Of a stretch of 50,709 nt of DNA, positions 1-50,709 are shown piece by piece. The notes below the pieces were generated by a model. It was given only the letters and a program-made list of their open reading frames with translations. It was not told where the DNA came from and did not search any database. Numbering within the stretch: position 1 is the first letter of the stretch; each line of letters starts with the position of its first letter. Origin of the DNA: Escherichia phage vojen. The translations under genes and the position numbers were made by a program. The stretch is from the sequence record NC_049824.1. One strand, written 5' to 3'.

Positions 1-15
1 AACAAAAAGTGCTAT
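1..15 (-). promoter_or_regulatory. Conserved intergenic element copy, truncated at window edge (same copy as 50691-50709 if circular)
   Basis: Plus strand reads AACAAAAAGTGCTAT; the minus-strand reading ATAGCAC... directly abuts the TAA stop of gene 16..282. Confidence 0.4.
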
Positions 16-282
16 TTAGTCCAGGAATTCGATTTCACGTTCTCCAGTTAACGGATCTACAAGCCAGAATCCGAGCGGTTCACCGTAAACACCGCCATAG
101 AATCCAAGCGCCGCCAGATCTTCACCTTTAACGAATGCAAGGTTTCCGCTACGGCTTACGTGAGACACGTTAACGATAACCGGAAAGGTGCGATCCTTAA
201 ACGCAGGCCGCAGGGCGTAACATCCGTTATTGAGTAAACGGGCCTTGCGCTTAACTGGAATAGGTGCATTGATTCGCGCCAT
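16..282 (-). CDS. hypothetical protein (88 aa)
   Basis: ORF with GAGGAGA RBS upstream of ATG at 282; last gene of a tightly packed minus-strand cluster. Confidence 0.6.
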   Translation of the reverse strand: MARINAPIPVKRKARLLNNGCYALRPAFKDRTFPVIVNVSHVSRSGNLAFVKGEDLAALGFYGGVYGEPLGFWLVDPLTGEREIEFLD

Positions 283-294
283 TTTTATTTCTCC

Positions 295-570
295 TCATTC
301 ATCATCTTCAAGCGGATCGTAATCATCAACCCCAAAATCAAGCGGGGCATAGTTATCAACCTCAAAGTCAATACATCTTGCCTGTTCATCACAGTTAGAT
401 GTTTCAATCAAATATTCACCGTAATGATCTGGATCATCAACCCTGGTAACAATGACGCGCGTCATGTGTCGCCCGCATCCGTAACGATCTGCAAGGTGAT
501 CTCGCTGTACTCTAAATCCGTTTTTATATGCGCGCTCAAGTGCGTTGCGTAATTCTTCGTGCTTAACCAT
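295..570 (-). CDS. hypothetical protein with acidic C-terminus (91 aa)
   Basis: Start moved to internal ATG (MVKHEEL) preceded by GGAGG; ATG overlaps stop of upstream gene; C-terminal DDYDPLEDDE tail. Confidence 0.5.
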   Translation of the reverse strand: MVKHEELRNALERAYKNGFRVQRDHLADRYGCGRHMTRVIVTRVDDPDHYGEYLIETSNCDEQARCIDFEVDNYAPLDFGVDDYDPLEDDE

Positions 571-802
571 GTTTAACGGCCTCCAGAACATCACAGGACT
601 CGTTAATGAATTTAGCCATGCGCTTATCATCACCAACAGGTATTAGCGCGTTAAACTCGCGTTTGCTACTGAATACCGTCACTTTATGAAACGATGCGAA
701 CGGCATCGACGGGAACTCTACTGTTTGCGTAAAGATCCGCAACCCCATCTTTTTGGCCCTTACCTGGGCCTCTGCAAGTTCAAAATCCACTTCGCTAATC
801 AT
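563..802 (-). CDS. hypothetical protein (79 aa)
   Basis: ORF with ATGA start/stop overlap with 799..1071. Confidence 0.5.
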   Translation of the reverse strand: MISEVDFELAEAQVRAKKMGLRIFTQTVEFPSMPFASFHKVTVFSSKREFNALIPVGDDKRMAKFINESCDVLEAVKHG

Positions 803-1071
803 TTCTTGATCTCCTCAGCGATAAACTTCAATACCTTGCGCAGAGACACTTCATCATAGATTGTCGCTGGTAGTTCTTCCTTCACTTCTTGCGGCAGGTA
901 AATATTGCCGTGCCAGGTTAAGCAATCGTAGTTGATGCGGTAAGAGCAAAGCCACTCGCAATCGTTATCCGCCTCCCAAATGCAAAGTTGCATGACGTCG
1001 CCAAAATCTTCAACAGTCAGTTCCAGACCATGACGCTTAGCAAAGTTGAAAGTGGTTTTGCTGATGTTCAT
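799..1071 (-). CDS. hypothetical protein (90 aa)
   Basis: ORF with AGGAG RBS upstream of ATG at 1071; first gene of the minus-strand cluster. Confidence 0.6.
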   Translation of the reverse strand: MNISKTTFNFAKRHGLELTVEDFGDVMQLCIWEADNDCEWLCSYRINYDCLTWHGNIYLPQEVKEELPATIYDEVSLRKVLKFIAEEIKK

Positions 1072-1134
1072 CTTACCGTCTCCTGATTGGTGTCTCGTTT
1101 CGATGCGTGTAATGTACCCGATCAGGCTGATTCA

Positions 1135-1154
1135 GTTTTAACAAAAAGTGCTAT
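1135..1154 (-). promoter_or_regulatory. Conserved 20-bp element (minus-strand reading ATAGCACTTTTTGTTAAAAC)
   Basis: Exact match to the dispersed motif; lies upstream of minus-strand gene 799..1071; TACATT -10-like hexamer about 18 bp further on. Confidence 0.55.
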
Positions 1155-1440
1155 TTATCAACTGGCGATTATTCCATCTATTCCATTAATCAGGAATAAC
1201 AGGAATAACTCATTCGAGATCACATGGATTGTGAGATCTTGAGTTTGATCAATTTTAATCAGGTGATTAACTTTTTGTGTGGAGGGGATAGAGAAACTCG
1301 GTCCTCTTGCATCCTTTCCGGCAATCCTGGAGGGCGCAACTGTTGTCTTCTGTTATCGCTGTTATGCGTGTTATTCCGGCGTGGAATCGCATAACAAAAA
1401 ATAACAAGAAAAATCCATATAACATACTAAAAAATAAGGA

Positions 1441-1580
1441 TTATTTATTTATATGTATCTATAAATTATTATCTGTTATGTGTGTTATGTGGTTATATTG
1501 ATACCTGGTGTGTTTTTGGTGGTTGTGTGTGGTTGTGTATTGGTTGGTGTGTATATATGTGGGCGGGGGCGTATCCGCGC
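1441..1580. repeat. GT-rich low-complexity element, copy A
   Basis: AT-rich tract followed by (TG)n-like runs (ggttgtgtgtggttgtgt...) and a GC clamp; similar in order and sequence to 30921-31045. Confidence 0.5.
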
Positions 1581-1690
1581 ATTTTTAGATAACACGCAAA
1601 AACAACATTGATTTATAAGAAAAAAAACGAGAATCTTGTTATTTTCTGAAAAGATAACATCGGAAAACCGCCAGTAACAATAAAAAACAG

Positions 1691-1720
1691 TTGACACACC
1701 AGGTGACGGTAAATGATAAT
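1691..1720 (+). promoter_or_regulatory. Sigma70-like promoter for the plus-strand early block
   Basis: TTGACA (1691-1696), 18-bp spacer, GATAAT (1715-1720), about 30 bp upstream of the first early gene. Confidence 0.55.
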
Positions 1721-1751
1721 GCAGTCACTGAGTCACGAGGAGGTATAAAGC

Positions 1752-2222
1752 ATGAGTGAATCTGTATTTGCAAATGAGCTTCGCAAGGTTGCGATTGCGC
1801 TCGCGTCTGGATTGCACGAATCGATCCAGATACCTGAAAGATGGGTAAGGCAGCACCTGGAGGGCAAGAAGTCAGCCAGCAATGCTGGATCATATATCCG
1901 TCAGATTATGGGGCGCGTTCCAGAAGTGGCGGAGAAGGGGAGAGTTTCAGTCTCAAAGAAACCTTACGGCCCTGATAGCGAATATTTCGGAGAAAATTAC
2001 TTTGATGTGGCGATTGTTAGTGCGCCGAATCGCAGGGTATACAACAAGGCCGCGCTTGAGAAGGCTGTAGCGAAAGCAAAACGCCAGGTTGCTGAGTCGA
2101 TGCTTAAAGTCTCACCAAACCTAGCGAACTACTCGCCAGATGAATATGAAACACTTGCTAAGGCGATCGCAGACTTTCACGCGATCATTAAAGAAACATA
2201 TCTTAACAATGAGGAGCAATAA
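1752..2222 (+). CDS. hypothetical early protein (156 aa)
   Basis: ORF with GAGGAGG RBS; first gene after the promoter. Confidence 0.65.
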   Translation: MSESVFANELRKVAIALASGLHESIQIPERWVRQHLEGKKSASNAGSYIRQIMGRVPEVAEKGRVSVSKKPYGPDSEYFGENYFDVAIVSAPNRRVYNKAALEKAVAKAKRQVAESMLKVSPNLANYSPDEYETLAKAIADFHAIIKETYLNNEEQ

Positions 2223-2471
2223 ATGAGCAAACTTACTCTTGATGAACTGATGGAAAAAATTGATGAAGTTGGCTTTAACAAACTGGTTGATTTCCATTTG
2301 ACCGCATGTGAAATCACCGCGCAGGAGTTTAGCGACATGCTATCTGATGCGAGCGAGATTTACACAAGCCTATGCGGAAGAGAAATCAAAGTCATTGAAA
2401 TTGAAATGCCTGGAGATCCGGTATTTGCAAGGCTTGCGGCTGCATTCGATGAGGAGAATGTTGGACTCTGA
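2223..2471 (+). CDS. small acidic protein (82 aa)
   Basis: ORF with GAGGAG RBS; strongly D/E-rich with few basic residues. Confidence 0.6.
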   Translation: MSKLTLDELMEKIDEVGFNKLVDFHLTACEITAQEFSDMLSDASEIYTSLCGREIKVIEIEMPGDPVFARLAAAFDEENVGL

Positions 2472-2477
2472 GCGGAA

Positions 2478-2497
2478 ATAGCACTTTTTGTTAAAAC
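2478..2497 (+). promoter_or_regulatory. Conserved 20-bp element ATAGCACTTTTTGTTAAAAC
   Basis: Exact motif; followed by inverted repeat CCAGG...CCTGG and CATAAT at an 18-bp gap. Confidence 0.55.
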
Positions 2498-2553
2498 GCC
2501 AGGTGCGAATCCTGGCATAATAGCCTCATCGAAACGAGATTGAGGAAAACAAA

Positions 2554-2739
2554 ATGGCACGTCGCATCACCAAAGACCTTAAAGTTCTGAACAAAGAAAA
2601 CGTAGTTAAAATCCTGGTTATCTGGGGATACAACGAAGAAGCAGCAAAGCAGAAGGTAGAAGCAGGTTATGAGCTGGCTGTAAAAGCAATGCCAAACGAC
2701 GACGCAAAAGGTATTGCAAACTATGTAGCTTTCTTTTAA
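2554..2739 (+). CDS. hypothetical protein (61 aa)
   Basis: ORF with GAGGAAAA RBS. Confidence 0.5.
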   Translation: MARRITKDLKVLNKENVVKILVIWGYNEEAAKQKVEAGYELAVKAMPNDDAKGIANYVAFF

Positions 2740-2754
2740 TTATCAGGTGAATAA

Positions 2755-2940
2755 ATGAAAACGAAATTAGTCCATAAATCAGAAATCAAGATCGGCGATA
2801 CTGTGATTCACAACGGTGAGCTTAGAACTGTTGGCAAAGAGTCAATAAGCCACGATGAATTTATGGGGATCTTGTTGTTCGGTGACTCTTATCGTCTTGG
2901 TTATAAAATGGTTGAGCTTGTGGAAGAGGTAAAATTCTAA
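2755..2940 (+). CDS. hypothetical protein (61 aa)
   Basis: ORF; its TAA stop abuts the next motif copy. Confidence 0.5.
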   Translation: MKTKLVHKSEIKIGDTVIHNGELRTVGKESISHDEFMGILLFGDSYRLGYKMVELVEEVKF

Positions 2941-2960
2941 ATAGCACTTTTTGTTAAAAC
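2941..2960 (+). promoter_or_regulatory. Conserved 20-bp element ATAGCACTTTTTGTTAAAAC
   Basis: Exact motif directly after the stop codon; AATAAT at an 18-bp gap. Confidence 0.55.
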
Positions 2961-3038
2961 TCAAAAACGATAACCAGGAATAATAAATCACATAGGGCGG
3001 CACGGCGTCGCCCGCAAAACCAATCAGGAGAAATCACC

Positions 3039-3971
3039 ATGTTAAAACTTGCTGACATTAAATTCCCGATCACCTTCGAATCTCGCGGCGTTGGTCATTT
3101 CATGTTTACCGACGAGAATACATGCACTAAGTTTAACGAATACGGAAGTCCAAACGCTTCAACAATGGAGATTGAACACTTCATTGAAGCGCACAATAAA
3201 CACTACAACTCACTTCGCGACTACGGCTATGCAATGCCAGGATACACCTGTTTTCACTACAAGCCATATAAAGGCCAGGTGTTACCAATGCGCGCACAGG
3301 ACATTGCGAGCGCTGCGACTTATGCGCGGGCAATTCACGCGCCAGAGAATGCAGAGCCACTAGTAAAAATGCACGCCTGCGACTACAAAAAATTGTGGTG
3401 CTTAAGCGTGGATAACATCAAGTATCCGATCGTATTCCGCACGGTTGGTAACTCAACGATTCGCTATACGTCACCAGACAACGGCGTTTATAGCGATGGT
3501 CAGAAATCAGAGTTGAAAGTTGATTTCTTTGTCAACGCTCATAACAAATTCAATCCACACAATGAAGAAGATAAGGTGTACTACGTGGAAGACATTACAA
3601 AACACTTGTTTGGAGAAACACCATTCGGCGGCGGAAAGACGTCAATTCAAGAAATCATTGGCGAGGAGATCCACAAGGCAGCCGTTGAAATGAAAGCGCC
3701 TGGAGGCTGGCGTATTGATAAGAGCGCCTTTGCCAATCAAGAAATCGTAACGCAGGGCGCCATTGAAGATATGCCAGTTGCCGCCACACTAAAAGGCGTT
3801 CAGCTTGATGATGGTATGTGGTTTGAAGTAACGGCAAAGCCAAAGACGATCGAGATTCATGATGATGTTGTTATTCTTCTGCTTCATTACGGTAGCGCAA
3901 AAAACCGTACCGTTGCGGGTGAGATTAGCATCAAGCGCGGAACGATGGTTAAGTGGAAGGTTAAGGTGTAA
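3039..3971 (+). CDS. hypothetical early protein (310 aa)
   Basis: Long ORF with AGGAGA RBS; no motif I can recognise. Confidence 0.65.
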   Translation: MLKLADIKFPITFESRGVGHFMFTDENTCTKFNEYGSPNASTMEIEHFIEAHNKHYNSLRDYGYAMPGYTCFHYKPYKGQVLPMRAQDIASAATYARAIHAPENAEPLVKMHACDYKKLWCLSVDNIKYPIVFRTVGNSTIRYTSPDNGVYSDGQKSELKVDFFVNAHNKFNPHNEEDKVYYVEDITKHLFGETPFGGGKTSIQEIIGEEIHKAAVEMKAPGGWRIDKSAFANQEIVTQGAIEDMPVAATLKGVQLDDGMWFEVTAKPKTIEIHDDVVILLLHYGSAKNRTVAGEISIKRGTMVKWKVKV

Positions 3972-3991
3972 ATAGCACTAATTGTTAAAAC
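3972..3991 (+). promoter_or_regulatory. Conserved element, variant ATAGCACTAATTGTTAAAAC
   Basis: Variant motif; TATAAT (4009-4014) sits inside a GGCC...GGCC dyad at a 17-bp gap. Confidence 0.5.
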
Positions 3992-4044
3992 TCAAATGTG
4001 GGGCCAAGTATAATGGCCTCACTTTCAACGAAGGAGATAAAACG

Positions 4045-4275
4045 ATGTACATTAACAAGAAGATGAAATGCATTTCCGTTAACTATGGTTGCTCTGGCAT
4101 GTTCAAGCCTGGCGAAATCTATATGGCGCAAAAGTTGAAATCATCAACCGGATCTTTTTACGTGAGAAATAGTAAGGGGCATCGCATGTTCCTGAACGGT
4201 GGTGAAGGCACTAAGGTTATGGCACACGCTATGGTAATTGCTGAATTTGAAGAGGTGAAAGATGGAAACAAATAA
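4045..4275 (+). CDS. hypothetical protein (76 aa)
   Basis: Start moved from the ORF-track TTG at 3982 (inside the motif) to ATG with AAGGAG RBS. Confidence 0.5.
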   Translation: MYINKKMKCISVNYGCSGMFKPGEIYMAQKLKSSTGSFYVRNSKGHRMFLNGGEGTKVMAHAMVIAEFEEVKDGNK

Positions 4276-4483
4276 GCGCGTTAAGCACAAGTTTATTGAT
4301 AATCATGGCGACGCGATTGATGTATACAAGTTCGGCGATCGAGTGTTTATTGATGGAACGTTTGAAGGTGGTCGCAGGCCGGATTTTAGGTCGATACTCA
4401 CCGTTGACCAGGTGCGCAAGCTGGCTGATAAGTTAAATGATCTGGCAGATGAAATCGAATACAAGCAAATCCATTTTAATTGA
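4262..4483 (+). CDS. hypothetical protein (73 aa)
   Basis: ORF overlapping the upstream gene end. Confidence 0.5.
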   Translation: METNKRVKHKFIDNHGDAIDVYKFGDRVFIDGTFEGGRRPDFRSILTVDQVRKLADKLNDLADEIEYKQIHFN

Positions 4484-5034
4484 TAGTTTTGATAATGAAA
4501 AAATACGAATTTGAACTTTGGGGAAGCAAATACCATTTTTCCACGAGCAAGCCGATTGTTGTAGTTGACCTTGACGGCACGTTATCCGATGGAACGCATC
4601 GCTTGCACCTGCTGCCGACAGAAGATTTGCACCTTACAGAAAGCTGGTCTGAGTTCAATAAGGCGGCTGTTGGAGATTCGCCGATTAAGAGCACGGTTGC
4701 AGTGGTTAACGGATTGTGGATGTCAGGATTTGCAATCGTTATCCTGACAGGGCGCAGCGATGAGGTGATGGCTGACACCTGCGACTGGTTAAATTATAAC
4801 GGCATCAAGTACGACGCGTTAATCATGCGCCGCAAGGAAGATAATCGAAAAGACACGATCATCAAAGAGGAAGTCTTGCGAGCTATCGGACTGGAAAACA
4901 TTGTGTGCGCTTTTGATGATTCGCCGAACGTGGTTAAGCACTTCCGCAGCCTGGGAATCACAACCTATCAGGTCACGGAATACGACAAGCCACATAATCA
5001 TATCAAATCGCATGGCGTGGAGGAATTGAAATGA
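4480..5034 (+). CDS. HAD-superfamily phosphatase (polynucleotide 3'-phosphatase / nucleotidase-like)
   Basis: VVVDLDGTL motif (HAD motif I, DxDGT) near the N-terminus; later Asp-rich motifs. Confidence 0.6.
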   Translation: MIVLIMKKYEFELWGSKYHFSTSKPIVVVDLDGTLSDGTHRLHLLPTEDLHLTESWSEFNKAAVGDSPIKSTVAVVNGLWMSGFAIVILTGRSDEVMADTCDWLNYNGIKYDALIMRRKEDNRKDTIIKEEVLRAIGLENIVCAFDDSPNVVKHFRSLGITTYQVTEYDKPHNHIKSHGVEELK

Positions 5035-5192
5035 CCTGGTTACTTTTAATCTTTGTCACAAGTTACAATTCCGCCGCTATTGAATCGCAAGAGTTCCACG
5101 GCGAATCAAGATGCCAGGAAGCACGAAAACAAGTTGTTCTCCACATGTCAGATAGTGGGAAAGATGTAACAGCGCTATGCGTTCGTAAATAG
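5031..5192 (+). CDS. small hypothetical protein with hydrophobic N-terminus (53 aa)
   Basis: ATGA overlap with the upstream stop; GGAGGAA RBS; TAG stop lies inside the next motif copy. Confidence 0.3.
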   Translation: MTWLLLIFVTSYNSAAIESQEFHGESRCQEARKQVVLHMSDSGKDVTALCVRK

Positions 5193-5208
5193 CACTTTTT
5201 GCAAAAAC
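5189..5208 (+). promoter_or_regulatory. Conserved element, variant ATAGCACTTTTTGCAAAAAC
   Basis: Variant motif; TATAGT at an 18-bp gap inside a GGGCTT...AAGCCC dyad. Confidence 0.5.
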
Positions 5209-5263
5209 ACATTATCGGGCTTGCGGTATAGTAAGCCCATCGACAACAAGCGAGGATTAAATC

Positions 5264-5527
5264 ATGGTTAATAAAGTTGAGTTTTTCAAAGCGGTGGACG
5301 TTATTGATGGTGCGCCTATCTTCTTTGCTATCCATTCTATTGACGGCGAGGATATTGGGTACAATGTTATCCGTCGAGATGGAATCTCAAAACTTAGCGA
5401 TCTTGTGAGTGTTATTGTGGCAAACGGAAAATGTGTATGGCACGATTCGCCACGAGAGCCGCGCCGCCGCGACATGCAAAATCCAGTTCTGCTTTACACG
5501 CTGGTAATTGAAGGAGTCAACAAATGA
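5264..5527 (+). CDS. hypothetical protein (87 aa)
   Basis: ORF with GAGGA RBS. Confidence 0.55.
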   Translation: MVNKVEFFKAVDVIDGAPIFFAIHSIDGEDIGYNVIRRDGISKLSDLVSVIVANGKCVWHDSPREPRRRDMQNPVLLYTLVIEGVNK

Positions 5528-5709
5528 TTTGGTTACTTGTATTTTTAGTGGTTTTCTTTTATATTTCAGGCTTATTCATCTTCCGCGCGCTGGTGAAAAC
5601 ATGCGATTGCACGGATAAAGATCAGCCTCTTGTTCTGATGTTCTGGTTTGTGTGGTTTTGGGTGGCGCTTTACCAGATTGTACGGGATGAAAGCGGCTTT
5701 AAGTGGTGA
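5524..5709 (+). CDS. small membrane protein (61 aa, two hydrophobic segments)
   Basis: ATGA overlap with upstream gene; hydrophobic stretches LLVFLVVFFYISGLFIF and LVLMFWFVWFWVALY. Confidence 0.5.
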   Translation: MIWLLVFLVVFFYISGLFIFRALVKTCDCTDKDQPLVLMFWFVWFWVALYQIVRDESGFKW

Positions 5710-5903
5710 TTCTTACTATAGCGCATTCATGCAGTGCGCTATGTTTAGATAACAACATGAGATCATGAAGATGCGAAACTTCGAAAAAATCGTATCCAAA
5801 AAGAAGCGATACAGCTACCACGAGCACCAAGAGATGAATCAACGCTATCGCAATAAGCGCCAGCGCAAAGGTAAACATTTCAGTAAACATGGAGAAAATC
5901 AAT

Positions 5904-6494
5904 ATGAAACGCGACATTATCATCCTTAACGGACCGCCAGGGGTTGGCAAAGGCACGCTTGCAGCATACTTAACGGGCCATCGTTACGCAGCCGTTAAAG
6001 CGTCGTTTAAACAGCCTATGTTTGATATTGCATTCTCCATGCTTGGCGTTTACCGATATGACGAATTCATTGATCTGTATAACGACCTCGAGCAGAAAGA
6101 AAAGCCTCAAGCAATCTTGCAAGGCAAGTCGCCTCGCCAGTTCATGATCTGGATTAGCGAAGAAGTTATGAAGCCAGCTTTTGGCGAGCAATATTTCGGA
6201 AATCGCATGGTTGAGCAAGTACACGAGATGTACAGAGATTTAGCTGTTGTAATTAGTGACGGCAGATTCCCTGAAGAAATCAAGCCGCTAGTTAAGGCAG
6301 GCCATGAAGTGCACATTTGCCGACTGCATCGCGAAGGCTTCACGTTTGATGGTGATTCACGAAACTATATTGACCTGAGCGGATACCATCACCGCGTAAA
6401 ACATTACGACTTCACAATGATTGATGGCGATCCAGAAAAGACTGTTGACGAGATCATCAAAACGGTCCAGTGGAAACACATTAAGATCAAATAG
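5904..6494 (+). CDS. P-loop nucleotide/polynucleotide kinase
   Basis: GPPGVGKGT Walker A close to the start; start moved to ATG with GGAG RBS; TAG stop lies inside the next motif copy. Confidence 0.55.
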   Translation: MKRDIIILNGPPGVGKGTLAAYLTGHRYAAVKASFKQPMFDIAFSMLGVYRYDEFIDLYNDLEQKEKPQAILQGKSPRQFMIWISEEVMKPAFGEQYFGNRMVEQVHEMYRDLAVVISDGRFPEEIKPLVKAGHEVHICRLHREGFTFDGDSRNYIDLSGYHHRVKHYDFTMIDGDPEKTVDEIIKTVQWKHIKIK

Positions 6495-6510
6495 CACGAA
6501 TTGCTAAAAG
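6491..6510 (+). promoter_or_regulatory. Conserved element, variant ATAGCACGAATTGCTAAAAG
   Basis: Variant motif overlapping the kinase stop; TATAAT (6529-6534) at an 18-bp gap after an imperfect dyad. Confidence 0.45.
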
Positions 6511-6564
6511 CGGGGCGCAATGCCTCGCTATAATGCAAACACCAATCAAAGAGAGGACTTGAAC

Positions 6565-6969
6565 ATGTTAGAGCTTAACGACATTCGCGTAGGCACAAAA
6601 TTTCGCGTAACCTGGGTATATGATGAGCGATGCGGCATTCGTAAAGGTGAGATTGTAACTGCTTCCGATCGCTATATCGGATCGTTAAAAGAGTTTAACC
6701 GACCACGCATCAAGAATGGCTATATCATTACTCGGCGACTTGGCTTTGATCATTATTGCGTAGTGGCAACTCAAGGCGTTTTGATTGAGCTTAAGCGAAT
6801 CAGCGATCATCGCGGATGCCATGTTAAGACAATGAAAACACCATTTCAGCGAGCGCGATACGATGCGCGACGTATGCGCCGACTTGCGCGTAATGCGATC
6901 AAGTTCAAAAAGCCTGATAATGTTCTTTACGGCATGTACAAGGGGATTGCGCGAAATGCTGGGAAATAA
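6565..6969 (+). CDS. hypothetical protein (134 aa)
   Basis: Start moved to ATG with AGAGAGGA RBS, downstream of the -10-like hexamer. Confidence 0.5.
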   Translation: MLELNDIRVGTKFRVTWVYDERCGIRKGEIVTASDRYIGSLKEFNRPRIKNGYIITRRLGFDHYCVVATQGVLIELKRISDHRGCHVKTMKTPFQRARYDARRMRRLARNAIKFKKPDNVLYGMYKGIARNAGK

Positions 6970-7068
6970 CAACAACGCAACAAATCCAAAGCCGCCATTT
7001 GATTTTCATGAAATCATGATTGTGTTATTCTTGATTCTCTTAGTTATTTATTCAGTGAGGGCCGCACT

Positions 7069-7332
7069 ATGGTTTTTAACGCATTAAAACGAATCTTTAA
7101 ACCTGAATACCGGATCGTTGCTTGCACAGAATGCAAGATTTATTACCTGCAACGCCGCCGCGTTATTAGTGGCGATTGGGAATATCTGACGGATGATGCT
7201 TTCGGCTTTTGGGCTATGGAGTTCAATAGCTACAGTGAAGCGCGTGAGTACGCTAAAAAGTTGCACAAGTTCCGACCTTACAAGCTGCGTTTGCTGGTTG
7301 TTAAAAAATGCGATGTGTGGGATCACGTATGA
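7069..7332 (+). CDS. hypothetical protein (87 aa)
   Basis: ORF with GAGGG RBS. Confidence 0.5.
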   Translation: MVFNALKRIFKPEYRIVACTECKIYYLQRRRVISGDWEYLTDDAFGFWAMEFNSYSEAREYAKKLHKFRPYKLRLLVVKKCDVWDHV

Positions 7333-7508
7333 AAAGAGTAATTATCATTTTTATTGCCCTTATCGCTGGTTGCTACCTGGCTTATAATTATAGCGGCATT
7401 GTTGAGTCAATCGGCGGGTTGATTATCTTCATGGCTGGCGGGTATGCTGGCTATTGTGATGGATTCGAAAACGGAAAGCGTTACATGCTGACCGGAAAAA
7501 AGAAGTAA
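7329..7508 (+). CDS. small membrane protein / possible lipoprotein (59 aa)
   Basis: ATGA overlap with upstream stop; N-terminal hydrophobic segment with lipobox-like LIAGC. Confidence 0.4.
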   Translation: MKRVIIIFIALIAGCYLAYNYSGIVESIGGLIIFMAGGYAGYCDGFENGKRYMLTGKKK

Positions 7509-7551
7509 TGTTAACCGCGCCGCTTAGGTGGCGCTAAAAGGAGGAAACAAA

Positions 7552-7839
7552 ATGGCTAAAAGCAATCGTAAAATGTTGATTAACGCATTCGAAAAGGCAG
7601 CGCTTGAGCGTGGTTGGAATGACTCATTTCACACGGCAAACTGTATCCGACGTTACGGATTCAAGAATTGCCGATCCTGGGCGCGTCAAATGGCTTCATG
7701 GTATGATCTTGATGCGCATTACCTTGATATGGATTGCGCTCTGGTTGAAATGATTGAGCAGGCAGCATTAGAGGATCGACCATTAACGCAATCTGATTTT
7801 GACGATTTTGTGCGCGATGAAATCTATTACATGAGCTAA
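7552..7839 (+). CDS. hypothetical protein (95 aa)
   Basis: Start moved to ATG with AAGGAGG RBS; TAA stop abuts the next motif copy. Confidence 0.55.
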   Translation: MAKSNRKMLINAFEKAALERGWNDSFHTANCIRRYGFKNCRSWARQMASWYDLDAHYLDMDCALVEMIEQAALEDRPLTQSDFDDFVRDEIYYMS

Positions 7840-7858
7840 TAGCACTTTTTGTTAAAAC
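7839..7858 (+). promoter_or_regulatory. Conserved 20-bp element ATAGCACTTTTTGTTAAAAC
   Basis: Exact motif sharing a base with the upstream TAA; TAAAGT-like hexamer at an 18-bp gap. Confidence 0.5.
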
Positions 7859-7914
7859 TTCCGCGAGGGCATTTGTTAAAGTGTCCTCATTGAAGCGAAA
7901 CAGAGGAAATCAAA

Positions 7915-8127
7915 ATGAAAATTCGAATCACCAGGGTTGACATTGACCGCAACGACGGAAGCATTACCCTTGAGCAATGCGGGTTCAAAGTTGGTGACAT
8001 TGTAGAGGTTGACGGATTCTTTCGCGATGGCTCTTACTGCGTGTTAGCAATCCGCAACACAGAAGAAATTCGAATCGGTGATAACATCGGCGTAAATCAT
8101 GACGAATGCGAGGTAGTAGAAGAATGA
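7915..8127 (+). CDS. hypothetical protein (70 aa)
   Basis: ORF with AGAGGAAA RBS. Confidence 0.55.
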   Translation: MKIRITRVDIDRNDGSITLEQCGFKVGDIVEVDGFFRDGSYCVLAIRNTEEIRIGDNIGVNHDECEVVEE

Positions 8128-8375
8128 TCACGATTAACCTTTCAGAAGAACAAGCAAAGAAACTCCTGCATGCTGTAGGTTCTCGTGCACTTTGCGGATC
8201 AACTGATGAAATGATGATTGATCATGATGTTGCAAGAGAGCTTTTTACTCAGCTTGAGCAAAAATTCTCACCACGTCCGACTGACGCGGCAGAAACTGCA
8301 AAATGGCTTGCTGAGAATGGATACACGGCTTTAAAAGTTCACAACTGGAAGCGAAAGCGCAAAAAAGACTGTTGA
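8124..8375 (+). CDS. hypothetical protein (83 aa)
   Basis: Start moved to ATG overlapping the upstream stop. Confidence 0.45.
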   Translation: MITINLSEEQAKKLLHAVGSRALCGSTDEMMIDHDVARELFTQLEQKFSPRPTDAAETAKWLAENGYTALKVHNWKRKRKKDC

Positions 8376-8429
8376 TCGTGTATCTGGTGTTGTTTCTCGC
8401 TGCATTATGGTTGATGTGGAGAAATTAAA

Positions 8430-8741
8430 ATGATTTATATTCACACTTACGGGATCGGGAAATTTGCCAACAAGCAGATCCGAAATATTTACGACACGCT
8501 AGACGATGCGAAAGCACAGCAACGCGTTTTGGGTGGTGTAATTCAGGCTTTTGAGTTAGTGGAAGACATAGAGCGCCGAGAGCATTTGAAAGAGATTATT
8601 GTTGATGAAATTTCATCACTAATCGACGACATGACAAATCACGGGCCTGGTTCTCCGTGGGAAGAAGCCGGATCGACGGAGTGGGATTGCGCTAAAGTTG
8701 CAACGCTTAACAACTTTCGTGAGTTGCTCGACGATTTTTAA
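8430..8741 (+). CDS. acidic hypothetical protein (103 aa)
   Basis: ORF with GGAGA RBS; D/E-rich composition. Confidence 0.55.
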   Translation: MIYIHTYGIGKFANKQIRNIYDTLDDAKAQQRVLGGVIQAFELVEDIERREHLKEIIVDEISSLIDDMTNHGPGSPWEEAGSTEWDCAKVATLNNFRELLDDF

Positions 8742-8750
8742 TTAAAATTG

Positions 8751-8797
8751 AATGCCTCACACAGCGAACAGGGCGCATTTTGACGAGGCATTTTTTA
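8751..8797 (+). terminator. Putative intrinsic terminator (long-loop hairpin + T-run)
   Basis: ATGCCTC...GAGGCAT inverted repeat followed by TTTTTT. Confidence 0.35.
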
Positions 8798-8811
8798 GGT
8801 AAGGTGATTTA

Positions 8812-8940
8812 ATGGATAACTACATAAAACCGTCGCAGTGGCGCGCACAGATGCAAGAGCAAGCATTAGAGCGCGGCGACACTGAAACGGCAATGCACTA
8901 TTTCGAAATGTACAACTTGTGGAAGGATAGGGGTCTGTAA
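8812..8940 (+). CDS. small hypothetical protein (42 aa)
   Basis: Short ORF with AGGTGA RBS; stop overlaps the next start. Confidence 0.3.
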   Translation: MDNYIKPSQWRAQMQEQALERGDTETAMHYFEMYNLWKDRGL

Positions 8941-9170
8941 TGTTTGGAATGAACGAAGCACAATTCAACGCTGCAAAACGCCAGGCTAAGAAGTGCGGCG
9001 AGGCAATGAAGGCGGATGTTGAAAAGCGAGGGAAGTATGTTGATGAAGTCATGAAGGGCATTATTGCCGAACATTATCAGCCAGTTGCGCCAATGCTGAC
9101 AATTACCCAATTCATCTGGTTGTGTGGTTATCTTCGTGGGAGGTGGGGAAACGCATTTGACCGCGAATGA
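8940..9170 (+). CDS. hypothetical protein (76 aa)
   Basis: ORF with TAATG overlap to the upstream small ORF. Confidence 0.5.
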   Translation: MFGMNEAQFNAAKRQAKKCGEAMKADVEKRGKYVDEVMKGIIAEHYQPVAPMLTITQFIWLCGYLRGRWGNAFDRE

Positions 9171-9305
9171 TTGACAACGATTTCCTGATTGGTTAGCATA
9201 TTCAGCGTTTACATAAGAGCGGCATTAGTGCCGAACGGGTGGCGCGGTTGCCACGCAACAACGGCGATATGCAGGTTTTTACCGTAAGACGTATCGCCTT
9301 TTTTT
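9171..9305 (+). ncRNA. Candidate small RNA unit (promoter-like hexamers, structured ~100 nt, terminator)
   Basis: TTGACA, 17-bp spacer, TAGCAT; no ORF; local stems (GTGGC...GCCAC); GGCGATA...TATCGCC hairpin followed by TTTTTTT. Confidence 0.3.
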
Positions 9306-9317
9306 ATAGGTGAATAT

Positions 9318-9551
9318 ATGGAAAAGTACAAATTAACTTTCATGTTTGACAGTATGGTGATGAATCCATTAAATGGTTACGCTTGCAATAGCTTTTCTGT
9401 TACCGTGAATGAGGATGAAATTGATGATGATGGTAAATTTATTCGAATAGGTGATTACATTTATCCTATTCACAATATCAATTGCATCAAGCGCGAGATT
9501 GTTAAAGATGAAGTACAAAGTAAAGCTGACAATCAGACGAATGGGGCGTAA
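9318..9551 (+). CDS. hypothetical protein in AT-rich cassette (77 aa)
   Basis: ORF with AGGTGA RBS; visibly more AT-rich than flanking genes. Confidence 0.5.
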   Translation: MEKYKLTFMFDSMVMNPLNGYACNSFSVTVNEDEIDDDGKFIRIGDYIYPIHNINCIKREIVKDEVQSKADNQTNGA

Positions 9552-9689
9552 TTGCCAGTCATGTAGGCAGGATTTTGAATGCGAGATTTCAGCGCAAAAT
9601 CCTGTTGACGCGATTCAATGTGCTAAAGTTATATCAGGTGCAGATCCAGAGACGCATCAATTTTCAATCAATTTTGTAAGGGAAGTATC

Positions 9690-9923
9690 ATGTTAAACTT
9701 AATTTCTGCTTTTGTTATTGGTTTTGTTCTTGCTGTGATTATTCTGCTTATCGCGTCGGAAAAGATTTGCAAATTTCTTGCTAAGAACGGGAAGTTTGCA
9801 AGCGCGACATGGAATAACAAGATGCAGCGATGGGATGTGCGCGGTCACTATCTGACGATCGGTAGCAAAATCCATCAGCATCTGAAGAATCAAGAAGATG
9901 AAAAAGTAAAATACAAGTGTTGA
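9690..9923 (+). CDS. small membrane protein (77 aa, N-terminal TM helix)
   Basis: N-terminal hydrophobic segment ISAFVIGFVLAVIILLIA; AT-rich. Confidence 0.5.
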   Translation: MLNLISAFVIGFVLAVIILLIASEKICKFLAKNGKFASATWNNKMQRWDVRGHYLTIGSKIHQHLKNQEDEKVKYKC

Positions 9924-9930
9924 ACAACTA

Positions 9931-9955
9931 CCCGCCAAATGGCGGGTTTTTTATT
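9931..9955 (+). terminator. Rho-independent terminator
   Basis: CCCGCC-AAAT-GGCGGG hairpin followed by TTTTTTATT. Confidence 0.8.
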
Positions 9956-10003
9956 GCCTGCAATTTGTCTATAATGATGCTTTGTTATAAAGGAGGGCGC
10001 ATT

Positions 10004-10525
10004 ATGGCTAAAAACGTTGAGCCAGCAGTAAAGGCTTGCAATTTTAAAAAACTATATAATAAGCAATATGGCGATATAGCAAAAATGACAAAGGCGCACA
10101 AGTACACGCCTGAGCAGGTATTTGATCTGGCTGTTCGTTACTTTACTTGGGCTGAGGAAAACCATATACAGGCTGCGGAAACGGCATCCTTTCAGGGTGA
10201 CGTGTACGAAAGCAAGATTCACAAGCCGCGCGTGTTCACCTTAAACGGATTCCGATTATTCGCTGGCCTTTCTGCTTCCGTACTTGAAAAATGGCGACGT
10301 GAGCCAGGATTCAGCGAGGTTATGGACTTTATCGACGGCGTTGTTTACGAGCAAAAATTCCAGCTTGCCGCAAACAATATTGTTAACGCCGGATTCATTG
10401 GTAAGGAGATCGGCATTGAAAAGCCAGCCACCGTTACCATTGAGAATAACACAAGCGCCAGCGTTGACGCTGTAACGGCGGAGGAAGTCAAAGAGGCGGT
10501 AATTGACATTCTGGAGAAGATATAA
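10004..10525 (+). CDS. putative terminase small subunit
   Basis: Position immediately upstream of the large terminase with TAATG overlap; AAGGAGGG RBS; TATAAT at 9970-9975 upstream. Confidence 0.5.
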   Translation: MAKNVEPAVKACNFKKLYNKQYGDIAKMTKAHKYTPEQVFDLAVRYFTWAEENHIQAAETASFQGDVYESKIHKPRVFTLNGFRLFAGLSASVLEKWRREPGFSEVMDFIDGVVYEQKFQLAANNIVNAGFIGKEIGIEKPATVTIENNTSASVDAVTAEEVKEAVIDILEKI

Positions 10526-12093
10526 TGCTGATTTGGGAAGACTTAACAGCGGCGCAAAAACGCGCCGTTAAGGAAATGAGCGAATATTCATTCGAAAAGA
10601 TGATCCGCATTTGGTTTCAACTTCTCCAGGGGCAAAGGTTCTTAGGAAACTGGCATTTCAGTTACCTATGCAGCGAAGTTGAAAAAATCATCAAAGGCGA
10701 GTCACAGAATGTAATTTTCAACATAACGCCAGGTAGTGGTAAAACAGAGATATTCTCGATCCATATGTCACCTTATGCGTCATTGAAAAGTAAGAAGGTG
10801 AGAAATCTTAATTTGTCGTTTAGTGATGGCCTTGTCCAGCAGAACAGCAACCGCATCAAAGAGATTATTGGTTCTCCAGAATGGCAGGAGTTATGGCCTG
10901 GAAAGCTGGCAAAGGCGAGCGCAAAGGATTTGATTGTAACCGATGGCGGCAAGGTTAAATTGCAAGTTAACTCGCGTTCTATCGGTGGTCAGGTTACTGG
11001 TCTGCGTGGCGGCTACATGGACGATGGATTTACTGGTATGCTGGTTCTTGACGATCCAGACAAGCCGGATGACATGCTTTCTAAGGTGAAGCGCGAAGCC
11101 GGACACATGCGCCTAAAGAACACGGTGCGATCGCGTCGAATGAAAGACACTACGCCAATTGTGATGGTTCAGCAACGTCTACACGTCAATGATTCAACAT
11201 GGTTCATGACAAACGGCGGCATGGGCGGCATCCAGTTTAAGGTGGTCAGTATTCCGGCGCTCGTTACTAAGGAATATCGCGAAACGCTTCCTGATTGGTT
11301 AAAGCCTGAGTTTGATCGCGATGTTTTGTCCAGTAAGCCAGTGATGATTGATGGCGTTGCTCATTATTCATTCTGGCCTGCTAAGGAAAGCGCGGAGGAA
11401 TTACTTGCACTTCGCAATGCTGATCCTTACACGTTCGCTAGTCAGTATCAGCAACAGCCTGTTGCGCTTGGCGGTAACGTGTTTAAAACAGAGTGGTTTC
11501 AGTATTACGGCAGCAGCGAGAAATGCACGCTACCAAAACCGGATCGCTTTGAATATACATTTATCACGGTTGATACCGCACAGAAAACAGGGGAGCTTAA
11601 CGACTACTCCGTGATCTGTTATTGGGGGATGTATAAAGATCGCGTTTACTTCATTGATGGTGTTCGCGGAAAATGGGAAGCACCAGACCTTGAGACTAAT
11701 TTTGTTGCGTTCGTTAATCAGTGCTGGAAGCGCAATAAAGAATGCGGAACGTTGCGAAGGATTCATGTTGAAGATAAGTCATCTGGCACTGGCTTGATTC
11801 AGAGCGCAGCGAAAAAAATCATGATCAAGATTAATCCCGTTCAGCGAGATAAAGATAAGGTTACGCGAGCAATGGACGCAGCGCCAGTAATGCGCGCCGG
11901 ACGCGTAGCACTTCCAGAATCGCATCCTATGCTGGCTGAGATACTAGCTGAAGTTGCGGCGTTCACATTCGATGATTCGCATCCTAATGATGATATTGTT
12001 GATAACATCATTGATGCGGTTAACATTGAAATGAACATGGCAGATGATCCGGTTGGAAGAATGAAAAAATTGGCAGGTTTGCGGAACAAATAG
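10525..12093 (+). CDS. terL: terminase large subunit
   Basis: Walker A-like PGSGKTE, Walker B-like LVLDDPD, C-terminal nuclease-like region, 522 aa, followed by portal. Confidence 0.85.
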   Translation: MLIWEDLTAAQKRAVKEMSEYSFEKMIRIWFQLLQGQRFLGNWHFSYLCSEVEKIIKGESQNVIFNITPGSGKTEIFSIHMSPYASLKSKKVRNLNLSFSDGLVQQNSNRIKEIIGSPEWQELWPGKLAKASAKDLIVTDGGKVKLQVNSRSIGGQVTGLRGGYMDDGFTGMLVLDDPDKPDDMLSKVKREAGHMRLKNTVRSRRMKDTTPIVMVQQRLHVNDSTWFMTNGGMGGIQFKVVSIPALVTKEYRETLPDWLKPEFDRDVLSSKPVMIDGVAHYSFWPAKESAEELLALRNADPYTFASQYQQQPVALGGNVFKTEWFQYYGSSEKCTLPKPDRFEYTFITVDTAQKTGELNDYSVICYWGMYKDRVYFIDGVRGKWEAPDLETNFVAFVNQCWKRNKECGTLRRIHVEDKSSGTGLIQSAAKKIMIKINPVQRDKDKVTRAMDAAPVMRAGRVALPESHPMLAEILAEVAAFTFDDSHPNDDIVDNIIDAVNIEMNMADDPVGRMKKLAGLRNK

Positions 12094-12109
12094 CACGAAT
12101 CGACAAACC
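12090..12109 (+). promoter_or_regulatory. Degenerate copy of the conserved element (ATAGCACGAATCGACAAACC)
   Basis: Overlaps the terL TAG stop; TATAAT follows after only 4 bp, so geometry differs from canonical copies. Confidence 0.3.
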
Positions 12110-12122
12110 AATATATAATCAA

Positions 12123-12148
12123 AGGCTGGTTAATCCAGCCTTTTTTAT
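12123..12148 (+). terminator. Rho-independent terminator
   Basis: AGGCTGG-TTAAT-CCAGCCT hairpin followed by TTTTTTATT. Confidence 0.8.
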
Positions 12149-12161
12149 TGGAGGAAAGATA

Positions 12162-13442
12162 ATGAGTAAATCACGAATCGTTAAGGCCGATGGCTATAAC
12201 GAGATCTTTAAAGGCGAGAATTGCAAATCGCGAGTAGAGCAACCATTCTACATGCAATCAATGCCATACAAGACGCTTGCTGACTTTTACGAAAAAGATG
12301 GCCTGGCAAAAAGGGTTATTGACGTAGTACCAGAGGAAATGGTTTCCCCTGGCTTTACGGTTGACGGCGTGGCAGACGAGGCAGCATTCCGTTCTTTGTG
12401 GGATGAGAAGCGATTGAATGCAAAAATTATTGATGCGCTTTGCTGGTCGCGTTTGTTTGGTGGATCTGCAATCATTGCTCTTGTTCAGGATGGGCGAGCG
12501 CTCAAATCACCTGTAAAGCCTGGTGCCATGTTGGAGGATGTGCGAGTTTACGATCGCTATCAGATTCGCGTTGAAGCGCGCGAAACTAATCCCCGCAAGG
12601 TTCGCTATGGTGAGCCAGTGCTTTACACTGTAACGCCAGGCGGAGACTTGCCGGAATACCAGGTACACTACACGCGCGTTTGCATTATCGACGGTGAGCG
12701 GATACCTAACGCAAAGCGACGCAGCAATGATGGCTGGGGTGAGTCAGTTCTTAACAAGCGGCTTGTTGAGGCTATTGTTGATTATAACTATTGTGAAACA
12801 TTGGCAACGCAATTATTGCGGCGGAAGCAACAGGCGGTATGGAAGGCTAAAGGACTCGCTGACTTGTGCGATGATGAGGAAGGTGTTAGCGCGGCACGCC
12901 TGAGACTTGCGCAGGTTGACGACGAGGGCGGCGTAGGCAAGGCCATTGGTATTGATGCTGAGGATGAGGAATATGATGTTCTTAACTCTGACATTAGCGG
13001 AGTTGATTCTTTTCTGGAAAAGAAAATGGATCGCATAGTTTCCCTTTCAGGTATTCATGAAATCATCCTGAAAAATAAAAACGTTGGCGGCGTTAGCGCA
13101 AGCCAAAACACGGCGCTTGAAACATTCTATAAGCTGATTGAACGAAAACGCGTTGAGGATTACAAGCCTATCCTTGAATTTCTATTGCCGTTCATCATTA
13201 GTGAGCAGGAGTGGAGCATTGAGTTTTCACCTTTGAGTGTGCCTAGCGATAAAGATCAGGCTGAAATTCTGAATAAGAATATCGACTCAATCAGCAAGGC
13301 TATTGATGGTCAGTTACTTGATGTTGAAGAAGCGCGCGACACGTTGCGAGCAATCGCCCCAAGCGTTAAACTAAAGGACACTAATAAAATCAAGCTGCCG
13401 GAGCCAACGGAGCCGGAGCCAGGCACGCAGGGGAATGAGTAA
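12162..13442 (+). CDS. portal protein
   Basis: 426-aa ORF directly downstream of terL and upstream of the head-morphogenesis gene; GGAGGAAAG RBS. Confidence 0.7.
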   Translation: MSKSRIVKADGYNEIFKGENCKSRVEQPFYMQSMPYKTLADFYEKDGLAKRVIDVVPEEMVSPGFTVDGVADEAAFRSLWDEKRLNAKIIDALCWSRLFGGSAIIALVQDGRALKSPVKPGAMLEDVRVYDRYQIRVEARETNPRKVRYGEPVLYTVTPGGDLPEYQVHYTRVCIIDGERIPNAKRRSNDGWGESVLNKRLVEAIVDYNYCETLATQLLRRKQQAVWKAKGLADLCDDEEGVSAARLRLAQVDDEGGVGKAIGIDAEDEEYDVLNSDISGVDSFLEKKMDRIVSLSGIHEIILKNKNVGGVSASQNTALETFYKLIERKRVEDYKPILEFLLPFIISEQEWSIEFSPLSVPSDKDQAEILNKNIDSISKAIDGQLLDVEEARDTLRAIAPSVKLKDTNKIKLPEPTEPEPGTQGNE

Positions 13443-14206
13443 TGAAAGTGAAAGGCGTTGTTAAACAATGGCGCTTTCCTGAAGCAAGCGAGCGGCAATT
13501 TAGCCGCTCAATTCAGGAGGCAATTAGAGATCTTGTTGTTCTCATGCGCAAGCGAACAAAAGCGATGAAGTTTGACGCAACAGATAATGAGATCAACAGC
13601 GCAGAAGATGAAATTAACAGCCTGGCAACTGACCTTATAGCTGGCATTGTTTCCACTCTTCCTGCAATCGCGTTGACCATTTATAAATTCAATGCGAAGC
13701 AGTTTATCAATGTTGCCAAGTCAACAGGCGGAAAGGATAACACGGCGGTAATTGTTTTGATCGCGATTGGCGCTAACGCTAACGAGGAGTGGTATCATAC
13801 GCTTTACGGTCAATGGCACGGCCTTACAGAATCATCGCTAAGGAAGCTATTCACAAATATTGTGTCTGACTGGTCAACAAACATTCGCAATGCAAACTTT
13901 CGCGGAAGCAATGATAAACAGGTTAATGATCTTGCAGAAAAGAGATTTGCTGTTTATAGCTCTTGGGGTAAAACGAGATCAGAAAACATTATCGGAGCGT
14001 GGAATAGTCGCCTGATGCGCCAGCGCCTTTATGATGCTAAGGTAACTCATTATTTCTGGCATGGGATGTTAGATGATAGAGAGCGATTGCAGCATGTATT
14101 ATGGGAAGGTAAAAGAATAGCGCTTGATGCAATTCATGATTTCCCTGGTGAGCCGTGGGGTTGCCGTTGCTGGGCGATTCCAGATTGGAATAATAAAGGA
14201 GAGTAA
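13442..14206 (+). CDS. head morphogenesis protein (Mu F / SPP1 gp7-like)
   Basis: Position after portal; C-terminal region with conserved Cys pair (GCRCW). Confidence 0.6.
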   Translation: MKVKGVVKQWRFPEASERQFSRSIQEAIRDLVVLMRKRTKAMKFDATDNEINSAEDEINSLATDLIAGIVSTLPAIALTIYKFNAKQFINVAKSTGGKDNTAVIVLIAIGANANEEWYHTLYGQWHGLTESSLRKLFTNIVSDWSTNIRNANFRGSNDKQVNDLAEKRFAVYSSWGKTRSENIIGAWNSRLMRQRLYDAKVTHYFWHGMLDDRERLQHVLWEGKRIALDAIHDFPGEPWGCRCWAIPDWNNKGE

Positions 14207-14209
14207 TTA

Positions 14210-15322
14210 ATGAAGGCAAAACAAAGATTTGATAGCGTCCAGGTTAAGGCGCATTTTGATGATAATGGATTTTTAGTGGATCGCCCAATTGTGGCGCGAA
14301 TTGGTTTGCAGGAGTACCGCACACCGTATGGAATCAGACGAGAGTTCCGACCAGCGTCAGAGGTATTTAAGGCTGATTCGCTTGCTACGTTCGCAGGCAA
14401 GCCGATCACTATCGGTCACGTCACGGTAACGCCAGACAATGCGGATCAGGTTGTTGTTGGTTCATGCGCTGGCGCTGGTGTTCCAAATGGTATTGGCGTT
14501 GAAGTTCCGTTAAGCATTTACTCAAAGCGAGCAATTGAGAGCGCAAAAAAGAAAGACACGGCGGAAATTTCAGTTGGTTACACATCGGTTGATATTGACA
14601 AGCCAGGCTGGGGTAATAATAAAACCGGAGATTACTTGTTTGAGGAAGACCTAAATGAAGACTGGAAGCCTGATTCTCCTGATTGGGTTAAATTTGACGC
14701 CATTCAGACGAATATCCGCGTTAATCACATTGCACTTGTCTTTCGTGGTCGTGCTGGCATTGCCAAATTAAATCTTGATAGTGAACAGGATTTTCCGTAT
14801 AGTGACGAGGTTCTAAATGACAAAGGAGATGAGGAAATGACAGTAAAAATTAAACTTGATGGCGCGGTAGAATTTGATGTTCCAAAGGCCGTTGCAGATC
14901 ACATCGAGGCGCTAAAGGCTGATGCAAAAGCTGCAACCGAAAAAGCTGATGGCCTTGAGGCCGAGCGCGACGCCCTGAAAACTAAAGTTGATGGCATTCC
15001 TGCGCAGATTGCAGAAGCTGTTAAGAAGGCAAAGACTGACGCAGAAGAACATGCCAAGCTGGTTGCAGATGCAACTGAAATTGGCATCAAGTGTGACGGC
15101 TTGGACGCTAAAGCGATCAAGGTTGCTTACGTCAAAGAAGTCACTGGCGCTGATATTTCAGAAAAAGCCGATGCATATATTGAAACAGCTTTTGACCTTG
15201 CGAAGCAGTCTGATAAAATGGCGGCGCAGCGTAAATCTGTTAAGGGCTATTCTTTCGGGTCTGGCAAGAGTGAAAAAACCGACTCCCTTGATCCGACTGC
15301 GCGTTTGAAAAAACTTAAATAA
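14210..15322 (+). CDS. putative prohead protease / scaffolding protein
   Basis: 370 aa; Ala/Lys/Glu-rich coiled-coil-like C-terminal half; sits between head-morphogenesis and capsid genes. Confidence 0.5.
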   Translation: MKAKQRFDSVQVKAHFDDNGFLVDRPIVARIGLQEYRTPYGIRREFRPASEVFKADSLATFAGKPITIGHVTVTPDNADQVVVGSCAGAGVPNGIGVEVPLSIYSKRAIESAKKKDTAEISVGYTSVDIDKPGWGNNKTGDYLFEEDLNEDWKPDSPDWVKFDAIQTNIRVNHIALVFRGRAGIAKLNLDSEQDFPYSDEVLNDKGDEEMTVKIKLDGAVEFDVPKAVADHIEALKADAKAATEKADGLEAERDALKTKVDGIPAQIAEAVKKAKTDAEEHAKLVADATEIGIKCDGLDAKAIKVAYVKEVTGADISEKADAYIETAFDLAKQSDKMAAQRKSVKGYSFGSGKSEKTDSLDPTARLKKLK

Positions 15323-15334
15323 GGAGAAATAAAC

Positions 15335-15847
15335 ATGGCTACAATTGGAGCAAGTTATTTTGCTGTAATGTCTCGTGCGTTACCTGGTCAGGTTTCTGAC
15401 ACTTCAGCTTATAATATTGATGGCGCTTGTGTTCTTGAGAATGCAGCAGGCAATCAGAATAAGCCTGTTTTTGTTGGTGTGGCTGTCCAGCATGGCGGCG
15501 TTGATGCTATGGGCAATAAGCTAATTAAGCCGATGGCGGCAAGCGGCAAGGCTTACGGCGTTGCAATTCGATCTCACTTCCAGACAACTTCGGCTGACGG
15601 TCGAATGATTTATGAATCTGGCGGCGGAATCAACGTAATGACTGAAGGGCGTGTTTGGATGTTGGCTAAAGACGCCGCCGCGCCAGCGTTCGGCACTACA
15701 ATCAAACTTTCTGAGGATGGTCAGGTTGATACCGGGTCTGGCACTATCGAAACAAACTGGATCGCGACTGGTGATTTCACCAAGTTTCAAGACTTGAAGC
15801 TGGTAGAGGTTCAGGTGCAAAAAGTTCCTGCAGTTTCAGCAGTTTAA
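15335..15847 (+). CDS. putative head decoration / structural protein (paralog 1)
   Basis: 170 aa; shares motifs with the next ORF (INVMTEGRVWMLAK vs VNVVSRGSVWCLTS); followed by a strong terminator. Confidence 0.45.
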   Translation: MATIGASYFAVMSRALPGQVSDTSAYNIDGACVLENAAGNQNKPVFVGVAVQHGGVDAMGNKLIKPMAASGKAYGVAIRSHFQTTSADGRMIYESGGGINVMTEGRVWMLAKDAAAPAFGTTIKLSEDGQVDTGSGTIETNWIATGDFTKFQDLKLVEVQVQKVPAVSAV

Positions 15848-15854
15848 TAAATAT

Positions 15855-15878
15855 GGCGCTCACTGAGCGCCTTTTTTA
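15855..15878 (+). terminator. Rho-independent terminator
   Basis: GGCGCTC-ACT-GAGCGCC hairpin followed by TTTTTTAT. Confidence 0.8.
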
Positions 15879-15893
15879 TATTTGGAGTTTCTC

Positions 15894-16328
15894 ATGAGTG
15901 ATTATTCAGTCATTGTTGGCGTTGAGTCGCCAGGGTGCATGGTCGATTCTTCAATAATGGTGATTAACGGATCTTTCGTGTGCGGAGATGAATTTATTGC
16001 GCCAGGTAAGATTGTGCGACTATCACATACAACAAATGGATACAAAATAGCCAGTATTAATGGGGGTCTTGTTATTGGCGTGGCAGTAAGGCCGCCGGAC
16101 TCGTGCATATATGAGGAGGGTGATCCAGTTAATGTGGTTAGTAGAGGTAGTGTGTGGTGCTTAACTTCTGAGAGCGAAGCGCCAGAATATGGAGATAAAG
16201 TATTTGTAACGCAAGATGGAGATGCGGCATACAGTGAAGGCGACTTGCTGATTGGTTGGATCTTTACTGGCGAACATGTAAAGGTTGATCATGATTCATA
16301 TATTGTCGGGGTAAGCATTAACGCATAA
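15894..16328 (+). CDS. putative structural protein (paralog 2)
   Basis: Start moved to ATG with GGAG RBS; paralogous to 15335..15847. Confidence 0.45.
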   Translation: MSDYSVIVGVESPGCMVDSSIMVINGSFVCGDEFIAPGKIVRLSHTTNGYKIASINGGLVIGVAVRPPDSCIYEEGDPVNVVSRGSVWCLTSESEAPEYGDKVFVTQDGDAAYSEGDLLIGWIFTGEHVKVDHDSYIVGVSINA

Positions 16329-16345
16329 CACAAAATTATGTTGCA

Positions 16346-16365
16346 CGTTTAACAAAAAATGCTAT
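16346..16365 (-). promoter_or_regulatory. Conserved element, inverted relative to the downstream plus-strand gene
   Basis: Plus strand reads TTTAACAAAAAATGCTAT; orientation is opposite to the canonical arrangement. Confidence 0.4.
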
Positions 16366-16411
16366 CATTGGGGCGTTACATACTAACAGCCTTTATATAT
16401 GGAGGAAGAAA

Positions 16412-17386
16412 ATGGAAAAAGAAAAATTTGATCAGCTAGATGCGGATATTGTTTCTAGCTATCTGGCTACTCGCGGCGTTAAAGGTGATGCGTCCGATAT
16501 GGGTATCTGGACGGCGCAAGAGCTTCACAAGATCCGCTCAACTGCTTACGAGAAAGAGTATCCGGCAGGTTCTGCGCTTCGTGTGTTCCCTGTAACTAAT
16601 GAGCTTTCTGATACTGATAAAACTTTTGAATACCAGATGTTTGATAAGGTTGGTTACGCAAAAATTATTGCTGATTACACCGACGACCTGCCGACCGTTG
16701 ACGCGCTGATGTCCAGCGAATTCGGTAAAGTGTTCCGCTTGGGTAACGCGTTCTTGATCTCAATTGACGAAATCAAGGCTGGTCAGCGCACTGGTAAGAG
16801 CCTTTCCACTCGCAAGGCAAACGCAGCGCAAAACGCTCATGATCAGGAAGTTAACCGCCTGGTGTTTAAGGGTTCAAAGCCGCATAAGATTCTTTCGGTG
16901 TTTGAACATCCTAACCTGACAAAGATCGTGTCTTCTGGCTGGTTAAGTGCTGATGAAAACACTAAGTTCCCGCAGTCAGCATCTGATGAACTGGAAAAGG
17001 CTATTGAAACCATTCAGACCATCACCAATGGTCAGCACCGCGCAACCAATATCCTGATTCCGCCGTCTATGCGCAAGGTTCTTTCCGTTCGAATGGAAAA
17101 CACCACTGAAAGTTATCTGGAATACTTCCAGAAACAAAACAGCGGAATCACCATCGACTCAATCGCAGAGCTTGAGGATATTGATGGCACTGGAACGAAA
17201 GGTTGTCTGGTATATGAGAAAGACCCAATGAATATGTCTATCGAAATTCCAGAAGCATTCAACATGCTTCCGGCGCAACCAAAAGATCTGCATTTCAAAG
17301 TTCCGTGCACTTCAAAATGTACTGGCCTGACGATTTACCGTCCGTTTACGCTAGTGCTTATTACTGGCTTGAAAAAATCAGGTTAA
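16412..17386 (+). CDS. major capsid protein
   Basis: 324-aa ORF with strong RBS, followed by a strong terminator; position in the head module. Confidence 0.65.
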   Translation: MEKEKFDQLDADIVSSYLATRGVKGDASDMGIWTAQELHKIRSTAYEKEYPAGSALRVFPVTNELSDTDKTFEYQMFDKVGYAKIIADYTDDLPTVDALMSSEFGKVFRLGNAFLISIDEIKAGQRTGKSLSTRKANAAQNAHDQEVNRLVFKGSKPHKILSVFEHPNLTKIVSSGWLSADENTKFPQSASDELEKAIETIQTITNGQHRATNILIPPSMRKVLSVRMENTTESYLEYFQKQNSGITIDSIAELEDIDGTGTKGCLVYEKDPMNMSIEIPEAFNMLPAQPKDLHFKVPCTSKCTGLTIYRPFTLVLITGLKKSG

Positions 17387-17398
17387 TCGTATAACATT

Positions 17399-17428
17399 GG
17401 GGAATCCTTAACTGGATTCCCTTTTTTA
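17399..17428 (+). terminator. Rho-independent terminator
   Basis: GGGGAATCC-TTAACT-GGATTCCC hairpin followed by TTTTTTATT. Confidence 0.85.
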
Positions 17429-17442
17429 TTGGAGGTTATGAA

Positions 17443-17715
17443 ATGGCTAAAGAAAAAACTGTAACGCTAAAGGTTTCCGGCGTATGCCTTATCATTGTTG
17501 ATGGTGAGCATTATCATCCAGGCAAAGAGTTTGACGTAGAAGAATCAAAGTTGAAAACAAGCGCGTTTGAATATCTAATTGCAAAAGGCGATCTGGAGGT
17601 TAAAGATAACTCCGCATTGAACGAAGAAATCAAACAGAGCGCAGCAAGCAAACGTAAAAAAGACCCGCGAGAGGGTAAGAGCAAGGCCGAACTCGAAGAC
17701 GGCGGCATCTATTAA
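17443..17715 (+). CDS. hypothetical structural protein (90 aa)
   Basis: ORF with GGAGG RBS downstream of the capsid gene. Confidence 0.5.
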   Translation: MAKEKTVTLKVSGVCLIIVDGEHYHPGKEFDVEESKLKTSAFEYLIAKGDLEVKDNSALNEEIKQSAASKRKKDPREGKSKAELEDGGIY

Positions 17716-17762
17716 TAAAGAGGGCGCTATAAGCGCCCTTTGTCATATCTGGAGGAAATAAA

Positions 17763-18179
17763 ATGGTTGATGAATTTTTCACTGACGCAGAAATCACGCA
17801 GCAAATCGTGAAATTGGCGCCACCGATGAAGCAGATTGATCCAGATTTAATGGCGGCATGGATTGATCTTGCAAAGGAATTTGTTTGCAAGAAGCGGTTT
17901 AAAGAATCATATCCCAAAGCGGTTGCTCTTTATACGTTGCACCTTATGACGCTTGACGGAGCAATGAAGCAAGAAGGGGAAAGCGTAGAGAGTTACTCGC
18001 GGCGCGTGGCGTCATTTTCCCTGACTGGTGAATTTAGCCAGACTTTTGATCGAGTGTCAGGCGACTATGGCGGAAAAGAGATCAGGCAAACTCCGTGGGG
18101 TAAAATGTATGAAACGTTAAATCGCAAAAAAGGCGGCGGATTTGGCCTTGTGACTGGATTTAGGAGACGTTGCAAATGA
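17763..18179 (+). CDS. putative head-tail connector / adaptor
   Basis: Position and size in the neck region; GGAGGAAA RBS. Confidence 0.4.
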
Positions 18180-18547
18180 ACTATAACGAGATCGCAAGAA
18201 TGGCAACTGAAGGAATAAACTTCTTCAGTGATGGCAACGGTGAGTTTAAGTGCATAACGCAGCGAGGAAGCGTTGAAATCGTCGGAGGTGAAGAAGTAGA
18301 AAAGCCAGAGATTAGCGTAATGATTAAAGGTTTAATTCGATCCCCAAAATTACGCGAGGTTGACGGCGAGGCAATACGAGTAACCGATAAGTTGGGAGTT
18401 TTTAACAATAAAGTTGAAATTAAGAACGGGTATCATATTGATGTTGATGGTGAATTATATGTTGTAGTTGAAGCAAGACCAATCAGACAAACCAATGTCA
18501 CTGTTGCTTATCGGCCTATTTTGAGAAGGATTTCCGTACATGGCTAA
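18176..18547 (+). CDS. putative head closure / neck protein
   Basis: ATGA overlap with upstream gene; GGAGA RBS. Confidence 0.4.
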
Positions 18548-18983
18548 AAACTACACGATAAGGGAATTTCACGGCAACATTGATGCGTGGATAAATGCCG
18601 TTGATAGTGGACTAAAAGATTGCGTGGAGTTGTTCGCCGAAAAAGTACACACAGATTTGGTTAAGCGTTCTCCGGTAGATACTGGTCGTTACCGTGCAAA
18701 CTGGCAGGTAACAGCAAACAAGCCGCCATTGTATGCGCTTAATCAGTACGATAAGCACGGAGACAAAACTATCGCGGAAGGTAAGCGAGCCATATACGCA
18801 ATGTTACGAGGTGGCGGCGCAGTAAGGGCCATTTATTTTTCAAATATGCTTATTTACGCTAACGCGCTTGAGTACGGTCATTCAAAACAAGCGCCAGCGG
18901 GTGTACTTGGGATTGTCGCGGTTAAGTTGAGATCTTATATGGCTGAAGCAATAAAAGAGTCGAGGGCTAAAAATGCACTATGA
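18540..18983 (+). CDS. putative neck protein (HK97 gp10-like)
   Basis: Contains TGRYRANWQ-like segment; overlapping start. Confidence 0.4.
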   Translation: MAKNYTIREFHGNIDAWINAVDSGLKDCVELFAEKVHTDLVKRSPVDTGRYRANWQVTANKPPLYALNQYDKHGDKTIAEGKRAIYAMLRGGGAVRAIYFSNMLIYANALEYGHSKQAPAGVLGIVAVKLRSYMAEAIKESRAKNAL

Positions 18984-19371
18984 ATTAATGCTATCGGCGC
19001 GTAAGGCGCTGGCGACTGAATACGAAAGCAGATTCAAGATCGCTTATGAAAACGTAGAGTTTACGCCACCTGGTGACGGTTCTCCGTGGTTGAAGTTTGA
19101 CTATGCCGAAGTTGATACAGAATACTTGTCATTGGATCGAAAATGCGTTTCCTATATCGGAATGATTCAGGTTGGCATTGTGTTTCCACCAGGTTACGGA
19201 ACTGACAGGCCGCGCGTTCTCGCTAAAGAGATTGCGCAATTCTTTTACGATGGTAAAATGTTGGAGCATGGTTATATATATGAGGGTGCAAGAGTTCACA
19301 AGCCGCTCAAGAGTGAAAGCGGATGGCTTCTCCCAATAAGATTTTATGTTCGAATTGAAACAAAGGAGTAA
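18973..19371 (+). CDS. putative tail terminator / completion protein
   Basis: 132-aa ORF immediately upstream of the major tail protein gene. Confidence 0.4.
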   Translation: MHYELMLSARKALATEYESRFKIAYENVEFTPPGDGSPWLKFDYAEVDTEYLSLDRKCVSYIGMIQVGIVFPPGYGTDRPRVLAKEIAQFFYDGKMLEHGYIYEGARVHKPLKSESGWLLPIRFYVRIETKE

Positions 19372-19376
19372 AAATT

Positions 19377-20039
19377 ATGCATTTACCAAATGGATCGCAA
19401 ATTTTCGTTGAGAGCAATCGCGGAGACGCTATTGAAGCAACGGCAGTATCAAACGCTAAAGATCCTGTATTCACCGTTGCATCTGGCGGCACTGCGTACA
19501 AGAAAGGTGATTATGTGATCATCACTGCGTCTTCTTGGGGCAAGCTGATTGATCGTGTTATGCGTGTAAAGGCTAACGGTGAAGAAACAAGCGTGACTCT
19601 TGAAGGTGTAGATACTACTGATCAGAACGTTTTTCCGTCTGGCGGTACTGCATCTTTTGCCAAAATTGATGCATGGACTGAGATCCCTTGCGTTCAAGAT
19701 TTGTCGCAGGACGGCGGCGAACAGCAATACTACACTTATCAGTGTTTGGCAGACGATCAGGAACAGCAGTTACCTACCTATAAGAGCGCCGTTTCTCTTA
19801 CCTACACTTTTGCGCACGAATACGATAACGCGATCTATCCGTTACTTCGTGCAGCAGATGAATCCGGCGCTGTAACGGCGCTTCGTATGTATGTACCAAA
19901 AGCAAAAGAGATGCGTTGCTGGGCTGGTGTACTTTCATTTAACGAGATCCCACAAACGACCGTTAACGAAATGGAAACCGTTTCCCTGTCTGTATCCCTG
20001 AAAGGTCGATTCACCTTCCTACCTTCTCAAGTAGCATAA
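19377..20039 (+). CDS. major tail protein
   Basis: 220-aa ORF upstream of the G/GT chaperones and tape measure, followed by a strong terminator. Confidence 0.65.
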   Translation: MHLPNGSQIFVESNRGDAIEATAVSNAKDPVFTVASGGTAYKKGDYVIITASSWGKLIDRVMRVKANGEETSVTLEGVDTTDQNVFPSGGTASFAKIDAWTEIPCVQDLSQDGGEQQYYTYQCLADDQEQQLPTYKSAVSLTYTFAHEYDNAIYPLLRAADESGAVTALRMYVPKAKEMRCWAGVLSFNEIPQTTVNEMETVSLSVSLKGRFTFLPSQVA

Positions 20040-20045
20040 TCACAA

Positions 20046-20067
20046 GGGGCGTTGCGCCCCTTTTTTT
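20046..20067 (+). terminator. Rho-independent terminator
   Basis: GGGGCG-TTG-CGCCCC hairpin followed by TTTTTTT. Confidence 0.85.
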
Positions 20068-20106
20068 GTTACTGTACAATCAAGCTACACGATTCATAAT
20101 CAATTC

Positions 20107-20125
20107 TTTTAACAAAAAGTGCTAT
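20107..20125 (-). promoter_or_regulatory. Conserved element, inverted relative to the downstream plus-strand gene
   Basis: Plus strand reads TTTTAACAAAAAGTGCTAT immediately before the RBS of the tail chaperone gene. Confidence 0.45.
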
Positions 20126-20138
20126 CAAGGAGAAAGAA

Positions 20139-20456
20139 ATGTCAAAAATGAAATTGACGATTGGGCCGCTTCCTGACTTTAAATTACCAGTGAAATTTGC
20201 AATTCCTAACGGAGAAGATCAAACAATTATCTTCACAGTTCGCCACCGCAAAACAAGTGAGATTCACGAGCGCTACACGTCAGATACTCCAATGAGCGAT
20301 GTTGAAATGATCACCTTCCTTGCTTCCGGTTGGAATCTTGATGATGAATTTAACGAAGAAAATATTAAACAGCTTCTTGATTACTACCCAGCGACAGCAA
20401 TCGGATTAACTAGCGCATACATGAAAGCGCTTGCGGGGCAGCGAGTAAAAAACTAA
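20139..20456 (+). CDS. tail assembly chaperone (gpG-like)
   Basis: 105-aa ORF between major tail and tape measure; ends at slippery A_AAA_AAC. Confidence 0.6.
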   Translation: MSKMKLTIGPLPDFKLPVKFAIPNGEDQTIIFTVRHRKTSEIHERYTSDTPMSDVEMITFLASGWNLDDEFNEENIKQLLDYYPATAIGLTSAYMKALAGQRVKN

Positions 20457-20767
20457 AAAGGGCGGTTTACCTGTTTTATCAGAAACCGCCGACAGATGCA
20501 GAGCTTGAGGCCGTTGGCCTTACAAGGGCAGACTATGAAGGAGAAGATCCGCCAGAGGTTATATTTGATGAAAGCATGATGCAATCATGGGATATATTTT
20601 GCGCAATGCAAACGCAATGGAGATGTTCTGGCGGTGGCGCTTACGGATTTGATTATAATGTCTTGCCTATGCTTTTTGAGATTTACAAGGTTGAGGATCG
20701 CGAGATGGCGCTAAACGACTTGCGAATCATGGAGCAAAAAGCACTTGAAATGATGCATTCAAAATAA
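20139..20767 (+). CDS. tail assembly chaperone GT fusion via programmed -1 frameshift
   Basis: Slippery heptamer AAAAAAC at 20447-20453; the -1 frame is open through to the 20576..20767 ORF. Confidence 0.5.
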
Positions 20768-20789
20768 GCGCCTACGGGCGCTTTTTTAT
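20767..20789 (+). terminator. Rho-independent terminator
   Basis: AGCGCC-TACG-GGCGCT hairpin followed by TTTTTTATT. Confidence 0.75.
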
Positions 20790-20806
20790 TACCTGGAGGA
20801 TTAATA

Positions 20807-23479
20807 ATGTCAGAACAATACGCAGGCTTGACGCTTGGGGTTGACGTTTCTCAACTCAACAATGCTGTAAAGTCTTTGCAGCAATTCAAGAAGGCAAACG
20901 ACGACGCAAAGGGAAGCGTTGAGAGTTTTGTTGATTCAGAGGTTGTTGCAAGACAAAGAGCCAAACAACTTGCTGAGGAATTGGCAAAGCAGAAGCAAGA
21001 ATTTAAAGCAATTCAGTCGGCAATAGATCCGACAGCAAGCAAAATGGATAAGTTGCGCCAGGCTGCGACACAGCTTGATGCGCTTTGGAAAAAAGGAATT
21101 GTTCCTGATGACACATTCTTTGAGTTAGGATCAATTCTTGAGACGCAGCAAAATAAACTGATCGCAACTAAAAAGGCGCTAACTGAAGAAGGCCGCGCGG
21201 CTCTTGAGGAAGCAAAAAATAAGGCAAGAGCAGAGGCTGAGGCAAGAAAGTTCATTGCGGCATTGCAGGCGCAAGCTGACGCAGCGGAAAAAACAAAGTC
21301 AGAGCTTGTCGAAATGAGAGCCGCACAACTTGGAGTTAGTGCAGAGGCCGCGCCATTTATTGCAAAAATGAAGGAGCAGGAAAAACAAGCCTCAAAACTT
21401 GGCGTTTCTATGGGGCAGTACAAGCAAGCAATGGCGCAATTGCCAATGCAGATCACTGACGTTGTTACTTCTCTTGCTTCAGGAATGCCAGTATGGATGA
21501 TCGCAATCCAGCAGGGCGGGCAAATCAAGGACTCATTCGGCGGTGTTGCTAATACGTTTAAAGCGCTAATGACATTTGTCACGCCTTTAAGTGTAGGGAT
21601 GACGGCGCTGACTGGTGCTCTTGGTTATGCTGCATATAATGCATACAAAGCAAATGCACAACTGAAGGAGATCACAAAAACCGTTCAGGAGGCAACTGGT
21701 CTTTCAGGTGAGTTTGCAGAGCGGATCGCAACTGGAATCCAGGCGCTATCTGACAAGACAGGTGAGAGCGCCGATAATCTGGCAAAGGCATACATAAGCA
21801 CTAAGGATGGAGCAACCGAGGCCATACAAAAACTCGTCGATGTTGGGTTTACCTATGACGAAGCAAAGGTAAAGGTAAACGAATACAAGAATGCATCAAG
21901 TTTTGTAAGTCTCAACAATGAGATTGCTGATCACAAAAACAAGGTTCTTGAGCTTGGCGATTCGTGGTATGAAGTCTTAAAAGCGAAGAATGATTATGCT
22001 TCACCGTCCGGCGGGCTGTTGGGGAAAGAGCTTGGTTATGTAAATCCTATGCTGCAATTTGCGAAGAACACCTATGAGGATATAGGAAAGATTGTAAAAG
22101 ATGCGAATAAGGATATGGCGGAACGAGCAGCACGCATCGACAGAGAAAACCTTTCCTTAAACAGAGTTCGAGCGGCGCAAGAGGCTTTAAACAAAGCCAT
22201 AGAGGATCAGAAGAACGTAGCAAGGACAGCAGACGAAGAGTTGAAAAAGCGCGCGGCTGAGAACGTGGAGTTCAGGCGAAAAGAGCTTGAAGAGGCGAAG
22301 AAGGCGCAGCAGCAAAAGGAAAAAGTTGGTGGAGTTGTAAAAGCACCAACAGAGCAGCTTGATAAGGAGCTATATGTTCTCAAGGCGCAACTTGAAACGC
22401 TGAAAGAGCACCGAACTGTAAATGATGTTATTTCACGCCAGAGGCAATCTTTGTGGAGCATTGAAAAGCAGATCCAGATCCTGGAGGAAGCGCAAAGCAA
22501 ACGCAAGCTGACAAAGGCTGAACAGGCGTTACTAAACGAGCAAAAAGCAGTTATTGCTATGGCAAAAGAAAAGGCCGAGATAGGCGATCAGATTGTTTTG
22601 CAACAAAGAAAGAACAAGCAATACCAGGAAGGGCTTAAATTCATTCAGCAAACATCAGATGCTATTGACGCTATGAACTTGCGACAGTCTGGAGCTACAG
22701 ATCTGCAAATCCAGCGAGAGCTTGAGTTGAAGAAGTTGCGAACTGATTATGTTGCTGGCGGCGGTAGTATCGACGATGAAATTTATCAGCAGATGGAAGC
22801 AAAGCTGAAAGAGTATTACGCAACTGAGGATCAACTTAGAAATAACTGGATTGCAGGAGCAAAAAACGCATGGGAGGTTTACGGACAAGATGCAATGGAT
22901 ATGTACGGCAACGTGCAAGATATTGCAAGCGAGGCGCTCAACGGTCTAACCAACCAAATGGCTACATTCCTTGCAACAGGCAAGGCAAACTTTAAGAGCT
23001 TCGCAACGTCAATCATCCAAATGATTATCCAGATGATCACGAAGATGGTTATCTTTAATGCCATATCTGGTGCGATTGGAGGTGACACTTGGACGATTGG
23101 AAGCCTTCTTAAAAATGTTGGATTTGCAACTGGTGGATACACTGGCGACGGCGGGAAGTATGAGCCAGCAGGTGTTGTTCATAAAGGCGAGTTTGTCATG
23201 ACGAAGGAGGCCACGAAGCGGATCGGAGTTGGAAACCTTTACAAAATGATGCGCGGTTATGCAAATGGCGGCGTTGTTGGCGGCACTTCATACACTGGCG
23301 GCGGCGTTTCATCAGGAGCAACAAACCTTAATATTGGTGGGATTAGCGTTGATATTAACAACGGAAACGATCCGAAGGGGTTAGAGACTGGCGTAAAAAT
23401 GATTTTCACTGATATGATTAAGCGTTCCTGTACGCAGGGTGGGGAAGTTTACGAATTTGTTATGTCTAAGCGGGGGTGA
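20807..23479 (+). CDS. tail tape measure protein
   Basis: 890 aa; extended Ala/Lys/Glu/Gln-rich coiled-coil-like sequence; hydrophobic and Gly-rich C-terminal region. Confidence 0.85.
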
Positions 23480-23535
23480 TAGTGAAACTTGAGCAATTCA
23501 AATGGTGCACGCAAACGCAAGGAGGCGGAGGCACT

Positions 23536-23832
23536 ATGACCACATCAAATAACGACAGGGAAATCTCATTTGGTAATGGTTACACGCAGGTTGCTTCAGG
23601 AGGGTTTAACACGGTACGCAGGGAGTTTTCCATTGTCTATGTTGGCAAGGATTACAGAGACGTTGTTGACTTCCTGAATGGACACAGGCTGAAGCCGTTT
23701 TTATGGTTTATGCCTGACGGTCAACCTGGTCTATTCAGGGTAAAATCTGGTAGCGTTGGATTAACTCCAATATCAGCAACCGTTCAGGAAGTGAAAGCAA
23801 CATTTACTGAGCAATTTACATCAATGCAATAA
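23536..23832 (+). CDS. minor tail protein (lambda gpM-like)
   Basis: Start moved to ATG with GGAGG RBS; ~98 aa, first gene after tape measure. Confidence 0.55.
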   Translation: MTTSNNDREISFGNGYTQVASGGFNTVRREFSIVYVGKDYRDVVDFLNGHRLKPFLWFMPDGQPGLFRVKSGSVGLTPISATVQEVKATFTEQFTSMQ

Positions 23833-23835
23833 TTC

Positions 23836-23860
23836 AAGCCGCCTTTGTGCGGCTTTTTTA
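23836..23860 (+). terminator. Rho-independent terminator
   Basis: AAGCCGC-CTTTGT-GCGGCTT hairpin followed by TTTTTTATT. Confidence 0.75.
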
Positions 23861-23893
23861 TTGATGATACAATGCACGAAAGGAGGTGCAATT

Positions 23894-24655
23894 ATGGCTA
23901 ATGAAACAACAGGTCGCGCGGATCTTGAAAATTGTCTGCAAAGCCTTTACCCTGGCGAGATTATCACGCTAATTGAAATTGACGGCACAAAGTTTGGCGC
24001 AAACATTTACCGCATACACAATGAGAACATCTCATACACTGCGGAAGAATTATTGCAGGCGCGAGAAACTGGAGTTCTTCCGCCTAAAGAGATTACATTC
24101 CGTGGTGAGGTTTACGGCGCGCGCCCGTTCGGAATATCTGGAATCAACTTCACAAGCAACGGAAAGGCTGATAAGCCACAATTGATACTATCAAACCTTG
24201 ACAGCCAGGTGAGCGCGATGATTCGCAACTTTAACGGCATGATGCAAGCTAAGGTTACAATCTGGATTACGCCAGCGGAATTAATGGGGAAAGATGGCAG
24301 CATTAAAGATGGAGCTTCAAGAAAGCTGGTTTACTACATTGAGCGCCCAAGCCATTACAATAGAATGATGGCGAAATTTGACCTGACATCGCCTTATGAT
24401 ATGGATGGAATAATGATTCCTCCGCGAATAACTCAAAGCGTTTGTTATTGGGCGCAGCGTGGATGGTATCGCAGCGGAAAAGGTTGCGGATACAATGGAT
24501 CGCGAATGTTTGACAAAGACAATAATCCTGTGACAGATCCATCTCAAGACTTTTGCGCAGGAACTGTAACAGCGTGCAAACTTCGTTTTGGTGCAGATCA
24601 GCAGCTTGATTTTGGCGGTGCACCAGTAGCAAGCCTGTTAAGGAGAAATCAGTGA
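23894..24655 (+). CDS. minor tail protein (lambda gpL-like)
   Basis: Start at ATG with AGGAGG RBS; four C-terminal cysteines as in gpL-type proteins. Confidence 0.6.
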   Translation: MANETTGRADLENCLQSLYPGEIITLIEIDGTKFGANIYRIHNENISYTAEELLQARETGVLPPKEITFRGEVYGARPFGISGINFTSNGKADKPQLILSNLDSQVSAMIRNFNGMMQAKVTIWITPAELMGKDGSIKDGASRKLVYYIERPSHYNRMMAKFDLTSPYDMDGIMIPPRITQSVCYWAQRGWYRSGKGCGYNGSRMFDKDNNPVTDPSQDFCAGTVTACKLRFGADQQLDFGGAPVASLLRRNQ

Positions 24656-25386
24656 TGATTAGTGCAAAAATAAAACTTGAAATAATGCAGCACGTAAAAG
24701 ATGAATACCCGCGCGAGGCGTGCGGTGTTATCACTCAAAAATCACGCGTGCAAAAATACCACCGCATAACCAACGTGCATGATGATCCTGAAAACCATTT
24801 TGAGATGGACGCAATTGAATACGTTGAGGCGTGTGAAAGTGGCGAGCTTATTGCTGTTGTGCATAGCCACACTGGAGACGGGGCAAGTACAATTCCAAGC
24901 GCCCATGATACATGCATGTGTGATGAAATGGGTGTTTCATGGGTTATTGTGTCATGGCCCGAAGGTGATATGAGAATCATTGAGCCTGAATCTCGTCCTC
25001 TGATTGGTCGCCCGTGGTCGCTTGGGGCGTATGATTGCTGGGGGCTTATTATGGCATGGCACAAGCAACATGGCGTTATCCTGAATGATTTCAGGAAACC
25101 ATATGAATGGTGGAAGCCTGAGCACGGCGAAAATCTTTACCAGGAAAATTATCTGAAAGAGGGGTTTGTTGAAACAGGAGAGCCGCCAAAACCTGGTGAT
25201 ATGGTTATCTTTCAGCTTTCCGCGCCAGTGTGGAATCATGCAGGCATTTATCTTGGCAACAATCAATTGCTTCATCATGCCTTTGGTAAGTTGTCAAGGG
25301 TTGATTTGTATTCTGGATGGTATCAGGAACATGCAAAAATGGTTTGTAGACATAAGGATCTGAAATATGACTTTGAAGGTAATTAA
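24652..25386 (+). CDS. tail assembly protein K-like (JAMM/MPN + NlpC/P60-like)
   Basis: HSHTGDGASTIPSAHD JAMM-like motif; conserved Cys and His downstream; position after gpL. Confidence 0.7.
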   Translation: MMISAKIKLEIMQHVKDEYPREACGVITQKSRVQKYHRITNVHDDPENHFEMDAIEYVEACESGELIAVVHSHTGDGASTIPSAHDTCMCDEMGVSWVIVSWPEGDMRIIEPESRPLIGRPWSLGAYDCWGLIMAWHKQHGVILNDFRKPYEWWKPEHGENLYQENYLKEGFVETGEPPKPGDMVIFQLSAPVWNHAGIYLGNNQLLHHAFGKLSRVDLYSGWYQEHAKMVCRHKDLKYDFEGN

Positions 25387-25963
25387 ATTATCTGGATCTT
25401 TAGGCCGAAGATTTGGAGTATTTCATAAGCTTGCTGTTGATTCATACCCAGAAGCAATACGCGCACTATCTTCGCAGGTGGAAGGATTCAAGGACTACAT
25501 GCAAAGCGAAGTAGGATCGCGAATGCGTTATGCTGTATTTGTTGACGGTAATAATGTAGGACAGCACGATGAAAAAGCGTGGCAATGCGCAAAGGAAGTG
25601 AGGATTATTCCAATCCCAACAGGTTCAAAGTCTGGCGGGTTGTTTCAGGTTGTTCTTGGCGCGGTTATTATGGCGACTGCATTTTTCACTGGCGGCTCCT
25701 CACTTGCTTTGATGGGCGCTTTTGCATCGTCTGCTTTCATGATGGGGGGTGCTATGGTGCTTGGCGGCGTAATGCAAATGATTTCACCGCAGCAAGGCGG
25801 ATCAAGATTGTCCTCACAGTCAGCAGAAAACAAGCCGTCTTATGCTTTCGGTGGCGCTGTTAACACAACGGCAGCAGGATACCCAATACCATTGCCATAT
25901 GGTCAAAGGACCGTAGGCGGAGCTATCTGGTCGGCTGGCAGCTATGCAGAGGATAAGGCTTAA
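25367..25963 (+). CDS. tail assembly protein I-like
   Basis: Overlaps gpK end; Gly/Ala-rich hydrophobic C-terminal half; position before gpJ. Confidence 0.6.
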   Translation: MTLKVIKLSGSLGRRFGVFHKLAVDSYPEAIRALSSQVEGFKDYMQSEVGSRMRYAVFVDGNNVGQHDEKAWQCAKEVRIIPIPTGSKSGGLFQVVLGAVIMATAFFTGGSSLALMGAFASSAFMMGGAMVLGGVMQMISPQQGGSRLSSQSAENKPSYAFGGAVNTTAAGYPIPLPYGQRTVGGAIWSAGSYAEDKA

Positions 25964-25970
25964 TATAAAA

Positions 25971-26000
25971 GAGTCGCGCGTTGCGCGGCTTTTTTTTTGC
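25971..26000 (+). terminator. Rho-independent terminator
   Basis: GC-rich hairpin (GTCGCGCG...GCGCGGC) followed by nine T. Confidence 0.7.
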
Positions 26001-26043
26001 CCGTATAATTCAACAAATCAAATAGCACAAAAGGTGAAAAAGC

Positions 26044-29000
26044 ATGGCTGAAAATATGATAACGGGAAGTAAGGGCGGATCATCAAAACCTTATGTTCCG
26101 AAAGAGATGGAAGATAACCTGATCTCAATCAACAAAATCAAAATCCTTCTTGCCGTTTCCGATGGTGAGTGCGATCCAGATTTTACACTTCGCGATCTGT
26201 ATCTTGATGATGTTCCGGTAATTGCAGACGACGGAACTATTAACTACCAGGGTGTGAAAGCTGAATTTCGACCTGGAACGCAGACGCAAGATTACATCCA
26301 GGGGTTTACTGACACATCAAGCGAAGTGACGCTGGCGCGTGACATTACGACGACAAATCCTTATGTAATTTCCGTAACCAACAAAACATTATCGGCCATC
26401 AGAATCAAAATGCTAATGCCAACAGGCATTAAGCAAGAGGACAACGGCGATCTTGTCGGCGTTAAGGTTACTTATGCTGTTGATATGGCTGTTGACGGAG
26501 ACTCTTACAAAGAAGTATTGCGAGACACTATCGAAGGTAAAACGCGGTCAGGTTACGACAGGAGCCGAAGGATTGACCTTCCGGAATTTAATGATCGCGT
26601 ATTACTTAGGGTTAGAAGGGTTACGGCAGACAGCGCATCTTCTCGTGTTACTGATCTGATTAAGCTACAAAGTTACGCTGAGGTTATTGATGCAAAATTC
26701 CGTTATCCTCTGACTGGTCTTGTATACGTTGAATTTGACAGTGAGTTGTTCCCTAACCAGATCCCTAACATTTCAATCAAGAAGAAATGGAAGTTGATTA
26801 ATGTTCCGAGCAATTACGATCCGGTAATGCGAGAGTATCACGGTTCATGGGACGGTACGTTCAAGAAAGCGTGGTCGAACAATCCGGCTTGGGTACTTTA
26901 TGACATTATCACAAACCAGCGATACGGATTAGATCAGAGAGAACTTGGTGTACAGGTTGACAAATGGAGTCTTTACGAAGCTGCGCAATACTGCGATCAG
27001 AAAGTGCCTGACGGAAAAGGCGGTACAGAGCCGCGTTATCTATGCGACGTTGTGATTCAAAGCCAGATTGAGGCTTATCAGCTTATTCGTGATATTTGCT
27101 CAATCTTCCGAGGCATGAGCTTTTGGAATGGCGAGAGCTTGTCAATCGTCATTGATAAGCCGCGCGATCCGTCGTACATCTTCACCAATGACAACGTTGT
27201 TGATGGTGATTTTCAGTACACAACAGCAAGCGAAAAGAGCATGTACACGCAGTGCAACGTGACGTTCGACGACGAACAAAACATGTATCAACAGGACGTA
27301 GAGGGCGTATTCGACACCGAGGCAGCATTGCGCTTTGGATACAATCCTACAAGCATAACCGCGATCGGATGTACACGCAGGAGTGAGGCTAATCGGCGCG
27401 GTCGATGGATACTAAAAACCAACTTGCGCAGCACTACGGTAAACTTTGCTACTGGACTGGAAGGCATGATCCCATCAATAGGTGATGTGATTGCTATTGC
27501 TGACAATTTTCACAGCAGTAACCTTAAATTAAACCTATCAGGGCGCGTGATGGAAGTTTCCGGCTTGCAGGTGTTCGCTCCGTTTAAGATTGACGCGCGA
27601 CCAGGTGATTTCATTATCATCAACAAGCCGGACGGAAAGCCAGTTAAGCGCACAATCTCAAAAGTAAGCGGTGACGGAAAAACTATTGAACTAAACATTG
27701 GGTTTGGGTTTGAAGTTAAACCTGACACGGTTTTTGCAATCGACCGCACTGATATTGCATTGCAGCAATACGTTGTAACGAGTATCGGCAAAGGTGATGA
27801 TGATGATGAGTTTACATACTCCATCACGGCTGTTGAATATGATCCTAACAAATACGACGAGATTGATTACGGAGTAAACATTGACGACAGACCAACTTCA
27901 ATTGTCCAGCCTGACACAATGGCAGCGCCTGAAAATGTGCAAATATCCTCATACTCGCGAATTGTCCAGGGTGCAAGCGTTGAAACAATGGTTGTGTCGT
28001 GGGATAAAGTACCTTACGCATCGCTGTATGAAATGCAATGGCGAAAAGGTGATGGCAACTGGCTGAATACACCACAGACCGCAAACAAAGAAATTGAGGT
28101 TGAAGGTATTTATTCAGGAAACTACCAAGTAAGGGTCAGATCTGTTTCTGCTTCCGGTTCCACGTCGCCGTGGTCAAGAATTGTGACAGCATCACTGACT
28201 GGTAAGGTGGGAGAGCCAGGCGCGCCAGTTAACTTAACTGCATCCGACAATGAGGTTTTTGGCATTCGTGTAAAATGGGGCATGCCTGAAGGGAGTGGAG
28301 ACACTGCATACATTGAGCTTCATCAGTCGCCAGATGGAACAGCGGAAAACTCAAGCCTATTAACGCTGATCCCATATCCACAATATGAATACTGGCACGG
28401 GACGCTTCCGGCTGGTCATGTTGTATGGTATAGAATCCGAAGTGTTGACAGAATCGGCAACGTTTCCGGCTGGACTGATTTTGTTAGAGGCATGGCTTCA
28501 GATGATGTTGAGGCTGTTTTAGGAGATATTCTTGATAAGATTTTTGATACCGAAGCAGGAAAGGATCTGAAAGAGAACGCCATTGATAGCGCAAACAAAA
28601 TCAAGGATCAGGCACAAAGCATCATTCAAAACGCATTGGCGAATGATACAGACGTTAGGATTATGAGGAAGGAGAACGGAAAACGCAAAGCCGAGTTTAG
28701 ACAATCAATCCAATTGATCGCAAGTGAAACTGAAGCGCGCGTTACCGCAATGACGCAACTTAAGGCTGAATTTGACGAGGAAATAACTAGCGAAGTAACG
28801 AGACTCGATCAGGCAATTGCAACAGAATCGGAAACGCGAGCAACAGCCATTGAGGAATTGAAATCACAGATTGGTGATGATATTCAGGGGCAATTAACGC
28901 GGGTTGAGGAAGCGATTTCAAACGAAACAGAGGCGCGCGTTTCGGCTGATACAGCACTAACAGCGAAGTTTGGAGATGTTGAATCGGCGCTTACTGAAAA

Positions 29001-29469
29001 ACTTGATTCATGGGCTGGCGTTAATGGAGTTGGCGCACAGTACGCAATGAAACTTGGATTGACATACAACGGGCAGAAGTACAGCGCCGGAATGGTCATG
29101 CAGCTATCAAACAGCGCTCAAGGGTTGATTTCACAAATCCTTTTTGATGCTGGAAGATTTGCGATCATGACGAGTTCTACCGGAGGGTCGTATACATTGC
29201 CTTTTGTGGTCGAAAACAACCAAGTTTTCATTAACAGCCTGTTAGTGAAAAATGGTTCAATCACCAATGCGATGATCGGTAACTTCATCCAATCAAACAA
29301 TTACGTTTGGAATCAAACAGGATGGAGGCTGGATAAAAACGGCACGTTTGAAAATTATGGCTCTACTCCTGGAGAGGGAGCCATGAAAATGACAAACGAA
29401 ACGATCAGCGTTAGGGATGCAAACGGCGTTTTGCGTGTTCAGATTGGTAGGCTGACTGGTACGTGGTAA
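26044..29469 (+). CDS. central tail fibre / host specificity protein (lambda gpJ-like)
   Basis: 1141 aa; position after gpI; coiled-coil-like stretch near the C-terminus. Confidence 0.85.
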   Translation: MAENMITGSKGGSSKPYVPKEMEDNLISINKIKILLAVSDGECDPDFTLRDLYLDDVPVIADDGTINYQGVKAEFRPGTQTQDYIQGFTDTSSEVTLARDITTTNPYVISVTNKTLSAIRIKMLMPTGIKQEDNGDLVGVKVTYAVDMAVDGDSYKEVLRDTIEGKTRSGYDRSRRIDLPEFNDRVLLRVRRVTADSASSRVTDLIKLQSYAEVIDAKFRYPLTGLVYVEFDSELFPNQIPNISIKKKWKLINVPSNYDPVMREYHGSWDGTFKKAWSNNPAWVLYDIITNQRYGLDQRELGVQVDKWSLYEAAQYCDQKVPDGKGGTEPRYLCDVVIQSQIEAYQLIRDICSIFRGMSFWNGESLSIVIDKPRDPSYIFTNDNVVDGDFQYTTASEKSMYTQCNVTFDDEQNMYQQDVEGVFDTEAALRFGYNPTSITAIGCTRRSEANRRGRWILKTNLRSTTVNFATGLEGMIPSIGDVIAIADNFHSSNLKLNLSGRVMEVSGLQVFAPFKIDARPGDFIIINKPDGKPVKRTISKVSGDGKTIELNIGFGFEVKPDTVFAIDRTDIALQQYVVTSIGKGDDDDEFTYSITAVEYDPNKYDEIDYGVNIDDRPTSIVQPDTMAAPENVQISSYSRIVQGASVETMVVSWDKVPYASLYEMQWRKGDGNWLNTPQTANKEIEVEGIYSGNYQVRVRSVSASGSTSPWSRIVTASLTGKVGEPGAPVNLTASDNEVFGIRVKWGMPEGSGDTAYIELHQSPDGTAENSSLLTLIPYPQYEYWHGTLPAGHVVWYRIRSVDRIGNVSGWTDFVRGMASDDVEAVLGDILDKIFDTEAGKDLKENAIDSANKIKDQAQSIIQNALANDTDVRIMRKENGKRKAEFRQSIQLIASETEARVTAMTQLKAEFDEEITSEVTRLDQAIATESETRATAIEELKSQIGDDIQGQLTRVEEAISNETEARVSADTALTAKFGDVESALTEKLDSWAGVNGVGAQYAMKLGLTYNGQKYSAGMVMQLSNSAQGLISQILFDAGRFAIMTSSTGGSYTLPFVVENNQVFINSLLVKNGSITNAMIGNFIQSNNYVWNQTGWRLDKNGTFENYGSTPGEGAMKMTNETISVRDANGVLRVQIGRLTGTW

Positions 29470-29476
29470 AATAAAA

Positions 29477-29500
29477 GCGGGGCATTTGCCCCGCATTTAT
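29477..29500 (+). terminator. Putative terminator
   Basis: GCGGGGC-ATTT-GCCCCGC hairpin followed by ATTTAT (weak T-run). Confidence 0.5.
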
Positions 29501-29512
29501 GGAGGTTTAATA

Positions 29513-29818
29513 ATGGCTGAATATGGTGTTTCAACGTGGGATGCTAACGGAAAATATAATAACTACGGGATTAAGCCAGTTTCCGTTGTTGGTGTCATCA
29601 GTCTTGCCGCTGGTCAGACAAGCGGATCGTGGAGCTTTAGCATTCCAAGTGGTTTTAAGGTTGGGTATGTTGTTTCACTTGATGAAGGCGCTAGAGGAGT
29701 TGGAAGGGAAATAGTGGCATCTGGAAATACAATAAGAATTAGTCCTACATCGTCAGTTGGTCCAAATAGGTATTCTTCTTCAAAGTGCGAGTTAGTTGTT
29801 TTTCTTGAGAGGGCTTAA
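29513..29818 (+). CDS. putative tail-fibre-associated protein (101 aa)
   Basis: GGAGG RBS; starts MAEYG like the next gene; AT-rich. Confidence 0.45.
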   Translation: MAEYGVSTWDANGKYNNYGIKPVSVVGVISLAAGQTSGSWSFSIPSGFKVGYVVSLDEGARGVGREIVASGNTIRISPTSSVGPNRYSSSKCELVVFLERA

Positions 29819-29819
29819 A

Positions 29820-30461
29820 ATGGCTGAATATGGAGCAATGTTATCTTTATCAAATGGGAATCCATTTATCACACCAAAATCAACGCCATTTTGCTTATAT
29901 GGCAAGTACACTTATTCATCTTCTGGCAATTCTGCCTATCATAGCGCAAGCGCAAATATACCATTAAATCAATCTTATCCATGTATGGCATTTATAAAAA
30001 CAACAAACACACAGCAGCCAACTGCATTAATAGCTTACAGGAATGGTGGCAACATTTATGTAAACGGAGGCAATCCATACGGGCAATCATTTACAATGAC
30101 TGTTTATATATTTGCCATATTCCCTCAAACTCTGCCAAAATATGGCATGGCTATATGGGATGCAAGCGGCAAGTTGGTTTTAACTAATGAAAGCAGGGTG
30201 CTAACAGACCTTGTGACAATTGGTGCTCATGGTTCTTCAGGGGGAACTAATATAGATCAGACATTATCTGGTTCTTATGCCGTTTGCCCATCAAGGCTTG
30301 GTGCTGTTATAGGTATGGGTGCGTCTGACATATATACATCATGCAGGTATGATGGTTCAAGCACAAGGATAGGTGCGGCAAGGACAACTCCAGGAACAGG
30401 TTCTATAACAAATAACGGAAACTCAATAATTGCCATCAAGACTGATATTTACGACCAATAA
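29820..30461 (+). CDS. putative tail-fibre-associated / receptor-recognition accessory protein (213 aa)
   Basis: Starts MAEYG; internal YGMAIWDASGKL resembles the N-terminus of the upstream gene; Gly/Ser/Thr-rich; AT-rich. Confidence 0.45.
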   Translation: MAEYGAMLSLSNGNPFITPKSTPFCLYGKYTYSSSGNSAYHSASANIPLNQSYPCMAFIKTTNTQQPTALIAYRNGGNIYVNGGNPYGQSFTMTVYIFAIFPQTLPKYGMAIWDASGKLVLTNESRVLTDLVTIGAHGSSGGTNIDQTLSGSYAVCPSRLGAVIGMGASDIYTSCRYDGSSTRIGAARTTPGTGSITNNGNSIIAIKTDIYDQ

Positions 30462-30465
30462 AAAG

Positions 30466-30492
30466 GGGCTTTCGCCCCTTTATTTTTATTTA
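30466..30492. terminator. Bidirectional intrinsic terminator
   Basis: GGGGC-TTTC-GCCCC hairpin flanked by A-run upstream and T-run downstream, between convergent genes. Confidence 0.8.
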
Positions 30493-30717
30493 CAGACTGC
30501 AATCAGCGTTTTTAAAGTTGTCAATGTTTACCCACTGAAAATTAAACGGATAGCCAGCCTTAACAAGAGTGCGGTCGCCAACTCGTTTTACTCCGAAAAT
30601 AGCAACTGAATACTGCATTCCGCTATTTTCATAAATAGCCGTGCATTCACGTTTAGGCATATTTGCGCACCCAGTCAGGGTTACGGTGGCAATCAAAGCG
30701 GCGATAAATTTTTTCAT
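30490..30717 (-). CDS. small outer-membrane lipoprotein, candidate superinfection-exclusion protein (Cor/Llp-like)
   Basis: Signal peptide with lipobox LTGC; mature ~58 aa with two Cys; GGAGA RBS; sits beside the host-range genes on the opposite strand. Confidence 0.5.
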   Translation of the reverse strand: MKKFIAALIATVTLTGCANMPKRECTAIYENSGMQYSVAIFGVKRVGDRTLVKAGYPFNFQWVNIDNFKNADCSL

Positions 30718-30771
30718 CTTGGTGTCTCCTTAGTTGTTGTTGGTTGCAACTATACACGATCTTGCGGTGTG

Positions 30772-30791
30772 CGTTTAGCAAAAAGTGCTAT
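30772..30791 (-). promoter_or_regulatory. Conserved element, variant (minus-strand reading ATAGCACTTTTTGCTAAACG)
   Basis: Variant motif upstream of the lipoprotein gene with TATAGT at a ~17-bp gap. Confidence 0.5.
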
Positions 30792-30920
30792 TCTTGTTCT
30801 TTTGTTATTCGGTGTTCTTAAATCTGCGGAGGCTTAAATTTAGCTCAAAATGTGAGCAACAATAGAGCGCTATACATACAGATAAATATATATACATACA
30901 TACAAATCAATAAGTTAGTA

Positions 30921-31045
30921 GTATATATATTTATATTTGTTCTTTATTGTTATCTATGTTTTGTGTGATTTTGTGTGTCTGGTGTTTTTTATGTGATTAT
31001 GTATGTGTCAGTGGTTGTGTGTGTCTATATATCTATATCCGGCGC
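30921..31045. repeat. GT-rich low-complexity element, copy B
   Basis: AT-rich tract, then ttgtgtgattttgtgtgtctggtgtttttt...gtggttgtgtgtgtc, then CCGGCGC clamp; parallels 1441-1580. Confidence 0.5.
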
Positions 31046-31161
31046 AAATGTAGGAACAAGAGAACAAAAAGACAACGCGGATATTTATCAATAACTTACA
31101 TGTAAGTTTTGTTATCTAGGTTGGTGAGAACGTTGTTAGAACAGAAAAAACAAAATAACTA

Positions 31162-31189
31162 TTGACTAAACGCATCAAATAGCTACAAT
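31162..31189 (+). promoter_or_regulatory. Sigma70-like promoter for the recombination operon
   Basis: TTGACT (31162-31167), 16-bp spacer, TACAAT (31184-31189), ~30 bp upstream of the exonuclease gene. Confidence 0.5.
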
Positions 31190-31218
31190 GCAGACATACC
31201 AACCAATGAGGGCAAATC

Positions 31219-32280
31219 ATGAATAAGTTTATGGCGTACACCAGCGAAGAAATGAGCAATGAGCTTTATCACGATCCAGAAGCGTGGACGGCTGATTATG
31301 TTAGCGGCTCAAGCCTGGCAGAGATTTACAGCACATGCCCGGCAGCGTGGAAGTTCAAGCCGCGTGACGATAAGAGCAAGGCGCTAGTTTTCGGTACGCA
31401 GTCGCATACCAACTTTGAAAGCAAGGAGCTTTTCGAAAAAACATATCGCCGTGCGCCATCGCCAGAAGACTTTAAGGATCTGATAACTAGTCAAACTGCG
31501 CTTGCCGCAAAACTGAAATCATTTGGCCTGAAAGGTACAACCGGAAAGACTTATCCAGACCTTATCAAAATGTTGGTTGACTGCGGAGAAGACCTTAACG
31601 TCATGTGGTTAATCGACATGATCGCAGAAAGTCAGGCCAGGGCAGATGGGGTTCAGTTAATCGAAGCTAAAGATTACGATGCGTGCGTGGCAATGCGCCA
31701 GGTTCTGGAATCAATACCGGAACATAACGCATGTATGAATAGCAAGACGGCACAACGTGAATTATCGTTGTTCGGTGAAATTAACGGCGTAAAAGTCAAA
31801 GTGCGATGCGATCACGTTGACGTAACAAAGAACGTCACCGCAACGCTGATTGATGGTTACGATGAAAAAGGTCAGCCGATTTGCCGCGATATTATTTATC
31901 CAGAGGCCATTGTGATCACAGACTACAAAACTACAATGAGCGCGAATCCGGCTGAGTTTATGCGCCTGGCTTACAATCACGGCTATTATTTGAAAATGGC
32001 GTTGCAATGTGATTTATTCAGAAAAGCGTATCCAGAAGAAAAGCGACCTATAGTTGTGCGACTGTTAGCGCAAGAGAAGAAAGAGCCTTATTTGCCGTTG
32101 GCTTTCCGCATGAATAGCGAGCAATTGAAGATCGGGCGCATTCAGTACATGAGCGTAATTAACCAGTTTGCCATGTGCCAGCAACATGACGTTTGGCCTT
32201 CGTATTCAAACGGCGAGCCGGAGGTTTGCCTTGATACTCCTGATTGGGTGCGACGCCAGTTTAAGCAATATCTTATTTAA
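31219..32280 (+). CDS. putative recombination exonuclease (PD-(D/E)xK family)
   Basis: Candidate catalytic segments CDHVD and ITDYKT; directly upstream of Erf and SSB. Confidence 0.55.
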   Translation: MNKFMAYTSEEMSNELYHDPEAWTADYVSGSSLAEIYSTCPAAWKFKPRDDKSKALVFGTQSHTNFESKELFEKTYRRAPSPEDFKDLITSQTALAAKLKSFGLKGTTGKTYPDLIKMLVDCGEDLNVMWLIDMIAESQARADGVQLIEAKDYDACVAMRQVLESIPEHNACMNSKTAQRELSLFGEINGVKVKVRCDHVDVTKNVTATLIDGYDEKGQPICRDIIYPEAIVITDYKTTMSANPAEFMRLAYNHGYYLKMALQCDLFRKAYPEEKRPIVVRLLAQEKKEPYLPLAFRMNSEQLKIGRIQYMSVINQFAMCQQHDVWPSYSNGEPEVCLDTPDWVRRQFKQYLI

Positions 32281-32361
32281 ACAGCACAAATAGCTAAACA
32301 AATGAAAAATGCGGTGTTATAATTCACCGCATAAGTTAACAACAAGAGTAAGGAAATAAAC

Positions 32362-32640
32362 ATGGAAAACAAACAAGTGTCAGAGGTAGTAGTTCATATT
32401 AATAATTTTGCAACTGGCATGGCTATGTTGCTTCGTGACTTTGTTGCGCCGCTTGATCCAACAGCAGGCGCAGAAGAAATGGAGTACATCAGAAAAGTAA
32501 TTGATGCAGTCGATAACGTCGTGCTCATTGCAACAATGAGAGAAGAAAACGAGGAAGCAATTAAGGCGGTAAAAGAAAGTTCTGATCGCATGATGGAAAA
32601 TCTGATTAAATTACACACCAAAGAAGAAACAAAACATTAA
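32362..32640 (+). CDS. hypothetical protein (92 aa)
   Basis: ORF with AAGGAAA RBS between exonuclease and Erf genes. Confidence 0.5.
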   Translation: MENKQVSEVVVHINNFATGMAMLLRDFVAPLDPTAGAEEMEYIRKVIDAVDNVVLIATMREENEEAIKAVKESSDRMMENLIKLHTKEETKH

Positions 32641-32685
32641 CAGCAATAAGGCGGCGAAAGCCGCCATTAATTACGGGAATTAATC

Positions 32686-33342
32686 ATGAAACTATCAGAG
32701 CAATTCGACAAGGTTTTACCAGCACTGCACAAGGCGCGCAGTTTGTTTGTAAAGGTTAAGAAGGATAAACAAAATACACACTTAAAAAACCGTTACGCTA
32801 CACTTGATTCCGTTCTTGATGCAATCACTCCAGCATTGAATGATAACGAGCTAATGTTGATGCAGGATATGATTGAAAGCGAGCAACCCAACCGCATCAA
32901 AGTTGAAACAACAGTTCTGCATGTTTCCGGTCAGTGGGTGAAATTCTATGCTGAATTACCAATAGTTAAAAACGATCCTCAAGGTGTAGGATCTGCATTT
33001 ACATACGCGCGTCGTTATGCAGCCGCCGCAGCATTTGGCTTAAGCCAGGCAGACGATGACGCACAGATTGCCGTTAAATCTGCAAACGACTGGAAGCGTG
33101 ACATTGAGAAATGCGAAAGCGTAAACGAATTGCAAGAAGTGCTTAAATCAGCATGGAAGGCAAGCGATCCGGCAAGCAAGCAGGTAATTAAAGAGCATTA
33201 CGAGAAGCGCAAGGCAGAGCTTGAGATCGGCAAAGCACGAGGATTTAATCCAGCGCAACCAAAGCAAAATCTTGCATCGCCAGAAGTTGACACAAAAAAC
33301 GACGAGCAAGTAAAATCGCAAAGTATCACTGATTTTGAATGA
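32686..33342 (+). CDS. erf: Erf-family single-strand annealing protein
   Basis: N-terminal [18 protein letters not shown] and central [23 protein letters not shown] match the Erf family signature as recalled for P22 Erf. Confidence 0.7.
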
Positions 33343-33385
33343 TTGACAGGGGCGATTGCGCCCCTTTTTTACAGGAGAATAAAAC

Positions 33386-33838
33386 ATGCATATTATTACT
33401 GGTGAGATCCGAAAAGAGCCGCGAGTAAAGCAAATGCCTAACGGCAGCACACTTTATGTGGTTGAACTTTCAGAGCGATACAAAGATAAAGATGGAAACT
33501 GGCAATATACAAACTACAGTTTCTTTTTTAATGCTAAAACAGAAGGTCTTAAGGGTTGGTATGATGAGGCGTTCCAGGTTGGCAAGGTTATTTCTGTATC
33601 TTGCGACACGCTGCGCATTGAAACGCGTGAATATAACGGAAAGATGTATTCAAGTTTAATGCCAGGAGGATTTGCAAATCTTATCTTCAGTCAGCGCGGG
33701 GAAAGCCAGCAACAATATCAGCAGCGAACGCAAGGAGGATGGGGCCAACCACAACAACAGAATCAACCGCAACAACAGCAACAGCCAAGACAAAGCAATC
33801 AACCTCCTATGGACTTTGACGACGACATTCCTTTCTGA
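33386..33838 (+). CDS. ssb: single-stranded DNA-binding protein
   Basis: Gln/Pro-rich linker and acidic C-terminal tail DFDDDIPF typical of SSB. Confidence 0.8.
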   Translation: MHIITGEIRKEPRVKQMPNGSTLYVVELSERYKDKDGNWQYTNYSFFFNAKTEGLKGWYDEAFQVGKVISVSCDTLRIETREYNGKMYSSLMPGGFANLIFSQRGESQQQYQQRTQGGWGQPQQQNQPQQQQQPRQSNQPPMDFDDDIPF

Positions 33839-33842
33839 TCAA

Positions 33843-33866
33843 CAAGGGGGCATTACGCCCCTTTTT
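33843..33866 (+). terminator. Putative terminator after ssb
   Basis: GGGGG...CCCC hairpin followed by TTTTT. Confidence 0.5.
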
Positions 33867-34110
33867 CACTTTCAGCCATCCCAAGAACGGCAATAACCTT
33901 AACAGCAATTCGCTTTGCAAGTTCGGTTTGATGAGCGTTAAGTTTTCCAGTGGTCATTATTGACAACATTCCGGTCATACTTCCAAGCCCGTTAAAATCT
34001 GACATTGCCGATTTCATGATTGATATTGGTGAGTGACCTTCATCAGCTATTGTATGCGCTCTCTCTGACAGGTCTTTAACTACCTGATCTATTCCTTCAC
34101 TTTTCGTCAT
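33853..34110 (-). CDS. hypothetical protein (85 aa)
   Basis: ORF on minus strand; last gene of the minus-strand tail-fibre block. Confidence 0.45.
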   Translation of the reverse strand: MTKSEGIDQVVKDLSERAHTIADEGHSPISIMKSAMSDFNGLGSMTGMLSIMTTGKLNAHQTELAKRIAVKVIAVLGMAESEKGA

Positions 34111-34588
34111 TTTCTTTTCCTTCAGGAGTTGATTGCTGTTCTGGCATTACAGGCCACGGGCTAATTGATTCCCTTTCTGCTACTGGTTTTTCAGGTTCAA
34201 TACCTAAAAACTTTCCTACAAACTCACCAACAAAATTTGAACTATCGCTTACATAAACATGCATTCTGTCAAGATCTGCAACTGTAACGCTGTTTGGTGC
34301 GATCATAATTCGCTGTTGGTGAAAACCGATATACATCACATTTGCCGGACGCTCAATAGTTCCCATATTTGGCGCAATTACACCCATTATCCAACAATAA
34401 TGAATATTGCCATCAAGCGGCTCACATCCGGCGTTAAGCCAGTTTACTTTCTGGTGTGGGAATGCCATTGATGAATCAGTAGCATCACGCCGCAACGACC
34501 ATTTAACGCCGCCAATCTCAATGATTTGTTTCGGCCTCATTCCGTTGAATTGAGTCACGCCAGCGCCATTTTGATTAATGTTTTGCAT
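34097..34588 (-). CDS. hypothetical protein (163 aa)
   Basis: ORF on minus strand downstream of the tail-fibre genes. Confidence 0.5.
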   Translation of the reverse strand: MQNINQNGAGVTQFNGMRPKQIIEIGGVKWSLRRDATDSSMAFPHQKVNWLNAGCEPLDGNIHYCWIMGVIAPNMGTIERPANVMYIGFHQQRIMIAPNSVTVADLDRMHVYVSDSSNFVGEFVGKFLGIEPEKPVAERESISPWPVMPEQQSTPEGKENDEK

Positions 34589-34602
34589 ATCGGTTTACCT
34601 TG

Positions 34603-34926
34603 TTACATTGATTTCATTTTACGCAATGCGCAGATACAAGCGGCAGCAAGATCGGTTAATTCTTTCTCAATGCCATGATGCGAGCCATCTACCTTTTCTG
34701 TCATTAGCTCTTTGTATTCCATTTCTACAATCGACATTAAGCCGCCTGGCTTGTCAATGTGCGCGTCCCAGGTTTTAGGATAGTGCTTAGTTCTTTCCAT
34801 AACACTTCCCATAACTGAATCATGTTTGCTATCTCGCTCATAATCATCATCATGATCATCACTCCCGATTGAAACTCGCGGCAAATGAATGCGCGGTATT
34901 TTATAGCCAGCATAACGGATCTTCAT
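34603..34926 (-). CDS. hypothetical protein (107 aa)
   Basis: ORF on minus strand. Confidence 0.45.
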   Translation of the reverse strand: MKIRYAGYKIPRIHLPRVSIGSDDHDDDYERDSKHDSVMGSVMERTKHYPKTWDAHIDKPGGLMSIVEMEYKELMTEKVDGSHHGIEKELTDLAAACICALRKMKSM

Positions 34927-34975
34927 TATCTCGCCCTCTTGATGAAAAGCGCCCCGAAAGGCGCTTGATTTATTA

Positions 34976-35677
34976 TTAGCCGCAGCAGCCAGTAGGCGGA
35001 GTCTGCGGAGTAGGCAACTTGAAGTTTACCAATTGCTCTACCTGGTTGATTTTGCAATTCAGTGCGGCGGTCTGGTTTGCCTGAGATAGAGCAAAACGCG
35101 CTTCCTGCAATTGAGCTTTCATATCGCAAATCAAAACAGCCTGAGAATCAGCGAACTGTTGACGAATCAGATCTCGCGTTGCGTTACCTTGTCGCTCAAT
35201 GTTCAAGTTAGTCTCGCAGCAGCATCTCTCCGCTGCAATCTGTGCCTGATAGGAACGCTCAAGAGCATTAACATCAGCAGCATTAATCGCAGCAACTGTC
35301 TGGTTAGTACCGTTAACAATCGCGGTATTCAGTCCGGCGAAACCTTGCACCGATGCAAGCAGGTTTTGCGTATTCTGGCTGGTAATGCCGTTAAATGTTG
35401 ATGCGGCGGAGCGCTCAACGGCAAGGTTTGTGGAGTTTTGGCCTTGCAGAGTTTGCAGTCCCAGGTTGTTTACGCCTGTCTGGATGTTATTAATACCATC
35501 AAGAACAGCGTTAGCACCGACAGCAACAGCCGCACCATCACCACCATAACCACCACGACCATTAAAGCCGTTACCAAACCATGACCCAATCAGGCCGCCA
35601 ACAGCACCACCAAGACCAGCCGCGCCAGCTTCGCCACCAAAACCACCACCAGTAGGGAGTAAAGTCATATCTGACAT
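34976..35677 (-). CDS. glycine-rich protein with cysteine clusters (233 aa)
   Basis: N-terminal ~50 aa Gly-rich; Asn/Gln/Thr-rich middle; CCCETN and terminal TGCCG; GAGGA RBS. Confidence 0.55.
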   Translation of the reverse strand: MSDMTLLPTGGGFGGEAGAAGLGGAVGGLIGSWFGNGFNGRGGYGGDGAAVAVGANAVLDGINNIQTGVNNLGLQTLQGQNSTNLAVERSAASTFNGITSQNTQNLLASVQGFAGLNTAIVNGTNQTVAAINAADVNALERSYQAQIAAERCCCETNLNIERQGNATRDLIRQQFADSQAVLICDMKAQLQEARFALSQANQTAALNCKINQVEQLVNFKLPTPQTPPTGCCG

Positions 35678-35811
35678 AGTAAATTCCTCTTTGACGTTAA
35701 AAAAACAAAAAAAGTTTGCAACATTTATGTTACGACAAAGAGTATGCGCCTAACTGTCAGGAATAGATATAAAACATTTGTCAACGATATGTAAGCAACT
35801 GGCATAAAGAC

Positions 35812-35838
35812 GAAAAAAAGCGCAGCCGGAGCCGCGCT
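35812..35838 (-). terminator. Rho-independent terminator after the tail-fibre gene
   Basis: Minus-strand AGCGC-loop-GCGCT hairpin followed by TTTTTTT. Confidence 0.7.
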
Positions 35839-35854
35839 TGAGTTAAAAAGATTG

Positions 35855-37870
35855 TTATTTATTGAGCAGTGCAGCAACAGCCGCCTTTAATTCGTCTATC
35901 TCCTTTTGCTGTTTTTCGATCATTCCTCCCATGTAAACCATAGCGCAAGCCATATCAGTTAGCATAACGTTGCTATCAAGCGCTAAGGTATCATCCTTTC
36001 TGTCAGTTTCAATCTGGCGATCAATGTATTCCTCGCCATTTTCATCAACCCCGATCACATCTTCAAATACTGGCGAGCCTGGGACAAGTTTCACGTATTG
36101 CGGATCGATTTTTAACAGGTCTTGAGCTATCAGGCCAAAACGCTGGATATCAGATCCATTGTATTTAAACATGGTTGGCAACCATTGCATCACGCGATCA
36201 TAGCTTTCCTTTCCGTCCGTGTACTGAATATCGTGCTTTAAATCACGATCAGATGTTGGGTTTTTTGCAAAGTCATAGTTTCCACCCCACGGATCATTAC
36301 CCCAAGAATAAATGTCACCAGACTTACCAAAATTATATGCGCGATGATAACGACCATCACCTAACATGTGAATAGCAACCTGAGGCCAATCGGTAGTGCC
36401 GTCTGAAATAATACCTAAAGACGTTCTCATATAGTAACCACCGTCAGACTGAGAGCCACCTGACACTATCGGGGACCAGCCGCTGTTATTTTTATTAACG
36501 GTGTCAGCCCAAAACGGAGTTAACCTGTTATCTGCATCGGCGTCCCAGCCACCCATATAGCAACGACCCATAAAACCACGCGGCGATCTTATATACCCGC
36601 TAGCCTGAGTGTCATTCGGCTCAGGTATGAAGTTAAAAACGACACCGGAGTATCCTGGTTTATTTGGACTAATGTATAGCTGGGCATTATTTAGATCCGT
36701 TCCTTCGCCCCTGACTGCTCCGAACTGCCAGTATCCATCGTACCAATTCCCTTGCAATAGGTTTACCCACCCACCTGGAGAGGAGTCGCCACCGATGTTC
36801 GTCAGATATATGCGTTTATCACCACCAACATCAGTTTTACAGCCGACAATGTGAGTTTGCGGCACTAGAATATCGCCGTCTGTAGCCGTAATGCTCTTAA
36901 ATTGAACGTCTTGCGCATTTCCAAGCCCAAGATTATTACGAGCACCTGCGGCATCAGTTGCCCCAGTCCCACCAGTCGCAATTTCAAATGGCTTGGTGTC
37001 AGATCCGTCACCTTTCTGATAAACTAGTAATCCGTCATCTCTGATAACCAGCCTATAAGATCCTGTTGGCGAGTAAATAAGCGTATGTGCACCAAGGGTA
37101 TCAAAAGGACCGATTCGCATGTTTTGACGAGCAATTTCTATGTTAGATAGATCTGAAAGGTTCGCATCTTTTCTAAGAAGATTTTCAGCATCAAGGCTTT
37201 TAGCAAATTCTTCGGCCTCATTGCGCGCCATAACAGCGCCGTTTTTTGCAGTTTCAGCGGCGTTATTTGCAGATTGAGCGCCAGTCATGTATTGCTGGGC
37301 TGAATCCCTTGCTGAAATAGCTTCGTTTTTCAGATTAGAAACATCACCCTTTATCTGATTCATTTCTGAAACAGCCTGATCTTTAGTTTGGTTTACAGCT
37401 AAAACACCTTGATCGCGTGCGGAATTAACTTCCGTTATCGCAGAATCTTTAATCTGTTGCGTTTGCGCCTTGATTGCGTTAGTGTCTGCTTTAACCTGAT
37501 TAGCCAGATCTTGCAACTGTTTTAGGTCAAAGTTTTTGAAAAATTCAATAGCTTCCTCGATCTGAGTTTCTTTGCTTTGATAGTAACGCAGCGTTTCCGC
37601 TACATCTTGCGCCAGGCCATCAACAGTGATTGAGTCATGCAGCAAAATAATGTAGTTGCTTCGCCCAATTTCAGCGCCGCCAGTTGTGATGGCGCGGATT
37701 TGTGTATCGCTGATAACTTCACTGATCACAGCCGCTTGAAATGGTGCATCAATGAAAAAGATTGTTGCACCAGGGCGAATGAGCGCTAGTTGCTCTCGCC
37801 ATTTCGTGTCGTATCCAGTGATATAACCCTGAGCGTCCATTGACGCTTGTCCGGTTCTGTAAATTGCCAT
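35855..37870 (-). CDS. tail fibre protein with C-terminal intramolecular chaperone (peptidase S74-like) domain
   Basis: Start moved to ATG with GGGAGA RBS; coiled-coil-like middle; C-terminal [11 protein letters not shown] segment resembling auto-cleaving chaperone domains. Confidence 0.7.
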
Positions 37871-37928
37871 GCGCTTTCTCCCATGTTGCATGTTAATGTC
37901 AATGAAGATAATAGCATTCGTTAAGGCC

Positions 37929-37951
37929 AAAAAAAACCCCGCAATGCGGGG
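37929..37951 (-). terminator. Rho-independent terminator after the primase gene
   Basis: Minus-strand CCCCGC-ATT-GCGGGG hairpin followed by TTTTTTTT. Confidence 0.8.
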
Positions 37952-37968
37952 TAAAGTAGCAGTGACAT

Positions 37969-38901
37969 TTAGAGAAGTGATTCAGGCTTGTAAACCTTCC
38001 TCTCTATCCCTTGCCTGTAATTATCATGAATCGGCATCATAATTTCAAGTCCTCTTTCCTCAGCAGCAATGATCGCGTCACGGTCTGTACTCTTACAGAC
38101 AACTCGCATTCTTCTGTTGCCTTTATACCTGTAAGCTACAATCTCAATGTTAGTTGCATCAAAGCAGGCCCAAACCTCTTGACCAGTTGCAAGGTGAATA
38201 TGTTGCGCATCAATCCAGTCAACGCAAAGATAGATCGTCTTATCTGTGCTTCCTGTTCTCACAATCGACCCGCGCGTGTAGTCCTTTGCGAGAAAAGACT
38301 TATTACCTTCTTCATCAATGAAAAGCACATTGCACATTTCATCATCAATTTCATCTGAATGTACCAGGTAACATGGGAGCGCGTGAATGTATCGACCATC
38401 TTTAACGCCGCATTCATAATAACCATCTTCAGGCGGATATATCCCTTCATATGTACTTAACGGGGTGCGATCAAATTTTAGTGTTTTCGACATAACTCGC
38501 TCGCAGCATTCATGGCTTGCCTGCTTCCCAAACGAATAACCAGAATCACGAGATACTCGCTTATTTGCCTTGATCCTATAGTCCTGCGGAACTTTTCCAA
38601 GAAAGCGGCCCAAAATATTGATCACTTCGCTGTAAGGTTCTCCGGTTAGCTTCATGATCCAACCAATTCCAGTATCGTTGCCGCACACGTTGCAGATAGC
38701 GCCGCCATCGCCTTTTTTATCGCCAAGTTTATCCGTCCATCTGAAGCGATCCTTTCCGCCGCAGTGGGGGCAAGATTGATGCTTGCCGTTAAAAACTTCA
38801 TTTGGAAGACCGCAAATACTTTGTAGCGCCTCACGCCACAATCCTTGCATATATGGGAGAACATCTTCTTTTTGATAAACCATAAAGTTTTCGTTATTCA
38901 T
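37969..38901 (-). CDS. DNA primase (zinc-binding domain type)
   Basis: [12 protein letters not shown]...CNVCG zinc-finger arrangement; start moved to ATG with GAGGTG RBS. Confidence 0.55.
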
Positions 38902-38956
38902 ATACACCTCAAACAAAAAAGCCTGACAGATGATAACATCATGCCAGGCATTGTTT

Positions 38957-39430
38957 TTAGCAATTAGTGCTTTCAGGTTTATACAGGAATCCGCCAGGTT
39001 CATAATCTGACATTCTTACCACTCGCAACATTTCACGCTTATCACATCTCTTTGTGAGCGGTTTTCCATTGGAATCAAATCGCAGATCTGGACGGCAGAA
39101 TGAAGCGCGATAGCCTTGACAGCCATACTTTTTGTAATCGTTATGCACCTTTTGAGCGCCAGCGGCTGAAATCATACCGCGAACGCGCCACTGATTTACA
39201 GTTTGCTGGCTAACGTTAAGACGCTTTGCCATTGCTGACACGCTGCCGTAATACTCAATAAGAATGTCAAGCCGTGCTTTTAGTCCGGCGCGCACTTCAT
39301 CTTTTAAAACATAGTATCCTGTAGGGCGCTTGCGCTTTTTCTTATCTTTACCCCGTCGAGTTCCGTTATTGCCATTGATTGTGCGTTTGTCAATCTTACC
39401 AGTTGATACTGCGATTCGCTGTTCTTTCAT
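38957..39430 (-). CDS. putative DNA-binding regulator (basic N-terminus, HTH-like segment)
   Basis: KDKKKRKRP basic stretch; LNVSQQTVNQWR HTH-like segment; GGAGA RBS; start abuts a conserved element in the divergent region. Confidence 0.5.
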   Translation of the reverse strand: MKEQRIAVSTGKIDKRTINGNNGTRRGKDKKKRKRPTGYYVLKDEVRAGLKARLDILIEYYGSVSAMAKRLNVSQQTVNQWRVRGMISAAGAQKVHNDYKKYGCQGYRASFCRPDLRFDSNGKPLTKRCDKREMLRVVRMSDYEPGGFLYKPESTNC

Positions 39431-39444
39431 TATTCATTCTCCAA

Positions 39445-39464
39445 TAGCATTTTTTGTTAAACGA
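39445..39464 (+). promoter_or_regulatory. Conserved element, variant ATAGCATTTTTTGTTAAACG
   Basis: In the divergent region between the HTH gene and helicase; TATTAT at a ~16-bp gap. Confidence 0.5.
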
Positions 39465-39519
39465 TGATTTAATGATTGTGTATTATACACGCCAAATGGC
39501 ATTACTCAAAGGTTTTAGA

Positions 39520-41565
39520 ATGATTCCAAACATTGAAAAGCAAATATCAGCACTTGGTGAAGCGGTAATTAAATCCATTCAGGAGCGATTCACTGTTGGC
39601 GAGATTGTGCCTTACCCTTACCAGTGCGTTGCATACGCTGAGATCGCAAAGCGTATGAAAAATTATGAGCATCCATTCTTTGTTAAAGCGTCCGTATCGG
39701 CTGGCAAAACATTGATGTTTGCAATGGTTGCTCACCAGTGCCGGAAAATGGGCTTGAAAATGATGGTACTTGCTCGCCAGGCTGAGATTGTGGATCAGGA
39801 TTCTGAAGAGATAACAAATCTTGGTGTGCCGAACTCCATCTATTGTGCAGGACTGAAGACAAAAAGCGCATACTTTCCGATCGTTGTTGGTTCTGAGGGA
39901 ACTGTAGTTAATGGACTGTTTAAAGCGCTTGGCGACTATGTTCCGCACGTTATCGGGATCGACGAGTGTCACCAGGTGGATTGGGAAGACCTTGCCGACG
40001 CAATAGAGAAAGACGAGTCATTTTTACAAATGACAACTAAGAAAGGCGAAAAAGTACCAAATCCAGATTATGACATAACAAAGGGAAGCAGGAACAGAAA
40101 TACAGAGTTCCTGATTGGTGAGGATGGCTTGCCAATGGAGGGAACAGGCCGCACACAATACACTGTCATTATCATGGAAATGATGCGCCGCTGCCGGAAA
40201 ACATATGGTCATGAACTGCGCATATTTGGCATGACTGGATCGGAGTTTCGCGGCGTAGTCCCGATCCTGGTGGAAGACAAAAAACAGAAAGGATTCTGGC
40301 GTGAACAGGTTACTAATATTGACACCAACTACCTGATCAAATTCGGTTCTGTTGTGCCAACAAATTTTGGCGACGTTGGCGATCTAGGGTATGACCTTTC
40401 AGAGTTTGAGGCATCCAGTGAGGATGGCGTTGCAGACTTTGACGCTAAAACGCTTCGCAGGATGGAACAAAAAATTCATGAAGAAGCGACCATGACAAAG
40501 CGCATCATGGCGAAAGTTCACGAGATCTGTAAAAACCGCAACGGCGTACTTGTGACATGTGCAGGAGAAAGGCATTGCAAAGAGGCAGCGGCAGCGTTGC
40601 CACCTGGAACGACTTACAGGATAATTACTGGTAAGACTGGCGACAATCAGCGCAAGGAGTGGTTAAGGGAAGCATACGAAGGGAAAGTAAAATACATCTT
40701 CCAGGTTCAGGCGCTAACAACTGGCGTTAACGTGCCGTTTTGGGATACGTCGGTTATATTGCGTAAGATTGGATCTCTTACGTTGCTGATTCAGCTTTTA
40801 GGACGCGGAATGCGACTTCTTAAGAAATGGCATAAGGAGCAAGGCTTCAAGAAAGATGATCACCTGGTTATGGATTTTTCAGGAACGATGGACGAGTTAG
40901 GTGAGCTTTATTTTGATCCGATACTTGAACAGGCGCAGCATCAGAAGCGATTCAGGAACGGTAAAGATCCGAAGCCTTGTCCTGTTTGTGGAACTCTTAA
41001 CAGCTATTATGCTCGTCGTTGTATGCACGTAGACGAAAACGGCAACAGATGCGAGTGGTTCTTTAAATTCAGGACATGTGATGATCAGATTGACCCACGC
41101 ACTAAAAAGATTATTCAGCGCGGCTGTGGAACTAAAAATGATATTGCGGCCAGGGTATGCAGACATTGCGACATGTCATTGATTGACCCTAACGAGAAGT
41201 TAAGCGGAAAGCACTACACAAAAAACGACTGGTTTCAGGTGCAATCTTTCTCGGTTGACATGACGAAAAACCAGAAAGGGATAATATTTAATTATGAGCT
41301 TTCCGATGGCATAGACACTTTCAGAGCGCGTGAAATATTTTTCCCTGAATCAGAAAGCCAAATTTGTCGCGCAAAATGGAGAAATGTTGCTCTTAAGCAC
41401 ATACCGGATCGCCGTATTGCTGGCATGGTGGCGAGCTATCGTAATGCACGTAAAATCATGCAATATGTGAATCACATCATGCCGCCATCGCGTGTTACTC
41501 ACAGAAAGACTAGCAAGAGTGAAGATAATTTGTACAAGAAGGACTTTAATTATGGCAATGACTGA
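39520..41565 (+). CDS. SF2 DNA helicase with C-terminal zinc-ribbon motifs
   Basis: Walker A SAGKT; DExH-like GIDECHQ; C-terminal CPVCG...RRC and CGTKN...CRHC; start moved from in-motif TTG to ATG. Confidence 0.65.
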   Translation: MIPNIEKQISALGEAVIKSIQERFTVGEIVPYPYQCVAYAEIAKRMKNYEHPFFVKASVSAGKTLMFAMVAHQCRKMGLKMMVLARQAEIVDQDSEEITNLGVPNSIYCAGLKTKSAYFPIVVGSEGTVVNGLFKALGDYVPHVIGIDECHQVDWEDLADAIEKDESFLQMTTKKGEKVPNPDYDITKGSRNRNTEFLIGEDGLPMEGTGRTQYTVIIMEMMRRCRKTYGHELRIFGMTGSEFRGVVPILVEDKKQKGFWREQVTNIDTNYLIKFGSVVPTNFGDVGDLGYDLSEFEASSEDGVADFDAKTLRRMEQKIHEEATMTKRIMAKVHEICKNRNGVLVTCAGERHCKEAAAALPPGTTYRIITGKTGDNQRKEWLREAYEGKVKYIFQVQALTTGVNVPFWDTSVILRKIGSLTLLIQLLGRGMRLLKKWHKEQGFKKDDHLVMDFSGTMDELGELYFDPILEQAQHQKRFRNGKDPKPCPVCGTLNSYYARRCMHVDENGNRCEWFFKFRTCDDQIDPRTKKIIQRGCGTKNDIAARVCRHCDMSLIDPNEKLSGKHYTKNDWFQVQSFSVDMTKNQKGIIFNYELSDGIDTFRAREIFFPESESQICRAKWRNVALKHIPDRRIAGMVASYRNARKIMQYVNHIMPPSRVTHRKTSKSEDNLYKKDFNYGND

Positions 41566-41983
41566 TAAAGGCGATTATCTGGAGTTTTACGAAAGAGATC
41601 CGACGGATACGCTAAAAGAGGAATCTCACCAGATCGGGGCGTTTCAATGGTTAACTTATGCTCATCCTGAATTTCTTGCCTGGCATACTAAAAATGAGGG
41701 CGACAAGGGGATCGCCACCGCAATGATGGATCAGCAAGCAGGACTCGTTAAGGGCGTAAGTGATTTTATCATCCTGATTGGATTGAAAGGCCGCTACCCT
41801 TTCGCGGCTATTGAGATGAAACGCGTCAATAAGTCTGGCAAGGGTAAGTCTTCACCAGTCAGCAAGGATCAAAAAGCCTTCTTGCGTCGTGTGCGTGAGC
41901 TTGGCGGATTCGCTGCCGTAACATACGGATATAAGCAATTCATGATCGCGGTAGAATACATGATAAATAGCACTTTTTGTTAA
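41552..41983 (+). CDS. VRR-NUC-like nuclease
   Basis: C-terminal segment with SDFIIL...AIEMKR consistent with a PD-(D/E)xK/VRR-NUC core; last five codons encoded by the next motif copy. Confidence 0.5.
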   Translation: MAMTDKGDYLEFYERDPTDTLKEESHQIGAFQWLTYAHPEFLAWHTKNEGDKGIATAMMDQQAGLVKGVSDFIILIGLKGRYPFAAIEMKRVNKSGKGKSSPVSKDQKAFLRRVRELGGFAAVTYGYKQFMIAVEYMINSTFC

Positions 41984-41986
41984 AAC
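41967..41986 (+). promoter_or_regulatory. Conserved 20-bp element ATAGCACTTTTTGTTAAAAC
   Basis: Exact motif followed by GGCGC...GCGCC dyad and CATAAT at an 18-bp gap. Confidence 0.55.
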
Positions 41987-42044
41987 AGGCGCGAAGGATT
42001 GCGCCATAATAACACCAGTTCAACAAGCAACAGGTAATTAAGAA

Positions 42045-42746
42045 ATGAGTAAAGAAACTGAAGTGACATTTGAACAAATAGAAAGAGAAACATTCATTGG
42101 CAATGCTCTTGCTACTGGAGGCCATTACCAGGCTGTTAAACCAAATCAATATTATAAAGTCACTGGCAACCGCTATAACGGCAGCAATACGCCGGACGTT
42201 GTGCGCGATTTGTGGTCTACGCCGTATGAGCTTGTCGCATGGATGGAAAGCGAATACGGTGATTATGACATCGACGCGGCGGCAAGCAAAGAAAATGCTG
42301 TATGTGAAAAATTCTACAGCAAGGAAACAAATTGTTTAAAGCGTTGGTGGGGTAGTAATAAGCATATATGGCTGAATCCACCGTACAGCAATATTACGCC
42401 ATTTGTTAAGAAGGCGATTGAGCAAATGGAGCACGGAAACCAGATCGACATGCTTTTACCTTGCGACACGTCAACAGGATGGTTTTATGAGGCGCAACAG
42501 CACGCAGCGGAAATAATCTGGATCACTGGAGAAGTTTACCAGGAGGACGGAACAGAATATTCCCGCACCGGACGCCTGGCGTTCACTTCAGCGCTTACAG
42601 GTAAACCAGTGCAGGGTAACAATAAAGGAAGCGTTATTTTCATCATGCGCGAACTTAAAGAAGGTGAGCAGCAGAAAACGCGATACGTTAAAATCAGCGA
42701 CATTTGCCCTTCGGTGGCAGACCGTCGCGCACGGAAACGGAGCTAA
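42045..42746 (+). CDS. dam: DNA N6-adenine methyltransferase (phage Dam-like)
   Basis: NPPY catalytic motif (LNPPYS) in a 233-aa protein. Confidence 0.7.
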   Translation: MSKETEVTFEQIERETFIGNALATGGHYQAVKPNQYYKVTGNRYNGSNTPDVVRDLWSTPYELVAWMESEYGDYDIDAAASKENAVCEKFYSKETNCLKRWWGSNKHIWLNPPYSNITPFVKKAIEQMEHGNQIDMLLPCDTSTGWFYEAQQHAAEIIWITGEVYQEDGTEYSRTGRLAFTSALTGKPVQGNNKGSVIFIMRELKEGEQQKTRYVKISDICPSVADRRARKRS

Positions 42747-42750
42747 AACA

Positions 42751-42990
42751 ATGCAGAAAGAAAGAAGCGTTTATTTAAATGAAACTGGCGAATGGTTGTT
42801 ATTTCGCGCTATGGTTTGCGAGGCGCTTGATAAAAACGATTTCATAAAACCGCTATTAGGTTGCGATCCGTGGGAGTTTACAAGCGCTCTTGACATGAGC
42901 TTTGAGGAAACAAGAAAACTACCACTTGAAAAATGGCATGAGCAGATCGGTAAAGACTTGCAAGAGTTTTACGAATCCGCGTCAAAATAG
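42751..42990 (+). CDS. hypothetical protein (79 aa)
   Basis: Start moved to ATG with GGAG RBS; TAG stop lies inside the next motif copy. Confidence 0.45.
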   Translation: MQKERSVYLNETGEWLLFRAMVCEALDKNDFIKPLLGCDPWEFTSALDMSFEETRKLPLEKWHEQIGKDLQEFYESASK

Positions 42991-43006
42991 CACTTTTTGT
43001 TAAAAC
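42987..43006 (+). promoter_or_regulatory. Conserved 20-bp element ATAGCACTTTTTGTTAAAAC
   Basis: Exact motif followed by GCCCGG...CGGGC dyad and CATAAT at an 18-bp gap. Confidence 0.55.
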
Positions 43007-43063
43007 GCCCGGCCTTGTGTCGGGCATAATTATTTCAACGAAACAAACATGAGGAAATAAAAA

Positions 43064-43243
43064 TGGTAGTATACAGCAAGAAAGCATTTGACCAGGCGCA
43101 ACAAACAGCACGCGAGGCGGTAAAAGGTGGAACGAAAAACAATATGCAGCTTGATTGGGGAGCGGCAATGATTCTGCTTCGCGTTGCATATGGTCACTAC
43201 CCATTAGGATTTGCGGAGGCATATTATAAGCATGAAGGTTGAA
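43064..43243 (+). CDS. small hypothetical protein (59 aa)
   Basis: ORF below the track cutoff with GAGGAAA RBS downstream of a motif copy. Confidence 0.35.
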
Positions 43244-43474
43244 CAAGGAAGGCAGGCCGTATGGGATCACGCAAAGGAATGCGGGATCGCAGAAGACATA
43301 GCCAGGATAGCGAAATATTTTGATATTGCTGACATAAGCATTATCAGCGGCGACAAAATGACATTTCTCAATGAGCGACCGCGCAAGATGCATCGCGTAC
43401 CAGCAATACCAACAAAGATTGATTTCAAAGAGGCTATGGCGAAAATTCGCGAGCCGCGCAAATACTACAAATGA
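43232..43474 (+). CDS. hypothetical protein (80 aa)
   Basis: ORF with GGAGG upstream. Confidence 0.45.
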   Translation: MKVEQGRQAVWDHAKECGIAEDIARIAKYFDIADISIISGDKMTFLNERPRKMHRVPAIPTKIDFKEAMAKIREPRKYYK

Positions 43475-43572
43475 GGATTATTATCATGTGGCGTTTGTTA
43501 CTTTTGCCCTTACCTGTTATGATGGCGATCTCTATTGTATATGTTGTCATAATGAGATAAGGAGAATTTTTG

Positions 43573-44688
43573 ATGAAGCAAATCAAAATCACAGATGAAC
43601 AATTTATCAATGAGCGCAAGCAGGGAAAGACATATAAGCAGATCGCTAATGAGTATGGTATGAACGTTCGCAGCATTGAGCGACGCGCGGCACGATTAGC
43701 AAAGCAAGGTAAAGTTACAACCATCGGATCACCTGGTTTTGGTGTTACTGGAGAATCAAAGCTAATTGATAAAGATGGCAATGTGGTTATGACATGGATT
43801 AAGACAAGTAAGGACCGCGAACAGTTAGAAGCATTAATGCAGGCCGCTATGGATGCATTTAGCGAAGAAGTTCCTCGACTTGATCCACAGCCAGAATCAC
43901 AAAAGGATTATAGCGAGACGTTATCACTGTATCCGATCTTTGACATGCACTTGGGAGCAATGGCGCATAAGCATGAATGCGGCGAGAATTGGGATACAGC
44001 AACAGCAGAGCGCGTAATGAATAATTTCATTGATTATTCCATCCAGTGCGCGCCGGATAGTGAAAAGGCTGTTTTACTGATTGGTGGTGACATGCTTCAC
44101 AGCGACGGACTGGAGGCGGTGACACCTGCAAGCGGTCACGTATTGGATCAAGATAGTCGATATGCAAAACTTGTTTATGTTGCCATCCGGTCAGTGCGTC
44201 GAGCAATTACAAAGCTGTTATCAAAACACAAAAACGTCGAGATTCAGATCATTGAAGGCAACCACGACCAAAGCGGCATGATCTGGTTGCGCGCAGCAAT
44301 GGCGGCAGCATATGAGAATGAGCCGCGAGTGCATGTTGATGTTTCTCCGCGAGTAGTTCATCACACACAGTATGGCAAAACATTCCTGGCATACCATCAC
44401 GGGCACACTATCCGCAAGCCTGAAACATTGCTCATGATGTGCGCGGCAGACTGGCGCGAAGACTTCGGCAATTCAAAAATGATGTATGCTCACGTAGGGC
44501 ATTGGCATCATCAAACAGTAACCGAAACAAGCCTGGGAATTGTTGAAGTGCATAGCACTATGGCGGCAAAAGATGCATATGCGGCGCGCGGTGGATGGCG
44601 TTCTCGCCGCCGTGCGGCTGTTATTGTTTATGATAAAGAATACGGAGAAGTGGGGCGATTTATGCATTATCCAGAAATGGCTGGTTGA
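43573..44688 (+). CDS. metallophosphoesterase with N-terminal HTH-like segment
   Basis: Calcineurin-like motifs DMH, GGDMLH, GNHD and HWHH; N-terminal TYKQIANEYGMNVRSIERRAARL; AAGGAG RBS. Confidence 0.55.
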   Translation: MKQIKITDEQFINERKQGKTYKQIANEYGMNVRSIERRAARLAKQGKVTTIGSPGFGVTGESKLIDKDGNVVMTWIKTSKDREQLEALMQAAMDAFSEEVPRLDPQPESQKDYSETLSLYPIFDMHLGAMAHKHECGENWDTATAERVMNNFIDYSIQCAPDSEKAVLLIGGDMLHSDGLEAVTPASGHVLDQDSRYAKLVYVAIRSVRRAITKLLSKHKNVEIQIIEGNHDQSGMIWLRAAMAAAYENEPRVHVDVSPRVVHHTQYGKTFLAYHHGHTIRKPETLLMMCAADWREDFGNSKMMYAHVGHWHHQTVTETSLGIVEVHSTMAAKDAYAARGGWRSRRRAAVIVYDKEYGEVGRFMHYPEMAG

Positions 44689-44731
44689 ACTTTTAATCAT
44701 TAAAATATAAATATAAATCATCAATTTAATT

Positions 44732-44761
44732 GGGCGTGGCATTTTGCTTCGCCCTTTTTTT
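44732..44761 (+). terminator. Rho-independent terminator
   Basis: GGGCG...CGCCC hairpin followed by TTTTTTTATT. Confidence 0.6.
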
Positions 44762-44834
44762 ATTCCTTTTTGTGCGTTCAATGGTTAGGATACAAACAAT
44801 TAATTGTTGACTTTTATATACAGGAGATCTAATC

Positions 44835-45050
44835 ATGAAAGATTTTTTAAACGCTGCAACTTCCGGCACTGGCGGCGCGTCAATCACTGGCGCGGTAACT
44901 GGTCAAACAACTATTGCAATAGCCAGCTTCGTTTTGATGGCTGCATTTGGTATGTGGGGCGCTTATCTTCGCTGGCGTGATAGTAAGGCGCTACGTGACG
45001 CGCTTGAATGCGGTGATATTAAGAAAGCTATTGAGATCAGAGGGAAATAA
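44835..45050 (+). CDS. putative holin / pinholin (71 aa, one TM segment)
   Basis: Hydrophobic segment [20 protein letters not shown]; directly upstream of the endolysin with overlapping stop/start; AGGAG RBS. Confidence 0.55.
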
Positions 45051-45538
45051 TGAGTATAAAACAAAGAGTGACCGCTGCGGCTTTTGGTGTTGCTCTTGCC
45101 CTTACTTCTCCGCTACTGGAGGAAATAGAAGGAGTAAAACATAAGCCTTACAAAGATATTGCTGGGATATGGACGGTTTGCGCCGGAATAACTGGACCTG
45201 ACGTAATACAAGGCAAAACGTACACACAAAGAGAGTGCGATGCACTACTGGCAAAGCATATTAAGATCGCAAAGGATGAAGTTGATAAGCGTGTAAAGGT
45301 TGACATTCCTGATACAATGCGCGCAGCAATGTATTCATTCACATACAATGCTGGAACTGGAGCTTTTAGAAATTCAACCATGCTTAAGCTGATTAATAGC
45401 GGTCGTTACATGGAAGCGTGCAATCAGTTATGGCGATGGACCAAGTACACAAATCCAAAAACTGGAAAGAAAGAAACGTCTAAAGGACTGCGCAACCGCC
45501 GCGCGGTGGAATTTAAATATTGCATTAAGGATCTGTAA
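45050..45538 (+). CDS. SAR endolysin (T4-lysozyme-like)
   Basis: N-terminal weakly hydrophobic signal-anchor-release-like segment; Glu, Asp and Thr spaced as in a lysozyme catalytic triad. Confidence 0.75.
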
Positions 45539-45540
45539 TT

Positions 45541-45939
45541 ATGCGAAAGTTATCACTAATCGCGATCGCTGTTATTTTGTCTGGATGTTCAAGCGTTACG
45601 CCACTGACCGGATTAATCGGTAGTAAGCCGGAAATCACAGCACAGGCAGGAGCGGAGAACGTAAAGCAGACCGTTGGCGTTACCGCAAAGCAGGACACCA
45701 GCACAAAACAGGAAACTACAATAAAGGAATCTGCTGTTGATAAGGTGGACACTTCCAGCAAGAAGGATTTCACTACGTCAACCATTCAGGCCAATACCAT
45801 CAAGGCTGATAAAATCCAGGTCGTGCAGGGTGAGCAAAGGAAGTGGTACGATCCTATGATCTATTGCGCAGCAATTTTCATTGGTATTTTGTCAATTACT
45901 TACTTTTCCTACCGCAAAGGCAACAAAAAGGAGGCTTAA
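45541..45939 (+). CDS. unimolecular spanin (T1 gp11-like)
   Basis: Lipoprotein signal with lipobox LSGC plus a C-terminal TM helix in one 132-aa protein. Confidence 0.65.
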   Translation: MRKLSLIAIAVILSGCSSVTPLTGLIGSKPEITAQAGAENVKQTVGVTAKQDTSTKQETTIKESAVDKVDTSSKKDFTTSTIQANTIKADKIQVVQGEQRKWYDPMIYCAAIFIGILSITYFSYRKGNKKEA

Positions 45940-45955
45940 CGCCTCCTTTGTTATT
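45930..45955. terminator. Bidirectional terminator at the convergence point
   Basis: GGAGGC-TTAAC-GCCTCC hairpin with flanking A- and T-runs. Confidence 0.6.
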
Positions 45956-46071
45956 CAATTCTCTTTACAGTAACAAACAAAACGCCGTCATCATCACACA
46001 AATTATGTTCTGATATGTTAAACGCTCGCATGTCAGAATGAATGAGCGTTAACATTGCGTGCATGAAGTCT

Positions 46072-46464
46072 TCATGTGAGATTGAACTTACGGCGCAGAA
46101 CTTCAATATTTTGTCTATTAGCATTTGACGTAAACAATTCTTCATCGCTCATTTCCCCGATCCGTAAAACATCCCTTACCCATTCGTTTTGCATACCTTC
46201 CAGGCTGTAAAGTTCAAACGAGAAAGGGCGATTTGCGGATCCTTTCTTACACCAGAACTTTCCACCAACTCCATCAAGATAACCAGCGGTCATCATTCTT
46301 GCGCAAAACTCTTTTGAAACGGCAGTCGCAAACATTCTCGGCGTAAATCCTGCGGCCCTTGCGAGCCGCTCACATTCTCTATGCTGAAATATAAATTTTG
46401 CGATATGTTGACGTGTAAACCATTCGAATGACTCGCACCAGCGATACAGATCCAGAAGAAACAT
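46072..46464 (-). CDS. hypothetical protein (130 aa)
   Basis: ORF adjacent downstream of the ATPase gene on the minus strand. Confidence 0.5.
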   Translation of the reverse strand: MFLLDLYRWCESFEWFTRQHIAKFIFQHRECERLARAAGFTPRMFATAVSKEFCARMMTAGYLDGVGGKFWCKKGSANRPFSFELYSLEGMQNEWVRDVLRIGEMSDEELFTSNANRQNIEVLRRKFNLT

Positions 46465-46466
46465 AA

Positions 46467-48050
46467 TTACCCCAGCAATGTTGGATTTACGAAAACAACG
46501 CCATTAATCACACAAATATAATTTCTTTCCTCAAGCATCGGAAGCAGTTGCGTTTCCATGCGCTTCATTACGCCAGCCTGACCAACAAAAGGCTTAACTT
46601 TTCGTGCAGCCTCATATATGGCGCGCACATTCAAGATCCCCTTGTTAGCCTTACCGTGTCGAGTGATAATCTCGATTAGTTTGCCCATTTCAGCATCATC
46701 ACCAGCATAGCCAGAAGCGTTGGCGGCGCTAATGTATGTTTTGCTCAACTCGCTAAACATCAGCAGTGCTTCTTGAACGGTTTCAACTTCAATCTCTTTC
46801 GACTTCTGAGGGTATCCACCAGGATTAAACCAGTTGCGGATAGTGTGCAAAACCGAAGCAATCCTGATCACCTGCTTATCCATTTTGCCAAGAGCACCGC
46901 GCAGCATTGTATGCGAATACTTTCCGCCATCAGCAAGGTGCGGCTCCATCTCCTGACGAGCCATGTTAAGAACTCGCATTGCTGATTTGCTGATCTTAAG
47001 CTGGATGTTTGATTCACTCATGATGTTATGGATCAGCTTAAAATATTGACTTTTCAGTTCTCCATCAACAGGCTCATAAGTAGAATCACCGTTATCATCA
47101 ACAAACTTTCGACGACCTAAAAATGATTCCTCACGCACAAGCAAATAACGCTCACTCACACCGATACCGCGCGATCCTGCATCCATGATGGCATTGATTG
47201 TTTCATCCTGGGCAATCACCGCCATACAGCCAAGAGCTTTAAAACTCATATTGTTGTCAGCGTTTGCACGAGCTATAGAAACATGACCATGATCCCATGC
47301 TTTCAGCACAAGTTCGCTGTTGGTTTTACGTTCGCCATTAGCATATGTCAGACCTAAAAGGCTGTTAATACTCGTTGCCTCGTCTGAAATCACAGCAAAG
47401 TTACCCTGGCGATTGTTGATTCTTGCAAGTCCTTCCGGCGTGGTGTCGGACACAGGGAAAACAATGTCACACATCTTTTCCAGTTTTTCTTCCAGATCTT
47501 CTTTCTCTTGGTATAGCGATTCCATATCAGCACCAGATCGCTCGCTCTTCATCTCTTTTGCAAGACCTGCCAACTTTGCCTGAATCTTTTTCCGCTCCTT
47601 CTTTCGCTGATCATTAATTCTTTCCACTTCAGCAACCATAGGAGCAAGAGCCAGGCTGTTAACGGCAGATTTACCAGTTGAAGGAGGCTGGCTTGTGACA
47701 ACATAAAGAGCGGTTGGCTGATCCGTTCCGTGATACTCAACCGTGAATCGTCCAAGCATTGCAGCAGACACACAGCCGATAAAATGCATATATGCCGATG
47801 ATTCAGGGAATTGAACAGATCGAGCAATGTTGCGCGCCAACTTGCCAACAACATCAACATCATTGCCAAGAGAAATTACAGGGTAGCGATCGTTTCCGTT
47901 ATTAACATCATTAACCTCACCCCAAAAGCTGGACGATTGACGGTATCCGTTAGCCTGAATGGACACGCGCACCGGAGACAATCCTTGTGCATCAGCTAAT
48001 TCGATAATTTGTTTTGGTGTTAGTTTATTGGTTTCAAACGAAAAATTCAT
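46467..48050 (-). CDS. P-loop ATPase, putative replicative helicase / primase-associated ATPase
   Basis: Walker A QPPSTGKSA; start moved to ATG with AAGGAG RBS. Confidence 0.45.
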   Translation of the reverse strand: MNFSFETNKLTPKQIIELADAQGLSPVRVSIQANGYRQSSSFWGEVNDVNNGNDRYPVISLGNDVDVVGKLARNIARSVQFPESSAYMHFIGCVSAAMLGRFTVEYHGTDQPTALYVVTSQPPSTGKSAVNSLALAPMVAEVERINDQRKKERKKIQAKLAGLAKEMKSERSGADMESLYQEKEDLEEKLEKMCDIVFPVSDTTPEGLARINNRQGNFAVISDEATSINSLLGLTYANGERKTNSELVLKAWDHGHVSIARANADNNMSFKALGCMAVIAQDETINAIMDAGSRGIGVSERYLLVREESFLGRRKFVDDNGDSTYEPVDGELKSQYFKLIHNIMSESNIQLKISKSAMRVLNMARQEMEPHLADGGKYSHTMLRGALGKMDKQVIRIASVLHTIRNWFNPGGYPQKSKEIEVETVQEALLMFSELSKTYISAANASGYAGDDAEMGKLIEIITRHGKANKGILNVRAIYEAARKVKPFVGQAGVMKRMETQLLPMLEERNYICVINGVVFVNPTLLG

Positions 48051-48101
48051 TGATGATAACTCCTTTTTGATGCGGCAATAATACCGCACCAATGCTACCC
48101 G

Positions 48102-48121
48102 CATTTAACAAAAAATGCTAT
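48102..48121 (-). promoter_or_regulatory. Conserved element, variant (minus-strand reading ATAGCATTTTTTGTTAAATG)
   Basis: Variant motif followed by TGCGG...CCGCA dyad around TATTAT at an 18-bp gap; overlaps the TAG stop of gene 48118..48339. Confidence 0.5.
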
Positions 48122-48339
48122 TTGATCCGCTCTATGCTAACTAAGATTTTTTCTGGTTCCTTTGCACTATGGCAATGCGCGGTTACAGAATCAACAAAAT
48201 CAAAGTAAAGTGATTTGTGATATGAAAATCCAATCAGCCACCCAACCATCGTTTTCTTTATTGGCCTGACTATATCGCCAGGCCTGAAGGTTTTTGTTGC
48301 TGATTGAGTCACCTTATAGCGATATTCAGTCTTGATCAC
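48118..48339 (-). CDS. hypothetical protein (73 aa)
   Basis: ORF with ATGA overlap to the upstream gene. Confidence 0.45.
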   Translation of the reverse strand: MIKTEYRYKVTQSATKTFRPGDIVRPIKKTMVGWLIGFSYHKSLYFDFVDSVTAHCHSAKEPEKILVSIERIK

Positions 48340-48722
48340 TTATACATGGCCTCAAACAAATGACAGCCACCAGCGGAAAACCCTACTTCTTCGCGGTATA
48401 GCGTCCAGCGATCGCCAGCTTCATCAAACACATAACCAGCAACATCGCCAAGAGCGCGGCCTTGCTCAATCTGGTAGCGCTTTCCTTCTTTGAAATGCTT
48501 TTTGCAAGGGATCTTGTGATCTACAAAGGTGCATTTAATTGTTTTTGTCTTGATATGACGATAGTCAGACTCAACCGCGTTTTGCCACTTGCTACCCTTT
48601 GTAATGCTCTTTACCTGGAATTGTTCCAACTCGATCACATCATCGCTACCAGCAATTTTTTCGTATACGGTTTTATAGCGCCCGTTCATCAAAACGTTGG
48701 TTTTATTGCAGATAACTTTCAT
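48336..48722 (-). CDS. hypothetical protein (128 aa)
   Basis: ORF with GGAGA RBS downstream of a complete motif/dyad/CATAAT module. Confidence 0.55.
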   Translation of the reverse strand: MKVICNKTNVLMNGRYKTVYEKIAGSDDVIELEQFQVKSITKGSKWQNAVESDYRHIKTKTIKCTFVDHKIPCKKHFKEGKRYQIEQGRALGDVAGYVFDEAGDRWTLYREEVGFSAGGCHLFEAMYK

Positions 48723-48777
48723 CGTTTATTTCTCCTTTCGTTTCGGTGAAGTGATTATGCCAGGCTTTTACACCTGG

Positions 48778-48797
48778 CTTTTAACAAAAAGTGCTAT
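48778..48797 (-). promoter_or_regulatory. Conserved 20-bp element (minus-strand reading ATAGCACTTTTTGTTAAAAG)
   Basis: Exact motif followed by GCCAGG...CCTGGC dyad and CATAAT at an 18-bp gap, then RBS and ATG of 48336..48722. Confidence 0.55.
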
Positions 48798-49498
48798 TTT
48801 GCGTTAGCTTCAAAGACTGCGCGGGCAAAACCGCGCGGGGTGAGGGAGCGGATCATCTTTGTGCGAGATGATTTTCCGCCAGTTTTGGCCCAACCAGGAT
48901 TATCCTTCTCAGTTGGTAATATCATGTTTTTAGGTGGAACGATAAATCCGTTACCAGTCCAAAGGCATGTTTTCTTAAAGTACCGATCCCGCGCAGGAAT
49001 AATATCAGGGAAGTCGGGATGTTTATCATCTTCCGGTAAATATCCGGCGTAATCGCACGGATGGAACGTGTAATCAGGCTTACGCCATAACGTTGACAGC
49101 TTGCCTACAGGATTCTCTATCATGTAAGGAACACCGAAATAATCAGCGATATGCGCGGCTATTTTGCAAGTGTCGGCGGCCTCATTTTGGAAGTTAGGAT
49201 TTTCCATGCGCTTTTTAGCCCAATGGCGAGATCCGCTGTTTGCTAATTGTGTGCAAGGTGGGAAGGCCATAATGAAATCAGGCTTACCCCAATTTTCAAG
49301 TTTTGCGGTATATTTGAATAGATCATCAATCCACACATTAACGTAAAAAATATTATCATGGATTATGCGCACTGAGTGGTAATCTCCGTGATCAGCATCA
49401 TCGTAATTAAAGCAAATGCATTTATATCCATCATCAGCCCAATCTTTAACAGCCTTACCAGATCCATCAAACAAAGAGAAAATTAAACCTTTATACAT
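48794..49498 (-). CDS. DNA cytosine-C5 methyltransferase-like protein
   Basis: Motif I-like LFDGSGKA, PC-containing motif IV-like FPPCTQ, ENV-like MIENPVG; 234 aa is short for this family. Confidence 0.5.
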   Translation of the reverse strand: MYKGLIFSLFDGSGKAVKDWADDGYKCICFNYDDADHGDYHSVRIIHDNIFYVNVWIDDLFKYTAKLENWGKPDFIMAFPPCTQLANSGSRHWAKKRMENPNFQNEAADTCKIAAHIADYFGVPYMIENPVGKLSTLWRKPDYTFHPCDYAGYLPEDDKHPDFPDIIPARDRYFKKTCLWTGNGFIVPPKNMILPTEKDNPGWAKTGGKSSRTKMIRSLTPRGFARAVFEANAK

Positions 49499-49507
49499 TT
49501 CATCACC

Positions 49508-49732
49508 TCAAAACGGAAAGCATCGCGGGCAGTTAGGATCAAAATTGCAGCCGCAATCATTGACAATCATAGTTGGATCTGCAAATGCAGCGCCGCATTC
49601 ATGATCCATATCCATTTCACCCAGCGCATCATCAAGCGTCCTGATCTTATATGCAACTTCAAGCGCTGTCTCTTTATTTAATCCGGCATCTTCAGCCATT
49701 TGCAGGCGCTCAAAAAATCCGTCCTGACTCAT
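49508..49732 (-). CDS. small Cys-rich protein (74 aa)
   Basis: Start moved to ATG with AAGGAG RBS; C-terminal CGC...CPRC cluster. Confidence 0.45.
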   Translation of the reverse strand: MSQDGFFERLQMAEDAGLNKETALEVAYKIRTLDDALGEMDMDHECGAAFADPTMIVNDCGCNFDPNCPRCFPF

Positions 49733-49861
49733 TTCATAAACTCCTTGATAGCAAACAGAATAATAGCAAGACCAGCAGTGACAACCCAAAGACCAATAAG
49801 GCCAATCATCACTCCCAATAAAATATCAAGAAATTTCATCATTATTATCACCTTTATTTAA

Positions 49862-49886
49862 AGGGAGGCGAAAACCTCCCGTTTAT
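49862..49886. terminator. Intrinsic terminator-like hairpin
   Basis: GGGAGG-CGAAAA-CCTCCC hairpin with T-rich flanks, downstream of gene 49890..50117. Confidence 0.55.
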
Positions 49887-49889
49887 TAA

Positions 49890-50117
49890 TTAGACAGCCT
49901 TCCAGCTTTCAATGAACATGCTGTTCTCTTCAAGAAGTTTAATCAATTCTTCGCGTGTATATTTGCGGATTTTACTACCAGGATGCGAGCCAACAACAAA
50001 CACACCTTTACCGCTTGTGATTGTTAACTGGTTGATTCCGCAAGATTTATCCATTTTTACGGCGACGCGGTGATGAGCGTCAATAGTTGCCATAATGTTT
50101 AAAACTTTTGCTTTCAT
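49890..50117 (-). CDS. hypothetical protein (75 aa)
   Basis: ORF on minus strand. Confidence 0.5.
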   Translation of the reverse strand: MKAKVLNIMATIDAHHRVAVKMDKSCGINQLTITSGKGVFVVGSHPGSKIRKYTREELIKLLEENSMFIESWKAV

Positions 50118-50225
50118 TTAAATATCCTCAATTGAAATATGAATGACGTGGCGCTCTTTTTCCGTCGCCGCCGTAATGGTCATTTGCAACAGCCACCATC
50201 CAAGCGTTTTTGAAAATAAATAGCC

Positions 50226-50438
50226 TCACTTCTTATTTTTCATTTTAAATTTATGACCTGGAACACCAGCACCAATATATCCATCGTTGTATTCCATTAA
50301 ATAAAGGTGAAGGCCATTATCTGAAATTAAATGAGGATCTTCTTTTAGATTTCCCATTAGTTGGTATTCTTTTCCGCGCGTAAATTTCCAAATTGATTTA
50401 TAAGTTTCTACACATTTAAGTTTTAATTGCCTTGCCAT
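50226..50438 (-). CDS. hypothetical protein (70 aa)
   Basis: ORF on minus strand. Confidence 0.5.
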   Translation of the reverse strand: MARQLKLKCVETYKSIWKFTRGKEYQLMGNLKEDPHLISDNGLHLYLMEYNDGYIGAGVPGHKFKMKNKK

Positions 50439-50635
50439 TAGATGATCTCCATGTATGTTTCAAAGCCATTTAACTTGAACAGGCCGTTTTCACATTTGCG
50501 CACGTTCCAAGTTAGCCCTGAGTGGTACGCCTCCATATCATCAAGATCAATGGTGATTTCAACGCCTTTCTTAAATAAGCCTTTTTCGTGAGATTTGTCG
50601 CGCTTAACCACTTTAACATCAACCTGATTTTCCAT
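50438..50635 (-). CDS. hypothetical protein (65 aa)
   Basis: First ORF downstream of the motif copy at the window end. Confidence 0.5.
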   Translation of the reverse strand: MENQVDVKVVKRDKSHEKGLFKKGVEITIDLDDMEAYHSGLTWNVRKCENGLFKLNGFETYMEII

Positions 50636-50690
50636 TTTTTAATCCTCGTTCGTTGTCGATGCGCATAATATACCAATCAGAGGCGCATCG

Positions 50691-50709
50691 GTTTTAACAA
50701 AAAGTGCTA
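50691..50709 (-). promoter_or_regulatory. Conserved element, truncated at window end
   Basis: Plus strand reads GTTTTAACAAAAAGTGCTA, preceded by GATGCGC...GCGCATC dyad enclosing an ATAAT-like hexamer. Confidence 0.5.

Follow-up and report, generated by a model that had tools for sequence, protein, structure and literature searches.

The lysis genes of Escherichia phage vojen (NC_049824.1; the window is the whole stretch of 50,709 nucleotides that was analyzed) most likely form the late lysis operon of a T1-like coliphage (Drexlerviridae, Hanrivervirus type) that would act through a three-step pathway of pinholin, signal-anchor-release (SAR) endolysin, and u-spanin, a reading to which we assign a probability of roughly 0.85. 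The cassette is real and already described in close relatives, and it represents the lysis module conserved in Drexlerviridae; T1-family cassettes have been described in the same three terms before (PMC6139136, PMC11447400, PMC13164509). In the ORF list of the window, it consists of three close-packed plus-strand ORFs (44835-45939) with products of 71, 162, and 132 aa (Table 1). A first-pass annotation had proposed a compact lysis cassette of holin, endolysin, and spanin here; the ORFs are listed exactly where it had placed them, and all three roles are upheld by homology to T1 gp13, gp12, and gp11.

Table 1. Features of the vojen lysis region, in window coordinates.
Feature	Coordinates	Strand	Basis
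Intrinsic-terminator-like hairpin with U-tract	44732..44761 (hairpin 44732-44754)	+	Folding, then TTTTTTT
Weak sigma-70-like promoter match, TTGACT-18-AATCAT	44807..44836	+	9/12 positions, sole match in region
Holin gene, 71 aa, T1 gp13 family (phrog_2877 / PF27028)	44835..45050	+	phrog_2877, E = 1.2e-35
Candidate releasable TMD1, holin residues 4-21, weakly hydrophobic, Gly/Ala/Ser/Thr-rich	44844..44897	+	Hydropathy
TMD2, holin residues 26-45, strongly hydrophobic, then basic C-terminal tail	44910..44969	+	Hydropathy, conservation
Endolysin gene, 162 aa, GH24 lysozyme, R21 type (predicted class II SAR endolysin)	45050..45538	+	Homology
Candidate SAR domain, endolysin residues 7-23	45068..45118	+	17-residue uncharged run
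Catalytic triad, E27-x8-D36-x5-T42	45128..45175	+	Motif conservation
Unimolecular spanin gene, 132 aa, T1 gp11 family	45541..45939	+	phrog_1804, E = 6.9e-49
Lipoprotein signal peptide, MRK + LSLIAIAVI, lipobox LSGC	45541..45588	+	Lipoprotein pattern match
Spanin C-terminal TMD, residues 105-124, then basic tail RKGNKKEA	45853..45912	+	Hydropathy, AF2
Putative bidirectional terminator hairpin over spanin stop codon	45922..45952	both	A-tract before, T-tract after

The stop codon of the holin gene and the start codon of the endolysin gene share one base (TAATG), the spanin ATG lies 2 bases past the endolysin stop, and each start is preceded by a Shine-Dalgarno-like element (AGGAG at 8 nt for the holin, GAGGG at 5 nt for the endolysin, and AAGGA at 9 nt for the spanin). 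The PHROG matches to holin (E = 1.2e-35), endolysin (1.1e-54), and Rz-like spanin (6.9e-49) are all well past chance. At least 80% of the cassette is present in 121 phage records, and its DNA is 92-98% identical to that of many Hanrivervirus genomes, in which the genes are annotated as holin, endolysin, and u-spanin. The window appears to span the entire genome of its source phage, a Hanrivervirus-like member of Drexlerviridae. The cassette is flanked upstream by a DNA repair exonuclease gene and downstream by a converging helicase gene, an arrangement reported in 508 of 522 Drexlerviridae (PMC13164509). Many Drexlerviridae lysis modules also carry an SH3 accessory gene (PMC13164509); in vojen, no plus-strand ORF of at least 30 aa is confined to the 146-bp gap between exonuclease and holin. 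The ORFs listed at this gap are overlapping, out of frame, and on either strand.

Two hairpins border the cassette, both missed by the promoter/terminator scan and confirmed by folding. The upstream hairpin has an MFE of -14.6 kcal/mol (z = -4.19), and none of 200 shuffles folds as well; this terminator-like element would close the DNA repair exonuclease gene and set the lysis cassette apart. The 3' hairpin folds at -14.9 kcal/mol on the plus strand (z = -4.0) and at -16.6 kcal/mol on the minus strand (z = -5.0). The T1 record annotates a terminator at the equivalent place, and that of phage G29-2 lists one under the match too. Judged by its folding, the 3' hairpin is the predicted end of both the cassette and the converging minus-strand genes. 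Directly upstream of the cassette, the scan gave no convincing promoter: the -10 hexamer of the one sigma-70-like match runs into the holin ATG, which makes this match doubtful, and it is not significant, shuffles of the region averaging 4.1 such matches.

The endolysin matches Pfam Phage_lysozyme (PF00959, E = 1.3e-37) and is 65% identical to T1 gp12 and 46% identical to R21 (3hde_A) along the whole length (residues 3-159, E = 1.5e-40). Of 121 sequences examined, namely the vojen protein and 120 homologues, 120 carry the triad motif, all 120 having D in second place, and E27, D36, and T42 are invariant in the endolysin alignment. In the AF2 model (pLDDT 88.6), the N-terminal helix runs unbroken into Glu27. 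The best folds for this model in Foldseek were 4zpu and 3hde (TM 0.78-0.82 over 162-165 columns); full-length R21 and RrrD, its DLP12 homologue, fit better than truncated R21 (TM 0.61). The N-terminus, previously characterized as weakly hydrophobic and Ala/Gly-rich, does fit this description: residues 7-23 form a 17-residue uncharged run, 53% Gly/Ala/Ser/Thr and without Cys, that follows K4 and R6. Each of the 120 homologues scored likewise has an uncharged run, 14-20 residues long, behind 1-3 K/R. We predict from these features that the enzyme is an R21-type (class II) endolysin with SAR behavior. A related Drexlerviridae enzyme causes azide-sensitive lysis on its own (preprint 10.64898/2026.09.09.750462).

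The same N-terminus might instead be a conventional cleavable Sec signal peptide, which would make the endolysin a soluble periplasmic enzyme controlled by membrane energization only, a reading we regard as quite improbable. Some features do resemble a signal peptide: an n-region with K4 and R6 precedes a short hydrophobic core, Ala-Leu-Ala at residues 15-17 satisfies the -3/-1 rule and could serve signal peptidase, the uncharged run is shorter and weaker than that of RrrD (17 residues, KD 1.54, versus 24 residues, KD 2.27), and SignalP recognizes the N-terminus of a related enzyme as such (preprint 10.64898/2026.09.09.750462). However, the Ala-x-Ala is not kept in the family (ALT in T1 gp12, and ALM, AMM, or ALV in others), whereas the hydrophobic segment and the (S/T)PLLEEI motif after it are conserved. 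Small-x-small motifs (AIAIAS) are found in R21 and RrrD too, and R21 is reportedly released uncleaved, in work attributed to Xu et al. in 2004 and Sun et al. in 2009. A cut at residue 17 would moreover take away the greater part of the helix ending at the catalytic Glu27, and the better fit of the model to full-length than to truncated R21 likewise argues for a retained N-terminus.

The third gene product shares 47% identity with T1 gp11 (E = 9e-37) and 100% with the protein that is called RzlA in Escherichia phage vojen; in relatives it is named u-spanin. T1 gp11 is the experimentally established prototype u-spanin; it has an identical LSGC lipobox and no periplasmic cysteine, is lipid-modified, complements lambda Rz/Rz1, and needs its lipobox Cys (PMC6139136). 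In the vojen protein, R2 and K3 make up the charged n-region, the lipobox occupies residues 13-16, and Cys16 is the predicted lipidation site (match to a lipoprotein pattern modeled on PROSITE PS51257); position +2 is Ser17 and not Asp, as expected for sorting to the outer membrane. Among the homologues, the lipobox reads LSGC in 111 of 120 and its Cys is present in 119 of 120 (the lone exception is N-terminally truncated), and Ser is found at +2 in 115 of 116. The C-terminal TMD (KD 1.92; median of the homologues 2.03) lies within an AF2 helix spanning residues 103-128 with a pLDDT of about 80-89. Residues 17-104 contain no Cys, and 115 of 116 homologues are likewise without periplasmic Cys. 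The lipobox, the C-terminal hydrophobic segment at residues 105-124, and the homology to gp11 together bear out the earlier claim of a T1-type unimolecular spanin. The AF2 monomer has an overall pLDDT of 54, falls below 50 over residues 17-76, and has no strands assigned, and is informative for its two terminal helices only. Between residues 82 and 96, a conserved I-x-A-x-x pattern that repeats every five residues hints at strands; the periplasmic domain of gp11 has been described as beta-strand-dominated (PMC6139136). A Pfam search with the spanin returned no family, and in the NCBIfam search with holin and spanin every match was under its cut-off.

That the third gene encodes a Cor-like superinfection-exclusion protein or another outer-membrane lipoprotein, and not a spanin, is hardly credible. 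Behind this idea stand a weak hit to Cor in PHROG (phrog_1119, E = 2.6e-05) and several GenBank records that label the homologue just 'lipoprotein'. Yet the Cor match covers residues 1-63 only, whereas the Rz-like spanin family is matched over the full length and far more strongly, and the C-terminal TMD is conserved. The gene closes the lysis cassette, and T1, whose gp11 complements the lambda Rz/Rz1 defect (PMC6139136), has a distinct cor gene at another place in its genome. We therefore rejected a Cor-like lipoprotein as the product of gene 3 on the strength of the spanin-family match and the homology to T1 gp11, and retain the u-spanin assignment.

The holin is 59% identical to T1 gp13; PF27028 was present on all holin hits, and relatives annotate the protein as a holin. 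Its family (PF27028 / phrog_2877) is narrow: 1.84 billion representatives include just 8 clusters of it at 50% identity. The first-pass annotation had assumed one transmembrane segment, and this count needs correction: a single 42-residue uncharged stretch contains two hydrophobic segments, a weak one at residues 4-21 (KD 0.76 per residue, 72% Gly/Ala/Ser/Thr) and a stronger one at residues 26-43 (KD 1.79), and from its sequence a two-segment (class II) protein is probably the better reading of the holin. In the first segment, F4, T9, and A20 never vary in either of two alignments, whereas G13 and G14 are each fixed in one alignment and reach at least 90% conservation in the second. In TMD2, A28, S31, M35, F38, G39, G42, and A43 are invariant. 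Only TGQT, and no charged loop, links the two segments, leaving little room for a helical hairpin, and the C-terminal tail (8 K/R, 5 D/E) is predicted to be cytoplasmic.

Pinholins, with S21-68 as the prototype, form small (about 2 nm) holes that depolarize the membrane and do not pass the endolysin. The vojen holin is near-identical in hydropathy to EssD, a phage 21-type pinholin (0.76 / 1.79 versus 0.74 / 1.87), and its gene adjoins and start/stop-overlaps an R21-type endolysin gene, a pinholin-like genetic pairing. By analogy, we predict a pinholin-like, class II holin; the label 'pinholin' rests on analogy because the holin could not be related in sequence to S21/EssD, the pinholin of phage 21: BLASTP gave no alignment and hhalign a probability of 0.2%. 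The claim that no separate antiholin is evident also stands at the sequence level: the only in-frame starts are codons 1, 34, 35, and 40, leaving no dual-start motif or second start near the N-terminus, and upstream a stop lies 9 codons away with no start in between. A Pfam match to DUF3262 (19.8 bits versus a cut-off of 27) was sub-threshold and treated as compositional.

Less likely, in our view, is a single-pass holin (N-out, C-in) with a flexible Gly/Thr-rich periplasmic N-terminal arm, which could make canonical large holes or trigger by a different mechanism. The hydropathy of residues 4-21 is under the usual TM threshold, the T1 GenBank record states 'contains single transmembrane domain', the short linker lacks any charged or polar loop, and homology to phage 21 S is absent, all of which would suit a single pass. 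However, TMD1 of the phage 21-type pinholin is equally low in hydropathy (0.74) and similar in composition, and it is by experiment the releasable TMD. The entire 42-residue stretch is uncharged and highly conserved, and the holin begins with M-K-D, much as the shorter (S21-68-type) form of the pinholin begins with M-D-K (EssD residues 4-6). A large-hole holin is also unnecessary because the partner is an R21-type endolysin, and specialist annotators place the holin in class II pinholins, as they call those of T1 and TLS (PMC11447400, PMC6139136). In the literature on gp13-family holins, we found no experimental topology or hole-size data. There is a small chance that these holins constitute a distinct class, whose members might, for example, cross the membrane once and carry a conserved periplasmic arm rich in glycine and threonine, or contain a re-entrant segment; if true, the triggering of SAR endolysins would have arisen in this class independently. 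The idea of a distinct class leans on the unrelatedness to the phage 21 pinholin, the fusion of the segments without a charged loop, and the lack of a dual start.

In the pinholin, SAR-endolysin, and u-spanin pathway that we favor, the lysozyme would be exported by Sec and tethered in the inner membrane through its uncleaved residues 7-23, inactive while tethered, and the holin would build up in the same membrane with both of its hydrophobic segments. At a fixed moment, the weak N-terminal segment of the holin would exit the bilayer and TMD2 would oligomerize into small holes, collapsing the membrane potential. Depolarization would then release the N-terminal segment of the endolysin, which, like that of R21, would refold onto the catalytic domain and position Glu27, and the peptidoglycan would be degraded, an activity that follows from homology. 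By homology too, the u-spanin would be anchored in the outer membrane by lipid on Cys16 and in the inner membrane by its C-terminal helix; once out of the peptidoglycan meshwork, it would disrupt the outer membrane, probably via fusion of both membranes, a job demonstrated for T1 gp11 (PMC6139136). Gene structure, homologies, motifs, and conservation were observed directly, and from them we infer export, tethering, release, and hole size.

Little of this is new, given that near-identical genomes already annotate holin, endolysin, and u-spanin and that the prototype spanin, T1 gp11, has been studied experimentally. What is gained is a confirmation of the earlier reading and a corrected transmembrane count for the holin. 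As the pinholin and SAR assignments in the T1 family rest mainly on prediction, the holin is a cheap experimental target.

Among named systems, 57_3Lys of phage vB-EcoS_57-3 is a class II SAR endolysin of Drexlerviridae from the same family, whose lysis is azide-sensitive and holin-independent (preprint 10.64898/2026.09.09.750462). Compared by motif and N-terminal segment, 57_3Lys resembles the vojen endolysin in its E-x8-D-x5-T motif near residue 26-27 and in a Cys-free, moderately hydrophobic N-terminal segment, but it comes from another subfamily (Braunvirinae) and differs in N-terminal sequence. With phage 21 and DLP12, vojen shares a true endolysin homologue (R21/RrrD; 46% identity from the SAR region to the C-terminus, with the E-D-T triad in common), whereas the holin matches S21/EssD in length (71 aa) and in its weak-then-strong two-segment hydropathy but lacks sequence homology and the dual-start motif. 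The vojen SAR run is shorter (17 versus 24 residues), as is the linker (by 6 residues), and the outer-membrane step is assigned to a one-piece spanin in vojen and to the two-component RzpD/RzoD pair in the phage 21 / DLP12 system.

Phage T1 (genes 13-12-11) has the same gene order and nearly the same product sizes (71/71, 162/162, and 132/133 aa in vojen/T1, at 59, 65, and 47% identity). In both phages the lipobox reads LSGC, the holin and endolysin genes overlap by one base, and a terminator sits at the stop codon of the spanin gene; the spanins have diverged in their periplasmic and TMD sequences, and the endolysin-spanin junction is a 2-base gap in vojen and a one-base overlap in T1. Between exonuclease and holin, T1 carries an HNH endonuclease gene and a small gene (SH3 protein, PMC13164509), unlike vojen, which has just 146 bp with a terminator. 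Close relatives are the Hanrivervirus / Tempevirinae phages KarlJaspers, SFP17, egaa, herni, and G29-2, in which the cassette DNA is 96-98% identical, the flanking genes are the same, and the annotations read holin, endolysin, and u-spanin / RzlA / Rz-like spanin. The genes immediately downstream of the cassette differ between KarlJaspers and vojen; the cassette itself differs from those of these relatives by point changes only.

The lysis genes of Escherichia phage vojen form a compact cassette of holin, endolysin and spanin, for which a pinholin, signal-anchor-release (SAR) endolysin and u-spanin pathway is the best-supported model. In this pathway, the endolysin would be exported and held at the membrane in an inactive form; triggering of the holin would then depolarise the membrane, upon which the N-terminal segment of the endolysin would be freed and refold to give an active enzyme, and degradation of the wall would be followed by fusion or disruption of the outer membrane by the spanin. 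The analysis itself shows the gene structure, the homologies and the motifs with their conservation; the export and tethering of the endolysin, the size of the holes and the lipidation of the spanin are predictions from homologues and the literature.

Features of the lysis cassette and its surroundings, with the hydropathy per residue (KD) of the holin segments and of those of EssD, a phage 21-type pinholin of E. coli K-12
Feature	Position	Strand	Details
Exonuclease ORF as listed	43570-44688	+	TTG start
Upstream hairpin	44732-44754		-14.6 kcal/mol, z = -4.2; then U-tract
Holin gene	44835-45050	+	71 aa
Endolysin gene	45050-45538	+	162 aa
Spanin gene	45541-45939	+	132 aa
Spanin five-residue periodicity	45784-45828		residues 82-96
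Spanin Cys109	45865-45867		inside C-terminal TMD
Downstream hairpin	45922-45952		bidirectional, -14.9 and -16.6 kcal/mol, z = -4.0 and -5.0; overlaps spanin stop
phrog_9539	45951-46145	-	64 aa
phrog_2794	46072-46464	-	130 aa
Holin weak segment	residues 4-21		KD 0.76; 72% Gly/Ala/Ser/Thr
Holin strong segment	residues 26-43		KD 1.79; candidate TMD2
EssD TMD1	residues 11-28		KD 0.74
EssD TMD2	residues 37-54		KD 1.87

The three genes proposed in the first-pass annotation recur at exactly the same positions in the ORF list. The stop codon of the holin overlaps the start codon of the endolysin by a single base (TAATG), the spanin ATG follows the endolysin stop after a gap of 2 nt, and a Shine-Dalgarno-like element lies 5-9 nt upstream of all three starts. 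A hairpin flanks the cassette on either side; a consensus scan detected neither, and the scan for promoters returned a single weak promoter-like site, a chance-level match overlapping the holin ATG. Upstream lies a DNA repair exonuclease gene (phrog_704) and downstream a convergent helicase gene. The listed exonuclease start is directly followed by an ATG codon, and since the product annotated in relatives (1116 bp) is shorter by one residue, the true start is probably this ATG at 43573. The conserved hypothetical genes phrog_9539 and phrog_2794 share 74 nt in different reading frames; the identical overlap is annotated in Shigella phage SFP17, and another gene pair occupies this position in the relative KarlJaspers.

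Class II SAR endolysins have R21 of phage 21 as their prototype, and the vojen endolysin is an R21 homologue in sequence and fold. The protein matches Pfam Phage_lysozyme (1.3e-37), and the nearest solved structures by sequence are those of full-length R21 (3hde, E = 1.5e-40) and of RrrD (4zpu), the R21 homologue of DLP12. The R21 alignment starts at residue 3, and so includes the N-terminal hydrophobic region; the linker is shorter by a 6-residue deletion. The triad E27-x8-D36-x5-T42 occurs in 120 of 121 sequences (the window protein and 120 homologues), each of its residues being invariant in a 67-sequence alignment. The N-terminus, which had been read as SAR-type from its composition, holds up well: residues 7-23 form an uncharged run of 17 (53% Gly/Ala/Ser/Thr, no Cys) preceded by K4 and R6, and a run of 14-20 residues after 1-3 K/R was present in all 120 homologues scored. 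The RrrD segment is longer and more hydrophobic (24 versus 17 uncharged residues; KD 2.27 versus 1.54). Ala-Leu-Ala at residues 15-17 could in principle serve as a signal peptidase site; the family does not conserve the motif, which is Ala-Leu-Thr in gp12, the T1 endolysin. In the AF2 model (pLDDT 88.6), helix 3-27 terminates at the catalytic Glu, and the fit is closer to full-length R21/RrrD (TM 0.78-0.82, 162-165 columns) than to truncated R21 (TM 0.61). T1 gp12 and TLS Gp68 have been termed predicted SAR endolysins (PMC11447400), and lysis by a related Drexlerviridae enzyme is reported to be azide-sensitive and holin-independent (2026 preprint, 10.64898/2026.09.09.750462). Given the R21 homology, the conserved N-terminal run, the AF2 fit and this literature, the SAR prediction is well supported.

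The third product matches PHROG Rz-like spanin family 1804 (6.9e-49) and carries both the lipoprotein signal and the C-terminal TM helix previously noted: a lipobox, LSGC, at residues 13-16 after R2, K3 and a hydrophobic core, with Ser at +2, and a hydrophobic helix at 105-124 followed by RKGNKKEA. LSGC is found in 111 of 120 homologues, the remaining full-length ones having LTAC, ISGC, LTGC or LPGC. Among the 116 with a recognised lipobox, 115 have Ser at +2, 115 lack periplasmic Cys, and the C-terminal TMD has a median KD of 2.03. Complementation of a lambda Rz/Rz1 defect by T1 gp11, the prototype u-spanin, has been described together with mutational testing of the gp11 lipobox (PMC6139136). 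The AF2 model gives the 88-residue periplasmic domain no confident structure and does not confirm the beta-rich architecture described for gp11; to bridge the periplasm, these residues would have to be largely extended. A Cor-like match (2.6e-05) is weak, limited to the signal-peptide half and no rival to the spanin assignment. Shortly before the C-terminal TMD is a conserved periodicity, I-Q-A-N-T / I-K-A-D-K / I-Q-V-V-Q, common to T1 gp11, in which I82, A84, I87 and A89 are invariant across the family and conservation of I92 reaches at least 90%. Cys109 is kept in closer relatives and T1 gp11 (VVCW), but not in distant members.

The holin matches PHROG holin family 2877 (1.2e-35), and all its database homologues carry PF27028; the family is narrow, with only 8 clusters matched when a profile was searched against 1.84 billion representative proteins. 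The first-pass annotation, like the T1 GenBank record, described a one-TM protein; we found instead two hydrophobic segments within 42 uncharged residues (4-45), linked only by TGQT. Conservation is high in the weak segment: both alignments keep F4, T9, A20 and Q24 without exception, and G13, G14 and T22 are each invariant in one of them, with at least 90% conservation in the other. With 8 K/R, the C-terminal tail is predicted to be cytoplasmic. As had been noted, no antiholin is evident: the holin has a single start, with neither a dual-start motif nor an in-frame start upstream, and no candidate gene adjoins the cassette. Elsewhere in the gp13 (T1 holin) family, two nearby Met codons in P0267 (MMRDF) and TLS Gp67 (M1RDFLLM7; PMC11447400) suggest a possible dual-start antiholin in these phages.

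Database relatives include RzlA [Escherichia phage vojen], which is 100% identical to the window spanin, and many Hanrivervirus genomes (Drexlerviridae, Tempevirinae) with 92-98% cassette DNA identity; in KarlJaspers the genes are annotated as holin, endolysin and u-spanin. Twenty GenBank records (MG065638-MG065685) named 'Campylobacter phage', host Campylobacter jejuni, carry the cassette at 93-95% identity; MG065643.1 (locus L005) is flagged UNVERIFIED, classified as Hanrivervirus and without annotation. These appear to be genomes of T1-like coliphages that were assigned to Campylobacter.

The exonuclease-holin-endolysin-spanin order reportedly forms a persistent module (508/522 Drexlerviridae), and a stand-alone SH3 gene adjoins many of these cassettes (PMC13164509); it is absent here, as the exonuclease-holin gap is only 146 bp. 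The holin's hydropathy profile nearly equals that of EssD, and its two-segment pattern agrees with the published class II pinholin assignment (PMC11447400; PMC6139136). Because we found no sequence homology to EssD or S21, this resemblance is one of analogy, and the holin is pinholin-like on paper, outside the phage 21 S family. Phage T1 has the equivalent trio in matching order (genes 13, 12 and 11; 59%, 65% and 47% identity for holin, endolysin and spanin), and by every feature tested the cassette is a member of the already known T1 lysis-cassette family.

What the first reader, a model, noticed from the sequence alone, without database searches (positions are those of the whole stretch)
46467..48050. 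Large P-loop ATPase on the minus-strand arm, apart from the other replication genes
This 527-aa protein with a PPSTGKS Walker A is encoded ~6 kb from the primase and SF2 helicase and on the opposite arm, among unknown genes. It may be the replicative helicase or initiator, but an ATPase of another function such as a defence-related NTPase is not excluded from sequence alone.
Basis: inference. Interest (0 to 1): 0.35.

Follow-up and report, generated by a model that had tools for sequence, protein, structure and literature searches.

The report
T1-type phage MCM-like putative replicative helicase
The 527-residue ATPase is the T1-like phages' conserved DUF3987 protein, an MCM-like motor already annotated as a DNA helicase and predicted to unwind phage DNA alongside the phage primase, so the finding is real but ordinary.

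Summary
Window 46467..48050 (-) encodes a 527-aa protein with an invariant QPPSTGKS Walker A. The window is a T1-like coliphage (Drexlerviridae, Hanrivervirus-like, about 97% identical to phages egaa and JakobBernoulli). The protein is a clear member of Pfam DUF3987 (149.5 bits, cutoff 27) and of phrog_2373 'DNA helicase'. It is up to 99.8% identical to proteins already labelled 'DNA helicase' in public records, and T1 ST9 is its homolog in the same genomic position. A confident AlphaFold model (pLDDT 87.5) matches almost only MCM2-7 and archaeal MCM among solved structures. Walker A Lys127, Walker B Glu224, Gln281, Arg301 (an MCM 'SRFD'-like arginine finger) and Arg261 stay invariant down to 23% identity. 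Distant relatives place the gene beside the primase/SF2-helicase/recombination module. Other relatives fuse the module to a DnaG zinc finger, the DnaB N-terminal domain or AEP primase domains. No defence-system profile matches. The best reading is the phage's replicative helicase working with the separately encoded primase and host polymerase. This was predicted in 2016, and helicase activity was shown for a distant family member in 2025. No experiment exists for the T1-type protein. Novelty: already known. Interest: low.

The parts
46467..48050 (-). CDS of the 527-aa DUF3987-family, MCM-like AAA+ ATPase (putative replicative helicase); the stop codon is 46467-46469
48060..48065 (-). Shine-Dalgarno AAGGAG, 9 nt upstream of the ATG at 48050; supports the 527-aa start over the 545-aa ORF start at 48104
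   Evidence: homolog lengths
47751..48050 (-). N-terminal all-helical region (residues 1-100) with no OB fold; in fused relatives a primase or DnaB-N domain precedes the DUF3987 module
   Evidence: secondary structure of the model; fusions
47667..47690 (-). Walker A / P-loop QPPSTGKS (residues 121-128); K127 is invariant down to 23% identity
47475..47666 (-). Long charged helical hairpin (residues ~129-192) inserted between the P-loop helix and strand beta2; a family feature of unknown role
   Evidence: model (H125-168, H173-192); near-colinear Pfam match; composition
47379..47399 (-). Walker B strand FAVISDE (residues 218-224); E224 is invariant and D223 is conserved only in the T1-type subfamily
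   Evidence: strand E217-222
47235..47294 (-). Candidate pre-sensor-1 beta-hairpin (residues ~253-272) carrying invariant R261; low model confidence
   Evidence: (pLDDT 49-70 here); inference
47202..47234 (-). Strand beta4 plus the sensor-1 position, AVIAQDE (residues 273-283); Q281 is invariant
47148..47162 (-). GVSER motif (residues 297-301) just before strand beta5; R301 is invariant and is the candidate arginine finger, resembling the MCM 'SRFD' motif (recalled)
   Evidence: motif equivalence is inference
46875..46904 (-). Lid-domain motif LRGALGKMDK (residues 383-392), the candidate sensor-2 region; K389 is invariant and R384 is invariant only within the T1-type subfamily
46470..46700 (-). 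C-terminal domain (residues ~451-527) with winged-helix topology H-b-H-H-b-b, pLDDT above 90
   Evidence: phrog_7327 matches residues 442-526 on their own; C-terminal wHTH reported for the family in PMC4889955
37969..39003 (-). Inferred partner: DnaG/P4-alpha-type primase (zinc ribbon of primase-helicase); covers only the N-terminal half of the phrog_510 profile; start codon not refined
   Evidence: partnership is inference
39454..41565 (+). Context and rival candidate: SF2 helicase (ResIII + Helicase_C), followed by an overlapping VRR-NUC nuclease ORF (41492..41983); start codons not refined
46072..46464 (-). 130-aa ORF of unknown function (phrog_2794) starting 2 nt after the helicase stop codon; T1 has ST10 in the same position; possible accessory factor

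Best explanation
The gene encodes the T1-like phages' DUF3987-family ATPase, an AAA+ motor of the MCM-like (superfamily 6) kind. Its parts are an N-terminal helical region, a P-loop core carrying a long helical hairpin, a lid domain and a C-terminal winged helix. The most likely function is the phage's own replicative helicase. It would assemble as a ring and use ATP hydrolysis (Walker A K127, Walker B E224, trans-acting R301) to unwind phage DNA. It would work with the separately encoded DnaG/P4-type primase as a primosome, and host DNA polymerase III would do the synthesis, because the phage encodes no polymerase. Shown here: family membership, conserved catalytic residues, MCM-like predicted fold, core-gene status, and primase linkage in relatives. 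Inferred: ring assembly, helicase activity, polarity, primase contact and the replicative role.
For: Family: Pfam DUF3987 at 149.5 bits against a cutoff of 27, covering residues 82-431. There is also a full-length match to phrog_2373 'DNA helicase', E=8.7e-246. Fold: the AlphaFold2 model has pLDDT 87.5 and pTM 0.85. In Foldseek against PDB, 49 of the top 50 hits are MCM2-7 subunits or archaeal MCM 4r7y, with best E=1.5e-4 and probability about 1.0. The BFVD hits are DUF3987 proteins, many fused to PrimPol or TOPRIM primases. Catalytic residues: Q121, P122, K127, E224, R261, Q281, R301 and K389 are invariant in a 24-sequence alignment at 23-39% identity. Core-gene status: 919 phage records carry a homolog and 898 have it full-length. 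T1 ST9 sits in the same position. Linkage to primase: in Pseudoalteromonas phage TW1 the order is DUF3987, DnaG-type primase, SF2 helicase, exonuclease VIII, SSB, contiguous on one strand. In Salmonella phage Akira the gene is about 650 bp from the primase/SF2 helicase/exonuclease/recombinase/SSB module. The primase has nearly the same genus distribution within Drexlerviridae. Fusions found with this family's own profile: Zn_ribbon_DnaG + DUF3987 (P0149), DnaB N-terminal domain + DUF3987 (P0185), BT4734-like AEP + DUF3987 (P0238), and NrS-1 polymerase HBD + DUF3987 (P0264). Need for such a function: T1's full annotation lists no DNA polymerase, no DnaB-like helicase and no helicase loader. The window's primase covers only positions 5-316 of the 667-position phrog_510 profile, so it has no helicase domain of its own. 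Literature: DUF3987 is classed as SF6 and predicted replicative (PMC4889955). A PriCT-DUF3987 protein (AgaPH) is an ATP-dependent 5'-3' helicase that binds its primase-polymerase, and Walker A/B mutants are inactive (PMC11724360).
Against: No biochemical or genetic data on any T1-type member were found. In the window itself the gene is 4.9-7.5 kb from the other replication genes, so the linkage argument rests on distant relatives. The two most telling fusions each come from a single short metagenomic contig. The phage has a second helicase (SF2, 39454..41565) that could be the fork helicase. The MCM match is remote: TM-score is about 0.35 normalised to the query, RMSD is 8-15 A, identity is 10-13%, and there is no Pfam MCM hit even at E<=5. 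The MCM N-terminal OB/zinc tier is absent. The link to N4 dns (gp43), the one phage DUF3987-like protein reported as essential for replication (PMC4889955), is below the Pfam threshold (24.2 vs 27 bits), and the T1-type profile does not see it. From memory only and not verified here: classical work reported that T1 DNA synthesis needs host 'elongation' dna genes. If these include dnaB, a phage-encoded fork helicase becomes less likely.
Confidence: 0.65

Rival explanations
1. It is mainly an origin-recognising initiator or helicase loader. This would be an AAA+ switch with a C-terminal winged helix, as in Orc1/Cdc6, or functionally like lambda O/P. It would open the phage origin and recruit host DnaB rather than travelling with the fork itself. 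A hybrid initiator-plus-helicase (E1, large T antigen or P4 alpha logic) is a softer version.
For: AAA+ plus lid plus C-terminal winged-helix architecture. One weak Foldseek hit to an archaeal Cdc6/Orc1 (2qby_A, rank 28). No separate initiator protein is annotated in T1. The gene lies in a block of early-looking small genes rather than with the primase.
Against: The Cdc6/Orc1 hit is poor (probability 0.51, TM 0.13), whereas 49 of the top 50 hits are MCM. A DnaB N-terminal domain fused to this motor (P0185) and primase fusions mimic helicase, not loader, architectures. A family member has demonstrated helicase activity. No iterons or other origin-like repeats lie next to the gene.
Confidence: 0.17
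2. It is a recombination, repair or fork-restart motor (RuvB-like branch migration, or D-loop processing for recombination-dependent replication). The SF2 helicase or host DnaB would then serve as the fork helicase.
For: Superfamily 6 also contains RuvB. The phage encodes an exonuclease VIII / Erf / SSB recombination system and a VRR-NUC nuclease. In TW1 and Akira the gene is clustered with recombination genes as well as with the primase.
Against: None of the 50 listed Foldseek hits is described as RuvB. The SF2 helicase, not this gene, is the one overlapping the VRR-NUC nuclease ORF, a pairing I would expect for branch processing (inference). The recurrent fusions are to primases and to the DnaB N-terminal domain, not to recombination domains.
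Confidence: 0.13
3. It is a defence or counter-defence NTPase unrelated to replication.
For: It sits among small unnamed genes, including a homolog of a 128-aa ORF of SECphi27; a 128-aa SECphi27 protein of unknown function was reported as a Mokosh trigger. Many P-loop NTPases are defence proteins.
Against: The only PADLOC match is a 12.5-bit coiled-coil hit to JetC. The gene is a full-length, fixed-position core gene in about 900 lytic phage genomes. It has an MCM-like fold and primase associations.
Confidence: 0.03

Closest known systems
DUF3987 family (Pfam PF13148), including the characterised PriCT-DUF3987 helicase AgaPH (PMC11724360)
   Same: The window protein matches the family model far above threshold. 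[quoted passage not shown] It is associated with a primase. AgaPH is an oligomeric, ATP/dATP-dependent helicase that binds its primase-polymerase.
   Different: AgaPH has an N-terminal PriCT domain and partners an AEP primase-polymerase on an integrated element. The window protein has its own helical N-terminus and would partner a DnaG/P4-type primase encoded 7.5 kb away in a lytic phage. AgaPH's sequence was not compared directly here. Its 5'-3' polarity cannot be assumed for the T1 type.
MCM helicases (superfamily 6, AAA+) of archaea and eukaryotes
   Same: They are the best structural matches. The order of motifs is the same: Walker A, Walker B, a hairpin before sensor 1, a sensor-1 strand, an arginine in an S-(E)-R-F/Y motif before beta5, then a lid and a C-terminal winged helix (the MCM motif comparison is from memory).
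   Different: There is no sequence-level match to Pfam MCM. There is no N-terminal OB-fold or zinc tier. A 60-residue helical hairpin follows the P-loop helix instead of the MCM helix-2 insert. Identity is only 10-13%. The one family member tested has a polarity opposite to the 3'-5' direction usually described for MCM (MCM polarity from memory).
Phage N4 gp43 (dns)
   Same: It is a phage protein with a DUF3987-like ATPase region and is reported as essential for replication (PMC4889955). It also shows a near full-length alignment to the DUF3987 profile.
   Different: It scores below the Pfam gathering threshold (24.2 vs 27 bits), and the T1-type profile does not detect it. One search finds a PriCT_1 domain at its C-terminus, and the 2016 paper reports an AEP primase domain C-terminal to the helicase. 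N4 encodes its own polymerase.
Primase-helicase proteins T7 gp4 and P4 alpha (functional analogues)
   Same: The logic is the same: a zinc-ribbon/TOPRIM-type primase coupled to a ring helicase. The window's primase hits the 'zinc-binding domain of primase-helicase' model, and T1's primase is annotated as similar to P4-family alpha proteins. Fused DnaG-zinc-finger + DUF3987 proteins exist.
   Different: In the window the two activities would be on separate proteins encoded in different transcription blocks. The motor is AAA+ MCM-like, not RecA-type SF4 (T7 gp4) or SF3 (P4 alpha); those two class assignments are from memory.
Bacterial DnaB (SF4)
   Same: The predicted role at the fork is the same. 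A relative (P0185) carries the DnaB N-terminal domain in front of a DUF3987 motor.
   Different: The motor fold is different. There is no DnaB_C match, and the structural hits are AAA+ MCM, not RecA-type rings.

Membership tests
DUF3987 (Pfam PF13148) | Match to the family HMM above the gathering score | tested here: met
   149.5 bits against a cutoff of 27, E=1.9e-43, residues 82-431 on profile positions 3-350 of 364. All 19 aligned homologs also match.
DUF3987 (Pfam PF13148) | Conserved Walker A (GxxxxGKS/T-like) and Walker B acidic residue | tested here: met
   QPPSTGKS 121-128 with K127 invariant. FAVISDE 218-224 with E224 invariant, also in a set at 23-39% identity.
DUF3987 (Pfam PF13148) | [quoted passage not shown] | tested here: met
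   At model level only. Residues 451-527 have H-b-H-H-b-b topology at pLDDT above 90. No separate fold search of this domain was run.
DUF3987 (Pfam PF13148) | Association with a primase, by fusion or adjacency | tested here: met
   The gene is not adjacent to the primase in the window (7.5 kb apart). It is adjacent in phage TW1 and near it in Akira. It is fused in P0149, P0238 and P0264. It co-occurs with the primase across Drexlerviridae.
DUF3987 (Pfam PF13148) | ATP-dependent DNA helicase activity | not testable with these tools
   Shown only for AgaPH (PMC11724360).
MCM-like SF6 AAA+ helicases | AAA+ motor fold closest to MCM | tested here: met
   In Foldseek against PDB, 49 of the top 50 hits are MCM2-7 or archaeal MCM, with best E=1.5e-4, probability about 1.0 and TM about 0.35 normalised to the query.
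MCM-like SF6 AAA+ helicases | Sequence match to Pfam MCM (PF00493) | tested here: not met
   No MCM hit for the protein or any of 19 homologs at E<=5. A PDB sequence and profile search found no MCM. The literature reports the link only by HHsearch for another member.
MCM-like SF6 AAA+ helicases | Sensor 1 and a trans arginine finger in the expected positions | tested here: inconclusive
   Invariant Q281 lies at the end of beta4 and invariant R301 just before beta5. Positions fit, but the trans contact needs a ring model or mutagenesis.
MCM-like SF6 AAA+ helicases | Pre-sensor-1 beta-hairpin and helix-2 insert | tested here: inconclusive
   A hairpin-like segment at 253-272 carries invariant R261, but its pLDDT is 49-70. 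No helix-2 beta insert is evident; instead a long helical hairpin (129-192) follows helix 1.
MCM-like SF6 AAA+ helicases | N-terminal OB-fold / zinc-binding tier | tested here: not met
   Residues 1-100 are modelled as helices and loops only.
MCM-like SF6 AAA+ helicases | Hexameric ring and 3'-5' translocation | not testable with these tools
   Only single chains can be modelled here. The tested family member AgaPH unwinds 5'-3'.
DnaB-type SF4 helicases | RecA-fold DnaB_C motor domain | tested here: not met
   No DnaB_C hit. No DnaB-type entry appears among the 50 listed PDB fold hits.
SF3 viral helicases (P4 alpha, D5, E1) | SF3 AAA+ motor domain | tested here: not met
   No SF3-family Pfam hit. 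No SF3 helicase appears among the 50 listed PDB fold hits.
Orc1/Cdc6-type AAA+ initiators | Initiator-clade AAA+ fold with C-terminal winged helix | tested here: inconclusive
   There is a single weak hit, 2qby_A, at rank 28 with probability 0.51 and TM 0.13. The domain order is similar, but MCM matches dominate.
Known anti-phage defence NTPases (PADLOC-DB) | Match to a defence-system protein model | tested here: not met
   The only hit is a 12.5-bit match of the coiled-coil hairpin to JetC, E=0.005.

The most novel reading that the evidence does not exclude
The T1-type DUF3987 protein could be a self-sufficient initiator-helicase built on an MCM-like motor. It would recognise the phage origin through its winged helix and melt the DNA. 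It would then translocate 5'-3' like DnaB, which is opposite to MCM. It would dock the separately encoded DnaG/P4-type primase through its N-terminal region or its long helical hairpin. This would let a polymerase-less lytic phage bypass host DnaA, DnaB and DnaC and capture Pol III directly.
Probability: 0.2. Interest if true: 0.5.

Novelty: already known. Interest (0 to 1): 0.15.

Why it matters
The replication machinery of T1-like phages, a classical group now widely used in phage therapy and defence-system research, has not been worked out biochemically as far as this search could find. The phages encode no polymerase and have two helicase candidates. Identifying the DUF3987 protein as the likely fork helicase gives a concrete target for experiments on how a phage couples an archaeal/eukaryotic-style motor to bacterial primase and polymerase. 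It also corrects the 'hypothetical protein' labels still present in many records. As a discovery it adds little, because the family assignment and the predicted role were published in 2016 and RefSeq already calls the gene 'DNA helicase'.

Tried and rejected
1. Sequence searches against PDB chains with the single protein and with a 19-sequence profile found nothing meaningful.
2. NCBIfam and PADLOC gave only noise.
3. A permissive Pfam scan of 19 family members showed no secondary MCM, AAA or wHTH family hits.
4. I tried to tie the protein directly to N4 dns (gp43). Pfam DUF3987 is sub-threshold in gp43 and the T1-type HMM does not detect it, so I use it only as a remote analogy.
5. A search for an origin next to the gene found promoter-like and terminator-like sites at chance level and only short two-copy repeats. 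I rejected this as evidence for or against an initiator role.
6. A second structure prediction of the motor plus lid alone (residues 100-410) gave pLDDT 50.7 and pTM 0.38. I judged it unusable and did not submit it to a fold search.
7. Literature searches for T1 amber-mutant genetics, host dnaB dependence, escape mutants in this gene and genome-wide essentiality screens of T1-like phages found nothing usable. The original T1 genome paper and the supplement of the 2016 analysis are not held.
8. A profile-profile comparison with a real MCM alignment was considered. I did not run it, because it would have cost another whole-database search for an answer that the fold search and the literature already give.
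Full report
**Observation.** The window has an ORF at 46467..48104 on the minus strand, 545 aa from its first ATG. That is the better start. It has an AAGGAG Shine-Dalgarno at 48060-48065 with a 9-nt spacer. Full-length homologs are 520-531 aa and begin at the equivalent methionine. Phage JakobBernoulli annotates a 1584-nt CDS there. PPSTGKS is residues 122-128. The gene lies 4.9 kb from the end of the SF2 helicase gene and 7.5 kb from the primase gene. It sits in a minus-strand block (45951..50709) that converges on the holin/endolysin/spanin cassette.

**What the window is.** A 2.5-kb stretch around the gene is about 97% identical to Escherichia phages egaa, vB_EcoS_G29-2, JakobBernoulli, haarsle and others. 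JakobBernoulli is classified as Drexlerviridae, Tempevirinae, Hanrivervirus. The window is therefore a T1-like lytic coliphage genome. In those records the gene is labelled 'putative helicase' or 'DNA helicase', or in some 'hypothetical protein'.

**Family.**
- The protein matches Pfam DUF3987 (PF13148) at 149.5 bits against a cutoff of 27, over residues 82-431.
- It matches phrog_2373 'DNA helicase' end to end, E=8.7e-246.
- NCBIfam gives nothing. PADLOC gives only a 12.5-bit match of a coiled-coil segment to JetC.
- A translated search finds the protein in 919 phage records, full-length in 898. They span Escherichia, Klebsiella, Salmonella, Shigella, Citrobacter and Enterobacter phages, and reach 35-38% identity in Pectobacterium phage Sabo, Salmonella phage Akira and Pseudoalteromonas phage TW1.
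- Phage T1 itself has the homolog ST9 (522 aa, RefSeq 'DNA helicase'). It is in the same place: convergent with the spanin gene and followed by one small ORF.
- An exhaustive profile search finds 5,782 clusters at 50% identity with E<=1e-3, and 379 with E<=1e-30.

**Anatomy.** In 19 homologs at 36-83% identity the following are invariant or nearly so:
- the Walker A QPPSTGKS (121-128);
- the Walker B strand FAVISDE (218-224);
- AVIAQDE (277-283);
- GVSER (297-301);
- LRGxxGKxDK (383-392).

In a far more divergent set (24 sequences at 23-39% identity, including fusion proteins) Q121, P122, K127, T204, E206, E224, R261, Q281, G297, R301, E307 and K389 remain invariant. R384 and D223 are conserved only in the T1-type subfamily.

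An AlphaFold2 model built from the 19-sequence alignment is confident, with mean pLDDT 87.5 and pTM 0.85. It shows, in order:
- an all-helical N-terminal region (1-100);
- strand beta1 (116-120) leading into the P-loop;
- a long helical hairpin (125-192), with equal numbers of basic and acidic residues over 129-192;
- Walker B strand 217-222;
- a poorly resolved hairpin-like segment at about 253-272 that carries R261;
- strand 273-280 ending at Q281;
- R301 immediately before strand 302-306;
- a helical lid (330-406);
- a C-terminal H-b-H-H-b-b winged-helix-like domain (451-527).

**Fold comparison.** Against solved structures, 49 of the 50 best Foldseek hits are MCM2-7 subunits or the archaeal MCM hexamer 4r7y. 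The best E-value is 1.5e-4 and probabilities are about 1.0. TM-scores are only about 0.35 (normalised to the query) and identity is 10-13%. The one exception is a weak Cdc6/Orc1 hit. Against predicted viral structures the hits are DUF3987 proteins, many labelled primase/polymerase, TOPRIM primase or NrS-1-like polymerase fusions.

This reproduces the published classification independently. Kazlauskas et al. 2016 placed DUF3987 among divergent SF6 (MCM-like) helicases. They noted a C-terminal winged helix and frequent primase association, and predicted a replicative role (PMC4889955). In 2025 a PriCT-DUF3987 protein, AgaPH, was shown to be an oligomeric ATP-dependent 5'-3' helicase that binds its primase-polymerase. 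Walker A and B mutations abolished its helicase activity (PMC11724360). The S-E-R-Y/F motif before beta5 resembles the MCM 'SRFD' arginine-finger motif. That comparison is from memory, not a computed alignment.

**Context and linkage.** Pfam and PHROG scans resolve the window's replication genes as follows:

| Window coordinates | Strand | Assignment |
|---|---|---|
| 37969..39003 | - | DnaG/P4-alpha-type primase |
| 38957..39430 | - | Cro-like regulator |
| 39454..41565 | + | SF2 helicase |
| 41492..41983 | + | VRR-NUC nuclease (overlaps the SF2 helicase ORF) |
| 42045..42746 | + | Dam methyltransferase |
| 43570..44688 | + | Repair exonuclease |

The primase covers only positions 5-316 of the 667-position phrog_510 profile, so it has no motor domain of its own. 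T1's complete annotation has no DNA polymerase, DnaB-like helicase or loader.

- In TW1 the order is DUF3987, DnaG-type primase (CHC2 zinc finger), SF2 helicase, exonuclease VIII, SSB, on one strand without gaps.
- In Akira the gene lies about 650 bp from the primase/SF2 helicase/exonuclease/recombinase/SSB module.
- Sabo has the window's split layout.
- The primase shows almost the same genus counts as the DUF3987 gene within Drexlerviridae, although it extends further into Vibrio and Salmonella phages.

The most direct evidence is fusion. Among relatives found with this family's own profile:
- P0149 joins a DnaG zinc finger to a full-length T1-type module (E=2e-139).
- P0185 joins the DnaB N-terminal domain to a DUF3987 motor.
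- P0238 carries an AEP (BT4734-like) domain.
- P0264 carries an NrS-1 polymerase helix-bundle domain.

One caveat applies: P0149 and P0185 each come from a single short metagenomic contig.

**Mechanism.** The best-supported reading is a ring-forming AAA+ helicase that is the phage's replicative helicase. ATP would bind at K127 and be hydrolysed with E224. R301 would act across the subunit interface. R261 on the pre-sensor-1 hairpin would be the likely pore contact with DNA. The primase would be recruited as a separate subunit and host Pol III would synthesise DNA. Membership, conserved catalytic residues, fold and primase linkage are shown here. Ring formation, unwinding, polarity, the primase contact and the replicative role are inferred. 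I put this at about 0.65.

The rivals are:
- an initiator or loader role, or a combined initiator-helicase (0.17);
- a recombination or restart motor, with the SF2 helicase or host DnaB at the fork (0.13);
- a defence-related NTPase (0.03).

Points against the main reading:
- There is no experiment on any T1-type member.
- The MCM similarity is remote, and the MCM N-terminal tier is absent.
- The phage has a second helicase.
- I recall, but could not verify, that classical studies found T1 DNA synthesis dependent on host elongation dna genes.

**Comparison and novelty.** The protein is a member of DUF3987; every testable defining feature is met. It works like an MCM-type motor, but I do not file it as an MCM. 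It has no sequence-level match to Pfam MCM and lacks the OB/zinc N-terminal tier. It also has a helical hairpin where MCM has other inserts. It is not SF3, SF4 or a known defence NTPase. The protein is up to 99.8% identical to proteins already named helicase in public records, and the family's predicted role has been in the literature since 2016. The finding is therefore real, correctly interpreted in its main guess, and already known. Interest is low (0.15). The open part is experimental: nobody appears to have shown what this protein does in a T1-like phage.

**Dead ends.**
- PDB sequence searches.
- The N4 link.
- The origin search.
- A truncated-core structure prediction that failed at pLDDT 50.7.
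- Several literature searches for T1 genetics, host dependence and essentiality.

Noticed in passing
window 48336-48722 (-): This 128-aa ORF of unknown function (phrog_2684) lies two genes upstream of the helicase. It is 76% identical to a 128-aa ORF in the same position in phage SECphi27 (L006 2325-2711). A 'protein of unknown function (128aa)' of SECphi27 was reported as the trigger of the Mokosh type I defence system (bioRxiv 10.1101/2022.08.27.505566). Whether it is the same ORF was not established.
   Followed up: partly
window 46072-46464 (-): This 130-aa ORF (phrog_2794, unknown function, no Pfam hit) starts 2 nt after the helicase stop codon. T1 has a small ORF (ST10) in the same position, starting 4 nt after ST9's stop. 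It may be an accessory factor of the helicase. No homolog was detected in Sabo or TW1 at E<=1e-3.
   Followed up: partly
window 37969-39003 (-): The primase matches only positions 5-316 of the 667-position phrog_510 'DNA primase' profile. It therefore corresponds to the primase half of longer proteins in that family. T1's primase is annotated as similar to P4-family alpha proteins.
   Followed up: partly
window 39454-41983 (+): The SF2 helicase (ResIII + Helicase_C) ORF overlaps a VRR-NUC nuclease ORF. This pairing suggests branch or junction processing rather than fork unwinding. Start codons of both ORFs were not refined; in JakobBernoulli the two CDSs overlap by 14 nt.
   Followed up: partly
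window 43570-44688 (+): This 372-aa ORF has a full-length match to phrog_704 'DNA repair exonuclease' (E=1.7e-151) but no Pfam hit at E<=1e-3. T1 ST16 carries the same product name in the equivalent position.
   Followed up: no
window 48794-49498 (-): The Dcm-like cytosine methyltransferase (phrog_757, E=4.2e-85) has no Pfam hit at E<=1e-3. It lies in the same block as the helicase. In phage Sabo its homolog (41% identity) lies just downstream of the DUF3987 gene instead.
   Followed up: no
public records: About 20 records named 'Campylobacter phage' with host Campylobacter jejuni (for example MG065688, A110b, 44 kb) carry T1-like helicase and primase genes. The helicase is about 72% identical to the window's and clusters with E. 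coli phages. The host labels look doubtful.
   Followed up: no
public records and proteins P0090, P0111, P0114, P0118: In several relatives the gene is annotated as truncated or split products (Shigella phage 2019SD1, Salmonella virus STSR3, Vibrio phage Vc1, Citrobacter phage HCF1, Salmonella phage 36, phage Jk06). These probably reflect frameshifts or assembly errors rather than real loss.
   Followed up: no
L005 46085-46624 (T1 ST8); L002 10583-13693 (Sabo): Homing endonucleases sit at the replication genes. T1 has an HNH endonuclease gene directly upstream of ST9. In Sabo the window SF2 helicase matches two separate stretches on either side of an annotated LAGLIDADG endonuclease gene, so the SF2 helicase appears to be interrupted.
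   Followed up: no
residues 442-526 of the protein (window 46473-46727): The C-terminal winged-helix-like domain matches a separate PHROG of unknown function (phrog_7327, E=4.3e-37). It also matches alone (46% identity) in Klebsiella phage KL, where no feature is annotated. The domain may therefore be a mobile module.
   Followed up: no
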